A stretch of DNA of 63,420 nt, filler included. It is 13 parts of 13 records of this genome, joined end to end, with 100 filler letters (N's around TTAATTAATTAA, not from the genome) between each part and the next. Parts side by side here need not be neighbours in the genome. Positions count along the whole stretch, not along the records: positions 44,853 to 48,288 come from SRR7504441_19072; 12 more parts are not named here. One strand, given 5' to 3'. The position numbers and the translations under genes are program-made. Below are positions 1 to 63,420 of this stretch, one piece after another (position 1 is the stretch's first letter; every line of letters begins with the position of its first letter). The notes beneath the pieces are model-generated. The model saw only the letters and a program-made list of their open reading frames with translations. It searched no databases and had not been told where the DNA came from.

Positions 1-286
1 TGTATATAATAAGGCTTCTACTAGCTCGGTATACCGGTGCCTATTTTCTGAGGTCGGAACATGGCGCGTAGGAACGCGTGGATTTCCCGCCAGCCCGGGG
101 ATTTCTAACTCTCCGCCTCCGTCCTCCGTCTGGGCAGAACGCTGCTGCCGGCTACTGCTGCCCACGCCAACCCGACCGCTGCTACTTCCGGCACCGCAGG
201 GTCTCTAGGTTGAGTGCTGCTCGGGTGCCCGCGGCTGACTGGAGGCAGGCCGGGCATAGGGCAGAAAAAGAGGCCACCCAGCGCAA

Positions 287-1076
287 ATGGATCCACCAGC
301 GCCCGGCAATGACATGGACGAGAAGGCAATTCAGCGGGACAAAGACGAGATTCAGGAGAAGCTAGATCAGGCAATTGCTCACGTTGTCTTCGCCCAGCTC
401 CAGCCGGATGCGAGAACAGGGACTAATCAGCTGATTGAGGAGTCGGGGCAGAGGCTGCAGCAGCAGCACGAGAATAGAGACAGCGCAAGCATTGCGGTCG
501 GAACCCAATTAAAACACACTTCGCATGGAGCAGGTGTCATATTTGCGCTCGATGCCAATTGGGTCCACACAGCATTTGCAGCCGGCAAGGTATTCACTCC
601 GCGTACCTGTCTGAGGTGTTGCTCTTTTGCTTGTACAGTACCTGCGATGCCCCAGAGCGTCAATTCCAAGTGCCTCCACAAAAGTAGTAGACAATTCAGG
701 TGATCACGAACATAAGTCTTTCGTGAATGTTTGAACAGGTGCGACAAACATCTCCATGTCTTACAGCAACCTTGCTTCGCTGTGTGGTGAATTATTGTCT
801 GGAGTGAGCATGTCCAAGGCTAGCAGCGATGACGCGGAGATCCGGAGACTTCAAGCGCAGCTTGACCATGTCCAGTTTGAGCTCGATGCAATGACAGCGT
901 GTGATTCGGCAAAACAGGGCAAGCTCGAGAAACTCGAACACGAGATGAACCGCCTTCGGGAGATATGTAGTAGCAACGGCCCCAGGTCTCCAGGTAATAC
1001 TGGCATAGAGCGAAAAATCATAACAACCCCAGGAAGGCAGAAACCCAGCAAAAGCACATCGCCAAAGGAAATCTAG
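287..1076 (+). CDS. Hypothetical coiled-coil protein, probably 2 short introns
   Basis: ORFs 287..703 and 756..1076 can be joined by removing GT..CAG introns near 590-640 and 700-740; no recognisable domain. Confidence 0.45.
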
Positions 1077-1094
1077 TTTGCTGGTTTAAGGATT

Positions 1095-1878
1095 CTAACC
1101 CAAAAAGTCGTCAAGATCAACATCCTCAACACACAAAATGTTATAGAGATGCACAAACTCATCTAGATCCACATGCCCGTTCCCGTCACGATCTGCCTCC
1201 TGAAATTCGTGCTTGACTCTTTTACGCAGTAGCTTTACGAGGCAATGCTTGCATTTTTAGTGAGCGATGGTTATGGGCGTGAATTTAATGCAAAGGATAT
1301 TGCGAGGGTGAGTGTAGGGGGGCGTGATGTGACAACAGCGCCTGGAACCAAACGGAGGAAATCGTTGGAGAAAGGCAGCATCAATGCGAGCAAGGATGTA
1401 ACTGGTCCGCTAACAGGGCCAGCCAATGTGACAGCTGACCTGCAACCAAGGCGAAGCTGGGATTCCGTATCCCAAACAAATAAGAACGATGCTGGCGTTG
1501 ATCTCGCTGTTGAAGGATCTGAAGAAAGTAAAGGCCATTCATTGAATACCCCACCGGAATATCTATCACAGCGTCCAACTCGCCGCTTCCGTGGAGGTCA
1601 ACGAGCAGTTTATCCGGATAGCCCGAGTCGGACGAGTCAATCATGATCGACTCCGACTCGTACGGGTTGACTGCATACGCACGGGGCACTTGCTCCGGGT
1701 GCGCTTTGTAGTCCACCTCCGACGGCCTGTTCTTCTGGACCTTCCAGTTGGGCTGCTTCAGGCGCTTCGGGTCCTTTGGGGCCACTGGGCTCGGTTCAGG
1801 CTCGGGGCTCCGGGCCTGCCGCGCAGGCGGCTGGTCCCGCGTCACCACGTGCTGCCCGGACAGCGCGAGCCCGTCCAT
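1095..1878 (-). CDS. Probable spliced gene ending in an EF-hand; internal exon structure unresolved
   Basis: Minus strand about 1230-1095 reads RKRVKHEFQEADRDGNGHVDLDEFVHLYNIL..LG*, a canonical DxDGNGxVDxxE loop absent from the ORF track. The ATG at 1878 is head-to-head with DAK. I could not splice the two parts unambiguously. Confidence 0.45.
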
Positions 1879-1953
1879 CTCTCTCCAGTCGATCCAGAAT
1901 TAGACTAACGGCATTAGACCAACGGCAGCTCGAGCCGCCGGCCTTGCCAAAAC

Positions 1954-4006
1954 ATGAAGAGGTTTATCAACGACCCGGTCCAGATCGTGGAGCAAGTGAT
2001 CGAGGGCATCACCCTGGCCGACCCCCAGCTCCGCCGACTCGACGGCCTGCACGTCCTCTGCCGGGCCTCCCTCCCCCCCGAACAGGTCGCAGTCATATCG
2101 GGCGGCGGCAGCGGTCACGAGCCGGCGATGGGCGGCTACGTGGGGCCCGGCCTGCTCAGCGCGGCGGTCGCGGGCGGACTGTTCGCCTCGCCGAGCGTCA
2201 AAGAGGTCCTCCAGGCGATCCGGGCGGTGACCGGGCCGGCCGGATGCTTGGTGGTGATCATGAATTACACCGGCGACCGGCTCAACTTTGGGGTGGCGGT
2301 GGAGCAGGCCCGGGCCGAGGGGCTGCTGGTGGAGATGGTGGTGGTGGCCGACGACTGCGCGCTCCCGCCGGACAAGGGGATAACTGGCCGGCGTGGGGTG
2401 GCCGGGACCGTTCTGGTTCACAAGATCGCCGGGGCCGCGGCCGCTGCTGGCAAGAGCCTCGACGAGGTCAAGCAAGCAGCGCTGGCTGCGATCGGGAGCG
2501 TCGGCACTCTCGGGGTGGCGCTGAGCACCTGCACGGTCCCAGGTGGCCGGCCGGGCGGAGGCCTGCTGAGTGGGTTGGCAGGTCAGCCCCGGTCGGATCG
2601 GCTGAATGGCGACGCGGTCGAGGTCGGGCTCGGGATCCACGGCGAACCCGGGATGGAGCGGGTGCGCGGCCGCCCGAGAATGGGCTGACTTGCCGCAGCT
2701 CGACAAGTGTCCTGCCGCCGACGAGCTGGTGGATAGGATGTTGTTGGCCATCGTGGAGCAAGGCTACCTTCCGCTCGAAGAGGGCGGCCGAGTGGGCCTG
2801 CTCATCAACAACCTCGGCGCAGGCAACGGCGGGGCTTACCCCAGGCCGAGAGCGGGGCAGTTCCTGTGATGGAGCTGGCGGTTGTGGCGCGACACGCGAT
2901 CTCACGCCTAGAGTCAGGCTCGCTGGCCGGGATACCTGCTGTCCAAGTGGCCAGGGTCTGGTCGGGGAGCTTTATGACTTCCCTCGATATGAACGGCGTC
3001 TCAATCACGCTCATCAAGCTCACGGACAGCATGCGTGAGCCGCCCGCTGGCCTGCAAGATCCGGTGTGACAGTTGAACTTCTCGATGCACCTGCCTCCGC
3101 CGCCGGGTGCTGCAGTTCTAGCAACTCGTTGACCGGCTCGGCAGATGGATCCCAGCCGCTGTCCGCCAGCCGGGCTTCTGCCCCACCCCGATGCCGGTCC
3201 CGCCAGAACCGGAGACTGCAGCGCTGACGGCAGAGCCCAGGAGCGCTCTCGGTAAGCTGCTGTTCCGGGCGAGTCGTGAGCCTGTGCAGGTGAGCTCCTG
3301 GCGGGCGGGATCGCAGTGGCTGCCCAAGCGCTGGTGGACAATGAGGCCAAGCTGACTGAATGGGACTTGGCGGTCGGAGATGGCGATTGCGGGATAACAG
3401 CCAAGCGGGGCGCCGAGCAGGTGCTCAAGGACCTTCCTGGGTATCCAGTGAACAGCCTCAAAGCCACGCTCTCGGCGCTGGCCCAAAGTGTGGACGTGAT
3501 GGGCGGCACCAGCGGGATCCTTTACCAACTCGGGCTGATGGCGGCCGCAAGCTCCACTGGCCCGGAGCTCAGGTGGCTCGCACCCGGAGCGTGCTCACGT
3601 TGGGCAGCCGGGCCAAGCTAGTGGAGGCGTTCTGTGCTGCAGTGGACCGGATCCAGTTTTATGGCGGTGGCTGGTCCGCTGAGCGCCGGGCTTAGCAGTG
3701 ACCAGGTGCCGAGGAAGGGTACCGGACCATGCTGGACGCGCTGCTCCCAGCCAAGCGGGCACTCAGCCAGGGCGACAGCCTGGAGCAGGCCGCGGTGCTC
3801 ACCCAGTTTGCTCGGCTGACCGGTGAGGGCAGGCGGCGGCCGGCGAGGGCGCGGACAAGACCGCCACGATGAAGGCGCTGGCTGGAAGGTCGAACTACGT
3901 GCCGGACGAGCAGCTGCAGGGCGTGCCGGACCCGGGCGCCAAGGCCGTCGCCTTTGTTCTCACCGCGCTGAGCGAGCATTATAAGGGCGCTGCTGGGCTT
4001 GAGTGA
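1954..4006 (+). CDS. DAK: Dihydroxyacetone kinase / triokinase-FMN cyclase (Dak1+Dak2), about 9 introns of 35-40 nt
   Basis: Motifs SGGGSGHEP, GGLFASPS, NYTGDRLNFG, GRRGVAGTVLVHKIAGA, GLGIHGEPG, GDGDCG, MGGTSG, RTMLDAL, AGRSNYV..PDPGA. Frame is restored by short introns, including GC-AG 2823-2860; TGA at 4004-4006. Confidence 0.95.
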
Positions 4007-4269
4007 GCGCTGTAGTCCTGAAGGCTTTGGGTTTGCGATAGAAAAGCCGCGAGCCGGCACGCATGCATCTGGATCTCGCCACCTTTGATATATACTAAGT
4101 TTGTAAGCATGAATAAAACACTAAGCCGTACTACCTTGTAAATGTACGTACGAACACGTGCACAATGCAATCGTTCAATGTCATCTACAGTAAGTACTAG
4201 TGTGAACTGAGATCAGTACCAAAGACTCAATAGAGGCCGTCTCGGAGGCCAATAGAGGGTGTGTCGCAG

Positions 4270-4866
4270 TCAGCACCCAGTCGGCACAGCAAACGTGCCT
4301 TTTGCGAAACTTGATGACAACACCTCGAAGCGCTCATAAACAGCCGAGTTGAACTCGAGAAGCGAGTGGGGCGGGCCTTCCATTTGAGTGTACAGCGGAG
4401 CCATTGTCGCTTGGGACGCATAGAGGCTGTAGTTGACTTGTGCCGTCAGCTGTGCCTTCCAAAGCCAGGCCGCGACGCCGTTGTAGACGCTCACGCCCTT
4501 GAACGTGCTGTTGTCGAAGAGGTAGCGGCCCATTATCCCCACTGGATTGACAGCGCACTGGAAGCCACTCGCGTTAAAGTAGCTGAAATACTGCTCATGC
4601 TCCAGGATCAGGTGCTGGTCGCCGGTCAATCCCAGGCCGCCAAACGGAGTCCCGGCCAGGCTGGAGGCGTTGAACAGCTCGTCCACCCGCTGAGCGGGCA
4701 GCGTGTAATCGGTGTAGATGAAGGCCTGGCCTGTGATGCCCGGCCGGGGCGCTGCGATATCGACGATCAGCTCGGATACGCTGGCCCGGTACCGCTCAGG
4801 CCAGACGAAGGCCAGCGCTGACGCGGCAGTGACCAGCGCCGGCAGCAATGCGGCCCGGCTAGCCAT
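4270..4866 (-). CDS. Secreted or lysosomal ependymin-related (EPDR)-like protein
   Basis: 198 aa with hydrophobic signal peptide, WP after cleavage, YTDY...RVD, a central Cys, G..A..W and C-terminal FAVPTGC (F..P..C), as recalled for EPDR proteins. Confidence 0.55.
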   Translation of the reverse strand: MASRAALLPALVTAASALAFVWPERYRASVSELIVDIAAPRPGITGQAFIYTDYTLPAQRVDELFNASSLAGTPFGGLGLTGDQHLILEHEQYFSYFNASGFQCAVNPVGIMGRYLFDNSTFKGVSVYNGVAAWLWKAQLTAQVNYSLYASQATMAPLYTQMEGPPHSLLEFNSAVYERFEVLSSSFAKGTFAVPTGC

Positions 4867-4876
4867 GAGACGCCCC

Positions 4877-4976
4877 NNNNNNNNNNNNNNNNNNNNNNNN
4901 NNNNNNNNNNNNNNNNNNNNTTAATTAATTAANNNNNNNNNNNNNNNNNNNNNNNNNNNNNNNNNNNNNNNNNNNN
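4877..4976. other. Artificial contig linker (N44-TTAATTAATTAA-N44); identical linkers at 8966, 17614, 21802, 26877, 30474, 36775, 41205, 44753, 48289, 51670 and 57906 (100 nt each)
   Basis: Identical all-frame-stop spacer flanked by N runs, 12 times. Confidence 0.99.
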
Positions 4977-7900
4977 TGCGCAATGTTGCCCAGGCACAAG
5001 CTGCCCGTAGGGCTTGCCACATCCTTTCTACCATCTCTTCTGCCCAGAGAAATCCAAGACATCGAAGCACAGCTGTGGATAGCTGCATCAACACTGCAAC
5101 ATGCCGACCTGCGTGATCCAATCTCAGCCCACACATCTGGAATTCAGGAGCCTCGTGCCGCAGGTCGGAGGCCAGTTCATTCGAGATGATCGAGAGGAGC
5201 TCCTCTGTATCAACAGCAGCCTCTCCATCGAGCTGGGAAAAACTCCAGAGACGACGAGGCTGGCCGTGTGGATGACACACGTCAAGGACCAGCTCCAAGC
5301 TAGGCTCCAGATCACACACCACTTGAACCACTGAGGAGACATGTTGGGCAAATGCCCAGCATGGTAACTGTACAGTAGACATAAAGTGCGCAGTAGTGGT
5401 CTTGGGTATTGTCATCTTTGCCTCTGTGACCGCATTGTATACTGCCCACAGGGGAGCAGTGCAGTTCATCGTCAGGTAGCCTTCAGGAATGTGTAATAAC
5501 GAGGTCTCTAGGCTGAAGCTGTACAGGGCCTGGTTGCTTGCTGCAATAATGTGCTCGCAGAGCTGAGTCGTCTGGATACTGCCTTTGTACCAGATTTCCA
5601 CCAGTACTTCAAGTGCATCTTCTTCGTGAGCTGCTTCACTTTGCTCCCCCGCATTGAGCAATTGAATGGCTGGCCACCTCATCCCAGCCCACTGTCGAGC
5701 ACTGCTGAAAGGGTCATCAAATGCACCCATATCAGGCGCACGACTTAGATGCGGCGGTGTATCCAAGTCACCAGGTCGTTCTAGACCAATCATACGATGT
5801 TTCACTCGGGCTGGCGACTCACAGATTTCCTGCCACGAAAAGTCAGACCGACTAGCAAGATCTAAATGCAAACCTGTGCTTTCAACAATGGCAGAGCAGA
5901 GCTTGAGGTGGGGCTGGTGAGTGAGACATCGATGAAAGATATTCCCATTCGAGATGGGGTCCGGCAATATCTCCGTTCAGCATACGCGGGATTGAAATAG
6001 AAATGGAGCTGGTCGCACACCTCCATCGGTTCACTATCTTGAGTGGTGTCTTGATGGCTCAAAAAGGAGTGATCAAAGGCAAATGATCTCCGAGCCGGAT
6101 CGTTCTGCGCGTTTGTCAGCACGCTAGAGAGGCCAGTCATGTTTGAATCAGACCGGATCCGCGAGCTGGGGTCCTCTTCGCTGAAAGACGCTGTCGGCAT
6201 GAAGCCTTCGTCATTCAGATCTCGCGCATGTACCACGTGAAGGAACGTAAGCAACCGCCGCTGCAGGCATGACATGAACAGCCCAACATCCGACACAGCA
6301 TAGGGTATCGGCATTTTGAATGTGTGTGCTGCTGGTTGAGTTGGCGGCTTCACGAATCGTAGGTCAAGAGGTGTCAGCTTAAATTGAGGATTTCTTGTCA
6401 ATATTGAAGTTATGATGGCAAGTGTGGCGTCACAAATCGCAGCCTCAAGATCATTAATGAGACCGTTGGTAATGTCTTGCGTGGGTTCATTCACCCCATG
6501 CACACGGAGCAGCAACTCTCCCTTCTGGCGTTCCTTTGGCCCCTCTGGTGCTGGTGTGCTGTCAACAATACAAAGGGACATATGAAAGACACTGCCTCGC
6601 TGATCACGGACAACAAAAGAGTTGCCGATCGTCCGAGACTTGCTGCACATCACTACAAAGGGACTGAATACCTTTACTCGCAGAGTGTCGAGTGCAGCTA
6701 TTGGTGAGAGCCTGTCATGCAGCGGAAAGGTGTGCTCGTAAACACAAGGGCATACCAACTGGTGGGCGCCATGCTTCTCCTCTTCTGGCTGTCCTCCTTC
6801 TGTGTGTGATTCGTCTGTGGCCTGTACGTTTGCGTCTTCTGCGCTTTCAGGAGAGTCGTCTGGCTCGTTGGAGCATCCATCGAATACCAGCAAGGACTCA
6901 GCAGCATCACGGACTTCGTGAAGCTGCTCCAGCTGCATAATCAGGTTGACACGGTCCACAATAGCACCAATGGCAACTTCGACATTGCAGAGAACATCTG
7001 CCAAATGGGCATTGTCTGGACAGAAGAGCGAGACCTTTACTTCACATGGCTCTCCCATATCCATATCTCCCATGTGTATCAATAGCCAAAAGGGCAACAG
7101 AAATTCTTCGCAGATTCTCCAGTCTGGCAATTCAAGAGGCATCACGGGGTTTTGCATCACAAAATAATTGAAAAGCTTGCTGCTCATCAGGATGCTGGGT
7201 GCATCTTCGTCCACTGGCGCAAAGCAAATGTGCCATGCGCCCACAGTTTGCACAGACAACCACAGGCTGCTCTGCAGTTGCTCTAGAAACCTCTGTTCCG
7301 TGGTTTTGTTTGCTTGAAGGAACTTCAGAGGTATTGTGCAGCTACTGACGTGCTGTGCCAATGCTGGCGAGCCAAGGTGCGAAAGGACAGTTTCAATGGT
7401 CTTGGACTGCAGCGGGCGCACCGATAAAAGCGATTGCACCAGTTCAAATGAGACCAACCCAGTGAACCGCCTTTCCATTGCAACAACCAGTGGCACATGC
7501 TCTAGTGGCAGCCCCTTCTGCTGCATTTTGATACAGTCCTGCAGCTCATTCGGCATCTCCAGCTCGAAAGAGGTGTCCAAGGGCGCGTCTGCTGGTAGTT
7601 GCTGGATCGGTGATAACTGGTCTTCCTCTGGAAATACAGGGCCGTCGGGATTCATCGGCGGAGTGTCTTCAAATGAAAGCTCATCAGAGCCGTCGGGTGT
7701 ATCAGAGGCACTGCCTGAATCCAGAGTGACGAAGTGAAGTTGGAGTGTAAGCGACACCAGCTGGGTCTTGGTGTGGCTTGGTGTGTTCAGAGCTGCCTGA
7801 ATTGCTGCAGTGAGACTGTCAGTCACAACGGCATGGCGTGTCAAGGTGGAGCCATCCTCTTCGTTATTGGCCACGACTTCGATTTGAGCTCGCAGAAATA

Positions 7901-8965
7901 GTGGCGCACTTTCAGGTTTGGCTGTTGGTCGATAGACCATGTATTGCTCTGAATCTTTTACAGGATGAAAGTCCTCCGCTAAGATCTTGCTGTATTCCTC
8001 ATCGAGGAAACTGTATCTACTAGAATGTGGCTGGCTCAGCACATCGGCGATGCTTGACAGAGAGATCTCGACCAGTGTCTCCCGGCATGATGCCAGGGCA
8101 CGCGAGAGATCATCAGGGGCAATATGCATCTGCTCAGGAAGATTCAAAAAGTGGGACATGGCAATAACAATGTTTCGTTGATGCAGATCTCGAAGCTTTG
8201 CACAATACTGTTCCACTGCAGTCCTCCTCTTGGGTGGCAGCAACAATGGAGCCGGGATCTTCGAGTCCCCTAAACTGTACTCCCCACCAATAGCAGTTGC
8301 CACAGCTTCTACATCTTCGACAGGTGCCACGATGGCTTTGATTGAGCAAACATGAATGTTCAAGAGGAAACCAGCCTCAAGATTCTCGCGAAATTGTTGC
8401 TCATCTAGTGTCTCAGCCGCCTCCTCCAAGGCTGGCTCGGGTAGAAGTGTCAGAATCAAGTCTTCTGACCCCAACAACGTGGCAAAGCAGCTAGCTGAAG
8501 ACACGGGTATCGCCGATTCGTCAGCAAACGGCACATCGTCCATGGCTAGCGGCACCTGAAACCGCAAGTCAAACTAAGCGTTGGGGGTCTTACCTCTATG
8601 TCGTTACACTGTCGAAGTGAACCCTTGAGCATATCATGCAGCTTGGTGTGTGACTCCAGCAGCACCTACAGGTGGACTCAAAGCACTACCTATGCATAAG
8701 GTGACCTTTGCACTGCCATGCGCCATTGCTCGGCTGTCTGCAGTGCTGTTAGGGTTCAGATTGATGGAGTCATCTGTATTATCAAGCTGAGTGCTTCCGC
8801 TGCCGGGTAGGAGTGCCATAAGGTATTCTGTTTTCTTTGGGGCGCCGATGATCAACTTTGCGACACTGAGGGAGCACAGCTGCACCTGCCCTCTCGTGCT
8901 GTGCCCAGGCCTCCGTGGACTCGATTTGGGCGAATCGATTAGTGGAGTGTTTTCACTGAGTGCCC
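4977..8965 (-). CDS. SZT2: SZT2 (KICSTOR scaffold)-like protein, internal fragment
   Basis: FPLHDRL...FSPFVV...FVVRDQRGSVFHMSL...LLRVHGVNEPTQDITNGL..DLEAAICDATLAIITSILTRNPQFKLTPLDLRFV matches the conserved SZT2 block as recalled. ORFs 5862..8567 and 4921..5967 join through a 44-nt GT..CTGAC..CAG intron. Confidence 0.8.
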
Positions 8966-9065
8966 NNNNNNNNNNNNNNNNNNNNNNNNNNNNNNNNNNN
9001 NNNNNNNNNTTAATTAATTAANNNNNNNNNNNNNNNNNNNNNNNNNNNNNNNNNNNNNNNNNNNN

Positions 9066-12000
9066 CCGGCCAACCCCCGGGTGCAGAGTACTCCCACCGC
9101 GAACCCGGACCCCGGTGATCGAGAAGAAGCCGAGCCCCAAGGCCCAGGAAGAGTTGTTCTGCGTGGGAACACATGCGCCCAGGCGAATGAGCGACGACGC
9201 GAGTGAGCACCTCTGGGACTACTTGTCTCGGCGCCACCACCTGCCTACAGAATGGCTGCGGCACCTCCTGGGCGGCGGCTTGTACATGACGGACGAGAAG
9301 CCAGCCGGCGCGTCCCAGTCCACCGCGCCCCGCAGGTACATTTCGGCGGTCTCAGGGCGCGGCGGGCTGAGCAGAGACAAAGTGTACGATGAGCTCACTC
9401 AGCTGGCCCCAGTAGTTCAGGTGGCCGCCCGGCTTGCAAGCAGTGAGTTGGTTGCGGCAGTTTATCAGGCGGAAGCTCGAGGAGGAGAAGCACTTGAAGG
9501 AGGGCCAGGAGGTGGAGGTTCTCGACTATCGACAGGGTGACGAGCGCCGCTCTATCGGGGTAGTGGTGAACATCTCGAGCAATCTGGACGTCCGAATGAG
9601 CGCGAAGGTCGAACATCCCGAGCAACCTGATTTGTGTAACCTGATTTGTGTGCACAGGATGTGCCGTATACCTCGCCAGATTGGTGGTCTATAGAAGGAC
9701 TGTCTGTATTGGACTTTGAGGCGACTGAGGTGCCGCCTCGCCTCTTGCACTTGATGACAGGGGGCAGTACGGCGGCTGCCGCTCGACATTGGGCCGCGAC
9801 GAGCAAGTAGACCTGCACGCTGAGAACGGATGCAGTGATGACACCCCAGAGCAGTGGCGCGATGCTATCAATCAACTGATGCAGATGGGCTTTGACCGCC
9901 AAATCGCTCAAGAGAAGGTAGTGGCCGCCAAGGGCAACGTGCAGAACGCCGTGGAGGCTGCATTGTTGCCCAAGCTCGCTGACGAGCTGCCCGTGACCAG
10001 CAATGAAGCCGAAGATAGGAGACAGGCAAAGCGACAGCGATGCAACAGCGACAATGGGCCCATTACAATCGACGAATCTATGATTGCGCCGCTTCAAGTG
10101 CCGAAAGCGTCGAATCCCTCTGGCTTTAAAGGAGTTTATCATGACAAAAGAGGGTTTTACACGAAATGGAAGGAAGCTAATGGCAGATGGAGCAGTGCAA
10201 GAGGTTATGCGACAGCAGAGGAGGCAGCAATGGTCTACGCTACAAAGTGCCATCAACTTCATATCGACCTGCCAGTTACTACTGGCGATTATGGTCTGCC
10301 TGATTATGGTCTGCCTGCAGTTGTCGACAGTGAACATGCAGCAGCAGCACTTGACAAAGGCAGTAATCAACACGAGCCGCCAGTCCCCAGTGTGGTCCCC
10401 AGCCCTGCGCCACACCAGCAATCGCTCAGGGAAGTGCTGGCCATTCTAGGATTGAGTCATCTGCATGACCTCTTTGACGAGGAATTTGTCAGTGTGCAAG
10501 AGCTGCCTTGTCTTTCCCCAGATGACATGAATGATCTTGGGATAACTCCAGCAGATCAAACGACAATTGTATCATGGCAGCAAGCGTGTGAAAAGCCAGC
10601 TTCTGACCGACCGCATGGCCAGCCATTCGATGATGATCAAGTGAAGCCATATCATGGCGAGATGATGGCTGACCAGCCATGCAAGCCTGATCAAGCAGAT
10701 GAACCTGCTGGGAATGCAGCTTCTAGAGCCCAGGACCCACGAAATGAGGACGTGACAGCCCAGGCCAATGTCGACCCACTTATACCACCTGCAAAAGGCT
10801 CTGCAGATCAACCCAAAGAGCACAGAACATGTGCTATATGCGCTGCATCTAAGCCTAAAAATCAGTTTTCGAATACTCAATGGAAAAAGAAACCTGCATG
10901 TGGATCCAAATGCATCCAATGCTGCCGACGCGGGCGCAGCACGGTGGCGCTCTCTGACGCGGAGTGGCTGGCGATGAAGCGGTGGAAGAGGGACAGCAAG
11001 GACCAGCCGGCCCAGCCGACGATACCCTGCGATCAAACCTCAAAGGTCTACCAGCAGAAAGCACGCCTTCTGCCGAGTTCTCTGCACCACCAGAGGGGCC
11101 CTCACACTCAACTAGAGCAATCTCCACTGCCCTTAGGGTGGCACCTACCGCCACGAACTCTCATTACTCGCATACAGCCGGCAGCGCTGCCTCCACCACC
11201 GCCGCCACCGCCACCGCCTTGCACAGCTGCAGCACAAACTCCCCCAGTGCCATGCACCCGAGAGGAAATAGACACCGTGATGCAAAAAGCTAAGAACATG
11301 ATCCACAATTTTCGGGAGCAAGGATCTGTTGAGGCTGCTCACAAAGCTCACAAAGTCGAGCTGCAGTACAAACTGCTATGTCTAAAGGAAGGCTTGCCGC
11401 ACGAACTGGACGCAAAGTTCTTTAAGTCATGCGACGACGAAGAGCGGCAGGAATTCGAGCGTCTCCTGAGCAGAAACAAGCTGAAGCTGAAGTGCAAAAA
11501 GAAAATAATGAAAGATTGGATCGTAGATACAATGGGTAGACATAGACCTTCCTTCTATGGCGAGAAAAGAAAAGATCATGAGGCAGGCAAAGAGATGATA
11601 CGTAATCTCACGCGTTCAATGGTAGAAAAGTGGCTGTTTGATGGGAGTTTCCTGGTGTCACGCTTAGTTGCAGCGTATATGCGGTGTGACGAAAAGATAC
11701 CTCGTAAGGACCTCAAAGAAGCCATCGGTGGTCGTCACCAGGACTGGCAGGATGATCTTTTAACCCGACTGGACACAGAAGAGCAAGGCAGCACTCACCT
11801 TGCTGGACCAGAAGAGCCCCTCAAGGAACCAGTGGCTAGCGATGCAGTCGATCAGCGAATCAATCGCGTGACTGATTTGCAAGAACGCGCCAGAGCCGCC
11901 GAAAAGAACCTTGAAGAGGAAAGGGAATGGAGGACAGAAGACAGGAGGAAATTGCATGCTGCACAGGAGCAGATGGAAAACTTTGAAGAACAGTTGGCAC

Positions 12001-13586
12001 AATTGCAGCAAAAACAGCAAAGAACATCTGTGAACAGCAATCAGGTTGAGCACTGGCGTGTTCTTCGACAACTTAGACTTGAGGCCGAGGGTACGTTAAT
12101 ACCTTGCTCCATCTGTCAAGAGCCCTTGACGCCACATCCTGAATACGGCCGACCTCATACGCTCCCATGCCAACACAAGTTTCATCATAAGTGTATTCGA
12201 GGGTGGATTGAAGTTGGCGATCGGACGTGTCCTTTGTGCAAGGCCCACATCTCACGAGCAAGACATCAATCAACACACAAAGCTGATGCCGACTTAGAAA
12301 ATAGTCAATCAAAGGCTGCAGCCCTTTGTTCACGTCTTCAAGACGACGAAAACGCTGCATTTGCCGCCATGTCGCTTTCTCAAAGGGCAACAGAATTGGC
12401 AACGCTGAAGTTACCCGAAAGGCCAGCAGTACTAGCTGCGATTTCGCCTCAGGAGAGGGGGGAGACACTCGCAGCCATGCTACCAGATGACCGGCGGAGA
12501 ACTCTGGAAGCAATGCCGCAAACTGACCGGATGGAGGCAGAAGCAACACTGCAAAGCTTACAGCCTACAATGAGGAGCATTGCGCAGATTCCAGCGCGTT
12601 CAACACGACAGTCGAAGGTCGATAAGTCCAAGGTCGACAAGATAAATGCATCCTACGCAGACAGGCATCAGACGAATCAAGAAACAGCAAGAGCTTTCAT
12701 TGCTCGAAACCAGGATCTTTCTAACGAGATAAAACAAAGGCTGATGAAGCTGAATCTGAGCGATCAGCTGTCCGTAATTGATTCATACGAGCGGCAGGCC
12801 AGAGGTGCTTGCAATCCAGAACGTCTCGCCCGAGAGATTGAGTTTGTTGAGCGGCGGCATGTCGGTCTGAAGCCTTCCAGCCGGAATTGTTTAGTGAATA
12901 GGCAAGAGGTGAAGAGGCAAGAGGATGACGTGCAGGCTCAGGGCTTTAATCAAGCCTTACGGGAGAGTGTGGCATCGGCTTCTACTAGAGGCCGTGAGCG
13001 CAATGATAGCCAAGAGCAACCCATTGTTGCGCAGCAACCTGAGAAAGGACACAGTGCGTTGAACCCGGTTGCAAAGCATACTGCAAAACGGGCGTTGGAG
13101 TCCTGCACAAAAGAGTCTGAAAGTGGCTGCAAGAAGCAGAGATCTACTACAGATAATCGCGAGGCGTCAACACCAAGGCTTGTCCGCTGCAGCGCACATG
13201 TCCTTGAGCGACTCGGCGTACCGCCCGTCGCAGCAAAGGGTGCTGCAACTTCAAAATCTAAAGTGGATGCAAAGCCTACGGTACCCCAGTGTAGGTTCTT
13301 TGTTCAAGGATTTTGCAAGTACGGTGACCGATGCAAATTTGCACATGACTGGCTCGAAACCGAAGCTCAAGTGGTCTCAGTGCTCAGTCAAATTCTCAAT
13401 GAAAGGGATGCTGGCGTTCTGCTTTCGCAGCTTGCAGTCGCGCTGTATGAGCAAGTGCCTGATGCTAGAGAACTTATCAAATCATATGGAAGCCTCAACC
13501 AGATGTTACAAGCCCCATGCTTCTCCCGGCGATTCAATCTCGTGTACAATCAGGCGCGTACAAATTATGAGCTACGGCTAAAGTAG
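9066..13586 (+). CDS. Multidomain protein: UBA, AP2-like, SAM, Stc1-like Zn, poly-Pro, coiled coil, RING-H2, CCCH, LOTUS-like; 5' end may be partial
   Basis: Upstream exons splice through 3 introns into the 3.8-kb ORF 9789..13586. Motifs: LMQMGFDR..NVQNAV; SGFKGVY..YATAEEAA; LGLSHL..F..E..LS.DDM.DLGI; CxxC..FSNTQWKK..CxxC; CSIC..CQHKFH..C..CPLC; CRFFVQGFCKYGDRCKFAH. Confidence 0.8.
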
Positions 13587-13918
13587 CCCGTGAGTCCACC
13601 TCGATCTCTTAGAGGCTCCCGGTAGAGGCTCCCGGATGAGCAGACGCGTGGTGCTGCGTCCGAGCTGCGGCAGTCCGAATACGGCTGCGAGCTAACCAGT
13701 CTGGTTCGCCGGTGGTCGGCCAAGCATGCGCGTTATCAACATGTCCGAGTACATGTTGTCTATTATGCCGTAGCCATGCCGGCAATCCACCGCATGGAAG
13801 TGTCGGTGGTACCGACTTAGATGCATGGTGGCTACATGATACAATGAATCTTTAGTTAGTAGACGTGAACTCAATCTATTACGTGTATTCTAGAGCGTTA
13901 CCGATTATCACACGATGC

Positions 13919-15163
13919 CTATCTTTCGTCATCTGATTGCCTCTTCTCTGGGGGAATGCTTCCATTGAGCCGCTCGATCAATTTATCGTCTCTCGGGTCA
14001 GCTGCCTCGGCCGGATCCTTCTGGAACCATTCGAGCCCTTGAAACCAGAGCACTTGATTCCCGAGCGAGGTCCAGCCTGCCCGCCCACTCCTGCCCCGCC
14101 CAGCTTGCACCCACCTGAATGCAACTCCCTGGCAAACAGCTCCAGCCCTTCAGCCCCCGCCAGGGGCCGGGGGAGCAGTCTCCTCAGCACCCCCCCGAGG
14201 AACGGCTTGCGCGAGTGCACGTCAGGCGGGCTAGCCAGCACATACTCGTCCGGCAGTGGCGGCCCGTCCAGCCCGGGCATCCGGCCCACCTATCCAGCCC
14301 TCGATTCGGTTGGCAATCGAGCCCACCAGAAGCTGTTCGAACGGCTTCTTGTGATTCGTGTCGAGCGGCGCCACAGGCTCACCGCTGCTAGTGAGTTTAA
14401 GCCAGAGCCAGCGGACCACCCCGGCGGCGGGCACCCCCCAATGTGGCATGAGCACAGTGCGGGTCCACTCGACCAGCTCTCGGTTGTTGGTCACCTATGT
14501 TGCCACATATATCAGCACGGCAGCAGCCAGCCGGCCCACCCATACTGCCAGCAGCCCGCCTGGTGAGAGCCGGACCGACCGGACCCCGAGCAGCCGTTCC
14601 TTGGGCAGGGTGGCGTAGTGCTTGCCCCGGCTCTTGCTCGGCCAGGCCGGGTCGCAGACCACCAGTCCGAACCCGGCCCCGCTCAGATCGATAGCTGGCC
14701 CGAACCGGGCCAGATCCCCGAGCAGGAACCGACTCCGGGCCGGCAGCACTGCGGTGCGACCAGCCACGTCCAGCAGCTGTTGCTCCGTGGCGGTCACCAG
14801 ATCGCCGGCCAGCCCGCGGCCCGCCGCCAGCTCCTCCGCCCGCACCGCCCGCACCGGCCCATCTGATGCGCCGCAACCGGGGTCGAGCCCCTCGGGCGGT
14901 GGGCCACTGGGCAGCCCGAGCGCACACGGCTGGCCGTCTGTGAGCATGAGCAGCGCCAGGGCGAGACGCTGGACCAGCCCGGGCTCGGTGGCGTCCGGGT
15001 GTGATTGGCCACGCTTGCGCTTGCGGGGGGCGGGGGAGGCCCGGGTGTAGGGCTCGGCCAGGCTGAAGCTGCCAGGGCGGGCGCGCAGGCCGTGCAGCTC
15101 AGCCGCGATCAGCTCAGCCGGGGCCATCAGCACGCCAACCCCGGGCACTGCTCGCTCCGGCAT
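13919..15163 (-). CDS. METTL4: MT-A70 family N6-adenine methyltransferase, METTL4-like, at least 3 introns
   Basis: LVVCDPAWPSKS, LLAVW|VTNN, WLWLKLTSSGEPV..L...HKKPFEQLL, HSRKP, LELFAREL..GWTSLGNQVL.FQ. The WVTN and KKP(F/Y)E motifs are typical of the METTL4 clade. Confidence 0.85.
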
Positions 15164-15250
15164 CCCCCTCGATAACGGACATCTGGACAGGCACCGTTCA
15201 CAAGATGGACGGCCGCTGGCAGCTCGTGATGTAGTGGGGCTGGGCCGACG

Positions 15251-17151
15251 ATGTGGGTGGACTTCGACGAGCTGGACCAGGTCGAGGCCGAGGCCGAGGC
15301 CGAGGCGTTTGCTGCAATCCGGCGCGTCTGTGTAATGTCCGACATTCATACCGAGTCCAAGGCAAACATGGGTGCCGGCCGGCTGGGCGCTCGCTCAACA
15401 CTGGGGTCAGAATGGGTAGAGGCGCTCCCCAAGGCGCCCGACATGGCCTGCGTTGTGGTACCCCCCGTGCTGGGCCGGCCGCAAGCTGCGGCAGGCGGGG
15501 GACGTCGCCAGCGACCTCTCAAAAATTGAGCAGACGCTCGCGCTGCTGTGCGACCGGTTTGCCCTGGTGCTGTTCGTACCGGGCAACCACGAGCTGTGGG
15601 TGCGGGGGACCGGGGACCCGGACGCGCCAACAGAATCGCTCGACAAGCTGGACAGGATCTTCAAGCTGTGCGCCCGGGTCGGAGTTCGGACCATGCCCGT
15701 CCGGCTCCAGCTCCCGGGCAACCGGGGCCTCTGGCTGGTCCCGGTGCTCTCGTGGTACTCGAGCCAATTCGACACCGAACCGGCGCTGGACACGCGGTGG
15801 GGCGACATTCCACCGGCCTCGGAAGTGATGAATGACTTCTCGATCTGCTCTTGGCCGAAAGCGCTCGATCCGAACTTGGACGGAGGATCCGGACTGGCGA
15901 ACTACATGGCTGAGCTGAACCAATCCCGATGGAACGATCCAGCCGAGTGGCCGGAGCCGAACAGCCAGGAGGCGTTCCTGCGCCGACTGGCACAACAAGG
16001 ACCGACGCGGCCTGATGACGAGCTGATGCTGAGCTTCTCACACTTCCTCCCGCGACTGGAACTGATGCCAGAGCGTCGGTATTTATATTATCCCAGGCTG
16101 GCCGAGGCGGTGGGATCGGGCGAGCTGGGCGCTCTTGTGAGCCAACTCCGGCCGGATATGCATGTGTTTGGGCACACGCACTTTGGATGGGACCAGACAC
16201 TAGCCGACGGCGTCCGCTACTTGTCCGCCCCACTCTCGATGCCCGAGGAGAGGAAAAAGCGGTGCGTCCCACTCTGAATGCGGGAGGTGCGACTCAGGGC
16301 AGGCTGACTACGGTGGCGTGTGGGGAGTTTCCGCATCCAGCGGGTGGCGAGCAAGAAGCGAGTCCACTGACTGTGCGAGCGGCTGTGTGCAGGCTGACGC
16401 GGCAGGCAGGTGTTCGAGGGGGGCGAGTTTGTGCCGACCATGATGGCGGGATGGAGCGGGTTCTACCAAACGTCTGTGCGCAATTGGAGTGTTTGATCAC
16501 GGGGACAGGTACGAACGAGACCCGTCTCAGGTGACAACGGTCCCAGACTACGTGGCAGCAAAGCTTAAGTGGCGAGGGAGCACAGAGCCTCCGATCGGGT
16601 GGGAGGGCAAGAGCCCGGCCTGGTCCTTCGGTCCGGAGTGGGCTCTGAAGCCTGGCGGCGAGGAAGTAGAACGGCTGAATCAGCAATTAGCTCAAACCTC
16701 GTTTGTACGCGACACATGGCAAGACACTTGCTATTATACGGCCAAGCTTTTCGGCACTGGGGAAGAGCCGGCCGGCCGGCATCATACACTGAAGAAGAGC
16801 CTGCCGGCCGGTCCAATCAAGCCTGGCACGGCACGTGTGTCTGACACAGGTCTGCCACAAGGCTCTACCTCGGGGCCGCGTAAACGCTCATCACGTGGCT
16901 CACGTGATGAAGGGCTCATCACCTTGACTGCGGCTGGCAATGACGGGGAAAAGGAGGACCGGTTTAGCCTTCCCGAGAAGCTAACAGACAAGCAGTGCAA
17001 GGCTGCTTTCATAGAGCTCCTTAGCGAAGATCCAGACCCGCAGGGCATGTTCATGTACAGACGCGCGATAGAAGCAATCAAGGAAGCAAGAACCCGGAAA
17101 GCCAAATCAGCCAATCAGACTCCGTTCTCGGGCAATCCGGATTCTGGCTGA
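15251..17151 (+). CDS. Calcineurin-like metallophosphoesterase, PptH-like, 5 introns
   Basis: SDIH, AGDV, FVPGNHELW, PVLSWY, FSHFLPRLEL, HVFGHTHFGWD and GVRYLSAPL motifs; short introns join it to ORF 16489..17151. Confidence 0.85.
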
Positions 17152-17713
17152 ATGGAGTCTGATAGTCGTGAGTCTGACGTGCTCATTGAGTGTAGACTAT
17201 AAGGGGGAGCTGGTTTGGGTGCGCCATCCGCATGCTAAGGCGTTGTATATTAAATTAATTAATCGATTGATATTAACTACATTCAGGCATCCAACAATGG
17301 GAGGAACTGGACCAGTTGGACGGTAGACCAGCCGGCAGTGGAGTGGGAGGGGAGATGGGGGATGCTGGGACATGTTCCGAAGAAAGCAATGGAGCGCTTG
17401 GTGCAGAGAGGCCTTTAATACTGAGACTAGGGCTGCGAGATTGATAGCCGGCGTCAATCCAGGATGCGGCAGTCAACGGCTCCTGGCACATAATTATGGG
17501 AGGCCCGCAACAGCATAGTGAGGAGGAACGAGAAAAGCAAGGGCATCTCAAAGATATGGGAGAGGCCAAAGCCCAGGGAGGGCACGCCGAGTAAGCGGGA
17601 ACGAGACCCGCAANNNNNNNNNNNNNNNNNNNNNNNNNNNNNNNNNNNNNNNNNNNNTTAATTAATTAANNNNNNNNNNNNNNNNNNNNNNNNNNNNNNN
17701 NNNNNNNNNNNNN

Positions 17714-19362
17714 CCCATCCCAACGAACCATGACAAATCCCGTGTGGCCTTCTGCTGCTCGCTTGCATGCTCCACGAGATCCTGCAACAGCTGCATGACC
17801 ACTGGCATGCCGCCTTCGCCGAGACACCATACCAGCAGTTTGATGGTCATCAATTCGATGCAGAGCTGCTCATGTTGCTCGCCATGGTAGAGGTGCCATA
17901 GTCGGTCCCAGCAAGAAGCATCCAGTTTGTCTACAAAGGCTGAATGAAGCGAGCTGGAATCAGGCGAATCGAGGTAAAAGAAGAGGGTGGCATTCGAAAA
18001 CACTGGAGAGTGTGGGAGCAGTTGCTCTGTACCACACCGTCGGGACAGAGCCAGTACAATATCAAGCAACAGAATTCCGTGAGCTTCACGCAGCTCGAGC
18101 CCCCCGGCGCCACACGCTTGTATCATGGACAAGGATCCCAGCAGCACGCCAGCTTTGATAAATACGCGCACCCAGCTCTTCACCAGCCCTGGACTCCCCC
18201 GCACAGCTGCATTCTCAATCAACTCTGAGCCTACAACGCTCAAACTGGTAATCCCCTCTCTGCATATGGCGAGCCGGCACAGCGCATTCCTCAGACCTTG
18301 CCGGCAGTGCTGAGGGAGCCATTTCTCAAGGCCATGTGAGTGAAGCCCCCACAGCGGCGTGGCTCTCACCAGTGTGTGTTCTGCCACCTTCAGCACACGG
18401 TCACACTGCAGCTCTGGCATCAGCCCGTCCAAACTCAAATTGTTCACCATCTCAGCCGCAACACCTGGCTCCTCGGCAGCAGCCCCACTCGCTGCTGCCT
18501 CCGCCACTTTTGTTAGCTCCGACTGCACTTGGGCCTGAAGGGTCTCCAGCCTTTCACGCTGCGCTGTGCTGAGTGCTGGCTGCTCCAGCGCTGCACCAGT
18601 CTTGCGGGCCACTGCTTCCAGCTTCCGTCGGCTCGCTGTGGCCGCATCCAGCGCGCGGAGCACCTGGGCACACTCGCGAGGCCGTCGCTTGGCTGCCATC
18701 CACCTGACCGCCCGCCACTTGCTAATCTTGCCCTCAGGAAGCGCTCGAACGTGCATCGCCGGCCATCGCGTCAGCCGGCTCAGCCAGTCAGCGGCAGGCT
18801 GTGCCGGTGCCGCCGAGTCGATCCGTGCCCACCCGAGCTTCTCGAGCGCCGCAGCCTCGGCCGGCTCGTGCACCGAAACGGCCAGCTCGAGCTCTCCGTG
18901 CGGGGTGGCGGCCGCCGCTGCCTGGACCAGCCAGTCCCGCGGACTCAGCCGGTCGAAGCCAGCGATGGCCACCACGTGCCGGGTTGGGGCGCCCCACAAG
19001 CCCCCGAGCGCGGCCGCGCAGTCGTCCAGGGCTCCCAACTCGAGCCGTCCGCTGGCCAGAGCCAACCGGGCTGCGAGCACTGGCCCTGAACCGGCCCACG
19101 GGCAGAGGCCGGCCAGGTGCACCAGCCCGGCCCGGCGGTGCGCCCAGCAGGCCAGCTGCTGGTCGGCCCCGGGCCCCACGAGCACCACCGGCACCGCCCG
19201 GGCCACGGGCACCGCCGACAGGTGCCGGGGCAGCCCGCACCGGGCGAAGTGAGCCTCGAGCGCCGAGCCCAACGGCAGGCCCTCCGCGGTGCAGGCCACT
19301 GGCTGGCCCGACCGCAGCAGCTCCTGCACCGCCCTGCGCTGCAGCCGGGTGTGGAGCTCCAT
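17714..19362 (-). CDS. Hypothetical protein, 3'-truncated by contig end
   Basis: Long ORF with first ATG at 19362 (MELHTRLQ), head-to-head with the gene at 19444. Confidence 0.65.
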
Positions 19363-19443
19363 GCAGCGCGTCTTCGATTTTCGGTTTTTGCTGCTCGATT
19401 TTCGGTTTGACTGCAATGTCCTTGGATTGATCGAGTCGCGGGG

Positions 19444-21801
19444 ATGCCATCAGCCAAGCCCGAGTCGCTCAAGGCGGCCGAGCAGCTGGGCGACAGCTAC
19501 AAGGTGCCAGCCCACGCCACCACCCGCCCACTCCACCGCCCGCCCACCCGCCGGCGCAGGCCGCCTATGAAGAGATCGCCAACCTGCGCCGCACCCTCAA
19601 CCGGGGCGGCACTCCGGCGGATTCCCGGGCCGAAGCCGGACTGGAGCCGGCCGGGGGGGCGGAGCCGGTGGATGCGGAGCAGCGGGTGGCGCACTTTAAG
19701 GAGATGCTCGCAGACAGGAGGGCGGCGGCGCTCGCCGCATTCTCGGCTGAGGAGGAGGGGGACCGAGTAGAGAAGCTCAAGGTGCGGTCGCCGGGGGTGC
19801 GGGCCGAGGGCGGTGCAGGCGATGCTGGCCGAGTGCCAGGCGCCACCGCCGCGCTCGCAGGAGCTCTCGCCGACCATCGCAAGCAACGCGGACCGGGCGA
19901 TCGAGAGGGCGGAGGGCGCACCGGCCAAGCAGCCGGCCCACCAGAAGAAGAGTGTTTTCGATAAGCTGATGGACGCCGGGAAGCAGACCCGGGCCAAGAT
20001 CGACATGCAGCGCCAGAAGCAGCACGAGGCCGAGACTCAACCTCTCCGGGTGCGCCCTGCTGCCCTGCTGGGCTGATCGGAATGCACAGCTGAACAAAAG
20101 CTCTTACAGCAAGGTTAGCGACGTCGACGTGGCCGAGCGGCTGCAGCGGGCCAACGCGGAGGCGCAGCTCCGGCTGGAACAGGCCCGCAAGGCTAAGAAC
20201 ATAGAGGAGCGCAACCAGTGTCGGGTGTGTCACCCCCGCGCGGAGGGGTGCGACTGGGGGAGCAGGCGCCCAAGATATCGAAGAAAGCTAAAGGCCTCGG
20301 GCCTCGGGGCGACGTGGGCGAGCGGCTGATGGAGTACGGCAAGCAGCGGGCGGTGGGCTGCCAGCGGCAGTTGGTGGCTCAGTGGAGGGGCACAGCTCAA
20401 GAAAGAGGCCCAGGCAGAGGAACAGCGGAACCAAGTGGAGGCCGAGAGCGTTGGCCAGCCCGTGATCAACGAGAAGAGCCAACGGCTCGACCGGAACGTG
20501 GAGATGTACTTCGCGTGGGAGGTCGGGGTCGGGAGCCGTGCGGTGGCCGAGCGAGGGGTCAGGCTCGGAAGAAACTCCGACTGCAGCAGCAGCAGGAGCG
20601 GCAGCAGGCTGAGGAGATGCGCGAGGTCAAGGCCGGGCCGACCATCTCGCGTAACTCGGCCCGGATCGTGAAGAACATGAACCGGGCCTCGAGGATAGAA
20701 GAACAGCTGCTCGCCCAGGCGCGCTCGCCTCTGGCTCATGTGGCGAGCTCGGGTGCAGGGCCAGATGCGTTCGATCAAAAAGAAGCAGGAGCGAGAGTCC
20801 AAGGAGCAGATAGATAGAGCCAGTCGCACGCCCAAGATTTCGGTGCACTCTGCTGCTCTCGAGAGGCCTGGTGCGCCCTGAGTCGAGGGTCCGGGATGAT
20901 CGTGCTGCAGGGAACGTGTGCGACCGACTGTACATGCTGGCGCAAGAGAAACAGGAGCGGACCGGCGGGCGGGGCAAGAAGCCGGAGGACGAGGCCCGTC
21001 AGCCCAGGATCAACTCCAAGTCTCGGCTGATGGTGCGCGCTCCGAGTAGCTCCGGGATTGATGGGATTGGGCAGGCCAAGCAGCGGCCGCGGGAGAAAGT
21101 TGAGGATCGGCTGCTAGCCACTGGGCACAAGTACCGGCAGAAGGCGGACGCGCGAGCCAAGGCAGTTAAGAGCCACGAAGTGTGTGCGCGCAGGCCAAAG
21201 GTTGGGCCATACAGTCAGCTGCTCGTGGAGTTGATGGAGAAGAGAACCGGATCAACCGCGGCACAGCGGCTGCAGCAGCCCACTCGGCAGCTCAAGCGGT
21301 CGACGCTGCAGGACCTGGAGGAGGAAGAGATGAACCTCACTTTCCACCCTCAACTCAACCACAACTCTAGGGAGATTGACGAGTATAACAATGCCGGGTA
21401 CACAGAGGAGAATCGAAGGGATTTGCTGTTCCAGCGGGCAGACGAGTATGAGTACCGGCGGGCCCGGCGGCAGGAGCAGCTGATGCGGCAGGAAATGGAG
21501 GAGTGCACCTTCAACCCGGAGATCCCGGAGGCTAACAGGCGTCAGAGGTCCGGACAAGCCAAGCTCGAGGAGGAGGACGGGTTCATCCAGCGGAATCTCA
21601 AATGGATCCGGCAACGCGATCGGCAGCGCGAGGCTTCGCGGCACAGCGCCCAGCGCAAGGCGATGCAGGAGTGCTCATTCACTCCGAACATCAAGTCCGA
21701 CAAGCCGCCGCGGATGGAAAGGCCCGCGACCGCTGGAGCAGTGCAGCGGTCAGGTGCTCTCCACTGGGAGAACGAGGAGGACGAGGAGGACGAGGAGGAT
21801 G
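19444..21801 (+). CDS. Charged helical protein with (EC)TFxP(x)I(N/S) repeats, probable microtubule or ciliary protein; about 8 introns; 3'-truncated
   Basis: Repeats PKISKKA, PVINEKS, PTISRNS, PRINSKS, LTFHPQLN, ECTFNPEI, ECSFTPNI interleaved with V.(D/E)RL; continuous frame after removing 37-56-nt introns. Confidence 0.75.
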
Positions 21802-21912
21802 NNNNNNNNNNNNNNNNNNNNNNNNNNNNNNNNNNNNNNNNNNNNTTAATTAATTAANNNNNNNNNNNNNNNNNNNNNNNNNNNNNNNNNNNNNNNNNNN
21901 NATCTGGTTTAT

Positions 21913-24514
21913 TTATAGGTAGAACTCAGGCTCAGGAGCACCCGTCTTCAGGCTTAGCATAGGCTTCGGCCTGAAGCCTTCCGCCGGTGCCAGACTGCCC
22001 AGCCTGAGCGCAGCTACGCCGTCCCTGGTCAGCTTTTGCACGTAGCAGTTCTGCGCGTGGTGCGTGTACTGTTTGCCGTTCCATGTGATAAAGACATCAG
22101 CTGTGTCGGTATCTGCAGGGTCAGACCGGATTACATGCAGATTGCTGCTGATGACTGCCTGGGTGAAGTTCTCAGCAGTTCCATACTGCGCTGCGCGCCC
22201 TGTGAGGATGATGACTGGCGCATACGTGTCTCTCGGAGTGAGCGCCATGTTGAAAGGCCCGGTGGTGCTCAACAGGTCGCCGCCCCATGCAGAGCGCAAA
22301 CCCGCCCAAGCAGCGTTGCCCTCAAGGTCGACCACACCTACGAACGTCCAGTTGGCCTCAAGCCACACAGTGGTCTGTGTGGGCTGCGCCTGTGCTGGGC
22401 ATGTGGGGCCGCTTGCCGAGCACGAGCAGTGCCTGCACTTGTTCGCCTGGCAATTCTCTGCCATCGTTCTGGTGCATCCGCTGGGCAACGCAATTGCCGA
22501 GGCGTTGAAAATGTCGACAACGGTGCTGCCTTGGTAGTGGCACACCGCACATTTGTGAAAGATTCCAATCTCCTCGTCAATAAGCCCCCACTTTTCCCCA
22601 GTCAGGTGATGCATCCCAAGAGCTGTGTGATTCGCGTTGCCGAAGATGAGCCCCACCCACCGCTGCTGAGAGTTTGCCGAAATTGCATCGTTGGGCGACC
22701 AAACGACACCCCCAAGGAGATAGCTTGGTGTCTTCCAAATAGTGTGCACCTGATCGCTCTTGCTCCGCATCGTATAAAAGCTGACCGTTCCGCTCTGCTG
22801 GGTATGGTTAATCTGGCCGATTATCCGGTTCCGCATAAGGTAGCTGGAGGAAGCCCCAAGCTGATGAATTAGCACAGACACGTTAGACATCAAGTACCCG
22901 CCAGCAATCGGCTCCGGCAGGTCGCAATTCATCAGCCCGGGCAGATAAGTGTTCGAACTGTCCCAATGGCTCAGATTAGTCCCATACAGTGCAGGTGTGA
23001 TCACAGGGTACATGTTGGCCGTAATCTCGTCCCGCTTGGCGCGCGACTTCTGGCCACCTCGCACGCCTGCAACCGAAGCCTGTTCTGCCTCCACCATGGC
23101 AATGTCTGCAAACATCTTGGCCCTCAGCCGCACCCGGTCCGAGCTCGGCAAGTCGACCAGGTTGAAAATATTCGGCCAAGTACGCGGCCAGTAGGCTGCG
23201 GCCAGCTCCACAAACAGACCGCTGGTGGCACGCGCCTTGAGCCAGTCGTACCAGAATTGCTCCCATTGGTCGAGATGGTAAGCCAGTGGTTTCCCGTCTG
23301 GCAGCGTACGGTTGATGTATTCTGGTAGGCGCGCGAGGGCGTCCAGCGCAATGTAGATCGCTCCTTGTTGCGACGTGTCGATATTCTCGCTGCCATACAT
23401 TGCCCATATGTGCGAATGAAAGGTGGACCCCATGTGAATAGTTTGCGCCTCCAGCATCGCCCAAAACAGCTCGCGGAGCATGCCAGCAGTCCTGTTGCTC
23501 AGCCCGGCCACTGTGCCGTCGCGCACTCGTGGACTAGCCGGGTCGAACAGCGAGAAACTTCTCACCAGGTGGCTCTGCTCCAACGGAAACCCCCACTGGC
23601 ACTCTGCGCTGTTGCGGGATCGAGTACTGAAGCAGTAATCGTGGGTGATCTCCCGCTTGCTCAGCCCAGAGCAGAAGGCACTGGCCTCTTGGGCAGAGCA
23701 CCCGAAGCACGAGAGCACAGTGCCGTTCTTAGTGACCGGCGTGTGAGGCACGCTGCACTGCATGGCCGTTCTACCGAGGGCACCGGTACATTTTGAGCAT
23801 GTGGAGGCGGAGGTATCTCGTGGAAGCGGCGCAGCCGAGGAGCAGAAAGTTTCGATCTGTGAGGCCGAGCAGGTGGCATTGTCGGGGAACCAGGGTGTCT
23901 TGGATGGGTACGGCGTGCCTGCTGTAACCCACGGCTTGGCGGCCACACACCTGCGGCACGCGTTCAGATCTGCCCTGGTGCTGTTGCAGTGCTGGCTGAG
24001 CAGCCCGTAGCATTCGCCCAGCCCGGAGCACAAAGGGTACAGTACGTTGTTGGCGCACCCAGTGTCAGCCACGGGGGTGAATCCATTGTACTTGAAGTTG
24101 ATGCTTATGTTCGCCAGGCTCTCGTCCGCCAGCGCGATCGCCGACCTGTTGAGGTTGCCCCACAGCGCCACCATCGACGGCGCCAACCGCCCGAACCCGA
24201 TCGGTGTCCAATCCCCGGAGGCCGGCAGGGCGTGCAGGGCTGGGTTGGGCCGGCGGCAGCAGGGGCTCCCGGTCTCGGCTGGAATTGTGTAGTCAAACCT
24301 CTCATAATTCCGGATGGCGGCCTGCCGGTTGGCCAGCGCCCGTCTGTGCGCCTCGGCGATCATGCCGTCGTAGTCCACCGCCTGGCCCGCGGCCCAGCAC
24401 AGTCCCAGCCCCAGGGCTAGCCATCCGAGCAGTCGTGTCCCGGGGTTGGGGGCGAACACCTGCAGCACCACCTGAGCCGCGGCACCGTCTGTGCAGCCGC
24501 GCCTTCACTGACAT
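21913..24514 (-). CDS. Secreted protein with Cys-rich repeats and a large bacterial-type domain (possible polysaccharide-lyase/heparinase-like fold)
   Basis: ATG at 24514 (MSVK) joined by an inferred GC-AG intron 24460-24502 to signal peptide LLGWLALGLGLCWAAGQA. Contains C..C...CS.....FCS repeats and the core GLFVELAAAYW..NLVD..GVRGGQKSR. Confidence 0.65.
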
Positions 24515-24708
24515 TGTCCGTCGGAAACTGTTGTGATCTGTGGCTCCAGAGCCTCTGATGAGCCAGGATAAGGGATGATGGGAGCATCATGCACTGTCGG
24601 TTGCACACACGATTAGGCGCGAAGTAAAAAATTGCGGCTTAGGGGAGCAAATGCCAATCTAAGTAAACGGCTTGGACATCCGATCAGCTGCATTAGCTGA
24701 TACTTTTA

Positions 24709-26070
24709 CTAGCTGATTTCTCCTCCGCCATAAACTACTAAATTCCTACCGCCGAATTCCAAACTAGACACTCGTCCGGCGCCTCCGGCCCGTCCTGCCG
24801 CCCTATGTTGGAGATGCTCTACGAGTTGCGGATGCGAGCGCACTTCAGCGCACTCCCCATCGGCACAGCTACACTTGCTCTTGCGGTCACAATGCCCGCA
24901 AGTCCGCCTGTGCCTGTATCTGTCGGGAAAAACACAGCACGGGATAACTGCCCAGGGTTTACCGCCTGCCGTTGCGCAATCTACAATGCACCCGGTCGGC
25001 TGATCTGGGTGTAGCCCCACCACTGCTGAACACTCGAGAAGTAGACCCGCCAAACTATGCTGCTCGACGCACCCCATAGACTCGGGGTCATCACATCTGC
25101 GTATCCAGGCAGCGCCTCCAGTCGCCTCCTGCATCTCTGTCACTACTGCGGTCATCGTCTCTGGGACTGCTCGCCGTTCAGCGACGTCCTCACGTCCGTA
25201 CAGAAACCCAGTCAGGTGCTCTGGGGCGACGGTGAGCCATTCAGAGAGCAGCTGCGCAATCAGCGGGGATCTGGTCGGCGCCTGCTGGAGTTTGCTGATC
25301 CACTCCTCACGGGTCCGCACCGCCCGGCTCTGCTGCGCTGAGAGCTTGACCGGCCGTGGGTCGAGCGTGCAGCATCGGATGCCGTGCATGACGCAGAGCT
25401 CAAACACCAGCTCCCCGGATCCGCCAGCCACGTCGAGCACGCCCCGGCCTTGATTCAGCTTTTCCTTCCCGAAAGTGTCGATTAGGAACCTCGCAAACGC
25501 CTGGGCCCGACGCCGGTTCCCTCGCACGCCTCGGGGCCGCTTCCTGCGGCAGTCCCGCTGCTCGGCCACCCTGATAACCGGCTGCGTCTCAGCTGCTGCT
25601 GCCGCTGCTGCCGGAGGCACCTCGCGTGCTGTGCCGGGGGGGTCGGCGACCAACGAGAGCGTCGGAGACCCGCCGAGGCAGGGCAGCAGCGCCACGGACT
25701 GCGGGTGCAGACAGTGCCCGCCGAGCGCCAGCGGCTCCAGCTGGCCGAAGGCCTGGACGAACAGCCGCTCCCGCACGGCGGCTGTGAGGGCCGCCAGGCT
25801 GGGGTCGGACCAGCCGTCCTTGGACTTGACCACGATATCCCGCACGGCACAGCTCGGCTGCGGGCGCAGGGTGATCAGTAGAAACGACTTGGAGAGGGCA
25901 GTGACAAACTCGACGGGGCCAGATAACGCGGCGGCCGGCGCTGCTGCTTCACGCCCCGCTCCCAGGCTGGGGCCGAGCCGGGCAGCTCTGGCCGCTGCAC
26001 CTCGGGACCGGATCTGAGCCGCCTCGCGCTCGGCCAGCTCGAGCGCTGACGCTGGCCCTGCTCGGCGCAT
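24709..26070 (-). CDS. Class I SAM-dependent methyltransferase-like protein of an uncharacterised algal/fungal family
   Basis: VLDVAGGSGEL, LDPRP, VVGLHPDQPT..IVD.A, KPWAVIPCCVFP and LEFGGRNLVVY motifs. Confidence 0.75.
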   Translation of the reverse strand: MRRAGPASALELAEREAAQIRSRGAAARAARLGPSLGAGREAAAPAAALSGPVEFVTALSKSFLLITLRPQPSCAVRDIVVKSKDGWSDPSLAALTAAVRERLFVQAFGQLEPLALGGHCLHPQSVALLPCLGGSPTLSLVADPPGTAREVPPAAAAAAAETQPVIRVAEQRDCRRKRPRGVRGNRRRAQAFARFLIDTFGKEKLNQGRGVLDVAGGSGELVFELCVMHGIRCCTLDPRPVKLSAQQSRAVRTREEWISKLQQAPTRSPLIAQLLSEWLTVAPEHLTGFLYGREDVAERRAVPETMTAVVTEMQEATGGAAWIRRCDDPESMGCVEQHSLAGLLLECSAVVGLHPDQPTGCIVDCATAGGKPWAVIPCCVFPDRYRHRRTCGHCDRKSKCSCADGECAEVRSHPQLVEHLQHRAAGRAGGAGRVSSLEFGGRNLVVYGGGEIS

Positions 26071-26257
26071 CCTACCGCAGTTGGCGGCACGTCAGCGGCT
26101 GCAGGATCAGCAAGCCGAGCCAGCGAACCGAAGTAACGGAAACCCTTGGGCTCTCATAGTTTATGGTAAGTATTAGAAAGTCGGGGCCCTAGGGCTCTAC
26201 TAGGGCTCACATAACCTAGTCTCTCATAGTTATGGTTTTAATTCAACTTAAATAACG

Positions 26258-26876
26258 TCACGATAACGTCACGAGATCCAGTAAATACAAAGAAAGGTAT
26301 AACAAACACAACGACTTGAGAAAGAGCCGCAAGATTGCATAAAATTGGTCTTTGCTTCGGACTGGTGCATTCTCTTCTTCGAACTCAGCGGCAGCAGGTG
26401 ATTCACTGCTTCCTGTCACGTCTGCAGCAGAGATCATATCCTCCTCTTCAGTTGCAGCTGTCGTCTCCTTGTTATCTGCAGCCACAGGGGCGGCGTGGTC
26501 CTCTTCAGCTGTAGGAGCAGCTTCCCTCTCTCCAGGCGCAGCCACGGAGGCCGCTTTCTCCTCTTCAGATGGACCCGCAGAGGCAGCCTCTCCTGCAGAT
26601 CTGGATGTCTCCTCTTCTGCAGTCGCAGGAGCGATCTCTTCCTGTGCTTTTTTCTCCATCCCAAGGACAATCGGCTTCTCTACAGCCCCTGCATCATCCG
26701 CGGTTTGCACTTCGACTGCCTCTCCCTGCGGCTCATCCAATGCCTCTGTGTTCTTGTCCGATGATGACGAACCAAATATCGACGAAAACCAGCCCTGACT
26801 TGACCCAGCCGCGCCTTTGTCAGCCTCCAGCGGAGCTACAGCTTTAATGCCTTTCTCGCATTCCCTTGCTCGCTCT
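26258..26876 (-). CDS. Ala/Glu-rich low-complexity protein with C-terminal hydrophobic anchor, 5'-truncated
   Basis: Imperfect A(T/A)EEE repeats followed by FYAILRLFLKSLCLLYLSLYLLDLV and a stop. Confidence 0.55.
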
Positions 26877-27266
26877 NNNNNNNNNNNNNNNNNNNNNNNN
26901 NNNNNNNNNNNNNNNNNNNNTTAATTAATTAANNNNNNNNNNNNNNNNNNNNNNNNNNNNNNNNNNNNNNNNNNNNGGCCGGGGCGGCGGGCTGGCTGCC
27001 CGGGGCATTCATCTCGATGTAGGCGTGCGACTGGTCGTCGTCGCCCACCAGTGGCTGGCTCAGGTCCTTGTTGGCCGCCATCACAAGCGCACCGTCCGCG
27101 CAGCCCGGCTGCTCAAATCAAAAATCCCCACCAGTCCTGCAGGTTGCTAAAATGCAACGGAAAGAGACTTCCTGAGTCGCAGAAAAGCATGCGACGACCC
27201 GGTCCAGAAGAGCTTGACCAGACACGCCCATTGCACCCCGCCTGACCCCCGGCCGCCCAGCCCGCG

Positions 27267-30200
27267 ATGGGTGCCGTGCGCAGCGTGGCCGCACTGCTCC
27301 GGAAGAACGTCAAGCTCAAGCGCCGGAACTGCACCTCGACCTGCTGCGAGGTGGTGCTCCCGATTATCCTGGTGATGCTCATCGTGGCCGGGTTCTTCCT
27401 GAGCTCCCCGGAGGACTACATGCAGCGCAACTACGCGTGCGAGCTGCTCAAGCTGTCCACCATCCTCCCGGCCGTCTCCAAAGCCACCGGGTACGACTTA
27501 GGGTTCTCTGGGGACACCCCAGACTACTCTGAGCTGTACAACTATCGCGGACCCACCCCGGTGATGACGTTCGACCAGTTCGTCGAGACCTCCGAGCTGC
27601 TCAACCAGCTCAAGAACGAGGCCGACGTAGGCTTCGACATCAACAACCTGGACAGCACTTTCTCAGGGATCCTCAATCTGGGCCGAATCGCGCTCTCGCC
27701 CAACACACCAGCCGTCGAAGGGTATCGGCAGTACATGAGCCAGCAGTATCAGCGGTGGGACGGACTCTACCTGCAGACCTTCGAGTCGGAGGACCACGCC
27801 GTCGAGTTCGCAAAGAATTGTGACGACAGTGAGAGATTCTGGGTGCTCATCAACTTCAATGAGCTCGAGGATTTCACGATCGACGTGACGATGCGATTCA
27901 ACTACTCAACCGTGCCCAACACCAAGCGGGTATGGGTGCCGTTCCCACGCGGGCTGTCCGGCTCCGATTACCGTAAGTACACCTGGTCCGGATTCACCAT
28001 GCTCCAGCAGACAGTCGAGGACTACAAAACCGGGCTCTCGCCGGTCTCTCAGGAGGCGTACCAGCTCACGCTCACCGGTGACGCCGACTATACGCTGGAG
28101 AGCAGCGGTGAGACCAGCGCCTGCAACGCGGGCACGATGTGCTCCGGGTCTGTGAACGATCTGAACGCGTCACAGTTCTGCTCGTCGGTCTGCTCCTCGC
28201 TGCAGGAAAACGGGAACTCAACTGCGACGGCCAACGGAACAATCAAGGGCAGCCAGACGTTCACGATAGACTCGACCAACTGGCGCACCTGGACTGTGCC
28301 CTACCCGACCGCGGCGTACAAGGAGAATAAGTTTTATAACTTTGCTGGCCCGCTGATGGGGATGATTATTTGCATGTCGGCTCTGTACCCGGTCTCGCAA
28401 CTGACCAAGGCACTGGTGGACGAGAAGGAGACCCGGATGCGCGAGGTGCTCAAAATGATGGGCCTGTCTGACGGCTCGCTCAATTCGGCATGGACGATTA
28501 CGTACGTGACGATGTTCTCTGTGATCGCTTTCCTGGATGCGATGCTGCTCAAGGCGACAGCGTTTAGTAAGACGGACTTCGTGCTGATGGTCACCTGGCT
28601 GATGCTCTTCTTCGGCTCGCTGGTCACGTACAGCTTCCTGATGGCCACCTTCTTCAGCAGAGCTAAGCTGGCCTCGATTGTGGCTCCAATCGCTTTATTC
28701 GCTACGATCCTCCCCAGGTATATATTCTTCCAAGCAGAGGAGGGCGAAGCGGTCGACGCCAAGATCGCCGCCGCCCTGCTCTCGCCTACCTGCTTCACAT
28801 TCGCAGCTGACCAGATGTCCGAGTACGAAGGGTCGATGATGGGGATCACTTTCGACACAATGTTTGATGGCGAAGGCTTGACATTTGGAATTTGCCTGCT
28901 GATGCTCGCGTTCGACATGGTGCTCTACTGGATGCTGGCCTGGTATCTGGACAAAGTGCTCCCGTCCATGTACGGCACCCGTCGCCCTTTCTACTTCTGC
29001 TGCCTGCCCAGCTACTGGACTGGTTCAGGGGGAGGCTCAGGCCGCCGGGCGGCGATTGAGGCGATGGCGACGGAGGTGAGCCGGACGATTGAGGAGCCGG
29101 TCCCCGAGGACTGGGAGGCCAGTGTCAGCCTGGACAAGCTGAGGAAGGAGTTTGACGATGGAGCCAAGGTCGCAGTCAAGTCTCTTAGCCTGGGCATGTA
29201 CGAAGGACAGATCACCGCGCTGCTCGGGCACAATGGGGCCGGCAAAACAACCACAATCAGCTGTATATCTGGGCTGCTGCCGGCGACATCCGGGGACTGC
29301 GTGGTGTATGGGAGCTCGATCCTGACCCAGATGGATGTAATCAGGAAGAATATGGGGATCTGCCCGCAGCATGATGTGCTGTACGCGCAGCTCACTGTGC
29401 TCGAGCACCTGCAGCTGTTTGCCACCCTCAAATCAGTGCCTTCTGAGGAGGTCGACCAGAAGGCTGAGCAAATGATCGAGGCCGTTGGGCTTGGTGAGAA
29501 GATCAATGTCATGTCGGCTGCCCTATCTGGTGGCCAAAAGCGGAAACTGTCGTTGGGAATCTCGCTGATAGGAGACTGCCGATTCATCCTGTGTGATGAG
29601 CCCACGTCGGGGATGGACCCCTACTCTCGCCGGGCAACCTGGGAGCTCCTGCGACAGAGCAAGGTTGGCAGGACAATTGTGCTCACGACTCATTTCATGG
29701 ATGAGGCCGATCTTCTCGGAGATCGTATCGCGATCATGACTACGGGCGAGCTCGCCTGCATCGGGTCTTCACTGTTCCTTAAGAGGCACTATGGTATCGG
29801 CTACAGGCTTGTTCTGACTAAAGCCACTGCTGAATGCAACGACGACAGCCTGCACTGGTTTGTGAAGAGACATATTCCGGGGGCAGAGCGTGTGAAGAGC
29901 TCCGCAGGTGAAATGGTCTGGAGGCTACCGTTTGACTCGATTGGTAATTTTGCCGCTCTCTTCAGGGAGCTTGAGGAGCAGAAGGATGGCTGGCATGTTG
30001 GCGGCTATGGCTGCTCCATGACCACTCTTGAGGAATGCTTCATCAGGATTGCTGAGGATGAGGCAGTGAACAATGACTCAGACGACAGCGACAGTGAAGG
30101 TTTTGACGAACCCACAACGCCAGTTAGTCAGGAGGCTCCGGAAGCACCGCCGCTGTACACAGCATCCATGAACCAGACTGGTGTGGCCCCGGTTGTTGCC

Positions 30201-30473
30201 CACCCAATGTCCTGCTTTCCTGATGAATGCCCTGCTTTCCTGATGAAGCAGGAAGAGAAGGTAGCCTGCTTTACATACTAGTCCTCCTCTGCATCTACAG
30301 TACTGAGTGTTTCTGTTGCTGCAGGACAGCATGGCACACGCGATTGCGATTCCAAACACCATGAATGACGACAAAGAATTGCCTCCGCCTCCTCCTCCTA
30401 AAGAATTGCCTCCGCCTCCTCCTCCTGAAGAGACCGGAGTGGCCATGGGAACAGTCGCACCACAGCCAGTAGA
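27267..30473 (+). CDS. ABCA subfamily transporter (first TMD and NBD), truncated by contig end
   Basis: ALLRKN..LKRR, EKETRMREVLKMMGL, WYLDKVLP..YG, Walker A GHNGAGKTT, GICPQHDVL, LSGGQKRKL, DEPTSGMDP, TTHFMDEADLLGDRI, TTLEECF. Confidence 0.95.
30372..30426 (+). repeat. 27-bp tandem duplication encoding KELPPPPPP x2; a second short duplication (CCTGCTTTCCTGATGAA x2) lies at about 30211-30247
   Basis: AAAGAATTGCCTCCGCCTCCTCCTCCT occurs twice in tandem. Confidence 0.85.
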
Positions 30474-30573
30474 NNNNNNNNNNNNNNNNNNNNNNNNNNN
30501 NNNNNNNNNNNNNNNNNTTAATTAATTAANNNNNNNNNNNNNNNNNNNNNNNNNNNNNNNNNNNNNNNNNNNN

Positions 30574-33303
30574 AGCGAGGGCAAAGGCCGAGGAGGAGGA
30601 GGCAGAAGAGAAGGCAATACTCGCAAAGAAGGCAGCTGTCTCCGAGCTGGTTGCGGCAGTGGAGGAGGCGGAGGAGGTGGTGACTGCTGAAGAGGCAGAT
30701 CGGTTCAAGGACGTCTTAGTGACGGCGACGGATGCAGCGGCGGAGGAGGCCAAGAATGATCGGTTCAGAGAGATTTTAGTGTCGTCCACAGCAGACGAGG
30801 AAGAGGAGCCCACAGCTGCAGGAGAGGAGGCGGCGAGGCAGCAGTCCGAGGGGACAGCTGAGCTGGCAGTGGCGGATGAGGTGCCTGGACAGATGATGGT
30901 GGAAGCAGACAGCGAGACAGGGGCAATGGAGAAGGCCAAGGCAGAAGCAGCCAAAATCATAGCGGAAGCCGAGGCCGAAGCCAAGGCAGCTGCAGCTGAA
31001 TCGTTCAAGCAGATTCTTGTGGGAGCAACAGATGCGGCTGCAGAGGAGGCGCAGGCCGAGCTCAAGTCCGAGCCGTTCAGAGAAATTCTGGTGTCGGCCA
31101 CTGCTGATGCAACAGAGGAGATGCAAACGCCAGATGATGCGGTGGAGAAGGCTGACGAAGACGAGGAGTCCAGGCAGAAGGCAGAGCAGCCGCAGGATGG
31201 CGAGGCTTGTCGCCAGTCCGAGCGCCGAGCTAGCAGCCCCGAGCAGCTGGACCGGGCTAGGCTGTTCTTCGAAGCCGTCGAGCGGCAGCACGAGGCGGAG
31301 GAGGCGGCCAGGAGGGCAGTGCTGGAGACGGCCGCTGTGGAGAGGGCTGTGCAGGAGGTGGCAGCAAAGGAGCCCAGCGCAGAGCAGGCTAGCACTACCT
31401 GGGCCACGGAAGAGGCCGCGAAGAAAGCTGCGTGGGACACTTACGCAACCAAGAGGGACCAAGTGATCGTGCTGGCGCTCCACGAGGCGGCGGTCCGGAG
31501 AGCGGTCAAGAGACGCGACCTGGCGAAGCAGGCCGCTGCAGAGGGAAAGGTCGTGCTGGATCCCAGGCCTGCTACCGTGCCCAGCCTGCTCCAGTCAGAT
31601 CACAGGTGGGAGCCCACAGCTCGAGCGCTAACCGGTTCTACAGGCAGGACGAGCTGATGAAGCTGGTCGCCATCCGCGAGGCGCGGCAGCTGCCCCCCGA
31701 GCACCGCCCAGCTGGTGCCGACAAACTGCTCTCGCTGAGTGTGCTGCGCACCGTCAACTCGGTACAGTCCGTGCTTGACTCGGACCTGCAGCGGGCCATG
31801 CAACGGGATCACCGCGCCTGGCGGGGTGCAACCCCCCTGTCTGGGCTCAGCCCGGGCCAGATCCGCTGATAGACAAGCTGATGCTCTCCCGGGAGGCGCT
31901 CGATGAGCTGGCGGCCAAGGGCGCGGGCCCTGCAGCGATCCGGAGCGCGCGTGAGCCCGGTCAGCCGGCCCGGGGCTGACTGGGGCGCAGTGCAATATGT
32001 GCTGGACCTGACTCAGCTGCTCAGCGCCTCGCCGGACAGAGAGCCGGACGCTCGCCGAGAGCTGAGCCTGAGCCACATCGAGCCACAGGCTGCTATCCAG
32101 ACGCCAGCCCCAAGCCCGGACCGCGAGCCTCCGGCGTGCAGGCTGGTTTTCAGCTCCGTGACCGTCGGTGCCGGCTGTGCTGGTTGGTGGCCACTGACTG
32201 GTGCCCAGAGGCAGTTGGGCTGGCCGAGTTTGGGCAGCAGCTGCAGGAGGACCTGCGCTCGGCGCTCGGGGTTGAGGCTCGGTTCGGGGTGTGCTGCCCG
32301 CTGGATCGGCTCACTGGCCGCAGGGACTCGAGTCGGCCTCGGGCTGGAGCCTGCAGCAGGAGGCGGTGGCGGCCCGACTGCTGCTCCGGGAGCCGCCGGT
32401 CGGGTTGAGGGACCAGCTGCTTGAGTCCAACTCGGCGCTGTACCGCGGGGCGGTGACTAAGCACATCGACGCAGGTGGCGGCTCCCTGTGTCAGCGCTGA
32501 CTGTGCTGCCAGCCGGCTCGGCCTGCGCCCTGGCCGACTCCGAACCACAAGGCAGCGGCTACAGCCAGCGTGCGGTCAGGCCTGGGGGCAGGGCTGTCGC
32601 GGGCAGAACGCGAGAGCCAGTTCGATCGGGTTTTCGAAGGCTGGAGCAGCACAGCGGGCTGCCGGCTCGGGATCCACGCCAGGGCCCGATCAAGCCCGCA
32701 GCACAGCCCGGCGCCACCGTACACCGAGGCCACCCGGCGCCAGACCAGCGGCTGATCGGCGCGCAGGTGGTGTACAGCTCGATGCACCGGCTGATCAGCA
32801 TGGCCGGCTACTTGGCGCACGGGCCGGAGCTCTGCTGGGCCGCTCGGCGGTTCTGGGACCTCTCGAGCCAGCTCGGCAAGGCCGTGGTGGCCGCAGCGCT
32901 CACTGGCAGATTTGCGCTCTGCAGCGGGATTGAGAGGCTGGCCGCACTGCACCAGGCACGGCCCGGGCGCAGTGGCCAGCTGGATCGGACGGAGCAGGTG
33001 GCCACCCAATCGGCTCGCAAGCTCGGGCGCCGGGCCGAGAGCAGCCAGCCGATTGAGCTGGAGATGGTGTGCGGCGACGCCAACTCGTGCCAAAAGTGGC
33101 TGGAGGCGACAGTCGTGTGGGCGGCTACTGGCGGAGCCGACGAGCATGCTGCGCTAGCAAAGTCGGCCGACAAGCTGCGCCGAGGGGCAATCGTGGTGAC
33201 TGCGACTGAGCCGTTGCGGTCGGCGTGCGTTGTGGTGATTGGCCGGGTGCTCGGGCAGATGCACTGGGGCGAGACTCTCTTCTACCTGCACAGGAAGACC
33301 TAA
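30574..33303 (+). CDS. Large protein with acidic repeats and a C-terminal DOT1-like methyltransferase domain (degenerate motif I), spliced, 5'-truncated
   Basis: Spliced PYTE|VVYSSM, FWDLSSQLGKAVVAAAL..F..CSGIE.L..LH, VCGD, LRRGAIVVT, MHWGETLFYLHRK. Linkage of the upstream exons is inferred. Confidence 0.6.
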
Positions 33304-33378
33304 TCCAACTGTAGACCCCAAAATCCAATAAATTTAATCATTTCAACCTATTTCAACCGGCCGGTCGCAGCGCGATCG

Positions 33379-34371
33379 CTACTTGGTCGCAGCCAATACA
33401 TGTACCTTGTCGTGCTGCTCCTTTTCGAACGGACGGAGCCAATCAGGCTTCACTTGGCCTGAGCTAGTCGCACACGCCAAGTAGAACCTGAACCCATGCC
33501 AAATGCCAAACGCCGTCACTGTCACCAGCCACACGAGGTGGAACAATCTCGAACGATATGCTAGCGCCCCGATCGCACCCCCGGACACGGCAAGAGCGGC
33601 ATGAATCATGGTGAATTTGAGCTTGGACACTAGCCCTGGCTCGCCCAACCCAAGAGCGCCGATGAAATCTTCGGCTAGATAGGGCATCTTGGAGAGTCCA
33701 AACGGCAGCTGTACTAGGTCTCGCACGACAATCGCAGCAAAGTGGAAGCCGCACCACGGCAGATAAATGATGGTCACGAAATCAGCGAGCAGGCCCAGGA
33801 ACTCGCGTTCGGGCAGCTGGCCGCTCCAGCCGCGCATGGCCCAGGTGGCCCAGCAGGCGCCGTTGTGGATCCAGAAGTTGTTGGCGGCCTCCGGATGGTG
33901 CAGCAGCAGTTTCGACTTAAGGATCACAGCGAACAGCCCCAAGCTGTTCAGCCCGACGAACGCCGCCCGGTACGTGCCGTGCCCCGCACTCCCGGCGGCG
34001 ATGGACGCAAGGTCCAACGGGCCCCATACCGCCAGCGCACCGACGCACACCACCACCCGGCACCAATCGACCGAGTACCAGACCCACTCCACCTGCCAGT
34101 AAGCGGCGGCCGCCCCAAACGCCGACAGGTAGCACAGGCCGCCGATGAATCGGCCCGCGTCGTCCGCGTCGGTCGGGGAGGCGCGCGCGACGTCGTGGGT
34201 TACCCAGAGGAGGGCCAGGCCCAGCAGGGAGGCCCAGCAGAGGTTTGAGGCGGACGGGGCGACCCACTTGGGGTGGACCGTCATGGCGTAGACACCCCCG
34301 GGACTGACCAGCCACATGCGCGCCGCGGCCTTGTCCGACTCGCGGGTGGGCGTCTGGGACCCGACCACCAT
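33379..34371 (-). CDS. Polytopic membrane protein, possibly a divergent GPC1/GPCAT (DUF2838) acyltransferase
   Basis: About 8 hydrophobic segments; YSVDWC and SKLLLHHPEAANNFWIH..W..R resemble the recalled GPC1 motifs Y..DFC and NSLVFHS.DK..S..IH. Confidence 0.5.
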   Translation of the reverse strand: MVVGSQTPTRESDKAAARMWLVSPGGVYAMTVHPKWVAPSASNLCWASLLGLALLWVTHDVARASPTDADDAGRFIGGLCYLSAFGAAAAYWQVEWVWYSVDWCRVVVCVGALAVWGPLDLASIAAGSAGHGTYRAAFVGLNSLGLFAVILKSKLLLHHPEAANNFWIHNGACWATWAMRGWSGQLPEREFLGLLADFVTIIYLPWCGFHFAAIVVRDLVQLPFGLSKMPYLAEDFIGALGLGEPGLVSKLKFTMIHAALAVSGGAIGALAYRSRLFHLVWLVTVTAFGIWHGFRFYLACATSSGQVKPDWLRPFEKEQHDKVHVLAATK

Positions 34372-34451
34372 CTTGTCGCTCGTGTGTGATGCACTGTCGG
34401 TCTTGTGCGAGCCCAACCGCCGCCCACTTGACCGCTGTGAGGCGCCTGTCG

Positions 34452-35426
34452 ATGGACCCGGAGGAGGAGGAGGAGCTGCTGGGTCAGATGGCCGGGCTCA
34501 AGGCGGCCGCCGGGCGTGCAGAGGCCAGGCTGGGCCAGTCTGAGGCGGCGCTGGCTGCTGCCCGGGGCCGGATCGCCCAGCTGGAGCGCCGGCTGGAGGC
34601 GGCCGAGCTGGAGGTCGGCCAGATGCGCCGGGCCGCCTGCCAGCACACCGCGGCCCGGGAGGCCATGGCGGCCGACGTGGGGGCGGCCGACGCGGCCCGG
34701 GCCGAGGCTGTGGAGCTGCAGGCGGAGCTGGAGCGTGAGCGGGCCGCCCAGCAGGCCGCGGCCAAGGGGGAGCGGGAGGCCCAACAGGCCGCGCTGGCCG
34801 GGGTCGAACTGGAGCTGGCAGACTGCAGGGAAGAGCTGCGGCAGGAGCGGGCGCTGCGGACGGCGGAGGCAGGGGCGCACGCCAGGGAGAGGGAGGGCGG
34901 GCTGGCTGGGTGCGGGGCCCTGATGCGGCAGAAGGACGAGCTGGAGGCGAGGCTGCTGGAGCAGGCGGCCGAGCTGGCCGAGACGCGCGAACTGCGGCAG
35001 CGGGCGGAGGAGGCTCTGGACCGGGGGCACCAGCTGGAGAGCCAGGTGGAGCAGCTGAGGCTGAGGGAGCGGAGGAGGGCGGCAGCGGACAAAGCGGGCG
35101 GACTGGACGAGCAACGGACGCGGGTGTGGGCGCACCTGGCCAGGTTTGAGCCCGAGGCGGCACCGGTGCGGCTGGGCTGGCCGGGGGGGACGCTGCTGGC
35201 GGACGCTATGGCCGAGCTGGCGGGTCGGTCGGAGTGGGCTGGAAGGGGACAGGTTAGGGCGGTGTACAACGTAGGCTCCGGGGCGGTGCTCTTCCCGTCC
35301 ACCGCGCTGTGCACCGATTCGACTGTTTGGATGGCGTTCGAAGAGGACATGCTGCTCCTGGTGTCCGACCGGCCGCCCAGCCGGCAGACCAGTGAGGAGT
35401 TGATCAGACTCCGGAACTCAACTTAA
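34452..35426 (+). CDS. Coiled-coil protein with a small C-terminal globular domain
   Basis: ATG at 34452 (MDPEEEEELL), heptad-rich E/A/R/L sequence, TAA at 35426. Confidence 0.7.
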   Translation: MDPEEEEELLGQMAGLKAAAGRAEARLGQSEAALAAARGRIAQLERRLEAAELEVGQMRRAACQHTAAREAMAADVGAADAARAEAVELQAELERERAAQQAAAKGEREAQQAALAGVELELADCREELRQERALRTAEAGAHAREREGGLAGCGALMRQKDELEARLLEQAAELAETRELRQRAEEALDRGHQLESQVEQLRLRERRRAAADKAGGLDEQRTRVWAHLARFEPEAAPVRLGWPGGTLLADAMAELAGRSEWAGRGQVRAVYNVGSGAVLFPSTALCTDSTVWMAFEEDMLLLVSDRPPSRQTSEELIRLRNST

Positions 35427-35507
35427 GTCTTAAGGCGCATCGAGCTCTTGGCCGCCGCATTAATTATCAACTTGTAAATCCTAATTGTAAAGGCGCATTG
35501 CTCGATT

Positions 35508-36478
35508 TTAATTAATTGATCCGACGAGCAGCGTGTGTGGCTCCCATTGGGAGGAAGCCTTTAGTCGCGCTAGAGCTGAGTCATTAATGATTAGGGAGGA
35601 TTCCGTATTTAGCAGTGCTTCGACACCTTCCAAGAGACGGCAGAGAGCCCCGGGATCCCTGGCCCCACTCAGCCCGGCCCGCCCCGCCCGCACCGACGCC
35701 CTGCCCCACTTGGGTGCTTGGCTGCACTGCACTCGCGCGAGGCTCGCAGGCCTGCTTGTGCAGCACCAGCGGTTCTGTGCTCACCTGCGGCCCCTCTGGC
35801 GCCTGCCCGGCCGCCCGGCTGCCTTGGGTCTGTGCACCAGCACCCGCGGCTTGCGTCCCCCCGAGCTCCGCCGGCTCTCTGCTGGCTCCGCACTGGCAGG
35901 CTCCGGCGCCGGCTTGGGCTTGCGCGGCTTGTCGGCCGGGCCTGTCTTCTTCCGTCGGCTGGCCGGGCGTGGGATCCGGGAGGCTTTGATCTTCTCGGCC
36001 GGACTACTCACTGGCTCCTCCTCCCTCCTCGGGTGCGCCAGCGGGCTGGATCCGGCCTGGCCCCGCGAGGCGGCCAGTCGGTCCATGTCCAGCCGCAGCG
36101 CCCCACGACCCGGCGTCTCGGCGGGGGCGGCCACCTGTCGGCCAGTCGGGCGGGCGGTGCGGGGGGGGGGCACCCCGCGGCTCTGTTTGGGTCCGCCGTG
36201 CATCTTGCGCCAGGAGCTCGATCCAGCGCGGCGGGCAGGAGGGATCCGAGGGGCTGGGTCCGGGGCGGCTGCCCGCCGGTCGGGCCGGTAGCTGGGGGGG
36301 TGGGGGCACATAGGAATCTCTTCATGGCCTCGCCGCTGGTCTGGTTGCGGTAATGTGAGCTGATCCGGACAGATGGGCGGTCCCCGAGCATGTTGCCTGT
36401 GCTGGGGTCGGCCTGGACGGCTAGGGCGCCACCCTGGTTCTGAGTGCCGGCGCCTGGCAGGTGGTAGTGCCCCGGCAT
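35508..36478 (-). CDS. Basic disordered protein with an N-terminal SPIRAL1/Jupiter-like motif, spliced
   Basis: Removing a 36-nt in-frame GT..CAG intron gives TQNQGNMLGDRPSVRI, similar to SPR1 GQNTGNFLTDRPSTKV as recalled. Confidence 0.5.
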
Positions 36479-36874
36479 CAGTGACGAGCGAGCAGGGTCC
36501 CAGCTACGGCATCCAAACCCTCAAAGCTCTCTGCCAATTTCGATCAACGGAACCGCCGATGCCCGCAGTGCCGCTGCCGTGGCTGGACGACAGCTGGGGG
36601 ATCCTGTGCTGCTGCGGCATTTCGTTTGTGGGCCGTGGCGCGATCGAGGACGGCCCGCCCGCGAGCACGGACACGCGTGACGCGGATGGGAATAGAGACT
36701 GCCGCAAGAAGAATTTGATCCACGCGTGGAGGCACCACGAGTGCTAGGACATGCTGTGCGGACAAACGTGATTGNNNNNNNNNNNNNNNNNNNNNNNNNN
36801 NNNNNNNNNNNNNNNNNNTTAATTAATTAANNNNNNNNNNNNNNNNNNNNNNNNNNNNNNNNNNNNNNNNNNNN

Positions 36875-39800
36875 GTCGACGCTGGTCCTTGGTGCGAGCT
36901 GCAGCTCCTCCTGAAGTCGAACTCCGACCTTACCGCAGTCCTTGGTGCCTGGTGGACATGCCGGACCCGGTGGTGGCACCCCTGCCGGACCCGCCACCCG
37001 GGAGCTGATGCCCTGGGTCTGGAGGTCGGAACCGCCCCGGGGCATTTGCACGGGTCCCGCCCCAGCACCTGGCGCGTGTCCCGACCCGGCATGTCCAATA
37101 GAGCTCAATCTGGATTGAAGAGGCCGATTGCACTGCTGCAAGCACCCATGCATGATCTGTAGCCAGAGAACGCTTGAGCTTCTCTAGTGTCTGAAGATGC
37201 AACTGAAGTGCAGGCTGAAGCATTCCCAGCTGGTCACACAAGTTTGCAATCCATCCTAGGACTATCACTGCCTCTGGGTGCCAACTTCCAAACACACTGG
37301 ATCTCAGCTCTGAAACCCTCTTGAGCAACTCCCTCGCTCGCTCATACCCATTAGGATTGAAAAGCTTGCCAGCTTGCACCACCATTGCGTCTGCCATCGC
37401 CAGCTGGATGCTTTTGAGCCGCTGCCCGCCCAGTCGCTCCTCCAGAGATGTGGCAGCTTCAAGTATCGAAATCGCCTGGCCCAGATGCTGCCGTTCGGCC
37501 AGTTGCAAGAGTCCTGTCGTTAACAGCGGCATCACAGCCATTGAAGTTCCCTCATGCACGCGACAATTAACGTGACGTAATTGCTCTCTAGAATGCCTGA
37601 ATCGGTGCTGGGCGCAGCTAGCCAGGGCTAGTAGAATCCTTGCCTCTGGTTCCCGGTGACTACCCTGGCGCCTCTCGATCGCCTTCGCTGCCAGTTCTGC
37701 AGCCGATTGGAACTTACCTAACTGCAGTTGCAACCACCCACAAGCTGCTAAAAGCCCCGGATCATGCCATGTCTCAGCCGCTGTCCGGTACGCAGCTGCC
37801 ACCACCACCGCCTCTGGCTTGCCGGCTATTCTCCACAGGCTTAGCAACCGACCAGTGCTACCACATGAGTCAAATCCAGGTACTGGTGATCTTCTTTCTA
37901 GCAAATACAAATCGTCGCCACCATCGCCAGCTTCATCTGCAGGGCCAGAAGAACCAAAGTGGCAGAGATACAGACCACGGAACACACGCGGTGTGAGCAA
38001 CAGTTGCTGTAAAGAGTCATAGTAGCCTAGTCCCACCAGAGCATTTGGGTACTCTTGCATCGACCGTTCGAGCTGTTCTGCTGACAGCAGCTCGTCTCCA
38101 ACGAAGAACACCGCTGCAAGGGCTGCATGTGCAATATTGCGAGGGCCCAGTGAAGCGTGATCAAGGATGTCCTGAGCAGCCTGAGGAACAGGGTCGTCGC
38201 CCGGCAGGTCTTTTACTGGCGACCAGTGATGTGAAAGTAGCGGTGGGGTCTTTCCCCGCACTAACCGGGGAGGTCTTGAAGCTGACGAGTCCTGATCAAG
38301 CAGTCTGCGAAGTGGGAGAACTGGGCTAAATGATGAGCTTGGCCTCGCGAGCTTCTTCATTAAAGACGCCCGGCGGGGGGAGACAGCAGGTGTGGTGGCT
38401 TGCCATGAAGCATGAACCAGGTCCACGACGTGTCTATTGGCGAGTGCAAGCCGGTCTGTGCCTGGGAGCTCGCGTATCAGTGTGCATCCACGTCCCAAAT
38501 CCAGTAAGAGCAAGAGATCGTGTGAAGTGACTGCCGACTCCTCGCGAAACCCCAGCCGCGCCAGTCCCAGCCCAGCCTCCGTACAGGTGAGCCCTCGTTG
38601 GGCCACGGCCAGCAGCTGGACTAATGCGGCCACCCAACCACCCCCAAGCCGCTCATCGACTGTTGGGGAATCCACAGCAAACATTGGCTTCTCAGTAGCT
38701 GCCCACCCGTAGGTCCTTGCGGCCCGTTGAAGCACCATGTGGACCAATTGCTGCAGTTTCGTACAAACAAGATACGCCTGCAGCTGATGATGAATCAAAT
38801 GAGGCTCTTTGATTGCTCGGCATTCTGCAGCCACAATAGCCAGGAAAAGCGGGGTAGAGGCAAGAGGATGCCCGACGAGCTTTGCGCTGGAGGCTGGGTC
38901 GATCTTTGTGCCTCGTAATTGGTCATTTAGGATGATGGCTCGGCAAAGCTGTGCATCTGTCCACTTCCCCAGTTGAGTTGCCGAGACGCGGCTAATCTGC
39001 TCCTCCTCTACTTGATCTTGCTCCAGGCTAGGCAGCTCCAGAATCATGTAGCTTCCCCGTTCTGACAGCCGAGTAATAGCAACAGCTGAAAGAGGCTGAT
39101 CTACTGAGATTACTATCAGCGTGCTATCTGGCACACAACTTGGCAGCCACTCCAGTCCCTCACCCAGCCGGTCAGCCCCATCCACCACCAAGACTAGCCT
39201 TTTATCCGGGTCTGCTGCTACAACCGCCTCCGCTAACCCGGCTGGCCCACCGCTGCGCACGCCTGGCAACCCAGAGACAAGTTGCTCGAGCGCTGGGCCT
39301 GGTTCTGCATTGACCTCTACGGTACGCGACTCCACGCCATCAAGTCCAGCTGTCCAGCCTGCTAAAGTAGCAGTTTTGCCGACTCCTGCAGCTCCCACGA
39401 GCACCGCGACTGCCCCCTGCTGGCTCAGAAGCAGCCTGCTGAGCTCTGCTTGGGCGTGGGATTGGGCCTTCGTGTACGATAGCTGAGGGACATGCGTCGC
39501 TAAAGAGGTGTCCATGAGTACCGCGCTCCAGTCTTGATGGAGCATCGTCTCGAGTTCGTCGAGCGTGCTGTACCACCTTATGGCGCTTGTTGGCTCCAGC
39601 AGTTCCACCACTCGATCCATCTTGGGATCGTCTCGGTCTGGCTGCCCTCGGGCATACACGAACCGCTTGGTCCTATCCTCGCTGCCGCGAACAGCATGCC
39701 TGACACACAGCTCCAACGGACTGCACGCGGCCGCCTCGCCCTGCGCCACCCACTCCTGTCCGTGCAGGGTGCAAACTCTCCACTCGTCCGCCAGCTCCAG

Positions 39801-40100
39801 CGGCGGCGGCTCGTCCGACCGGGTGCGGTGCGGCCCGTAATCGTTGCCGAGGATCGCAATCAGCCAGCCGTCGGCGCGGTCAATCAGCTCCAGGCTCAGC
39901 CGCACGCGGTGCCCCGGCTGGCCCTGCGGCTTGCCTCCCGCCCGCCAGGGCACCACCGTCGGGGCAAACAGGACCCCGGCCCCGGCCGCTGCCGCCCGCA
40001 GCTCGGCCAGCACCCCGCCGGGCCGGGCGAGCTGGGCTATCTCGGCTTGGGTGTCCGGACTGGCCAGCACGAACGGCCGCAGCTCCGGCCGGCCTGCCAT
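36875..40100 (-). CDS. TTC41/NPHP3-like protein (DUF4062-like, NACHT-type P-loop, TPRs), 3' end uncertain
   Basis: ATG at 40100 (MAGRPELRPFV), IAILGNDYG, Walker A GAAGVGKT, Walker B LVLVVDGADRL, PLFL..VA.E, GWV..L..L....GL...E, and kinesin-light-chain-type TPRs (FGSWHPE, LATDHAW). Confidence 0.75.
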
Positions 40101-40161
40101 CCGAGCCTCCGGCGATGATCCCGAAAAAACCTTCAGCAGCTGCAGGGGGGCCTGGCTGAGG

Positions 40162-40902
40162 ATGGCCGAGCCGCCCGAGGAGGGTTCGCTGGAGCAGGCG
40201 ATGGCGGACTGGCAGTCGGCCTCGAGCCAGATCGACCAGCTGCTCCAGCAGGCCCAGAGCCCCGACCCGCCCGCCCGCCCACCGGCCCACAAGCCGCCCG
40301 CTGCCGAGGCAGCCCCCGGCAAGGCCGTGGAGAAGGCGCTGCTGGCGGAGTCGGGCGTGACTGGCCCGCCGCCGGCAGCCAGAGCGAAGGTCGCCGCGGA
40401 GGAGGCGGCGATGCGGGCGAGGGTGGCCGAGAAACAAGCGGCCAAGGCGGCCGCGGCGGAGGCAGCGAAGGCGGAGGCAACCAGGGCCAGGCCAGCCGCG
40501 GAGGCGGCCAAGCTCGCGGGACGAGGGGAGTCGGTGCAGCGCGGCGTGAGGGGCCCAGCTGGGCGGGAGCGGCAGCTGGCTAGTGGCAGGCGGGAGCAGT
40601 CCGGGGGAGAGGAGGGCCAGCCGGATGGGATGGCGCTGCTTCTGGCGGACAGCCTGGAGAGGTCCAACATGCGGTGAACCGTGGCGCCGCACCGGCTGAC
40701 TGACGGCTGTTGCAGGTTCTGTGCTACGGAGCCGAGTAGGCAGCGCGCAGCTTGCAGCCGGCCTGGTGCTGCAGCGGCTAGCCCTTGGGTCGAGTGGATC
40801 GAGCGCGCCAGGAAACTAAACGAGTTGGACTTGAACAACCAACGCGAGCAAGCACAGGCGATTGCGCTGGCCAAGGAGTTGGTTTGCACTGCACCCACGT
40901 GA
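40162..40902 (+). CDS. Hypothetical Ala/Glu-rich protein, at least 2 introns
   Basis: ATG at 40162 head-to-head with the TTC41-like gene; GT..CTGAC..CAG introns join it to ORF 40681..40902. Confidence 0.6.
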
Positions 40903-41318
40903 AAGAATAGCTATGAAACCGCATCGTACGAGATTAATTAAGCACTAATTAAGCACGAGCCCACCAGTATGGGACCCCGCAATTACGTACAACGAGGACT
41001 AGTATCGCGCCTGGGAGTTCATTTATAGGTTTATTGAAGCGTATGAGTTAAGAATAAACCGGGCTAGCTAAGGTGTGACGGTCTGACGCGCAGCTTCACA
41101 CTGACAAGTAGCTATAGCTACAGAGCTCTGTACATAACTAGTACTGCCGCAGCCCGAGCTAACGACTTTTTCGGCCGGCACCGGGCAGGGGGACGAGCAC
41201 ACGGNNNNNNNNNNNNNNNNNNNNNNNNNNNNNNNNNNNNNNNNNNNNTTAATTAATTAANNNNNNNNNNNNNNNNNNNNNNNNNNNNNNNNNNNNNNNN
41301 NNNNGAGCCGTCTGGGAG

Positions 41319-42785
41319 CTAGCTACTCCCATCACAATCTGTCTGCCATGATGTTACATAAGCAGGTAAGCTGCTCGTCGTGATCATGCCGGCACCGATC
41401 AGGGCCCGCACCCGGCCTCGCTGGCCTCGACCTCGCGCCGCATCTTCTCCAGATACTTATCCCGTCGCTCATTAATCGCCTTGACTCGCTCTAGGATCCT
41501 CTCGGTGGTCCTTTGGCTCCGCGGGTCTGCAATCAGCTCCGAGAACAGCTGCGACTCCTCCGGCGCGTGGCAGCCTGTCCCCGCTCGCAACGGCCAGCGG
41601 CTGGTGCATACCGGGCGGCAGTTTGTAATAAAACCGCCATGACCGCCAGCCGCGTGACATGTTGAGGTTTTGCCACTGTTTCATCGCTCTCATGAATCGC
41701 TCCAAATAAACCTCCCGCCACTTGCGCCAGGCCTGCGCCAGCTTGCTGTGCATCATCGCCCGCACCGCCTGCGCCCCTAGCTCGCCCCCGCCCCCGGCCT
41801 TAACTATCACCTTGTTGAGCCGCTCGCACTGCAACTCAAACACAGCTCGCCACTTATTCCACGCCCGCGTCCGCTCGCTGTTCCGGAGGAAGCCGAGCCC
41901 CTGCGCGAGCATCTGCCGCGACCGGAGCGTCTCCTCGTACCACTCGCGGTAACGGTTCCAGCCGCGAGCAAGGTCTCTGTTCCTCATGAACCCGAGCCCT
42001 TTGCGCATAACAGCCATCAATTCGAGCTGATCGTTGTACCACTCCCTGTAGGTGCTCCATGCCCGGGCCAGGTCCCTATTCCGCATGAAGCCGAGCCCGC
42101 GCCGGAGCAGCAGAAGCATTTCCGTTAGCTCCAGATACCAGTCCTGGTACCGATTCCAAGCTTTGGCAAGCTCCCTATTCCTCATGTATCCCAACCCCCT
42201 CCGGAGCTGGTCCAGCATGGCCAGCTGCTCCCGGTACGCCTCCCGCCACCCGTTCCAGCCCCGCGCCAGATCCCGGTTCCGCAGAAACCCGAGACCTTTC
42301 CGCAGGATGGCCTGCATCGCCAGCTGGTCCGCGTAGAAGCTCCGCCAGGTGTTCCAGCCCCGGCCGAGCTCCCTGTTGCGCATGTGCCCCGCCGCCCGTC
42401 CGAGCAGCTCCCGAGCCCGCAGGTAGCGCGCCCGCCAGCCCCGCCAGCCCTTGTACAGCGGGGCGTTGCGCAGTGCCCGCCCACCTCTGAGGAAGAGCCG
42501 GAGTTTGCGCCACTCTCCAAGCAGCTTGGATAGCGAGGACCGCCGCCAGTGCCCGAGCGCCCGCCAGGCCCGGTCGGGGTTGGGCTCGAAGGTCTCTGGA
42601 GACACCGGGCCGGGCCGGGCGCCAAATCGTTGGCGGAGTACAGGGCCTACGCACTCGTCGCAGAGCATGGCATTGTACCCGACCAGCCGGGCGCACTCGA
42701 TTCGCTCGCAGATTGGCGCGCAGCGGTACGCCCGCCCAGCGCTCACCGCCGGCTGCCCGCCCGCGCTGGAGCTCGAGGCGAGCAT
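41319..42785 (-). CDS. Sfi1-like centrin-binding repeat protein, spliced
   Basis: About 6-8 tandem 33-aa units (LRKGLGFMRNRDLARGWNxWREWY) with periodic Trp; two 3' introns lead to TAG at 41319. Confidence 0.7.
41850..42460 (-). repeat. 99-bp coding tandem repeat (Sfi1-like units)
   Basis: Recurring (M/L)RNR(D/E)L(A/G)R(G/A)WN every 33 codons. Confidence 0.85.
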
Positions 42786-42857
42786 GCTGCGCCCTCTCAC
42801 GGTGTCTCTGGAGCCGCAACGACAGCGGTTTCGTGAGCTGCGATTGGTGGCGATCGG

Positions 42858-43443
42858 ATGGCACTCTTGGCCGCTGCCAGCTCGGGCGACGCCCAGCAGG
42901 TGGGCAGGGCTCGGGCGGTTGGTCGGATGGGTGCGCGGCAGGTGTATGCGCTCTCGGGCGAGGGCGCCAATCTGGCCCAAGCCAATCAGGCGCCTCGGCC
43001 TGCCGTGGGCGTCCGCGCGAGCCCCCGGGCGCAGGACGGCGATACCGCGCTCCACCTGGCGGCCGCGGCGGGGCACCAGACAGCCTGTGAGCTGCTGCTG
43101 CTCAAGGGCGCCGATAAGCTGGACGCGAACGCGGTGCTCCCCGTCAGGGCTCGGGCTTTGGCTGACCGTGGACAGGCCGGCAAGACTGCGGGGCAGCTGG
43201 CGAGGGATAACGGACACACCGACCTGGCGACGCTCATCGCCGGTGCGTGCGCAACCGGGCGGGCTGACCGGCCGGGGACAGAGTTTGAGCCGTCGGGTGC
43301 CACGCTGAGCCGAGCGGTTGGCGACGTGCGGGCCGGGCCGGGCCGGGGCTGAGCATATGGGGCAGCTGGACGCCCACCTGACGAGGCGGTTCGCGGCGAT
43401 TGAGAAGCGATTGGAGGGGCTCGGGGCCGGGGCAGAGATGTGA
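42858..43443 (+). CDS. Small ankyrin-repeat protein, 5 introns
   Basis: After splicing: LLAAASSGDAQQVYALSGEGANLAQANQDGDTALHLAAAAGHQTACELLLLKGADKLDANAAGKTAGQLARDNGHTDLATLI. Confidence 0.85.
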
Positions 43444-43541
43444 TTAGATAGGCGCAGGGCCTGCCCTTTGCGGGGCACGCATTGTAAATAAAGCGCGTTC
43501 AATGGCACTTAAGTAGACGACTTTGATCTGTAATCAATTAA

Positions 43542-44471
43542 TCATAAGCCCAACATATCGCGAATATCGCACAATACAGCCTCGGCACCCTCGTCGAACG
43601 AGATGCCGCGCTCCACGCTGCTCGGGATGAACGACTCGCGAGGGTTGATTCGGATCAGACTTCCGTCGAACACCCGAGCCAGGCGCTCGGCCGTGTTCCT
43701 GGCAGTCGGCACCGCTGTGCCACTCCCTATATCTATAACCACCAGCGATCCCTGATCGCGCTCCATCTCGGCCAGCCATTGGTTCATCCGGTGCTGCTGA
43801 GCCTCTGTGCGACTGCCGACCCAGTGCCAGTCTCCAAACATGAGTATATTCGGCCTTGCCAGCTCGCCGCCCGGCATATGTGGCAGCCGCCCTACAGCGC
43901 GGAAGGTCTCCGGGTCCACATCCACGGCATCCTGCATCTCCAGGATCTCACCGCCCGTCCCGTACACCCCCTGAATGTGGTGGATCGAGCCGTGGCACTC
44001 CACGATTCTCGCGCCATCCACCCCGGCCCGCTGAAACTGCCCGTCCACGTTGCTCGTGAACGCAAACAGCCCGTGATCTGAGCATCTGGCCGCCATTTGG
44101 CTGAGCGCATTGAACCCCTGATGCGGCACAGTCCGCCGGTAGAGACCCAGTCGGTGGCCGTAGAAGCCCCAGGCGAACTCAGGGTCCCGGTCGAAATGCG
44201 ACGGGTCGGCGCACTCGCTGAAGCTGAGTCCGAGCTTGGCCATCGGCGGGTACGCCCGCCAGAACCCCTGATTCCCACGGAAGTCAGGCAGCCCGCTGTC
44301 CACCCCCATCCCGGCTCCGCACGTGACCAGCAGCCCGTTGCTCGCCTGGACTGCCGCGGCCGCCTGCTCCAGGCGCTCGGACCGGCTGAGCGTCTGGCAT
44401 CGCCGGCAGCCGGCCGCTGAGCGCCCGTGCACCGCTGGGGCGCCGAGCTGCAGCCCCCGCGCCGCCAGCAT
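43542..44471 (-). CDS. SIR2-family NAD-dependent deacylase, bacterial-type, with a probable mitochondrial presequence
   Basis: GAGMGVDSGLPDFRG..GFW, FTSNVDGQF, ECHGSIH, RPNILMFGD, IGSGTAVPT, LIRINPRE; Arg/Ala-rich N-terminus; intronless. Confidence 0.92.
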   Translation of the reverse strand: MLAARGLQLGAPAVHGRSAAGCRRCQTLSRSERLEQAAAAVQASNGLLVTCGAGMGVDSGLPDFRGNQGFWRAYPPMAKLGLSFSECADPSHFDRDPEFAWGFYGHRLGLYRRTVPHQGFNALSQMAARCSDHGLFAFTSNVDGQFQRAGVDGARIVECHGSIHHIQGVYGTGGEILEMQDAVDVDPETFRAVGRLPHMPGGELARPNILMFGDWHWVGSRTEAQQHRMNQWLAEMERDQGSLVVIDIGSGTAVPTARNTAERLARVFDGSLIRINPRESFIPSSVERGISFDEGAEAVLCDIRDMLGL

Positions 44472-44968
44472 GCTGCCCAGTCTCAGCCAGGCCGCACACG
44501 CCCACACGTGACCGTTAAAATAAACGGGGACTACGTACCTGGTTAGTCCTGGTACCAGTTCGATGTAATTCACGGTGTATACGATGTATAATAATGTCAA
44601 ATAGTGTATCAAACGCGCAGCCGTAGCTATAGATTAGCTATATATAAGCCGCCTGTCGGAGCCGACCGCGTTTCTATGCAACAGTCTCTAATGTATGCAG
44701 CATTCGTCTCGAGCTGGCGGCGTCTCAAAAGCTCATGCTAGCGCGAGTCTCTNNNNNNNNNNNNNNNNNNNNNNNNNNNNNNNNNNNNNNNNNNNNTTAA
44801 TTAATTAANNNNNNNNNNNNNNNNNNNNNNNNNNNNNNNNNNNNNNNNNNNNTTAGTGTTGTGAAATAAACATAACATAACAAGGCCGCAGCAGACCTGA
44901 TCAGGTCGCTCGGAACTGCTCAAATAATATTCCTTGACGGTTTGGACTTCTTCACAACAACAAAAACA

Positions 44969-47900
44969 ATGGCGAAGGGAATCATCGCGTGTCTAGTGGT
45001 GGCGGTGTGCGTGGTGCAGAGCCAGGAGGAAATGGTGGAGCTCGCGAGCACCACCGGTCCAACCGCCTCGCTCATGAACACCCCGGTAGCTTCACTATCC
45101 GGCCGCGTGGCCTTGTCTCTCGCGGCTCACCGGGCGTACAGGGCAAGATATCGCTTCTGGAGCTCCGTACCCAAGCACTCTCCGAGGCGCGCGGGACCGA
45201 GGTCATGACCGAGGAGATGCTCAAGTCTGCCGAGAAGAACGTCATGAAACTGGCGAGCGAGTTCCAGACTCAGTCGATCCAGTCAGACAGCATTGAGACC
45301 ATCCGGTGTGTCTAACCTGGGCGTCGCCCAGGGGCTGACCATCGGCGGGTGGCTAGGCTGGCCAAGAAGCTGTTCGCACACAAGGGCGAGCTGGGAGAAG
45401 GGGCGGGCGCTGATGGGTCGGGCCTGACCCTGATCTTCCGCAAGCTGGACGAGTTGGAAGCCAAGGTGTCCCGTGCCTTGGGGAGTGCTTGAGCTGGCCG
45501 GTAGATCAACAACGAGCAGAAGATGGCCCTCGAAGCTGAGCTTGCTTCGCAGCAAGCCTGTCGGAATGGAGGCGAAAAGCTAAACCAGGATCTGACCCGC
45601 ATTACTAAATCTAGAGCTGAGGCCAGAATGAGCGTGCAAGAGCTGCAGACCAGGATCAAAAAGACCAGAGACGATTGGCGCGATTCTCGCCGAGACGAGA
45701 CCGAAACTCATAATGCACTTGTAGAACTGCAGGGTCTGCGGCTTGAGCGTAGTGAGGGCGTGCGCGCGAGAGTGGACGAGCGGAACAAGGCGATCGACGT
45801 CCTGGTCAAGGCCACGTTTATGGTGTGCGAGCGCTTCAACCGGTACAAGAACACCGAGCAGTGCATCACGATCAAGGCACAGCCAGATGTGGACGAGCCG
45901 CACAGATACGAGACAAAGAAGATGGAGCAGGCTAAGGTCGAGGCCAAGAAATTCCATGAGGCTGGTGGGGTGAGTGCGTCTTGGCCGGGGTTGGGGGCTG
46001 ACGGTGTCTTGGGCGCAGACCTGGGAAGTGCGCTGGCAAAATGTGATGAAAGACGACGCGGACAAGGTCGGCAAAGATGACCCTGAGGGGCTTGGGGGCG
46101 GGCTCACATCGCAGACACAAAACGCACCAGCAGAAGACAACGGAGCACTGGAGAGCACTGAGCTGCTAGAGCTGGAGGCGGACAGTCATTCGAAGAGCAA
46201 GGCACTCAGCCAGGACGAGGCGAATGCAGTGAAGGAGCTTGAGAAGATGGCACAGGACAACAAGCTAAGCGAGAAGTATGCGCTGCCGCTCAACGAGCTG
46301 GCGCTCTCGCTCAAGGCGGGGAGCACCAAGCGTTCCAAGAGCATTGTGGAAATCCTGATCGGAGTTCTGGCAACCACCCGGACAGAGCTTGCCGACATGA
46401 AGCACGAGCACCAGGATTCGTTGGACCAAGACTACAAAGCCAGCTGGGGGTTATGGCACAGCATGAAGATCCAGGCCGACTTGCAGGCTGAGCTGCGCAA
46501 GAGCATGGAGAGTGATCGGACCGATGTCCTGGCTAAGAACAATAACGACGAGGCAGAGCGGGTGTCTGCAAACGATGATGACAAAGCTAAGACTGAGATG
46601 GAGGACCAGTGCAGTCTAACATCGGAGAATTACGGAGTGGACACCACCATCCGGAACGAGGACCTTGAGAATCTGGTCAAGCTGAAGTCGCTGCTGCGGG
46701 CACTCTACTACAAGAACTTCCCCAAGGCTTGCCCGAAGCACAACGCAGTCATCTGCACATCCAAGAACCGAGGCTGGTGCGTGTTCACCCAAAAGAAACA
46801 GACGAACAATGAGCAGCGCTGCTCGTGCAACGTGGGCTATTATGGCAATGCCTGCCAGTTCAAAATGTGCCCAGGTCTGGGCAAGAGCTTATTCAAGGCT
46901 GACGACGAAGGCGCTTGCTCAAACCGCGGTGCGTGCAACCGGCTGACTGGAGTGTGCACATGCACCTCCGAGTACTACCACGGCCCCAAGAATGCCTGCG
47001 ACTTCAAGCACGAGCCCACACCAATGTGCTCAGACTCAGGGGACTTGGACAAGGTGCGTGGCCGATGCACATGCCAAGATGACAAAAGCGGTCCCGGATG
47101 TGAGTTCAAAAAGTGTTCCAACAGCAACGGCGTGAAATACGCAGTCGAGAGCGCCAATGCGTGCAATGGGCGTGGAGCATGCAATTTTGAGGGTGATGGC
47201 TCGTGCAGTTGCAAAGAGATGTATGAAGGCCCATCGTGTGAGATGGAAAAATGCCCGAATGACTGCATGGGTCGCGGCAATTGTGATAAAACCACAGGCA
47301 GGTGCGCGTGCGACAACGACGACGCTGGAAACCCATACTTTGGGCCGTCTTGTGAGTTCAGGAGCTGCCCATTTGATTGCTCCGGCGGTGGCGAATGTGA
47401 TCGCAACAACGGCAAGTGTCTCTGCAAGGATGGGTGAGCCATGGGTGGGAATTCTGCCCTGAATGTGTAATGGTGGCAGGTACTCTGGTATTCAGTGTGA
47501 GAAGACAACCCGGTGCAAGAAGCCCCAGCTCAACAACAACCAGATGAACTGGTGGACCATTTGGAACAAACCCGGCTGGATCGCCTGTCCACACGGCCAG
47601 CTCATGTATGAACTGAAGCGTTCGTCATGCCAGGCGCTCTCGTGCATCGCATCAGGTGGTTGCGCGGCTGCGTGTGAAGGTTCCACCGGCAACAACAACC
47701 ACGTGTTCCAGATCCGGCACTGCTACCATGACCTTCGTTGGTACAATGAGTTTGACAAAGAAGGGCTGGCCGAGTGTCTTCCTGACTACTTCGTGGCTGG
47801 GCTTTTCCGCAGCTGCGAGTCGCTCTACTGCCTGAACATGGCCAAATGCTGCTCACTCAAGGAGGCTCGGTGGACCCAATGCAAAGAGAGCGATTGGGCA

Positions 47901-48032
47901 GCTACTTTCGAACAGGCTGGGACTGGACGGGTCAAGCCGGACCAGTTCATTGTGGGGTTCCGCCGCGGCAAGGGACACCAGCTCAAGAATATTGATGGTG
48001 CCAAAGGCTGTGGGTTCATCCGAGGGTATTGA
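44969..48032 (+). CDS. Secreted protein: trichocyst-matrix-like coiled coils, tenascin-type EGF repeats and a C-terminal three-repeat Cys/Trp domain; 5 introns
   Basis: Signal peptide MAKGIIACLVVAVCVVQS; continuous frame after introns at 45086, 45306, about 45466, about 45970 and about 47434; CSNRG.C....G.C.C...Y.G..C repeats at about 46790-47480. Confidence 0.85.
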
Positions 48033-48689
48033 GTTCGAGGCCAGCTCTTGAATCGAATACGGCGAGGGTCTTCCAAAACTACATGTACGCAAAACAATCA
48101 TGACACACAACTTTGATAATTATACTCGTACATGTACAAAATTGCAAGCTTATGTATCACACGATCTCAGTTATGTATCGGCAATAAAAGAAACGAATTA
48201 CGATAAAAATCAAAAATGATAATTAGGCGGTGTGAACTTGATTGGGAAGAGAGCGTAAAGCGACCGACCCACCCTCACAAGCACTTTANNNNNNNNNNNN
48301 NNNNNNNNNNNNNNNNNNNNNNNNNNNNNNNNTTAATTAATTAANNNNNNNNNNNNNNNNNNNNNNNNNNNNNNNNNNNNNNNNNNNNCAACGTCTTGAT
48401 AGAGCGATCAATAAAGCGATGATAAATTCTTTATTATTTTCTATTGATCAATTAAACAAGCGTTAAGGGGCTCACAGCGTTCCCAGAGTAGAAATGATCT
48501 GGGCGCCTCAAAGAAACGTGGCTGGCCTCTTGTCGCAGCACGGCCTGCGGGGTACCGGGTGGGTACGCTGCTCCCCGATGGCCCGGCCAAGGCGGACACC
48601 CGCGGGGATCCACTAGAAGCTGCTCGCGCAGTCCATCATCCCCGTCAAGACTCCTCGAGCTCTCACCGCCGCTCGCACACCTGCGTGCC

Positions 48690-51669
48690 ATGCTGGGCGC
48701 AGCTCCAAGACCCATAGGTACCTCACCCGCCCCGCCCGTGACCTGGCCTCCGGGCAAGCGGCACGAGCCCGGCTGAGCACTTGCGTGGCAGGCCCTGCCT
48801 CGCTCTTCCACCTGGTGGTGGATTTCGTGAGCAGCTCCCAGGTTGTCTCACCTCCGCCCTCGGCCCCGCCGCTGAATGGGACCCGGCTGCCCTGCGGCTC
48901 GGGCGACTGGGTTGACTGAGCTCAGCCTGTGCAGGAGCTCCCCGACTTTAGCGGCTTCCCCGAGACTCTCCTGCAGCTGGTTCGTCAGCTCTTGCCGTTG
49001 ATATGATTATGCCCTATTCGAGTCGTTGGCCTGCGAACTGACCACGCGTGCTCGCTGTGCAGATCCTGGACCGAATATTGGGCCAGCGCCAGCGCCAAGC
49101 CGCACTGCAGGTGCTCCCAGCCCAAGCCCTGGGTGCCACGCCGGGGCAGTTGGTCCGCCAGAAGGGCATTCTGTCAGTACTCAACATCAAAGGCGATACC
49201 GCGATCGACGATGAGTGGCTCGCCGCGCTGGCGGCGCAGGGTGCCGCGTGCCGCCCGTGGCAGCCTGCTGAGCCGTGCTGCAGCCGAAAGCCTGACTGAA
49301 CTTATCTTGGGAGACTTGTCCAAGATCTCTCCGTTGGGGATGCTGCATTTAAAACCGGTCCGTGGGCCTGTAGCGCCACCGTCGAGCCGCGGGGGGCAGC
49401 TGACCAGGCTAGAGACGCTCAAGCTCTGCCAGCTCCCGGAGGCGCTCAGCCCTGCTGCGGCTCAGAGCCTTGCCGTGATGCCAGAGCTCCGGACGCTGCA
49501 CTTGGAAGGCATCGACGGGATACCCGGCCGGCTATGTGATCAGGTGGCGCAGGCCGTGTGGATCTGGACGACACTGTCTGCTCCAGCTTGGGGTGCTTGC
49601 ACGCAAGCTACTGGCCTCACACGGTTCGTCAGGCAAATGCACCAGCTGGAACATTTAGCTCTTGTGGGAGCCACCGGCCTCTCTTCACAGCACTGCGCAC
49701 AGGTCGGCCGAGCGCCCCTCAATCCCTTGTTACGGCTCGCCTCACACGATGATTGGGTCTAGTGCTGATCTGGCGCAGGTGGCGGCCCAGCTGCCTCAAC
49801 TGAAGAGCATGGATCTGTCAGAGACTGACGTGCAGGCATCTTGCTCGCAGGCGCGCGTGCTCAGGCCCGGCCAGGACGATGGTATAGAATCGCTGCTCCG
49901 GCCTCTGCAGCAGCTGAGGTCTGTCACTCTCCGGGGCTGCACGGCTATCACCGATACGTGCACGCATGCCATCGCGTCGCTCCCTCAGCTCGAGTGTCTG
50001 GTGCTCGCCCGGACGGCGGTGTGCCGCTGGGGCTTGTTGTTGTATTGAAGCGCGCAGGTGGGAGACCTGGGGGTTTCAATCTTGGAGCGGCTCGAGCAGC
50101 TGCAGCGGCTCAGTCTGTGCGCGACGCAGGTGCAGACTGTGAGCAGCTGGCAGCGATATCAGCGGTCTGTAGGTGAGCGACGAGAGCTTGGTGGTGATCA
50201 ACGGCTCGATGAAGGCGCTGACGGACCTCGACCTGTCGTGCAAGCGGATCACCGATGCAGTACGCAGAGGCTGGATCCTCGTGCTGAGTGTGGGACTGTT
50301 CAGGGCCTACGGCAGCTAACCAATCTGTCTGAGCTCACATCACTCAACCTCTCGTTCTCACAGGGTTTGTGGCCCTCGGCTGGCGCGGTTGTGCTTGGCT
50401 TGTTAGCGCAAGTGTTTAATGCTCTGTGACTCCTCGGTGCACAGTGAGTGATAATGGTATAATGGCTCTGCGCAAGCTGCCTAAACTGTCCAATCTCTCA
50501 CTGCGCTGGACTCGGATTAGCAACCACGCTATGGCTCAGCTCACCACCACCTCGAAGGTGCCCCTACAGTGTCCCCAGCTGATCGCTTGTTGTAGGAGCC
50601 GCTGTCACGTGAGTCGCTGCCCCCTCGGCCTGCTCGTGCCTTCACTCCGACCAACTGCACCATCCGACGATCGAGATCATCTTTAGATGCTCTGAGCCCG
50701 GCTGCTCAGCGAAGGTGGCCTCCCTGCGCTGCCGAGTAGAATGATTCCAAGGACCAGGCGCGGGATGTGGAAAGATCGGCTCAGTCGTTCCGGCGACTAC
50801 TCACAGGTCTGCTATCTTGCCAGTCTGCAGTCTTTACTGCTCTTGTCAAGGTTCTTCGGAGGTGTCGAGCCACTACCGATTTCAACAGCTCGGCGGCGGA
50901 TCGCGAAGGCGGCGAGGATCCTGCAGCAACAGAGTTCCCTGTCATGACAGAGAGCCACAAGCCGGTGACTCAGCCAAGCTCTGTCGTGTTTGTAACTGGC
51001 GCGCAGATGGGTCATGGCAGCTCTACAAGTGCCATGCCCCAGCCCATGGGCATCTCCACAGCACCGTCCACCCCGATGAACACTGTGAGCTGTGCTGATA
51101 CCTCGACATGCTCCAAGGACGCAACTGCAGTAGCCGAGTGTGGCCTGCCTGCGGTGCTGCATCTCGCTTGAACTTTGTTACTGAAAGCCGGCCAGGTGCA
51201 GCAGCTGCAGGTTGAGATCGAACCCAGCCACTGGCTGAGCAGCAACTCCACTGCCACATTCGACATGGAACCGACGGTGTGTACGCATAGTGTGCGGCTT
51301 GGGTTGATGGCTCGCTGCGGACTCAACCTCCTCATGTACTTAGGTATATCGGTCGATATCGCCTGATCTCGACTCGGATCCCGAATTTGAGGCTGGAATA
51401 TTCTCGTCGATGCAGGTGACAGCTGCAGAATGCGACGGTGCCTGATCATGATCTCAGATCGAGCCTGCTGTCTTTCGCTCGTTGGAACTCGAGCCAGCTG
51501 ACAGCATCGAGGAGAGCAACCCCTCTCCTCTTCAAGGCATGAGCCGACAGCTTTCATCCTGACTTGGCTGCAGACTTTCGAGTCTTGGACCTCTCAGTCA
51601 CCGACATAGCCGACGCTGGGCTCTCCTTTCTGTCGGCCTTTACGCATATTCAGTCGCTGAACCTATTTT
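48690..51669 (+). CDS. Leucine-rich-repeat protein (FBXL14/ZER1-like) with a BC-box/cullin-box-like N-terminus, many introns, 3'-truncated
   Basis: Spliced PASLFHLVVDFV...FPETLLQLILDRIL, then LxxLxLxx(T/C)xIxDxG repeats (LKSMDLSETDVQDDG, LRSVTLRGCTAITD, LSNLSLRWTRISN). Confidence 0.75.
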
Positions 51670-51855
51670 NNNNNNNNNNNNNNNNNNNNNNNNNNNNNNN
51701 NNNNNNNNNNNNNTTAATTAATTAANNNNNNNNNNNNNNNNNNNNNNNNNNNNNNNNNNNNNNNNNNNNTGTAAAAATTAAACAACCGTACTATGAACCG
51801 TACGAGTATGAAATAACTTTATGCCCTAATATTCGAGCCTGCACTGTGCGTTTTG

Positions 51856-52292
51856 CTAGCTTGCAGGAGTGCTGATGGCTCGGCTCTCGGCCTGCTCAAA
51901 CTCTTGATAGGACGGCGCACTCTCCACTAGTGTACGCCGAATCTGCGGCCCGTCCGGTCCGCGCAGCCGACAGAGCAAGCTGCCGTTCTTGTAAAAGTAA
52001 AAGGACGGGCACGAGTCATTCAGCTGCTCCGGGAAGCACTCAGGCCCGCAGCTGAACCGATACGCCTTGCACGGCGGCACCTGCACCCGGGGCTCCCGGC
52101 AGTCCGGTGGCCCAGCACCGTCGGGTCTGGGTCGGCCAGCAGATCGCGCAGCATCGGCTCGGTGGCGCGGCAGGGGCCCCACTCCGGGGCGAAGACCTCT
52201 AGCAGCACCAGCCCGGGGTAGCTCGACGCCGCCTCCCGCTCCCCGTCGGTGCTCAGCTCGACCGGCCATTCGCTCAGCAGTCGCCAGGCCAT
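51856..52292 (-). CDS. Thioredoxin-fold protein with atypical WGPC site (NME8/dynein light chain-like), 1 intron
   Basis: GLVLLEVFAPEWGPCRA...CPSFYFYKNG.LLCRLRGPDGPQI; a 38-nt GT..CAG intron restores the frame. Confidence 0.75.
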
Positions 52293-52345
52293 TCCAGGCC
52301 GACCGCTCTAATAACGGCAACAGCTGGGCCGGGGTGGGGTGTGTG

Positions 52346-53344
52346 ATGGACTCAGGGGCGCGGCTTTGGAGCTGCGACGAGCTGCGGCGGGCGCAGGAGG
52401 CCGGCGAAGAGCCCGTGGTGGTGTGTGTGGGCCAGGGTCCGCCCAAGCCGGCCGCGCCCATCATCCTGGGGGCGATCTACATGGACACGGCCGAGATCGA
52501 GCAGTGGAGCGACGACATGCCCCACGGCACGGGCAACCTGCTCCCCGACCCTGTGCTCCGTCGGGTATTTGAGGCTCACGGGCTGACGGCGAACACCCGG
52601 GCATACGTGTACACGGAGGACTTTAAACATGGCGGCAGTGACCCGATCGCGGCCACCCGGCTGGTCTGGGCGCTCTGCTACGCCGGAGTGGCCGAGGCCG
52701 GCCTGATCGACGGCGGGATTGCGGAGTGGACCGCCCGCGGCTTCCCGCTGGCCGACGCTCCCCGTGTGCCGGCCCGGCGAGGCTTTTTCGGGAGCTCTGG
52801 CCGCGGGCTCTTCCCGGCCCGTTCCTGGCTGCTGGCTTCCACTGAAGAGGTCGAGGCTGCCTTGCCCTCAAGTTGCTCCGCAGGGTTGGCTGAGCGTCGA
52901 GCGGCCGTTATTGCTGACGTTCGGTCGTGGGACGAGTTCACTGGACTCTCTCACGATTATGCGTATTTTGAGGCGCTGGGGAGGATCCGAGGCGCCCGGT
53001 GGGCCCACTGGGGGCCGTCGACCTACGTGGGCGGAGACTTCGTGGAATGCGAGGCGAGCTGCCGGCTGCGGCCACTGGAGCAGATTAGTAGGATCTGGGC
53101 CGATTGGGGTATTGCGCCCGCCCTGGCGGAGGGTGGACGGGTTATCTTCTATTGCGGGTCGGGGTGGCGGTCGTCTTTCGCGTGGTTCATAGCGGCGCTG
53201 TTGGGCTGGCATAACGCGGCTAACTATGACGGCGGGTGGCTGGAGTGGAGCACTTGCCATCCGCGCGCTGCAGAACTGCCCAAGGCGCGAGGGCAACCGG
53301 ACAAAGGCGAGAAATGCTTTGAATACTCACGATCGGGCGACTAA
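52346..53344 (+). CDS. Tandem-domain rhodanese sulfurtransferase, YnjE-like
   Basis: AATRLVWALCYAGV....IDGG..EW, DVRSWDEFTG...Y.Y....GRIRGARWAH, catalytic FYCGSGWRSS, YDGGWLEWS; intronless. Confidence 0.9.
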   Translation: MDSGARLWSCDELRRAQEAGEEPVVVCVGQGPPKPAAPIILGAIYMDTAEIEQWSDDMPHGTGNLLPDPVLRRVFEAHGLTANTRAYVYTEDFKHGGSDPIAATRLVWALCYAGVAEAGLIDGGIAEWTARGFPLADAPRVPARRGFFGSSGRGLFPARSWLLASTEEVEAALPSSCSAGLAERRAAVIADVRSWDEFTGLSHDYAYFEALGRIRGARWAHWGPSTYVGGDFVECEASCRLRPLEQISRIWADWGIAPALAEGGRVIFYCGSGWRSSFAWFIAALLGWHNAANYDGGWLEWSTCHPRAAELPKARGQPDKGEKCFEYSRSGD

Positions 53345-53512
53345 CGGTTGCAATGCAATAAACAGATTAAACACTAAATCACACTAAATCGAATGTATGC
53401 ACTAATACTTTGGAAGAGATTTGTCTATTGCTACGAGTAGTGATTTCCAATCCAACGTCAGTAATGACAAGTTAGCTTGCAATCAACAATGATGCAACTC
53501 AGCCGGCGCTCC

Positions 53513-55438
53513 TCAGTCGAACCGCGACGGCCTTCTCCTGGTGGTAGCTGCCACCGCCCCCTCTCGCCAGGCCTGTTGTTCGGCCGTGCTCCGCTTGTCT
53601 GCTTGCAGCCTGTCCCCGCAGCTCAACCCCCTGGCTGCAATTCAGCGCACTTTAGCGATCCCTCAGTTGGAAGCGGGGCCAGCTCGCCAAACCGGTGGTC
53701 GCGCCGGAGCTGTCTGATCCAGCTGGGCGGGTCTGGTCGGCCGATCCCCTCCATTGACTGCATCCGGCGTGAGAACAGCCTCGCCCGGAGGAATTCAAAC
53801 TCGTCCACCTCTCCACACGCCTCCGGCACCTCTAGTGGCTCCGGCTCCGGCAGACCGTCTTGGCCACCAGCCGGCGCCCCTGGAGCCGTCACCACCGCCA
53901 AACTCTTCTCAACCCGCGCAGGCACCACCGCCCGCGATGCCTGCTCGGGCTCGGGCTCCGGCTCCGGTTCCGGCTCGTACGGTGGCAGGTTCCGAAACTG
54001 CCGAGCGGGGCTTGCACGGAGGCGGGGCCGGCTCACCGGGGCGACTAGCATCTCCGGCTGCCTCTCGGCGGGGTAGCTCTCGGCGAGCTCAGGCTGGCTC
54101 ACTGTGGGGTCAGCTGCTGGCTCCGGCTCAACCGGCGGTGCAGCTCGCGCTGAGCAGTCCAGAGGGATCCGCCAACCTAACCCCCGGTATCTGGCGACCG
54201 GCCGGGCCATTGCTACCGATCGGTGGGTGCAGCTGCCGCCAAGCCTGCTTGGCGCTCTCGAGCTTCTTCTCCGCAGCCTCCTTCTGAGCCCGCTGGCCGT
54301 GCGGCACTGCGGCAAGCGCCTCTGTCGCCTCGAGCACCGCAAGGCGAGCGGGCTCGGCCAGCGCTCTGCGGTCCTGCTCGGCCCAGTGCGCGAGCAGGGC
54401 GCCGTCCCACACCGCGCTGTGCGCCCTCCGAACGGCCTCCTGCGCCCCAGCCAGACCACCCGACTGCCCGCCCGGCTGCTTGCTCTGGGTGGCACGGACC
54501 ATCGCCCCGCCGGCTGCCGGCACCAGCGCGCCGGGTTGGGCTGGCTGACCGGACGGGCCAGTTGGGCCGGACTGGGCCTGCTGGCGGAGCGAGTCGAGGC
54601 CGGCCTGGGCCTGCTCAAGCTGCTCCCTCCGCCTAACCCATTCCAGATTGTAAAGCTCGGCCAGCGAGGCCAACGGAACCTCCTCCTCATCATCCTGCTC
54701 CTCCGGGCCGGCCTCGGTCGGTTCGGCGGGCTGGGCCGGTACCAATGCGCCCCCCGGCTGCGCTGCGACCAGAGCTGTCGAGTCCGCCGCTTCTGTCGCT
54801 TCTGCCTGATCCGGCTGCTCCGGCTGCTCCGACTGCTCCAGCGGCTTGCCGAGCCCGGCCCAGCTGTACTCCGGCTGCCGGCTCTCGGCGTATCTGAGCA
54901 CAGCGAACTCGGGGCAGTGCGGCCGGATGTTGGCCAGCTGCTCCGGGAGTAGCTCCGCTAGTGTCGGCCCGGGCCAGCCGGCGCTCAGACTGGCCAAGCT
55001 GCGCGGGTCGTGCGGGGCGTTGTGCGCGTCCCGATGGAGCGCCACCGGCCGGACGCTGTCGGCTCTGTCTGGGGCTATCTGCCGGAAGTTGAGCCCAGTG
55101 GTGACGTAGGTCGGCTCAAACTGTTGATCCTGATCGGCCGCCGGCGGCTCCACGGGCGGGCCGGCCGGCTCGGGGGGATCCCAGTGGTCGGTCCAGCTCT
55201 GGCTGATCTCGCCCCGCCACTCAGCTAGCTTCTTCACACCCTTAGAGTCGCCGGCCCAGCCCATGCGCGTCCCGGCTCGCTCGGGCTCGACCATCCCGTC
55301 AGGCCGGCCGGCCGGTGGGTTGCGCCAGGGCCGCGGGTCTGCGCCCCAGGTGCCCAGGCTCGGGGTGGCACCCCAGCCGGCGTGGCCGCCCAGCGCGGCG
55401 CGGACGGCCGCTTGCTGCCGGTCCGTGCTGCTGCTCAT
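53513..55438 (-). CDS. Hypothetical Pro/Glu/Ala-rich protein, spliced
   Basis: ORFs 54128..55453 and 53623..54693 can be joined by short introns; EPEPEP tract; AT-rich flanks. Confidence 0.55.
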
Positions 55439-55780
55439 TGCCAACTGCCACAACGGCGGCGCAGAGCCCTCAACTCATCAACAGAGCGCTCAGGACTTAG
55501 CACCGATGCGTGACCGATGTAGCATCGATGTGTAGCATCGACGCTCTAGCCAAGACGAATTCTTGATGCTCCAAAAGCCTATACAATGTGTGTTTATATC
55601 ACAATAGCCATGTGTGTGAACCAGCGTGCGAATCAGTATAAAACCTCCCACGATCGAGGCGATTCGGGGCAAAGGAGTTCTGCTCAGACTGTTCCTAATT
55701 GTGTATGGCTTTGGGCTCGGTTGTATGAATCATGAACTCCTAAGCTCGGCGCGCTTGGAGTGCTCAGCACTGCCGCGATT

Positions 55781-56794
55781 TCAGTCCAACCCCGTGGACG
55801 ACTTTGCCATCTTGACTGAGACGCCTCCGGTGGGCATCCTGCCCGGCGTGGGTGGGCGGCCAGGCCGGTGGCTACCCCAGTTTCTTCTTGAGCCGATCTA
55901 TCTCCTGGTCCTTCTCCTGGAGCTTGTCTTTACTCTCCTCGTACTGCTGCTCGAGCCGCCTCTCCAAGTTCGCAATCTTGGACTCCTGCATCCACCGTCG
56001 GCCGGCCCCAGCCCCCAGCCCACCGCCCGCCGCAGCTGTCCGGTCAGCTCGCTCACTTGCGCCTGCTCGCTCACCAGCTTCCGCCTGAGCGTCTTCCGCA
56101 CACCTGTAGCCACTCAGACACGCCGGCGGAGCTCGCACCGCTCGACCCCTCGACGTCGTCTGGCATCAAAACCTTTTGCTCGGCGCACGGCTGGCTCTGA
56201 CCGAACCTGGCCCGAGCTGAGGCGGCTGAGCGCCCCGGGCGCACCTGTCTGCTGCGGACACCGAGAAGCAATATTCCCGGCCGGACTCGAGACCCGACAT
56301 GGCCGCGCTGCAGCCACACCGGCCTGGCCCGGGCTCGCCATAGCCCCCCGAGGATGGGGGGTGCCTGTGCTGCCGCCGTCGGTGAGATTGTGCACCACGT
56401 AATGCGATGCCCCGGCAACTGGCTCCCACGAGAGCTTCACGTGATGCGCGTCCACCCTGTGGATCAAGAACCGAGCCGGCGGGCGCAGCTCGCAAGCGGC
56501 CGAGTTGCGGCTAGCGGCCAGCCCGGTGGTGCATCGGGGCGGGGCGGCCAGGTCCAGGTTGGCTCGCCGGCTGGCCAGCCGCCTTGGGTCGATATTGGCC
56601 CCCACCGGCCGGATGGGTTGCCGGGTAGGCTCGTTGGTGCGGGAGGTCCGCGGGGTGGCGAAGTAGCCATCCGTCCGGGCGGTGCCGCTATCGCCGGGCT
56701 CCCCGCCGCGCTGGAGCCGCCCCAGGGGCACCGTCGGCACAGATGTCATTTCGAGGGGCGCCGTCGCAACGGCGTCGATCATATCGAAATTCAT
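55781..56794 (-). CDS. Fibronectin type III domain plus coiled-coil protein, about 5 introns
   Basis: PP..F.I..V....VKLSWEPVAGASHYVV...SGLESGREYCFSVSAA.R.FG.S after splicing, including GC-AG 56324-56364. Confidence 0.75.
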
Positions 56795-56907
56795 GAATTT
56801 TGTCTCTCTGCGCTTTTTTTGGCTCTGAGTTGGTCAGGGCAGTCAGTTCAGTCACAGAGGCTTCCGGACCATCCATTCGGGCGGCCTTTTGGAAGCGTCG
56901 AAGGCCA

Positions 56908-57675
56908 ATGACGCCCGACGCCAGCCCTGCCCGGCCCAGCCGGCTGCCCGAGGTGCAGCGGACGGTGCGGAGCCTCCAGTCGCTCTCGGTCCAAATCTCC
57001 CAGCTCGCCGACCAGCTGGATCGGTCCGGGCACTCGCCCAAGCCGGGCCAGTCGGACCGGGCGGCCGAGGTGCTCGCGGCCGCCAAGCAAGAGCTGGCCC
57101 GGGAGGACGGGCTGCTGGCGCCCGGGGTGCTGGACCGGCTGCGCGGGGAACTCCAGTCGGCCAAGGCCACAGCCGAGCAAGCGGGACTGGCCGCCAGGCT
57201 GGAGCGGCGGGAGCTGGAGCAGGAGCTACGGCGGGCCGACTGGGCGCACAAGATGGCCAGTGAGCGGATGGCCAAGGAGCACGAGGAGGAGATAGAGCGG
57301 CTCGAGTGGCGGCAGCAGCAGGCGATCAAGATGCTGCTGCCGGACCAGCGCAAGCTGCAGTCCGAGCTGGAGCATGCCACCGGACGGCTGCTCGACCTAA
57401 AGGACGCCAACCGGCAGCTCAGCCAGCAGCTGGAGGCGAGCAGCAAGCAGCTGGAGCTGGCCCGGCTCTCTTTGGACCAGCAGCTCCGGGATCAGTCGCC
57501 CGACTCCACCGCCCGATGCAACGTGTGCTACGACCGATCGGTGAGCCGGGTGTTTGGGTGTGGGCACGCAAAGTGCGCAGAGTGCGCCAACCGGCTGATC
57601 GGGCTGGGCCGGGGCTGCCCGGACTGCCGGGCGCCGCTTGACGAACCACGGATGGTGTTCCTGAACGTCGGCTAG
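56908..57675 (+). CDS. Coiled-coil protein with a C-terminal C3HC4 RING finger
   Basis: CNVCYDRSVSRVFGCGHAKCAECANRLIGLGRGCPDCR. Confidence 0.85.
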   Translation: MTPDASPARPSRLPEVQRTVRSLQSLSVQISQLADQLDRSGHSPKPGQSDRAAEVLAAAKQELAREDGLLAPGVLDRLRGELQSAKATAEQAGLAARLERRELEQELRRADWAHKMASERMAKEHEEEIERLEWRQQQAIKMLLPDQRKLQSELEHATGRLLDLKDANRQLSQQLEASSKQLELARLSLDQQLRDQSPDSTARCNVCYDRSVSRVFGCGHAKCAECANRLIGLGRGCPDCRAPLDEPRMVFLNVG

Positions 57676-58005
57676 GCCGGGATCGGCTTAATGTACATAC
57701 TCGTACTGGCGATCGTGCTCGTCAACAACTTTATCAGTGAGCGAGACGGTGGCCCGGTGCCTTAGCGTCACAATGCTCGGTCCGCTAATCATTCAATTAA
57801 TTCAATCATAAACTCGCCGCTCGGCGGTAACTGCGACCGATTATTAAACCCGGCTAGCTAGTTACCATATATTCCAAATCCTTGGAGGATTAAATGTCCA
57901 CTACTNNNNNNNNNNNNNNNNNNNNNNNNNNNNNNNNNNNNNNNNNNNNTTAATTAATTAANNNNNNNNNNNNNNNNNNNNNNNNNNNNNNNNNNNNNNN
58001 NNNNN

Positions 58006-61000
58006 TCCTACTGCCGCAGCCAGCCCCAGCAGCGACAAGCTCTCCGCCTCGACTCTCTGCAGCAGCCCTGCAGCCCGGGACTTGCGCGAATCAGTCTTTG
58101 TCTTGTCCGGCTTGTCGAGGACAGGCGATGTGTCGTTATCCCGTGGGTTGTCAGCCAGTTTTAGCTCGAGCCGATCTCGCTCCTCTCTCATCGCGTCCAG
58201 TTGCAGCTTGAGACTGGCCTCAGCCTGCGATGCCCGCGATGTGCTGTCCTCCTGCTCCTGCTGCAGCGCTGACAGCTTGCCCTCCGCCTCCTGCAGCTCA
58301 GACCGCAGGATCCGGTTCTCGATTGTGGCCGAGTCGGTCCCCATGTTGGCGGGACTACCGGGTGGTGTCTGCGCCGCTTGGCTTTCGAGTTCCTTTGGGC
58401 CTCCGGGTGACGGCTGGTACTGGCCGCCTTCCGGGCCTGGGGACAGCCTGACATGCAGCAGGTGAGGACCAGATAGAGCCAGATTCAGGCCCAGATACTA
58501 TCAATTTATGAAGCAGCTCACCACTTGGCGCCCTCTGACTTGAGCCAATTCTCCCTGTCGAGCACCTGTACATGTGGTGAGCTCGGAGCAGGCTGTCGAC
58601 TCACCTGCCGCTCGAGGTCCTTCAGCTGCTTCTCCCTTTCGGCCATCTGACGCTGCTTCTTCTCCATAGCCTGAGGACACGCCTGTCAGAACCAAACTTG
58701 GCTTGAGGCGCGCTCACCTGGCTTCGGCTGTCAAGCTCCTCCTCCCGATCTTTCAGGTCTCCCTTCACCTTCTGGTCCTTGCTCTCTCTTGCATGTGTCT
58801 GGTTTGCATTCCGCTTCTCAAGTCCTGCCAGTGTCTTTTCTCGTTTCGCATGAGCCTCTTCCTTGGTCTTCAATGCCTTCTCCCGGTTGGCAAGAGCCTT
58901 CTCCGACTCTTTAGCCTTCTCCTCCCTAGTTTCCAAGCCATGTGTTTTCTCTGCAAGGGCCGCTAATTGGTCCTCGATCTCCTTCTGCCGCTTTTCCAAA
59001 GCTGAATCACTTGTCTTAGCATCTTTCTTCCGTTTGGGCTTCTGTTTCTCCACCGCCTCTGAGGGTTGTGCCGCGCGTTCATCTAGCGCACGCGCCTTCT
59101 CGGCAAGAGCAAGCTTCTGCTCCTCCAGCTCCTTTTGCATCCTCAAGGTTTTCTGCTCGTGTGCCTGTGCTCCCTTCCTTAGCTGCGCATTCCGTTTCTC
59201 CATCTCTTTACACTGCGCTTCCCGCTCATCCAAAAGGGCCGTTCGCTTCTCCAGCATGGCCGATTTGTCCTCCTGATCGTTCTGGCGCTTTTCGATTGTG
59301 ACGCTCTGTGACTTGGATTCCTTCTTCTGGTTCCCGAGGCTCCTCTCCTTCTCTCTAGCCTTAGCTTCTCTCTCTTCCAGCTCGCGCACCCGCTTATCCA
59401 AGCCCTTGGCAAACTCCTCCCTCTCGCTGTGCCTCTTCGTTTCTGAGTCCTCCCGGGCTTTCAATACTTTCTCCTTGCTGGCAATGAGCTTCTCGTTTTC
59501 CCGGCACCAGACCTCCCTCTCGTGCAAGCTCGAACTCTTGTCTGCCAGCGCCTTGGATTGTGTGTCCAGCTCTTTCTGCCGCTTGGACATAGCCTGCTCT
59601 CGGTCCCTGGGCGAGTCCCTGGGAGATGAGCGAGAACCTGGACTATTTTTAAGTTCTGGAATGCGGCTGGGGCTCCGCCCGTCGCTGGCTTTAAAGTTCT
59701 TCACCACAGCCCTCAGGTTTTTGATGGTGCGCTCCGAGTCCTTGAGCTGGAGCTGCTTCTCCTGCACTCTCTGCTCGAGGTCCTTCACTTGGGCTTCAGC
59801 GGCTTCTCTGGCTTTGGTTTCCTTTTTGCACATAGCTTCGGCTATTTCTCGATGATTAGTGACGTTTTCGCGGCCCTTGTCAGCAAAGGTCAGGTCCATG
59901 TTGGACAACTCGAGCTGCTGCTGCAACTCCACCACCTGAAATTGCAGGGAGGTTTGCTGACACTTGATCTCGCTCTGAAGATGTATGATTGTCCGCTGGC
60001 TCTCAGCATCGTGCTGCTCGGCATCGAGCTGCAGCTGCCGAATCCTCTCTTGTAGCCTTTCTATCTTTTCATTCTTAAACTTGATCTCCTCTCCGATGTC
60101 GCCCACTCGCACCCTGCCCAATTCTGCCTTGAGGTCACTCATTGTCTCCTTTGACCCGTCCTTTTCTTTATTCATTCGCTGCACTTTGGCCTTCAAACTC
60201 GCCATTTCTTGCTCTAGCGCTGCCGTCGCGGTGCTCTTCTGCTTCTCTGCATCTTTCAGCTTGCGCTCCACCTCGTGCTTGAGCTTTGACTCAGTCACTC
60301 GCATCTGCTTTTCCTTTTCCAAGCGCTTGAGCTGCTCCTTCAATTCACCCTCGGCCTGCTTCCTGGCTTTGGACTCATTCCTGTGCATCTTTTCCGCCCG
60401 ACTGAGCTCCTCCTTGAGCTCAGCTTGCCTCTTGCTAGCCGCCGTGGCCTCCCGCCTGGATTTGCCTGACTGCTCCTGGCTGTCATGAGTTGTTTCTTCC
60501 ACTGCCCTCTGCAGGCCTTCTATCTTCTTCACTGCTCCTGACATAATCTGCTCACTCTCGTTCTCTCGCTGCTTAGCCTGGTGCTGCGCCGCACGCAGCT
60601 CCTCCTGAAGAGCCTCAATCTTCTTATCCTTAGCTGCCAGCTCCTTGTCAAGCTTCTTGCCCTCGCGGGCCCCGGCCAAATCCTTCTTGAGCCCCCCAGT
60701 CTGCTCTTTTGCCGCATTCAGCTCCTGGCTCACCCGCTCTAGCTCCAGTCTCAGCTCAGACAGCTGATGTTCCCGTTTCTGCACGGTAGCTGAGGAGCGA
60801 TCCTCCTGATCCTGCAGCTTTTGCTCAGTCTCCTCTCTGATCTGCTGCTCGCTCTCCTCGACTTGCCTTGCCTTCTCCAGACGCTCATCGGCCATTTGTT
60901 TCACTTTATGCTGAAGAGACTCGATTTCGTCGTGAAGTTGCTTTGTCTCCTGCTTGCTGTCGGTCTTCTGCTGGCCAAAGGCCCGCTGCAGTGTCCGGAT

Positions 61001-62902
61001 CCTGTCCTGAAGCTCTCCCACTCTAACAGACTTCGCCTTCGCCTCCGCAGCCTCACGGCCGAGCCCCTGCTGTGCGCTCTCAAGCTCCATTTTTAACTGG
61101 CTCAGTTGACCTCTGAGCTCGCTGTCCTCAGCGTCCCTCTGCTGTCGTTCGAGCTTGAGGCGCATGACCTCCTCCTCTAGGGTGCGAATTGTACTCCCAG
61201 TCTCCTCAACTAGCTCCTCGTGGCCTGTCCCGGCCGCACTCTGCTTGAGAAGATCCAGCTCGTGCGCCAGCTTGCTCACTCGGGCGTCGCTCTCGAGTTC
61301 ACGCTGCTCTGACTGCTGCTGCATGCCCTTGAGCTTCTCCTGTAGTACGCCCAGCTTGTCCCCCTTCTGCTTGGCCTCCTGGGAGGCGCTCTCCATGCCC
61401 TGGGTGGCGCTGACCAGGCTGGCCTTGGCGCTGCTCAGCGTCTCGTGCAGCCCCTGCCTCTCCTTACGCAGCTGCTCCAGTTCCAGTTCGGCCTCCTCAA
61501 GCTGCTTCAAGAGCTGCTCCTTGGCCGCCTGCCCTTCCGCCTCGCACGCCTGCAGCTTCTGCTCAGCCGCCAGCCGCTGGGACACTAGCTCCTTCTCGAG
61601 CTCCTCCCCGGGCAGCTGGCCCTCGCCCCACAGTGTCTCGATGCTCCGGTCCTTCAAAATCGCCCTCGCGTCTGCCAGTTCGTGGTCGGCAGTTGAAATC
61701 ATCGACTGCAAGTTGCTCGACCCGCCCACCACTCCGTCGCCGTCTAGGTCCATCCCCAGCTTTTGCTCCAGGTCGCTTACTATCCCTCCCAGTCCAGAAT
61801 CATCCCCAGCCGTCTCCTGTGGCTCACGGACTGTCTTCCGGTCCTTCAGAATTTCCCTCGCATCAGCAAGCTCCTTGTCCGCAGTCGACATCATCGACTG
61901 CAGGCTGGCCGCCCCGCCCACCACCCCGTCGCCATCTAAATCCATTCCTAGCTTTTGCTCCAAATCGCTCACAATTCCACCCAGTCCTACAGAATCTCCA
62001 CCCGAGCCCTGCAGAGGCGACAAGTCTAGCCTAGGCACCTGCCCCCCGCCTCAGCCCATCCCGCCTGCCCTGGCCACCCGAGGCTGCGACGTCGAGCTCG
62101 ATCGGCTGCCCTCGCTCTGCCCCCCAGTCACCGCCCTCCATCTGCTAGCTCACCGTGCTGCGAAGTCTCGTCTCGGCTTCCTCCGGCTCGAGGCTCCTCC
62201 GGCGGGGGGGCGAGCGGACGCGCCGCCGCCCGGCCGAGCCGGTCTTGGGCGAGTCTAGCTGCTCGGCCCTCGGAGTGACCCGGTGAACTTGCGGGAGTTC
62301 CTTCTCAATCAGGACACTTCGCTCGAGCACAGCCGTCACCTCAGTCTCGATCAGACGGCCCGAGCTGATCGCTGCCCGGCAGTCAGCACCGCCAGGCCGC
62401 CGAGCGGACCTTCCGCCGCATCGCCTGATCGACCGGGGGGCGGGCTCAGCGCGGCCTGCTGGACTAGAGGGTCCACATCTGCCCCACCAGCTCACAGCCG
62501 GCCGCACCAGCCGGCACCGTCGCGAGGCGAGGTGAGCGGGCTGCTGACCGCGTGATCCACCCGCGCGCCGCTGGCGTCGAGCTCGCGCGGGGTGGTTCGA
62601 CCGGAGGAGTCCGCGCTGGATCCGACCATCCCGCTCCGGGCGCGTTGGCCACGCCAGAGCGACTGGATCTGCCGGGCGGCCTGCACCTCATCCGAAAAGC
62701 TGAGGGACGGCCCGCGGGCCCGCGGCGACTCGCGCGGCGACCCCCGCGGCGACTCGCGCGGCGAGCTGCTGCGCTCCCACGACTTCTGTAGCCGGCCCTC
62801 TCGGGCGGCGCGCTGGGCGGCCTTGGCCTTGCGCTGGGCGGTGAGCTGGGCCCGCATCTCGAGGTCGCGGGCAGTCAGCGCCTCCTGCATGCTCTGCTTC
62901 AT
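58006..62902 (-). CDS. Very large coiled-coil protein with N-terminal IQ motif and SPR repeats, spliced, 3'-truncated
   Basis: AARQIQSLWRGQRAR (IQ motif); 1138-aa E/K/Q-rich ORF 58622..62038; further exons toward 58006. Linkage of all exons into one gene is inferred. Confidence 0.7.
61650..61995 (-). repeat. Internal coding duplication of about 50 aa containing DLDGDG
   Basis: GLGGIVSDLEQKLGMDLDGDGVVGG..LQSM.STAD.ELADAR.ILKDR occurs twice. Confidence 0.9.
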
Positions 62903-63026
62903 CCAGGCCGGGCCGGTCCAGCCCGCGGGCAGAGCACTGCCTGTTGGCCTGGCTCACTGGGCTGTGCAGCGCGGCCCCAACGGATCCGATCGCGTTTCGA
63001 CAACACCCGGGTGCGCTACCAAGCAG

Positions 63027-63420
63027 ATGCAACCCAGTTCGCAGGACAATCCCTTTGCCCCCACCGGCCCGGGCTTTGGCAACGACCCGGCGGTCCCGCC
63101 GCAGTCGGAGCCGCCCGCGTACCCGACGTCATCGTACGACGCCGGCGATGACTCCGCGGGGCTCGGGTCGCAAGAAGAGTCGTCCGAGAGCCGCGGCATC
63201 GCGGCCTTCCGGGACATCGGACTGGTCGGGATTGCCTCAATATTCCTCATGTGCCAGGCGCGCGTGGCACCCGGGGCTGGCGGCCGACGCAGGGCGGGCA
63301 GACTATCAGTGAGTGCTATGACGCCGATGGCTGCACGGGCAACATGTATTGGGGGATCACGTGCAGCGTCGCAGCCATCCTGATCTGCAGCGGCTACATC
63401 TTCGTGATGCGGTTCGGTCC
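63027..63420 (+). CDS. Membrane protein with an NPF-containing cytosolic N-terminus, truncated by window end
   Basis: MQPSSQDNPFAP..., TM GLVGIASIFLMCQ, GC-AG intron 63258-63292, then TM MYWGITCSVAAILICSGYIFV. Confidence 0.65.

Follow-up and report, generated by a model that had tools for sequence, protein, structure and literature searches.

The trichocyst matrix proteins (TMP) of Paramecium and the granule lattice proteins (Grl) of Tetrahymena, both ciliates, are known systems with which the protein reported here can be compared. They carry a signal peptide and are made as acidic precursors of 40-45 kDa, about 370-377 amino acids (aa) long and with a pI near 5, which are cut into smaller polypeptides that give rise to the expanding core (10.1101/607622; PMC4142616). 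The mature pieces, of 15-20 kDa, crystallise inside the granule. Tetrahymena also possesses Grt1p, an unprocessed mucocyst cargo protein that is located at the membrane-docking tip (PMC4142616). Dinoflagellates have trichocysts and mucocysts, and the cited part of one comparison, made by reciprocal BLAST, reports that the extrusome proteins of dinoflagellates and ciliates showed no homology (PMC5375639), a result that we count against the extrusome reading developed below. An Oxyrrhis protein (CAMPEP_0190382616) has been regarded as a TMP candidate because DELTA-BLAST searches with Paramecium TMPs brought it up (PMC8285334).

Telonemia are an orphan lineage that has been placed as the sister of SAR; the cited sections of the account describe their extrusomes and tripartite hairs by microscopy alone and name no protein of either structure (PMC8924772). 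The extrusomes are thought to anchor prey, and the tripartite tubular mastigonemes mature in the perinuclear space; Arpakorses idiomastiga is without mastigonemes (PMC8924772).

The Phytophthora mastigoneme proteins PnMas1-3, found on the shaft, have three EGF-like domains each (bioRxiv 10.64898/2026.09.11.750887). Compared by description, the protein analysed here resembles these stramenopile proteins in being secreted and in having several EGF-like domains, six in place of three, and PnMas1-3 build an extracellular appendage. Ocm and Sig1 are further stramenopile mastigoneme proteins.

We were interested in a gene which an earlier note had read, from its letters, as a trichocyst-matrix-like coiled coil fused to EGF repeats and a three-repeat lobe. 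Here, we report an analysis of its transcript, its protein family, and the remote kinship of its N-terminal part (the N module) to the protein family labelled PF27870. We consider it highly probable that the three-part architecture and the PF27870 kinship both hold. For the complete chain that we favour, from gene through kinship and assembly to a location in extrusomes, the probability is about 0.4. A search of the literature by keyword, not by sequence, found no description of this three-part family.

Gene structure and expression

The window is the whole stretch of DNA that was analysed, 63,420 nucleotides in 13 contigs with N-TTAATTAATTAA-N spacers between them. The gene's own contig runs from 44853 to 48288 and the rest of the window consists of other contigs, so that the genomic neighbourhood is absent. 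The gene occupies 44969-48032 on the + strand, with the start and stop codons as its exact ends. Spliced in silico, its six exons yield a coding sequence of 2823 nt, a single open frame in the standard code, for a protein of 940 aa, 104 kDa and pI 6.0. The strings quoted in the earlier note (SLLEL, ELGEGA, LIFRKLDELEAKINNEQ, RVDERNKAIDVLVKATFMV, SIVEILIGVL and QCSLTSENYGVDTTIRNEDLENLVKLKSLL) all occur in this protein.

44954..48216, + strand: mRNA, poly(A) after 48216 (cover by RNA contigs)
44969-45085, 45142-45305, 45357-45465, 45505-45969, 46019-47433 and 47480-48032, + strand: CDS, stop included (splicing, open frame, RNA)
45086..45141, + strand: intron 1, 56 nt, GT..AG (splicing and RNA contigs)
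45306-45356, + strand: intron 2, 51 nt, GT..AG (splicing and RNA contigs)
45466-45504, + strand: intron 3, 39 nt, GT..AG (splicing and RNA contigs)
45970-46018, + strand: intron 4, 49 nt, GT..AG (splicing and RNA contigs)
47434-47479, + strand: intron 5, 46 nt, GT..AG (splicing and RNA contigs)

All five GT-AG introns are skipped exactly in RNA contigs from four of four marine metatranscriptome runs (three studies), which bears out the span claimed earlier as a spliced gene. One contig of 3034 nt (X1) covers 44954-48216 in six pieces and ends in an A run (loose letters AAAAAAAAA); another of 2975 nt (X3) covers 44964-48179, and the two differ from the genomic stretch by 0-3 letters. Each spans the whole gene as a single contig, and therefore the coil, EGF and C-terminal parts belong to one transcript. 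This rules out the possibility, named in the earlier note as a refutation, that the coil and EGF parts are separate genes. The stretch is present, whole or in part, in 20 of the 24 runs listed, 19 of them RNA runs, from nine studies. The gene is real, spliced, polyadenylated and expressed, and comes from a marine protist.

A further RNA contig (X5) joins 47011 to 47532 and has loose ends on both sides; we take it as a paralog or a chimeric contig and reject its reading as an isoform. In the DNA runs X21-X24 almost no sampled word was present, which is uninformative either way.

Protein architecture and family

The encoded protein divides into the following parts, the N module comprising the two halves.

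44969..45025, + strand: putative signal peptide, aa 1-19 (hydrophobic run IIACLVVAVCVV, by eye)
45026..45405, + strand: N-terminal extension, aa 20-110, spanning introns 1 and 2 (acidic, pI 4.98)
45406..45900, + strand: half 1, A-type unit, aa 111-262, spanning intron 3 (hhalign unit match)
45901..46219, + strand: variable acidic linker, aa 263-352, spanning intron 4 (alignment of relatives)
46220..46723, + strand: half 2, B-type unit, aa 353-520 (hhalign unit match, motif)
46724..47513, + strand: six tenascin/teneurin-type EGF-like units, aa 521-768, spanning intron 5 (Pfam, Cys pattern)
47514..48029, + strand: C-terminal Cys/Trp domain (the head), about 170 aa, 14 Cys, three repeats (profile repeats, 30-sequence alignment)
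about 47544-47675, + strand: head repeat R1 (repeat-repeat profile comparison)
about 47706-47858, + strand: head repeat R2 (repeat-repeat profile comparison)
about 47862-48029, + strand: head repeat R3 (repeat-repeat profile comparison)

The same three-part architecture, which the earlier note proposed to look for in other sequences, is conserved: the N module, EGF units and C-terminal domain occur together in 90 of the 115 stored proteins of at least 600 aa. This fusion sets the window protein and these 90 relatives apart from TMP and Grl proteins, which stand alone. Identity across coil 2 and the EGF part is 37-59% in 59 full-length relatives. Several paralogs make up the family, which is expressed well in marine plankton, and no stand-alone paralog was found in the window's other 12 contigs.

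Accessions of Telonema subtile, representing four different Trinity genes, were found in four of the ten clusters looked up, so that at least four genes of this species belong to the family. The closest named relatives are from Telonema subtile. Together with the standard code, a further difference from the ciliate hosts of TMP and Grl, this agrees with the earlier description of an organism that is not a typical ciliate.

Kinship of the N module

The N module (410 aa, 46.4 kDa, pI 5.20) consists of two units. With 46 kDa and a pI of 5.2, the N module taken alone would fit the published design of the TMP and Grl precursors, a comparison by description only; the whole protein has 104 kDa and a pI of 6.0. 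Half 1 ends in RVDERNKAIDVLVKATFMVC...C..IKAQPDVDEP, whereas half 2 begins near RSKSIVEILIGVL and closes with C483-x6-Y-x6-R-x-E (46610-46660), followed by DLENLVKLKSLLRALY.

An exhaustive profile search of 1.84 billion representatives with the N module returned only 163 matches at E<=1e-3, comprising its own family, fragments of that family, and weak matches (E about 1e-4 to 1e-9) to secreted proteins of 350-770 aa. A two-unit profile gave 88 matches, 86 of which bear the label PF27870; these labels are taken from a precomputed Pfam column, the PF27870 model being absent from the Pfam copy that we scanned. Three of the matches are named from Symbiodinium or Cladocopium; Togula jolla supplies one relative. 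A single-protein search with P0210, a member of this set, recovered five close relatives and nothing else, and no mention of PF27870 was found in the literature searched. The precomputed column does not list PF27870 for any of the window protein's 68 relatives, so the kinship is remote. No TMP, Grl or ciliate name appeared among 30 proteins looked up by name or among the 88 two-unit-profile matches, and no Pfam model of TMP or Grl gave a match.

The PF27870 proteins, named here from dinoflagellates only, have a secretory leader followed by an A-type and then a B-type unit, as does the window protein, whose leader is putative. They exist as two-unit forms of 350-430 aa, such as P0210, P0218 and P0243, and as forms with four units (A-B-A'-B') and 640-770 aa, such as P0179, the Togula jolla protein P0199 and 'unnamed protein product' entries of Symbiodinium/Cladocopium; on comparison with the ciliate precursors, the single and doubled lengths may be called TMP-like. 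Both families share a Cys that lies some 30 residues inside the A unit, the motif RS..I..IL at the opening of the B unit, and the B-unit end C-x6-[YF]-x6-R-x-E-[ED]-L/I. The PF27870 proteins stand alone, with no EGF-pattern unit in the 13 long ones. In the window family, by contrast, half 1 is followed by a VC-x11-C..QPDVDEP block, the linker is long and variable, and six EGF units and the three-repeat head have been added.

A sceptical explanation of these likenesses is that an ordinary coiled coil makes up the N-terminal region, which would resemble two-half secreted proteins by compositional chance. It would fit the modest single-profile E-values to PF27870 proteins (1e-4 to 1e-9), and Pfam, in the copy without PF27870, matched the N module only weakly to generic coiled-coil families (CALCOCO1, E 0.045). 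Profile-profile comparison argues against it: the N-module alignment matched that of 13 PF27870-set proteins with an hhalign probability of 96.6% (E 6.1e-10) over 320 colinear columns, whereas the reversed-template control gave 0.1%. A second PF27870-set alignment (A5) matched at 86.3% (E 4.8e-6), over half 1 only. An HMM of the PF27870 set (A4), run against 1166 ORFs, hit two frames of the window protein directly: that of exon 5 at E 7.9e-5 and that of exon 4 at E 1.6e-3.

At the level of single units, each half found its own type. Half 1 matched PF27870 unit 1 at 92.8% and unit 3 at 96.5% but unit 2 at just 1.6%; half 2 matched unit 2 at 96.4% (E 1.4e-9), with only 19.7% for unit 4 and 0.2% and 0.7% for units 1 and 3. 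Reversed controls gave 0.3-0.4% for half 1 and 0.2% for half 2. Among themselves, PF27870 units 1 and 3 match at 98.6% and units 2 and 4 at 98.5%. The two halves of the window protein do not match each other (hhalign 0.2%), and the idea that they are direct repeats was rejected.

The earlier note had also named, as a refutation, the finding of generic coiled-coil hits without a conserved Cys/Tyr/Arg register against TMP or Grl. A Cys/aromatic/Arg register is common to the window family and the PF27870 set. The motif C-x6-[YFWH]-x6-R-x(1,2)-E at the end of the B unit occurs once in the window protein (C483...E499). Of 60 family members, 42 carry it (shuffles: mean 2.3, maximum 7), as do 100 of 103 PF27870-set proteins, 69 of which have it twice (shuffles: mean 0.22). 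By the account of the earlier note, TMP and Grl halves would have an ending of this kind. The blocks VDERNKAIDVMVKA.F.VC and EDLENLVKLKSLLR are near-invariant across the window protein's family. Furthermore, a search of PDB sequences with the N-module profile gave a best E of 0.3, which we take as no match; the PDB is rich in coiled coils and none fell below this value, and therefore the profile is not promiscuous. Chance resemblance of a coiled coil is, on this evidence, largely refuted and very improbable.

These profile comparisons show the N module to be one A-B module, a homolog of the units that make up PF27870-labelled proteins. Of the earlier reading, the profile-profile match and its reversed control uphold that the two N-terminal halves belong to an otherwise stand-alone secreted family; that this family is the ciliate TMP/Grl family is a conjecture. 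A canonical coiled coil, as a model for the N module, was dropped: hydrophobicity at heptad a/d positions is 0.299, compared with 0.276 +/- 0.025 in 200 shuffles, or about 0.9 sd on a crude score. With this score so near the shuffles, 'helical halves' stays a description and not a result.

EGF stalk and three-repeat head

By Cys pattern, six EGF-like units begin at aa 523, 569, 622, 651, 697 and 735, with 34 Cys in all and only four in the third. EGF_2 matched four stretches (E 5.1e-14, 52.8 bits, cut-off 22.1) and EGF_Teneurin also exceeded its Pfam cut-off (29.8 bits against 24.3), whereas EGF_TEN, at 44.5 bits, stayed under its cut-off of 65. The count of about six tenascin-type units given previously agrees with this.

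The three-repeat lobe proposed in the earlier note is likewise real: in profile-profile comparison, R1 and R2 match at 98.9% (E 1.5e-17), R1 and R3 at 94.0%, and R2 and R3 at 94.4%. Pfam gave no match at E<=1 to the head in the window's exon 6, and no family beyond scattered weak matches outside the EGF region of 16 of 16 relatives. The best E of the head profile against PDB sequences was 0.41, taken as no match. We regard the head as a candidate new binding fold. It may resemble dermatopontin in having three repeats with W....G....CP.GQ..: its Cys/aromatic repeats are three in number and about 45-55 aa long, and the domain measures about 170 aa. Membership in that family was dropped, as neither Pfam nor the PDB gave a match in its support.

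In tenascins, an N-terminal oligomerising helical region precedes the EGF array and a globular head follows it, and the domain order of the window protein resembles this build. This likeness raises the possibility of a general surface or extracellular-matrix adhesin (for prey, substrate, mating or cyst wall), secreted constitutively, tenascin-like in build and unlinked to any firing organelle. Such an adhesin would account for the EGF units scoring best with teneurin/tenascin-type models, and for some paralogs (P0052 and P0054) the precomputed Pfam column lists PF00024 (PAN), which is typically found in adhesins. The resemblance to tenascin and teneurin arrays is confined to the EGF part, the end domains being unrelated, and the match to frog tenascin-X likewise covers only that part, 43% of the query. 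The N module was not tenascin-like in any search; its A-B relatives are solely PF27870 proteins that stand alone, and these, being abundant and in part doubled, would suggest bulk structural material more than an adhesin of the receptor type. We hold a general adhesin to be rather unlikely.

A possible role in extrusomes

We infer that extrusome cargo is the best reading of the protein, ahead of a mastigoneme or surface-adhesin role. The A-B module would be the assembly part, packing into an extracellular or granule polymer by association with itself or with further A-B proteins; we put this assembly role at slightly better than even. The disulfide-rich EGF array would act as a rigid spacer, and the three-repeat head would be the binding end. 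As the likeliest site we tentatively propose the extrusomes, which telonemids are believed to shoot at their prey, either in the matrix or at the tip; there the protein would be a lattice-anchored adhesin. Counted in favour of this site are the prey-anchoring role proposed for telonemid extrusomes (PMC8924772), the trichocysts and mucocysts of dinoflagellates (PMC5375639), the Oxyrrhis TMP candidate (PMC8285334), and the acidity and size of the N module. A place at the tip would parallel that of Grt1p by analogy only, and we know of no domain shared by the two proteins.

Several observations were counted against an extrusome explanation: the lack of TMP-, Grl- or ciliate-named matches among those looked up, the remoteness of the PF27870 kinship, and the crude heptad score. 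PF27870 proteins are found in Symbiodiniaceae, from which trichocysts are not known to us, so the A-B module need not be specific to extrusomes. Also counted against it is that EGF-rich secreted proteins build the tubular hairs of stramenopiles, and telonemids bear such hairs.

The last point leads to another explanation, in which the protein is a component of the tubular (tripartite) flagellar hairs. It would be the telonemid equivalent of the stramenopile mastigoneme proteins with EGF domains, and its A-B module would polymerise into shaft or base. A multi-paralog, well expressed family would suit this explanation, and so would the tripartite tubular mastigonemes of telonemids (PMC8924772) and the shaft location of the EGF-bearing Phytophthora proteins (bioRxiv 10.64898/2026.09.11.750887). 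However, Mas proteins have been called unique to flagellate stramenopiles in the cited part of that study (bioRxiv 10.64898/2026.09.11.750887). No stramenopile-named protein was found among the matches that carry names. The A-B relatives occur in dinoflagellates, which are not known to have tubular mastigonemes. We judge a hair component unlikely and retain extrusome cargo as the favoured role; in one setting or the other, harpoon-like organelles or flagellar hairs, telonemid-like plankton may use the protein as a building block.

The link between the N module and the stand-alone dinoflagellate proteins suggests, from sequence comparison, a building block common to extracellular or granule polymers of distant protists. 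Remote as it is, the link is controlled, and homology of extrusome matrices thereby becomes directly testable. A bolder and, in our estimate, doubtful extension is that the A-B module was an ancestral extrusome matrix unit across Telonemia and Alveolata, with PF27870, ciliate TMP/Grl and the window family forming one superfamily, and that telonemids welded onto it an EGF stalk and a new lectin-like three-repeat head. If this were true, one polypeptide would serve both as lattice subunit and as prey-binding extrusome tip; it would give the extrusomes of telonemids their first molecular handle, and provide evidence for a common origin of the extrusomes of TSAR.

Leader, N-terminal extension and linker

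The hydrophobic N-terminus MAKGIIACLVVAVCVVQS, read by eye, is signal-peptide-like, and the relatives likewise begin with hydrophobic leaders. The N-terminal extension holds the conserved motif GK(I/M)SL(V/L)E(L/I). The linker between the halves differs in length and sequence among relatives; its variability and acidity would allow a putative cleavage between the halves. In three relatives (L016, L019 and L020), the linker is enlarged by an insert that is about 70 aa long and contains Cys residues.

A single transcribed gene

The gene is the sole finding on its contig (44853-48288) and therefore has no true neighbours; the window consists of 13 contigs joined through 12 N44-TTAATTAATTAA-N44 spacers (for example, 4877-4976 and 8966-9065; 0 expected by chance), so that genes adjacent in it are not genomic neighbours. 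The gene model was read from the three forward frames and GT..AG borders, using the standard code:

Exon 1: 44969-45085 (+)
Exon 2: 45142-45305 (+)
Exon 3: 45357-45465 (+)
Exon 4: 45505-45969 (+)
Exon 5: 46019-47433 (+)
Exon 6: 47480-48032 (+)

The joined exons form an open frame of 2823 nt encoding 940 amino acids (104 kDa), in which every string quoted in the earlier note is present. Of the 24 public runs listed, 20 contain near-identical sequence; 19 of these are RNA runs, and the 20 come from nine marine plankton studies. The five predicted introns (56, 51, 39, 49 and 46 nt, GT..AG) are skipped exactly in assembled RNA contigs, from which expression levels are not obtainable, of all four runs compared, from three studies. 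Two single RNA contigs (3034 and 2975 nt, with 0-3 differing letters) begin shortly before the ATG and extend past the stop codon, and one of them terminates at 48216 with a stretch of A. This is a real, single gene with the coil and EGF parts on one mRNA, which disposes of the possibility, raised in the earlier note, that these are separate genes.

RNA contigs from other runs differ from the window by single letters at 46111, 46316, 46437, 46816, 47004 and 47383; these differences (for instance, 47004 T>A in runs X3, X5 and X6, or 46111 G>A in X3 and X6) look like strain variants. One RNA contig (X5, record 6) joins 47011 to 47532, skipping 520 nt with ends GA..TC, and continues at either end into dissimilar sequence; it probably represents a paralog or a chimeric contig.

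A family with three-part architecture

The protein consists of a secretory-type leader, an N-terminal module of two halves, here denoted A and B (residues 111-520), an array of six EGF units and a repeat-built head. Pfam recognizes only the EGF part (EGF_2, E 5.1e-14, four stretches; EGF_Teneurin above its cut-off), and the cysteine pattern yields six units with 34 cysteines, the third in a four-cysteine form. Scattered weak coiled-coil-type matches aside, no Pfam family was detected at E<=1 in the first ~520 or the last ~170 residues, and the same blank was found at both ends in 16 of 16 relatives.

When exon 5 was used in a word-seeded search of longer proteins, 68 matches were obtained, the top 59, all unnamed proteins, being 851-1173 amino acids long, with 37-59% identity and 82-100% query coverage. 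Of ten family clusters looked up, four, representing four different Trinity genes, are tied to Telonema subtile entries in EukProt, and the other six list no accession; as the highest identity found for the window protein is 59%, it comes from an organism other than T. subtile. Scanning metagenome records confirmed at least 61 family loci among at least 596 pattern matches, many of them uninterrupted transcripts of ~3 kb. When the three parts were searched for with local HMMs in 115 stored proteins of at least 600 residues, with at least three patterns required for EGF, 90 contained N module, EGF and head, 4 only N module and EGF, 13 an N-type module alone and 8 EGF alone. The three-part build described in the earlier note is thus the norm in a sizeable family, and is kept even by a distant branch at 23-38% identity (loci L042-L061; protein P0063).

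In members of the distant branch, additional tails such as ...YGQLYKYKTRFDN or ...FYGNDYR lengthen the C terminus, and the end of the B unit falls outside the strict motif described below. In three paralogs (L016:180-1931, L019:119-1867 and L020:327-1838), the linker between the halves carries a ~70-residue insert with 5-6 cysteines (CPE.P.TCPVLD...HCAG.C....C.AF.F.KD..CKL). Two other relatives, P0052 and P0054, are assigned PF00024 (PAN) in the precomputed Pfam column.

Thirty aligned heads share 23 invariant positions, including 9 Cys, 2 Trp, CYH and SLY. The three-repeat lobe proposed earlier is borne out by profile scores of 98.9% (R1-R2), 94.0% (R1-R3) and 94.4% (R2-R3), the common pattern being W...(W/F)D..GW..C..G.hh.Gh.R.....L..h....C. 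The head may resemble dermatopontin, a likeness without support from any Pfam model, and a sequence comparison with PDB found no relative (best E 0.41). Among the metagenome loci and the 115 stored proteins, it was seen only downstream of the EGF arrays of its own family.

Kinship of the N-terminal module to PF27870 proteins

The alignment A2, which covers the N-terminal region only (15 transcript-derived rows plus window exons 4 and 5), served as the profile query, with no word filter, in a search of 1.84 billion representative proteins. Only 163 proteins matched at E<=1e-3, mostly the family and its fragments. The remaining matches (~1e-4 to 1e-9) are either 350-405 residues long with one or two matched stretches or 640-770 residues long with three or four; all non-family matches have a hydrophobic leader, and they include a protein of the dinoflagellate Togula jolla. 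With a profile built from six two-unit forms, at least 88 proteins were matched; among the matches listed, 86 of 88 bear the precomputed label PF27870.1, and three, annotated "unnamed protein product", come from Symbiodinium or Cladocopium.

Profile-profile comparisons (units 1-4 are those of long PF27870 proteins)
A2 against 13 four-unit proteins: 96.6%, E 6.1e-10, 320 colinear columns
A2 against six two-unit forms: 86.3%, E 4.8e-6, half 1 only
A2 against either set, template reversed: 0.1%
Half 1 against units 1, 2, 3, 4: 92.8%, 1.6%, 96.5%, 46.7%
Half 2 against units 1, 2, 3, 4: 0.2%, 96.4%, 0.7%, 19.7%
Unit 1 against 3; unit 2 against 4, inside long proteins: 98.6%; 98.5%
Window half 1 against half 2: 0.2%

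The 320-column alignment matches the early cysteine of half 1 to the CWC of the four-unit proteins and superposes the end of half 1, the RS..I..IL start of half 2 and the closing motif. As judged from these profiles, the comparisons are decisive for the kinship of the module to PF27870 proteins, which are A-B or (A-B)x2, the window protein having one A-B. That the likeness is a chance resemblance between coiled coils is most improbable: reversed templates retain composition and helical character and lose the match, and the N profile found nothing in PDB below E 0.3 and so is not a catcher of coiled coils at large. The crude heptad score of the module is not above shuffles (z ~0.9), and we accordingly do not assert a canonical coiled coil. 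PF27870 appears in the precomputed column for none of the 68 exon-5 relatives, which counts against a closer relationship.

The B unit is closed by C-x6-[YFWH]-x6-R-x(1,2)-E, at C483 in the window protein. This motif occurs in 100 of 103 proteins of the PF27870 set (twice in 69; 0.22 of 103 in shuffles) and in 42 of 60 family members (2.3 of 60 in shuffles), the 18 others including the distant branch and Cys-replaced paralogs. A family of stand-alone two-half proteins sharing a Cys/Tyr/Arg register, as the earlier note expected, is real and, by profiles and motif counts, related. The window's family is not alone in adding to the A-B scaffold: in one four-unit protein, P0214 (769 residues), the last B unit is followed by a short, Cys-rich extension at the C terminus (last ~90 residues).

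Resemblance to trichocyst matrix proteins

According to the earlier note, the halves of Paramecium trichocyst matrix proteins (TMP) and Tetrahymena granule lattice (Grl) proteins end in a C..Y..R..E register. No protein bearing a TMP, Grl or ciliate name was among the matches listed across our searches, an absence that carries little weight for the two word-seeded ones. TMP precursors are described, in the part of 10.1101/607622 available to us, as 40-45 kDa proteins of ~370-377 residues with pI near 5, cut to pieces of 15-20 kDa; at 410 residues, 46 kDa and pI 5.2, the window A-B module is like them in design. It is PF27870-like on sequence grounds and a candidate TMP-like module in design, and we do not file it as a TMP/Grl member. 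The original observation is confirmed and its interpretation partly supported. In excerpts of the literature, the mucocyst core is built of processed Grl proproteins, with unprocessed Grt1p at the tip (PMC4142616); dinoflagellate extrusome proteins showed no homology to those of ciliates in reciprocal BLAST (PMC5375639); and Rhiel and co-workers took an Oxyrrhis protein for a TMP because it was listed by DELTA-BLAST queried with Paramecium TMPs (PMC8285334).

Possible function

The A-B family otherwise consists of stand-alone, often doubled, abundant secreted proteins. In the window protein, the A-B module may act as an assembly element, the EGF array as a rigid spacer and the head as the binding end. 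We favor the telonemid extrusome as the site, with a probability of roughly 40%, because A-B relatives occur in dinoflagellates, which have trichocysts and mucocysts and are not known to have tubular hairs. A plain surface or matrix adhesin appears a doubtful alternative. Telonemids possess both extrusomes, which are presumed to be fired and to anchor prey, and tripartite tubular hairs (PMC8924772, in part). A role as a mastigoneme (tubular flagellar hair) component, for which the EGF-bearing Mas proteins of Phytophthora speak (bioRxiv 10.64898/2026.09.11.750887, in part), seems unlikely given the same dinoflagellate relatives. What is new is that a PF27870-type module is fused to EGF repeats together with a three-repeat domain not described before, in an orphan lineage, Telonemia, whose secretory weapons and hairs are described only morphologically in the portion of PMC8924772 at hand.

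Other contigs of the window

Several further window frames of 900-1300 residues are without a Pfam match at 1e-5. Long open frames on other contigs encode Sir2 (43545-44633, -), an ABC transporter (ABC_tran and ABC2_membrane_3; 27246-30278, +), a RING and CCCH zinc-finger protein (9729-13583, +) and rhodanese (52001-53341, +). GC content varies among the pieces from 0.51 to 0.70.
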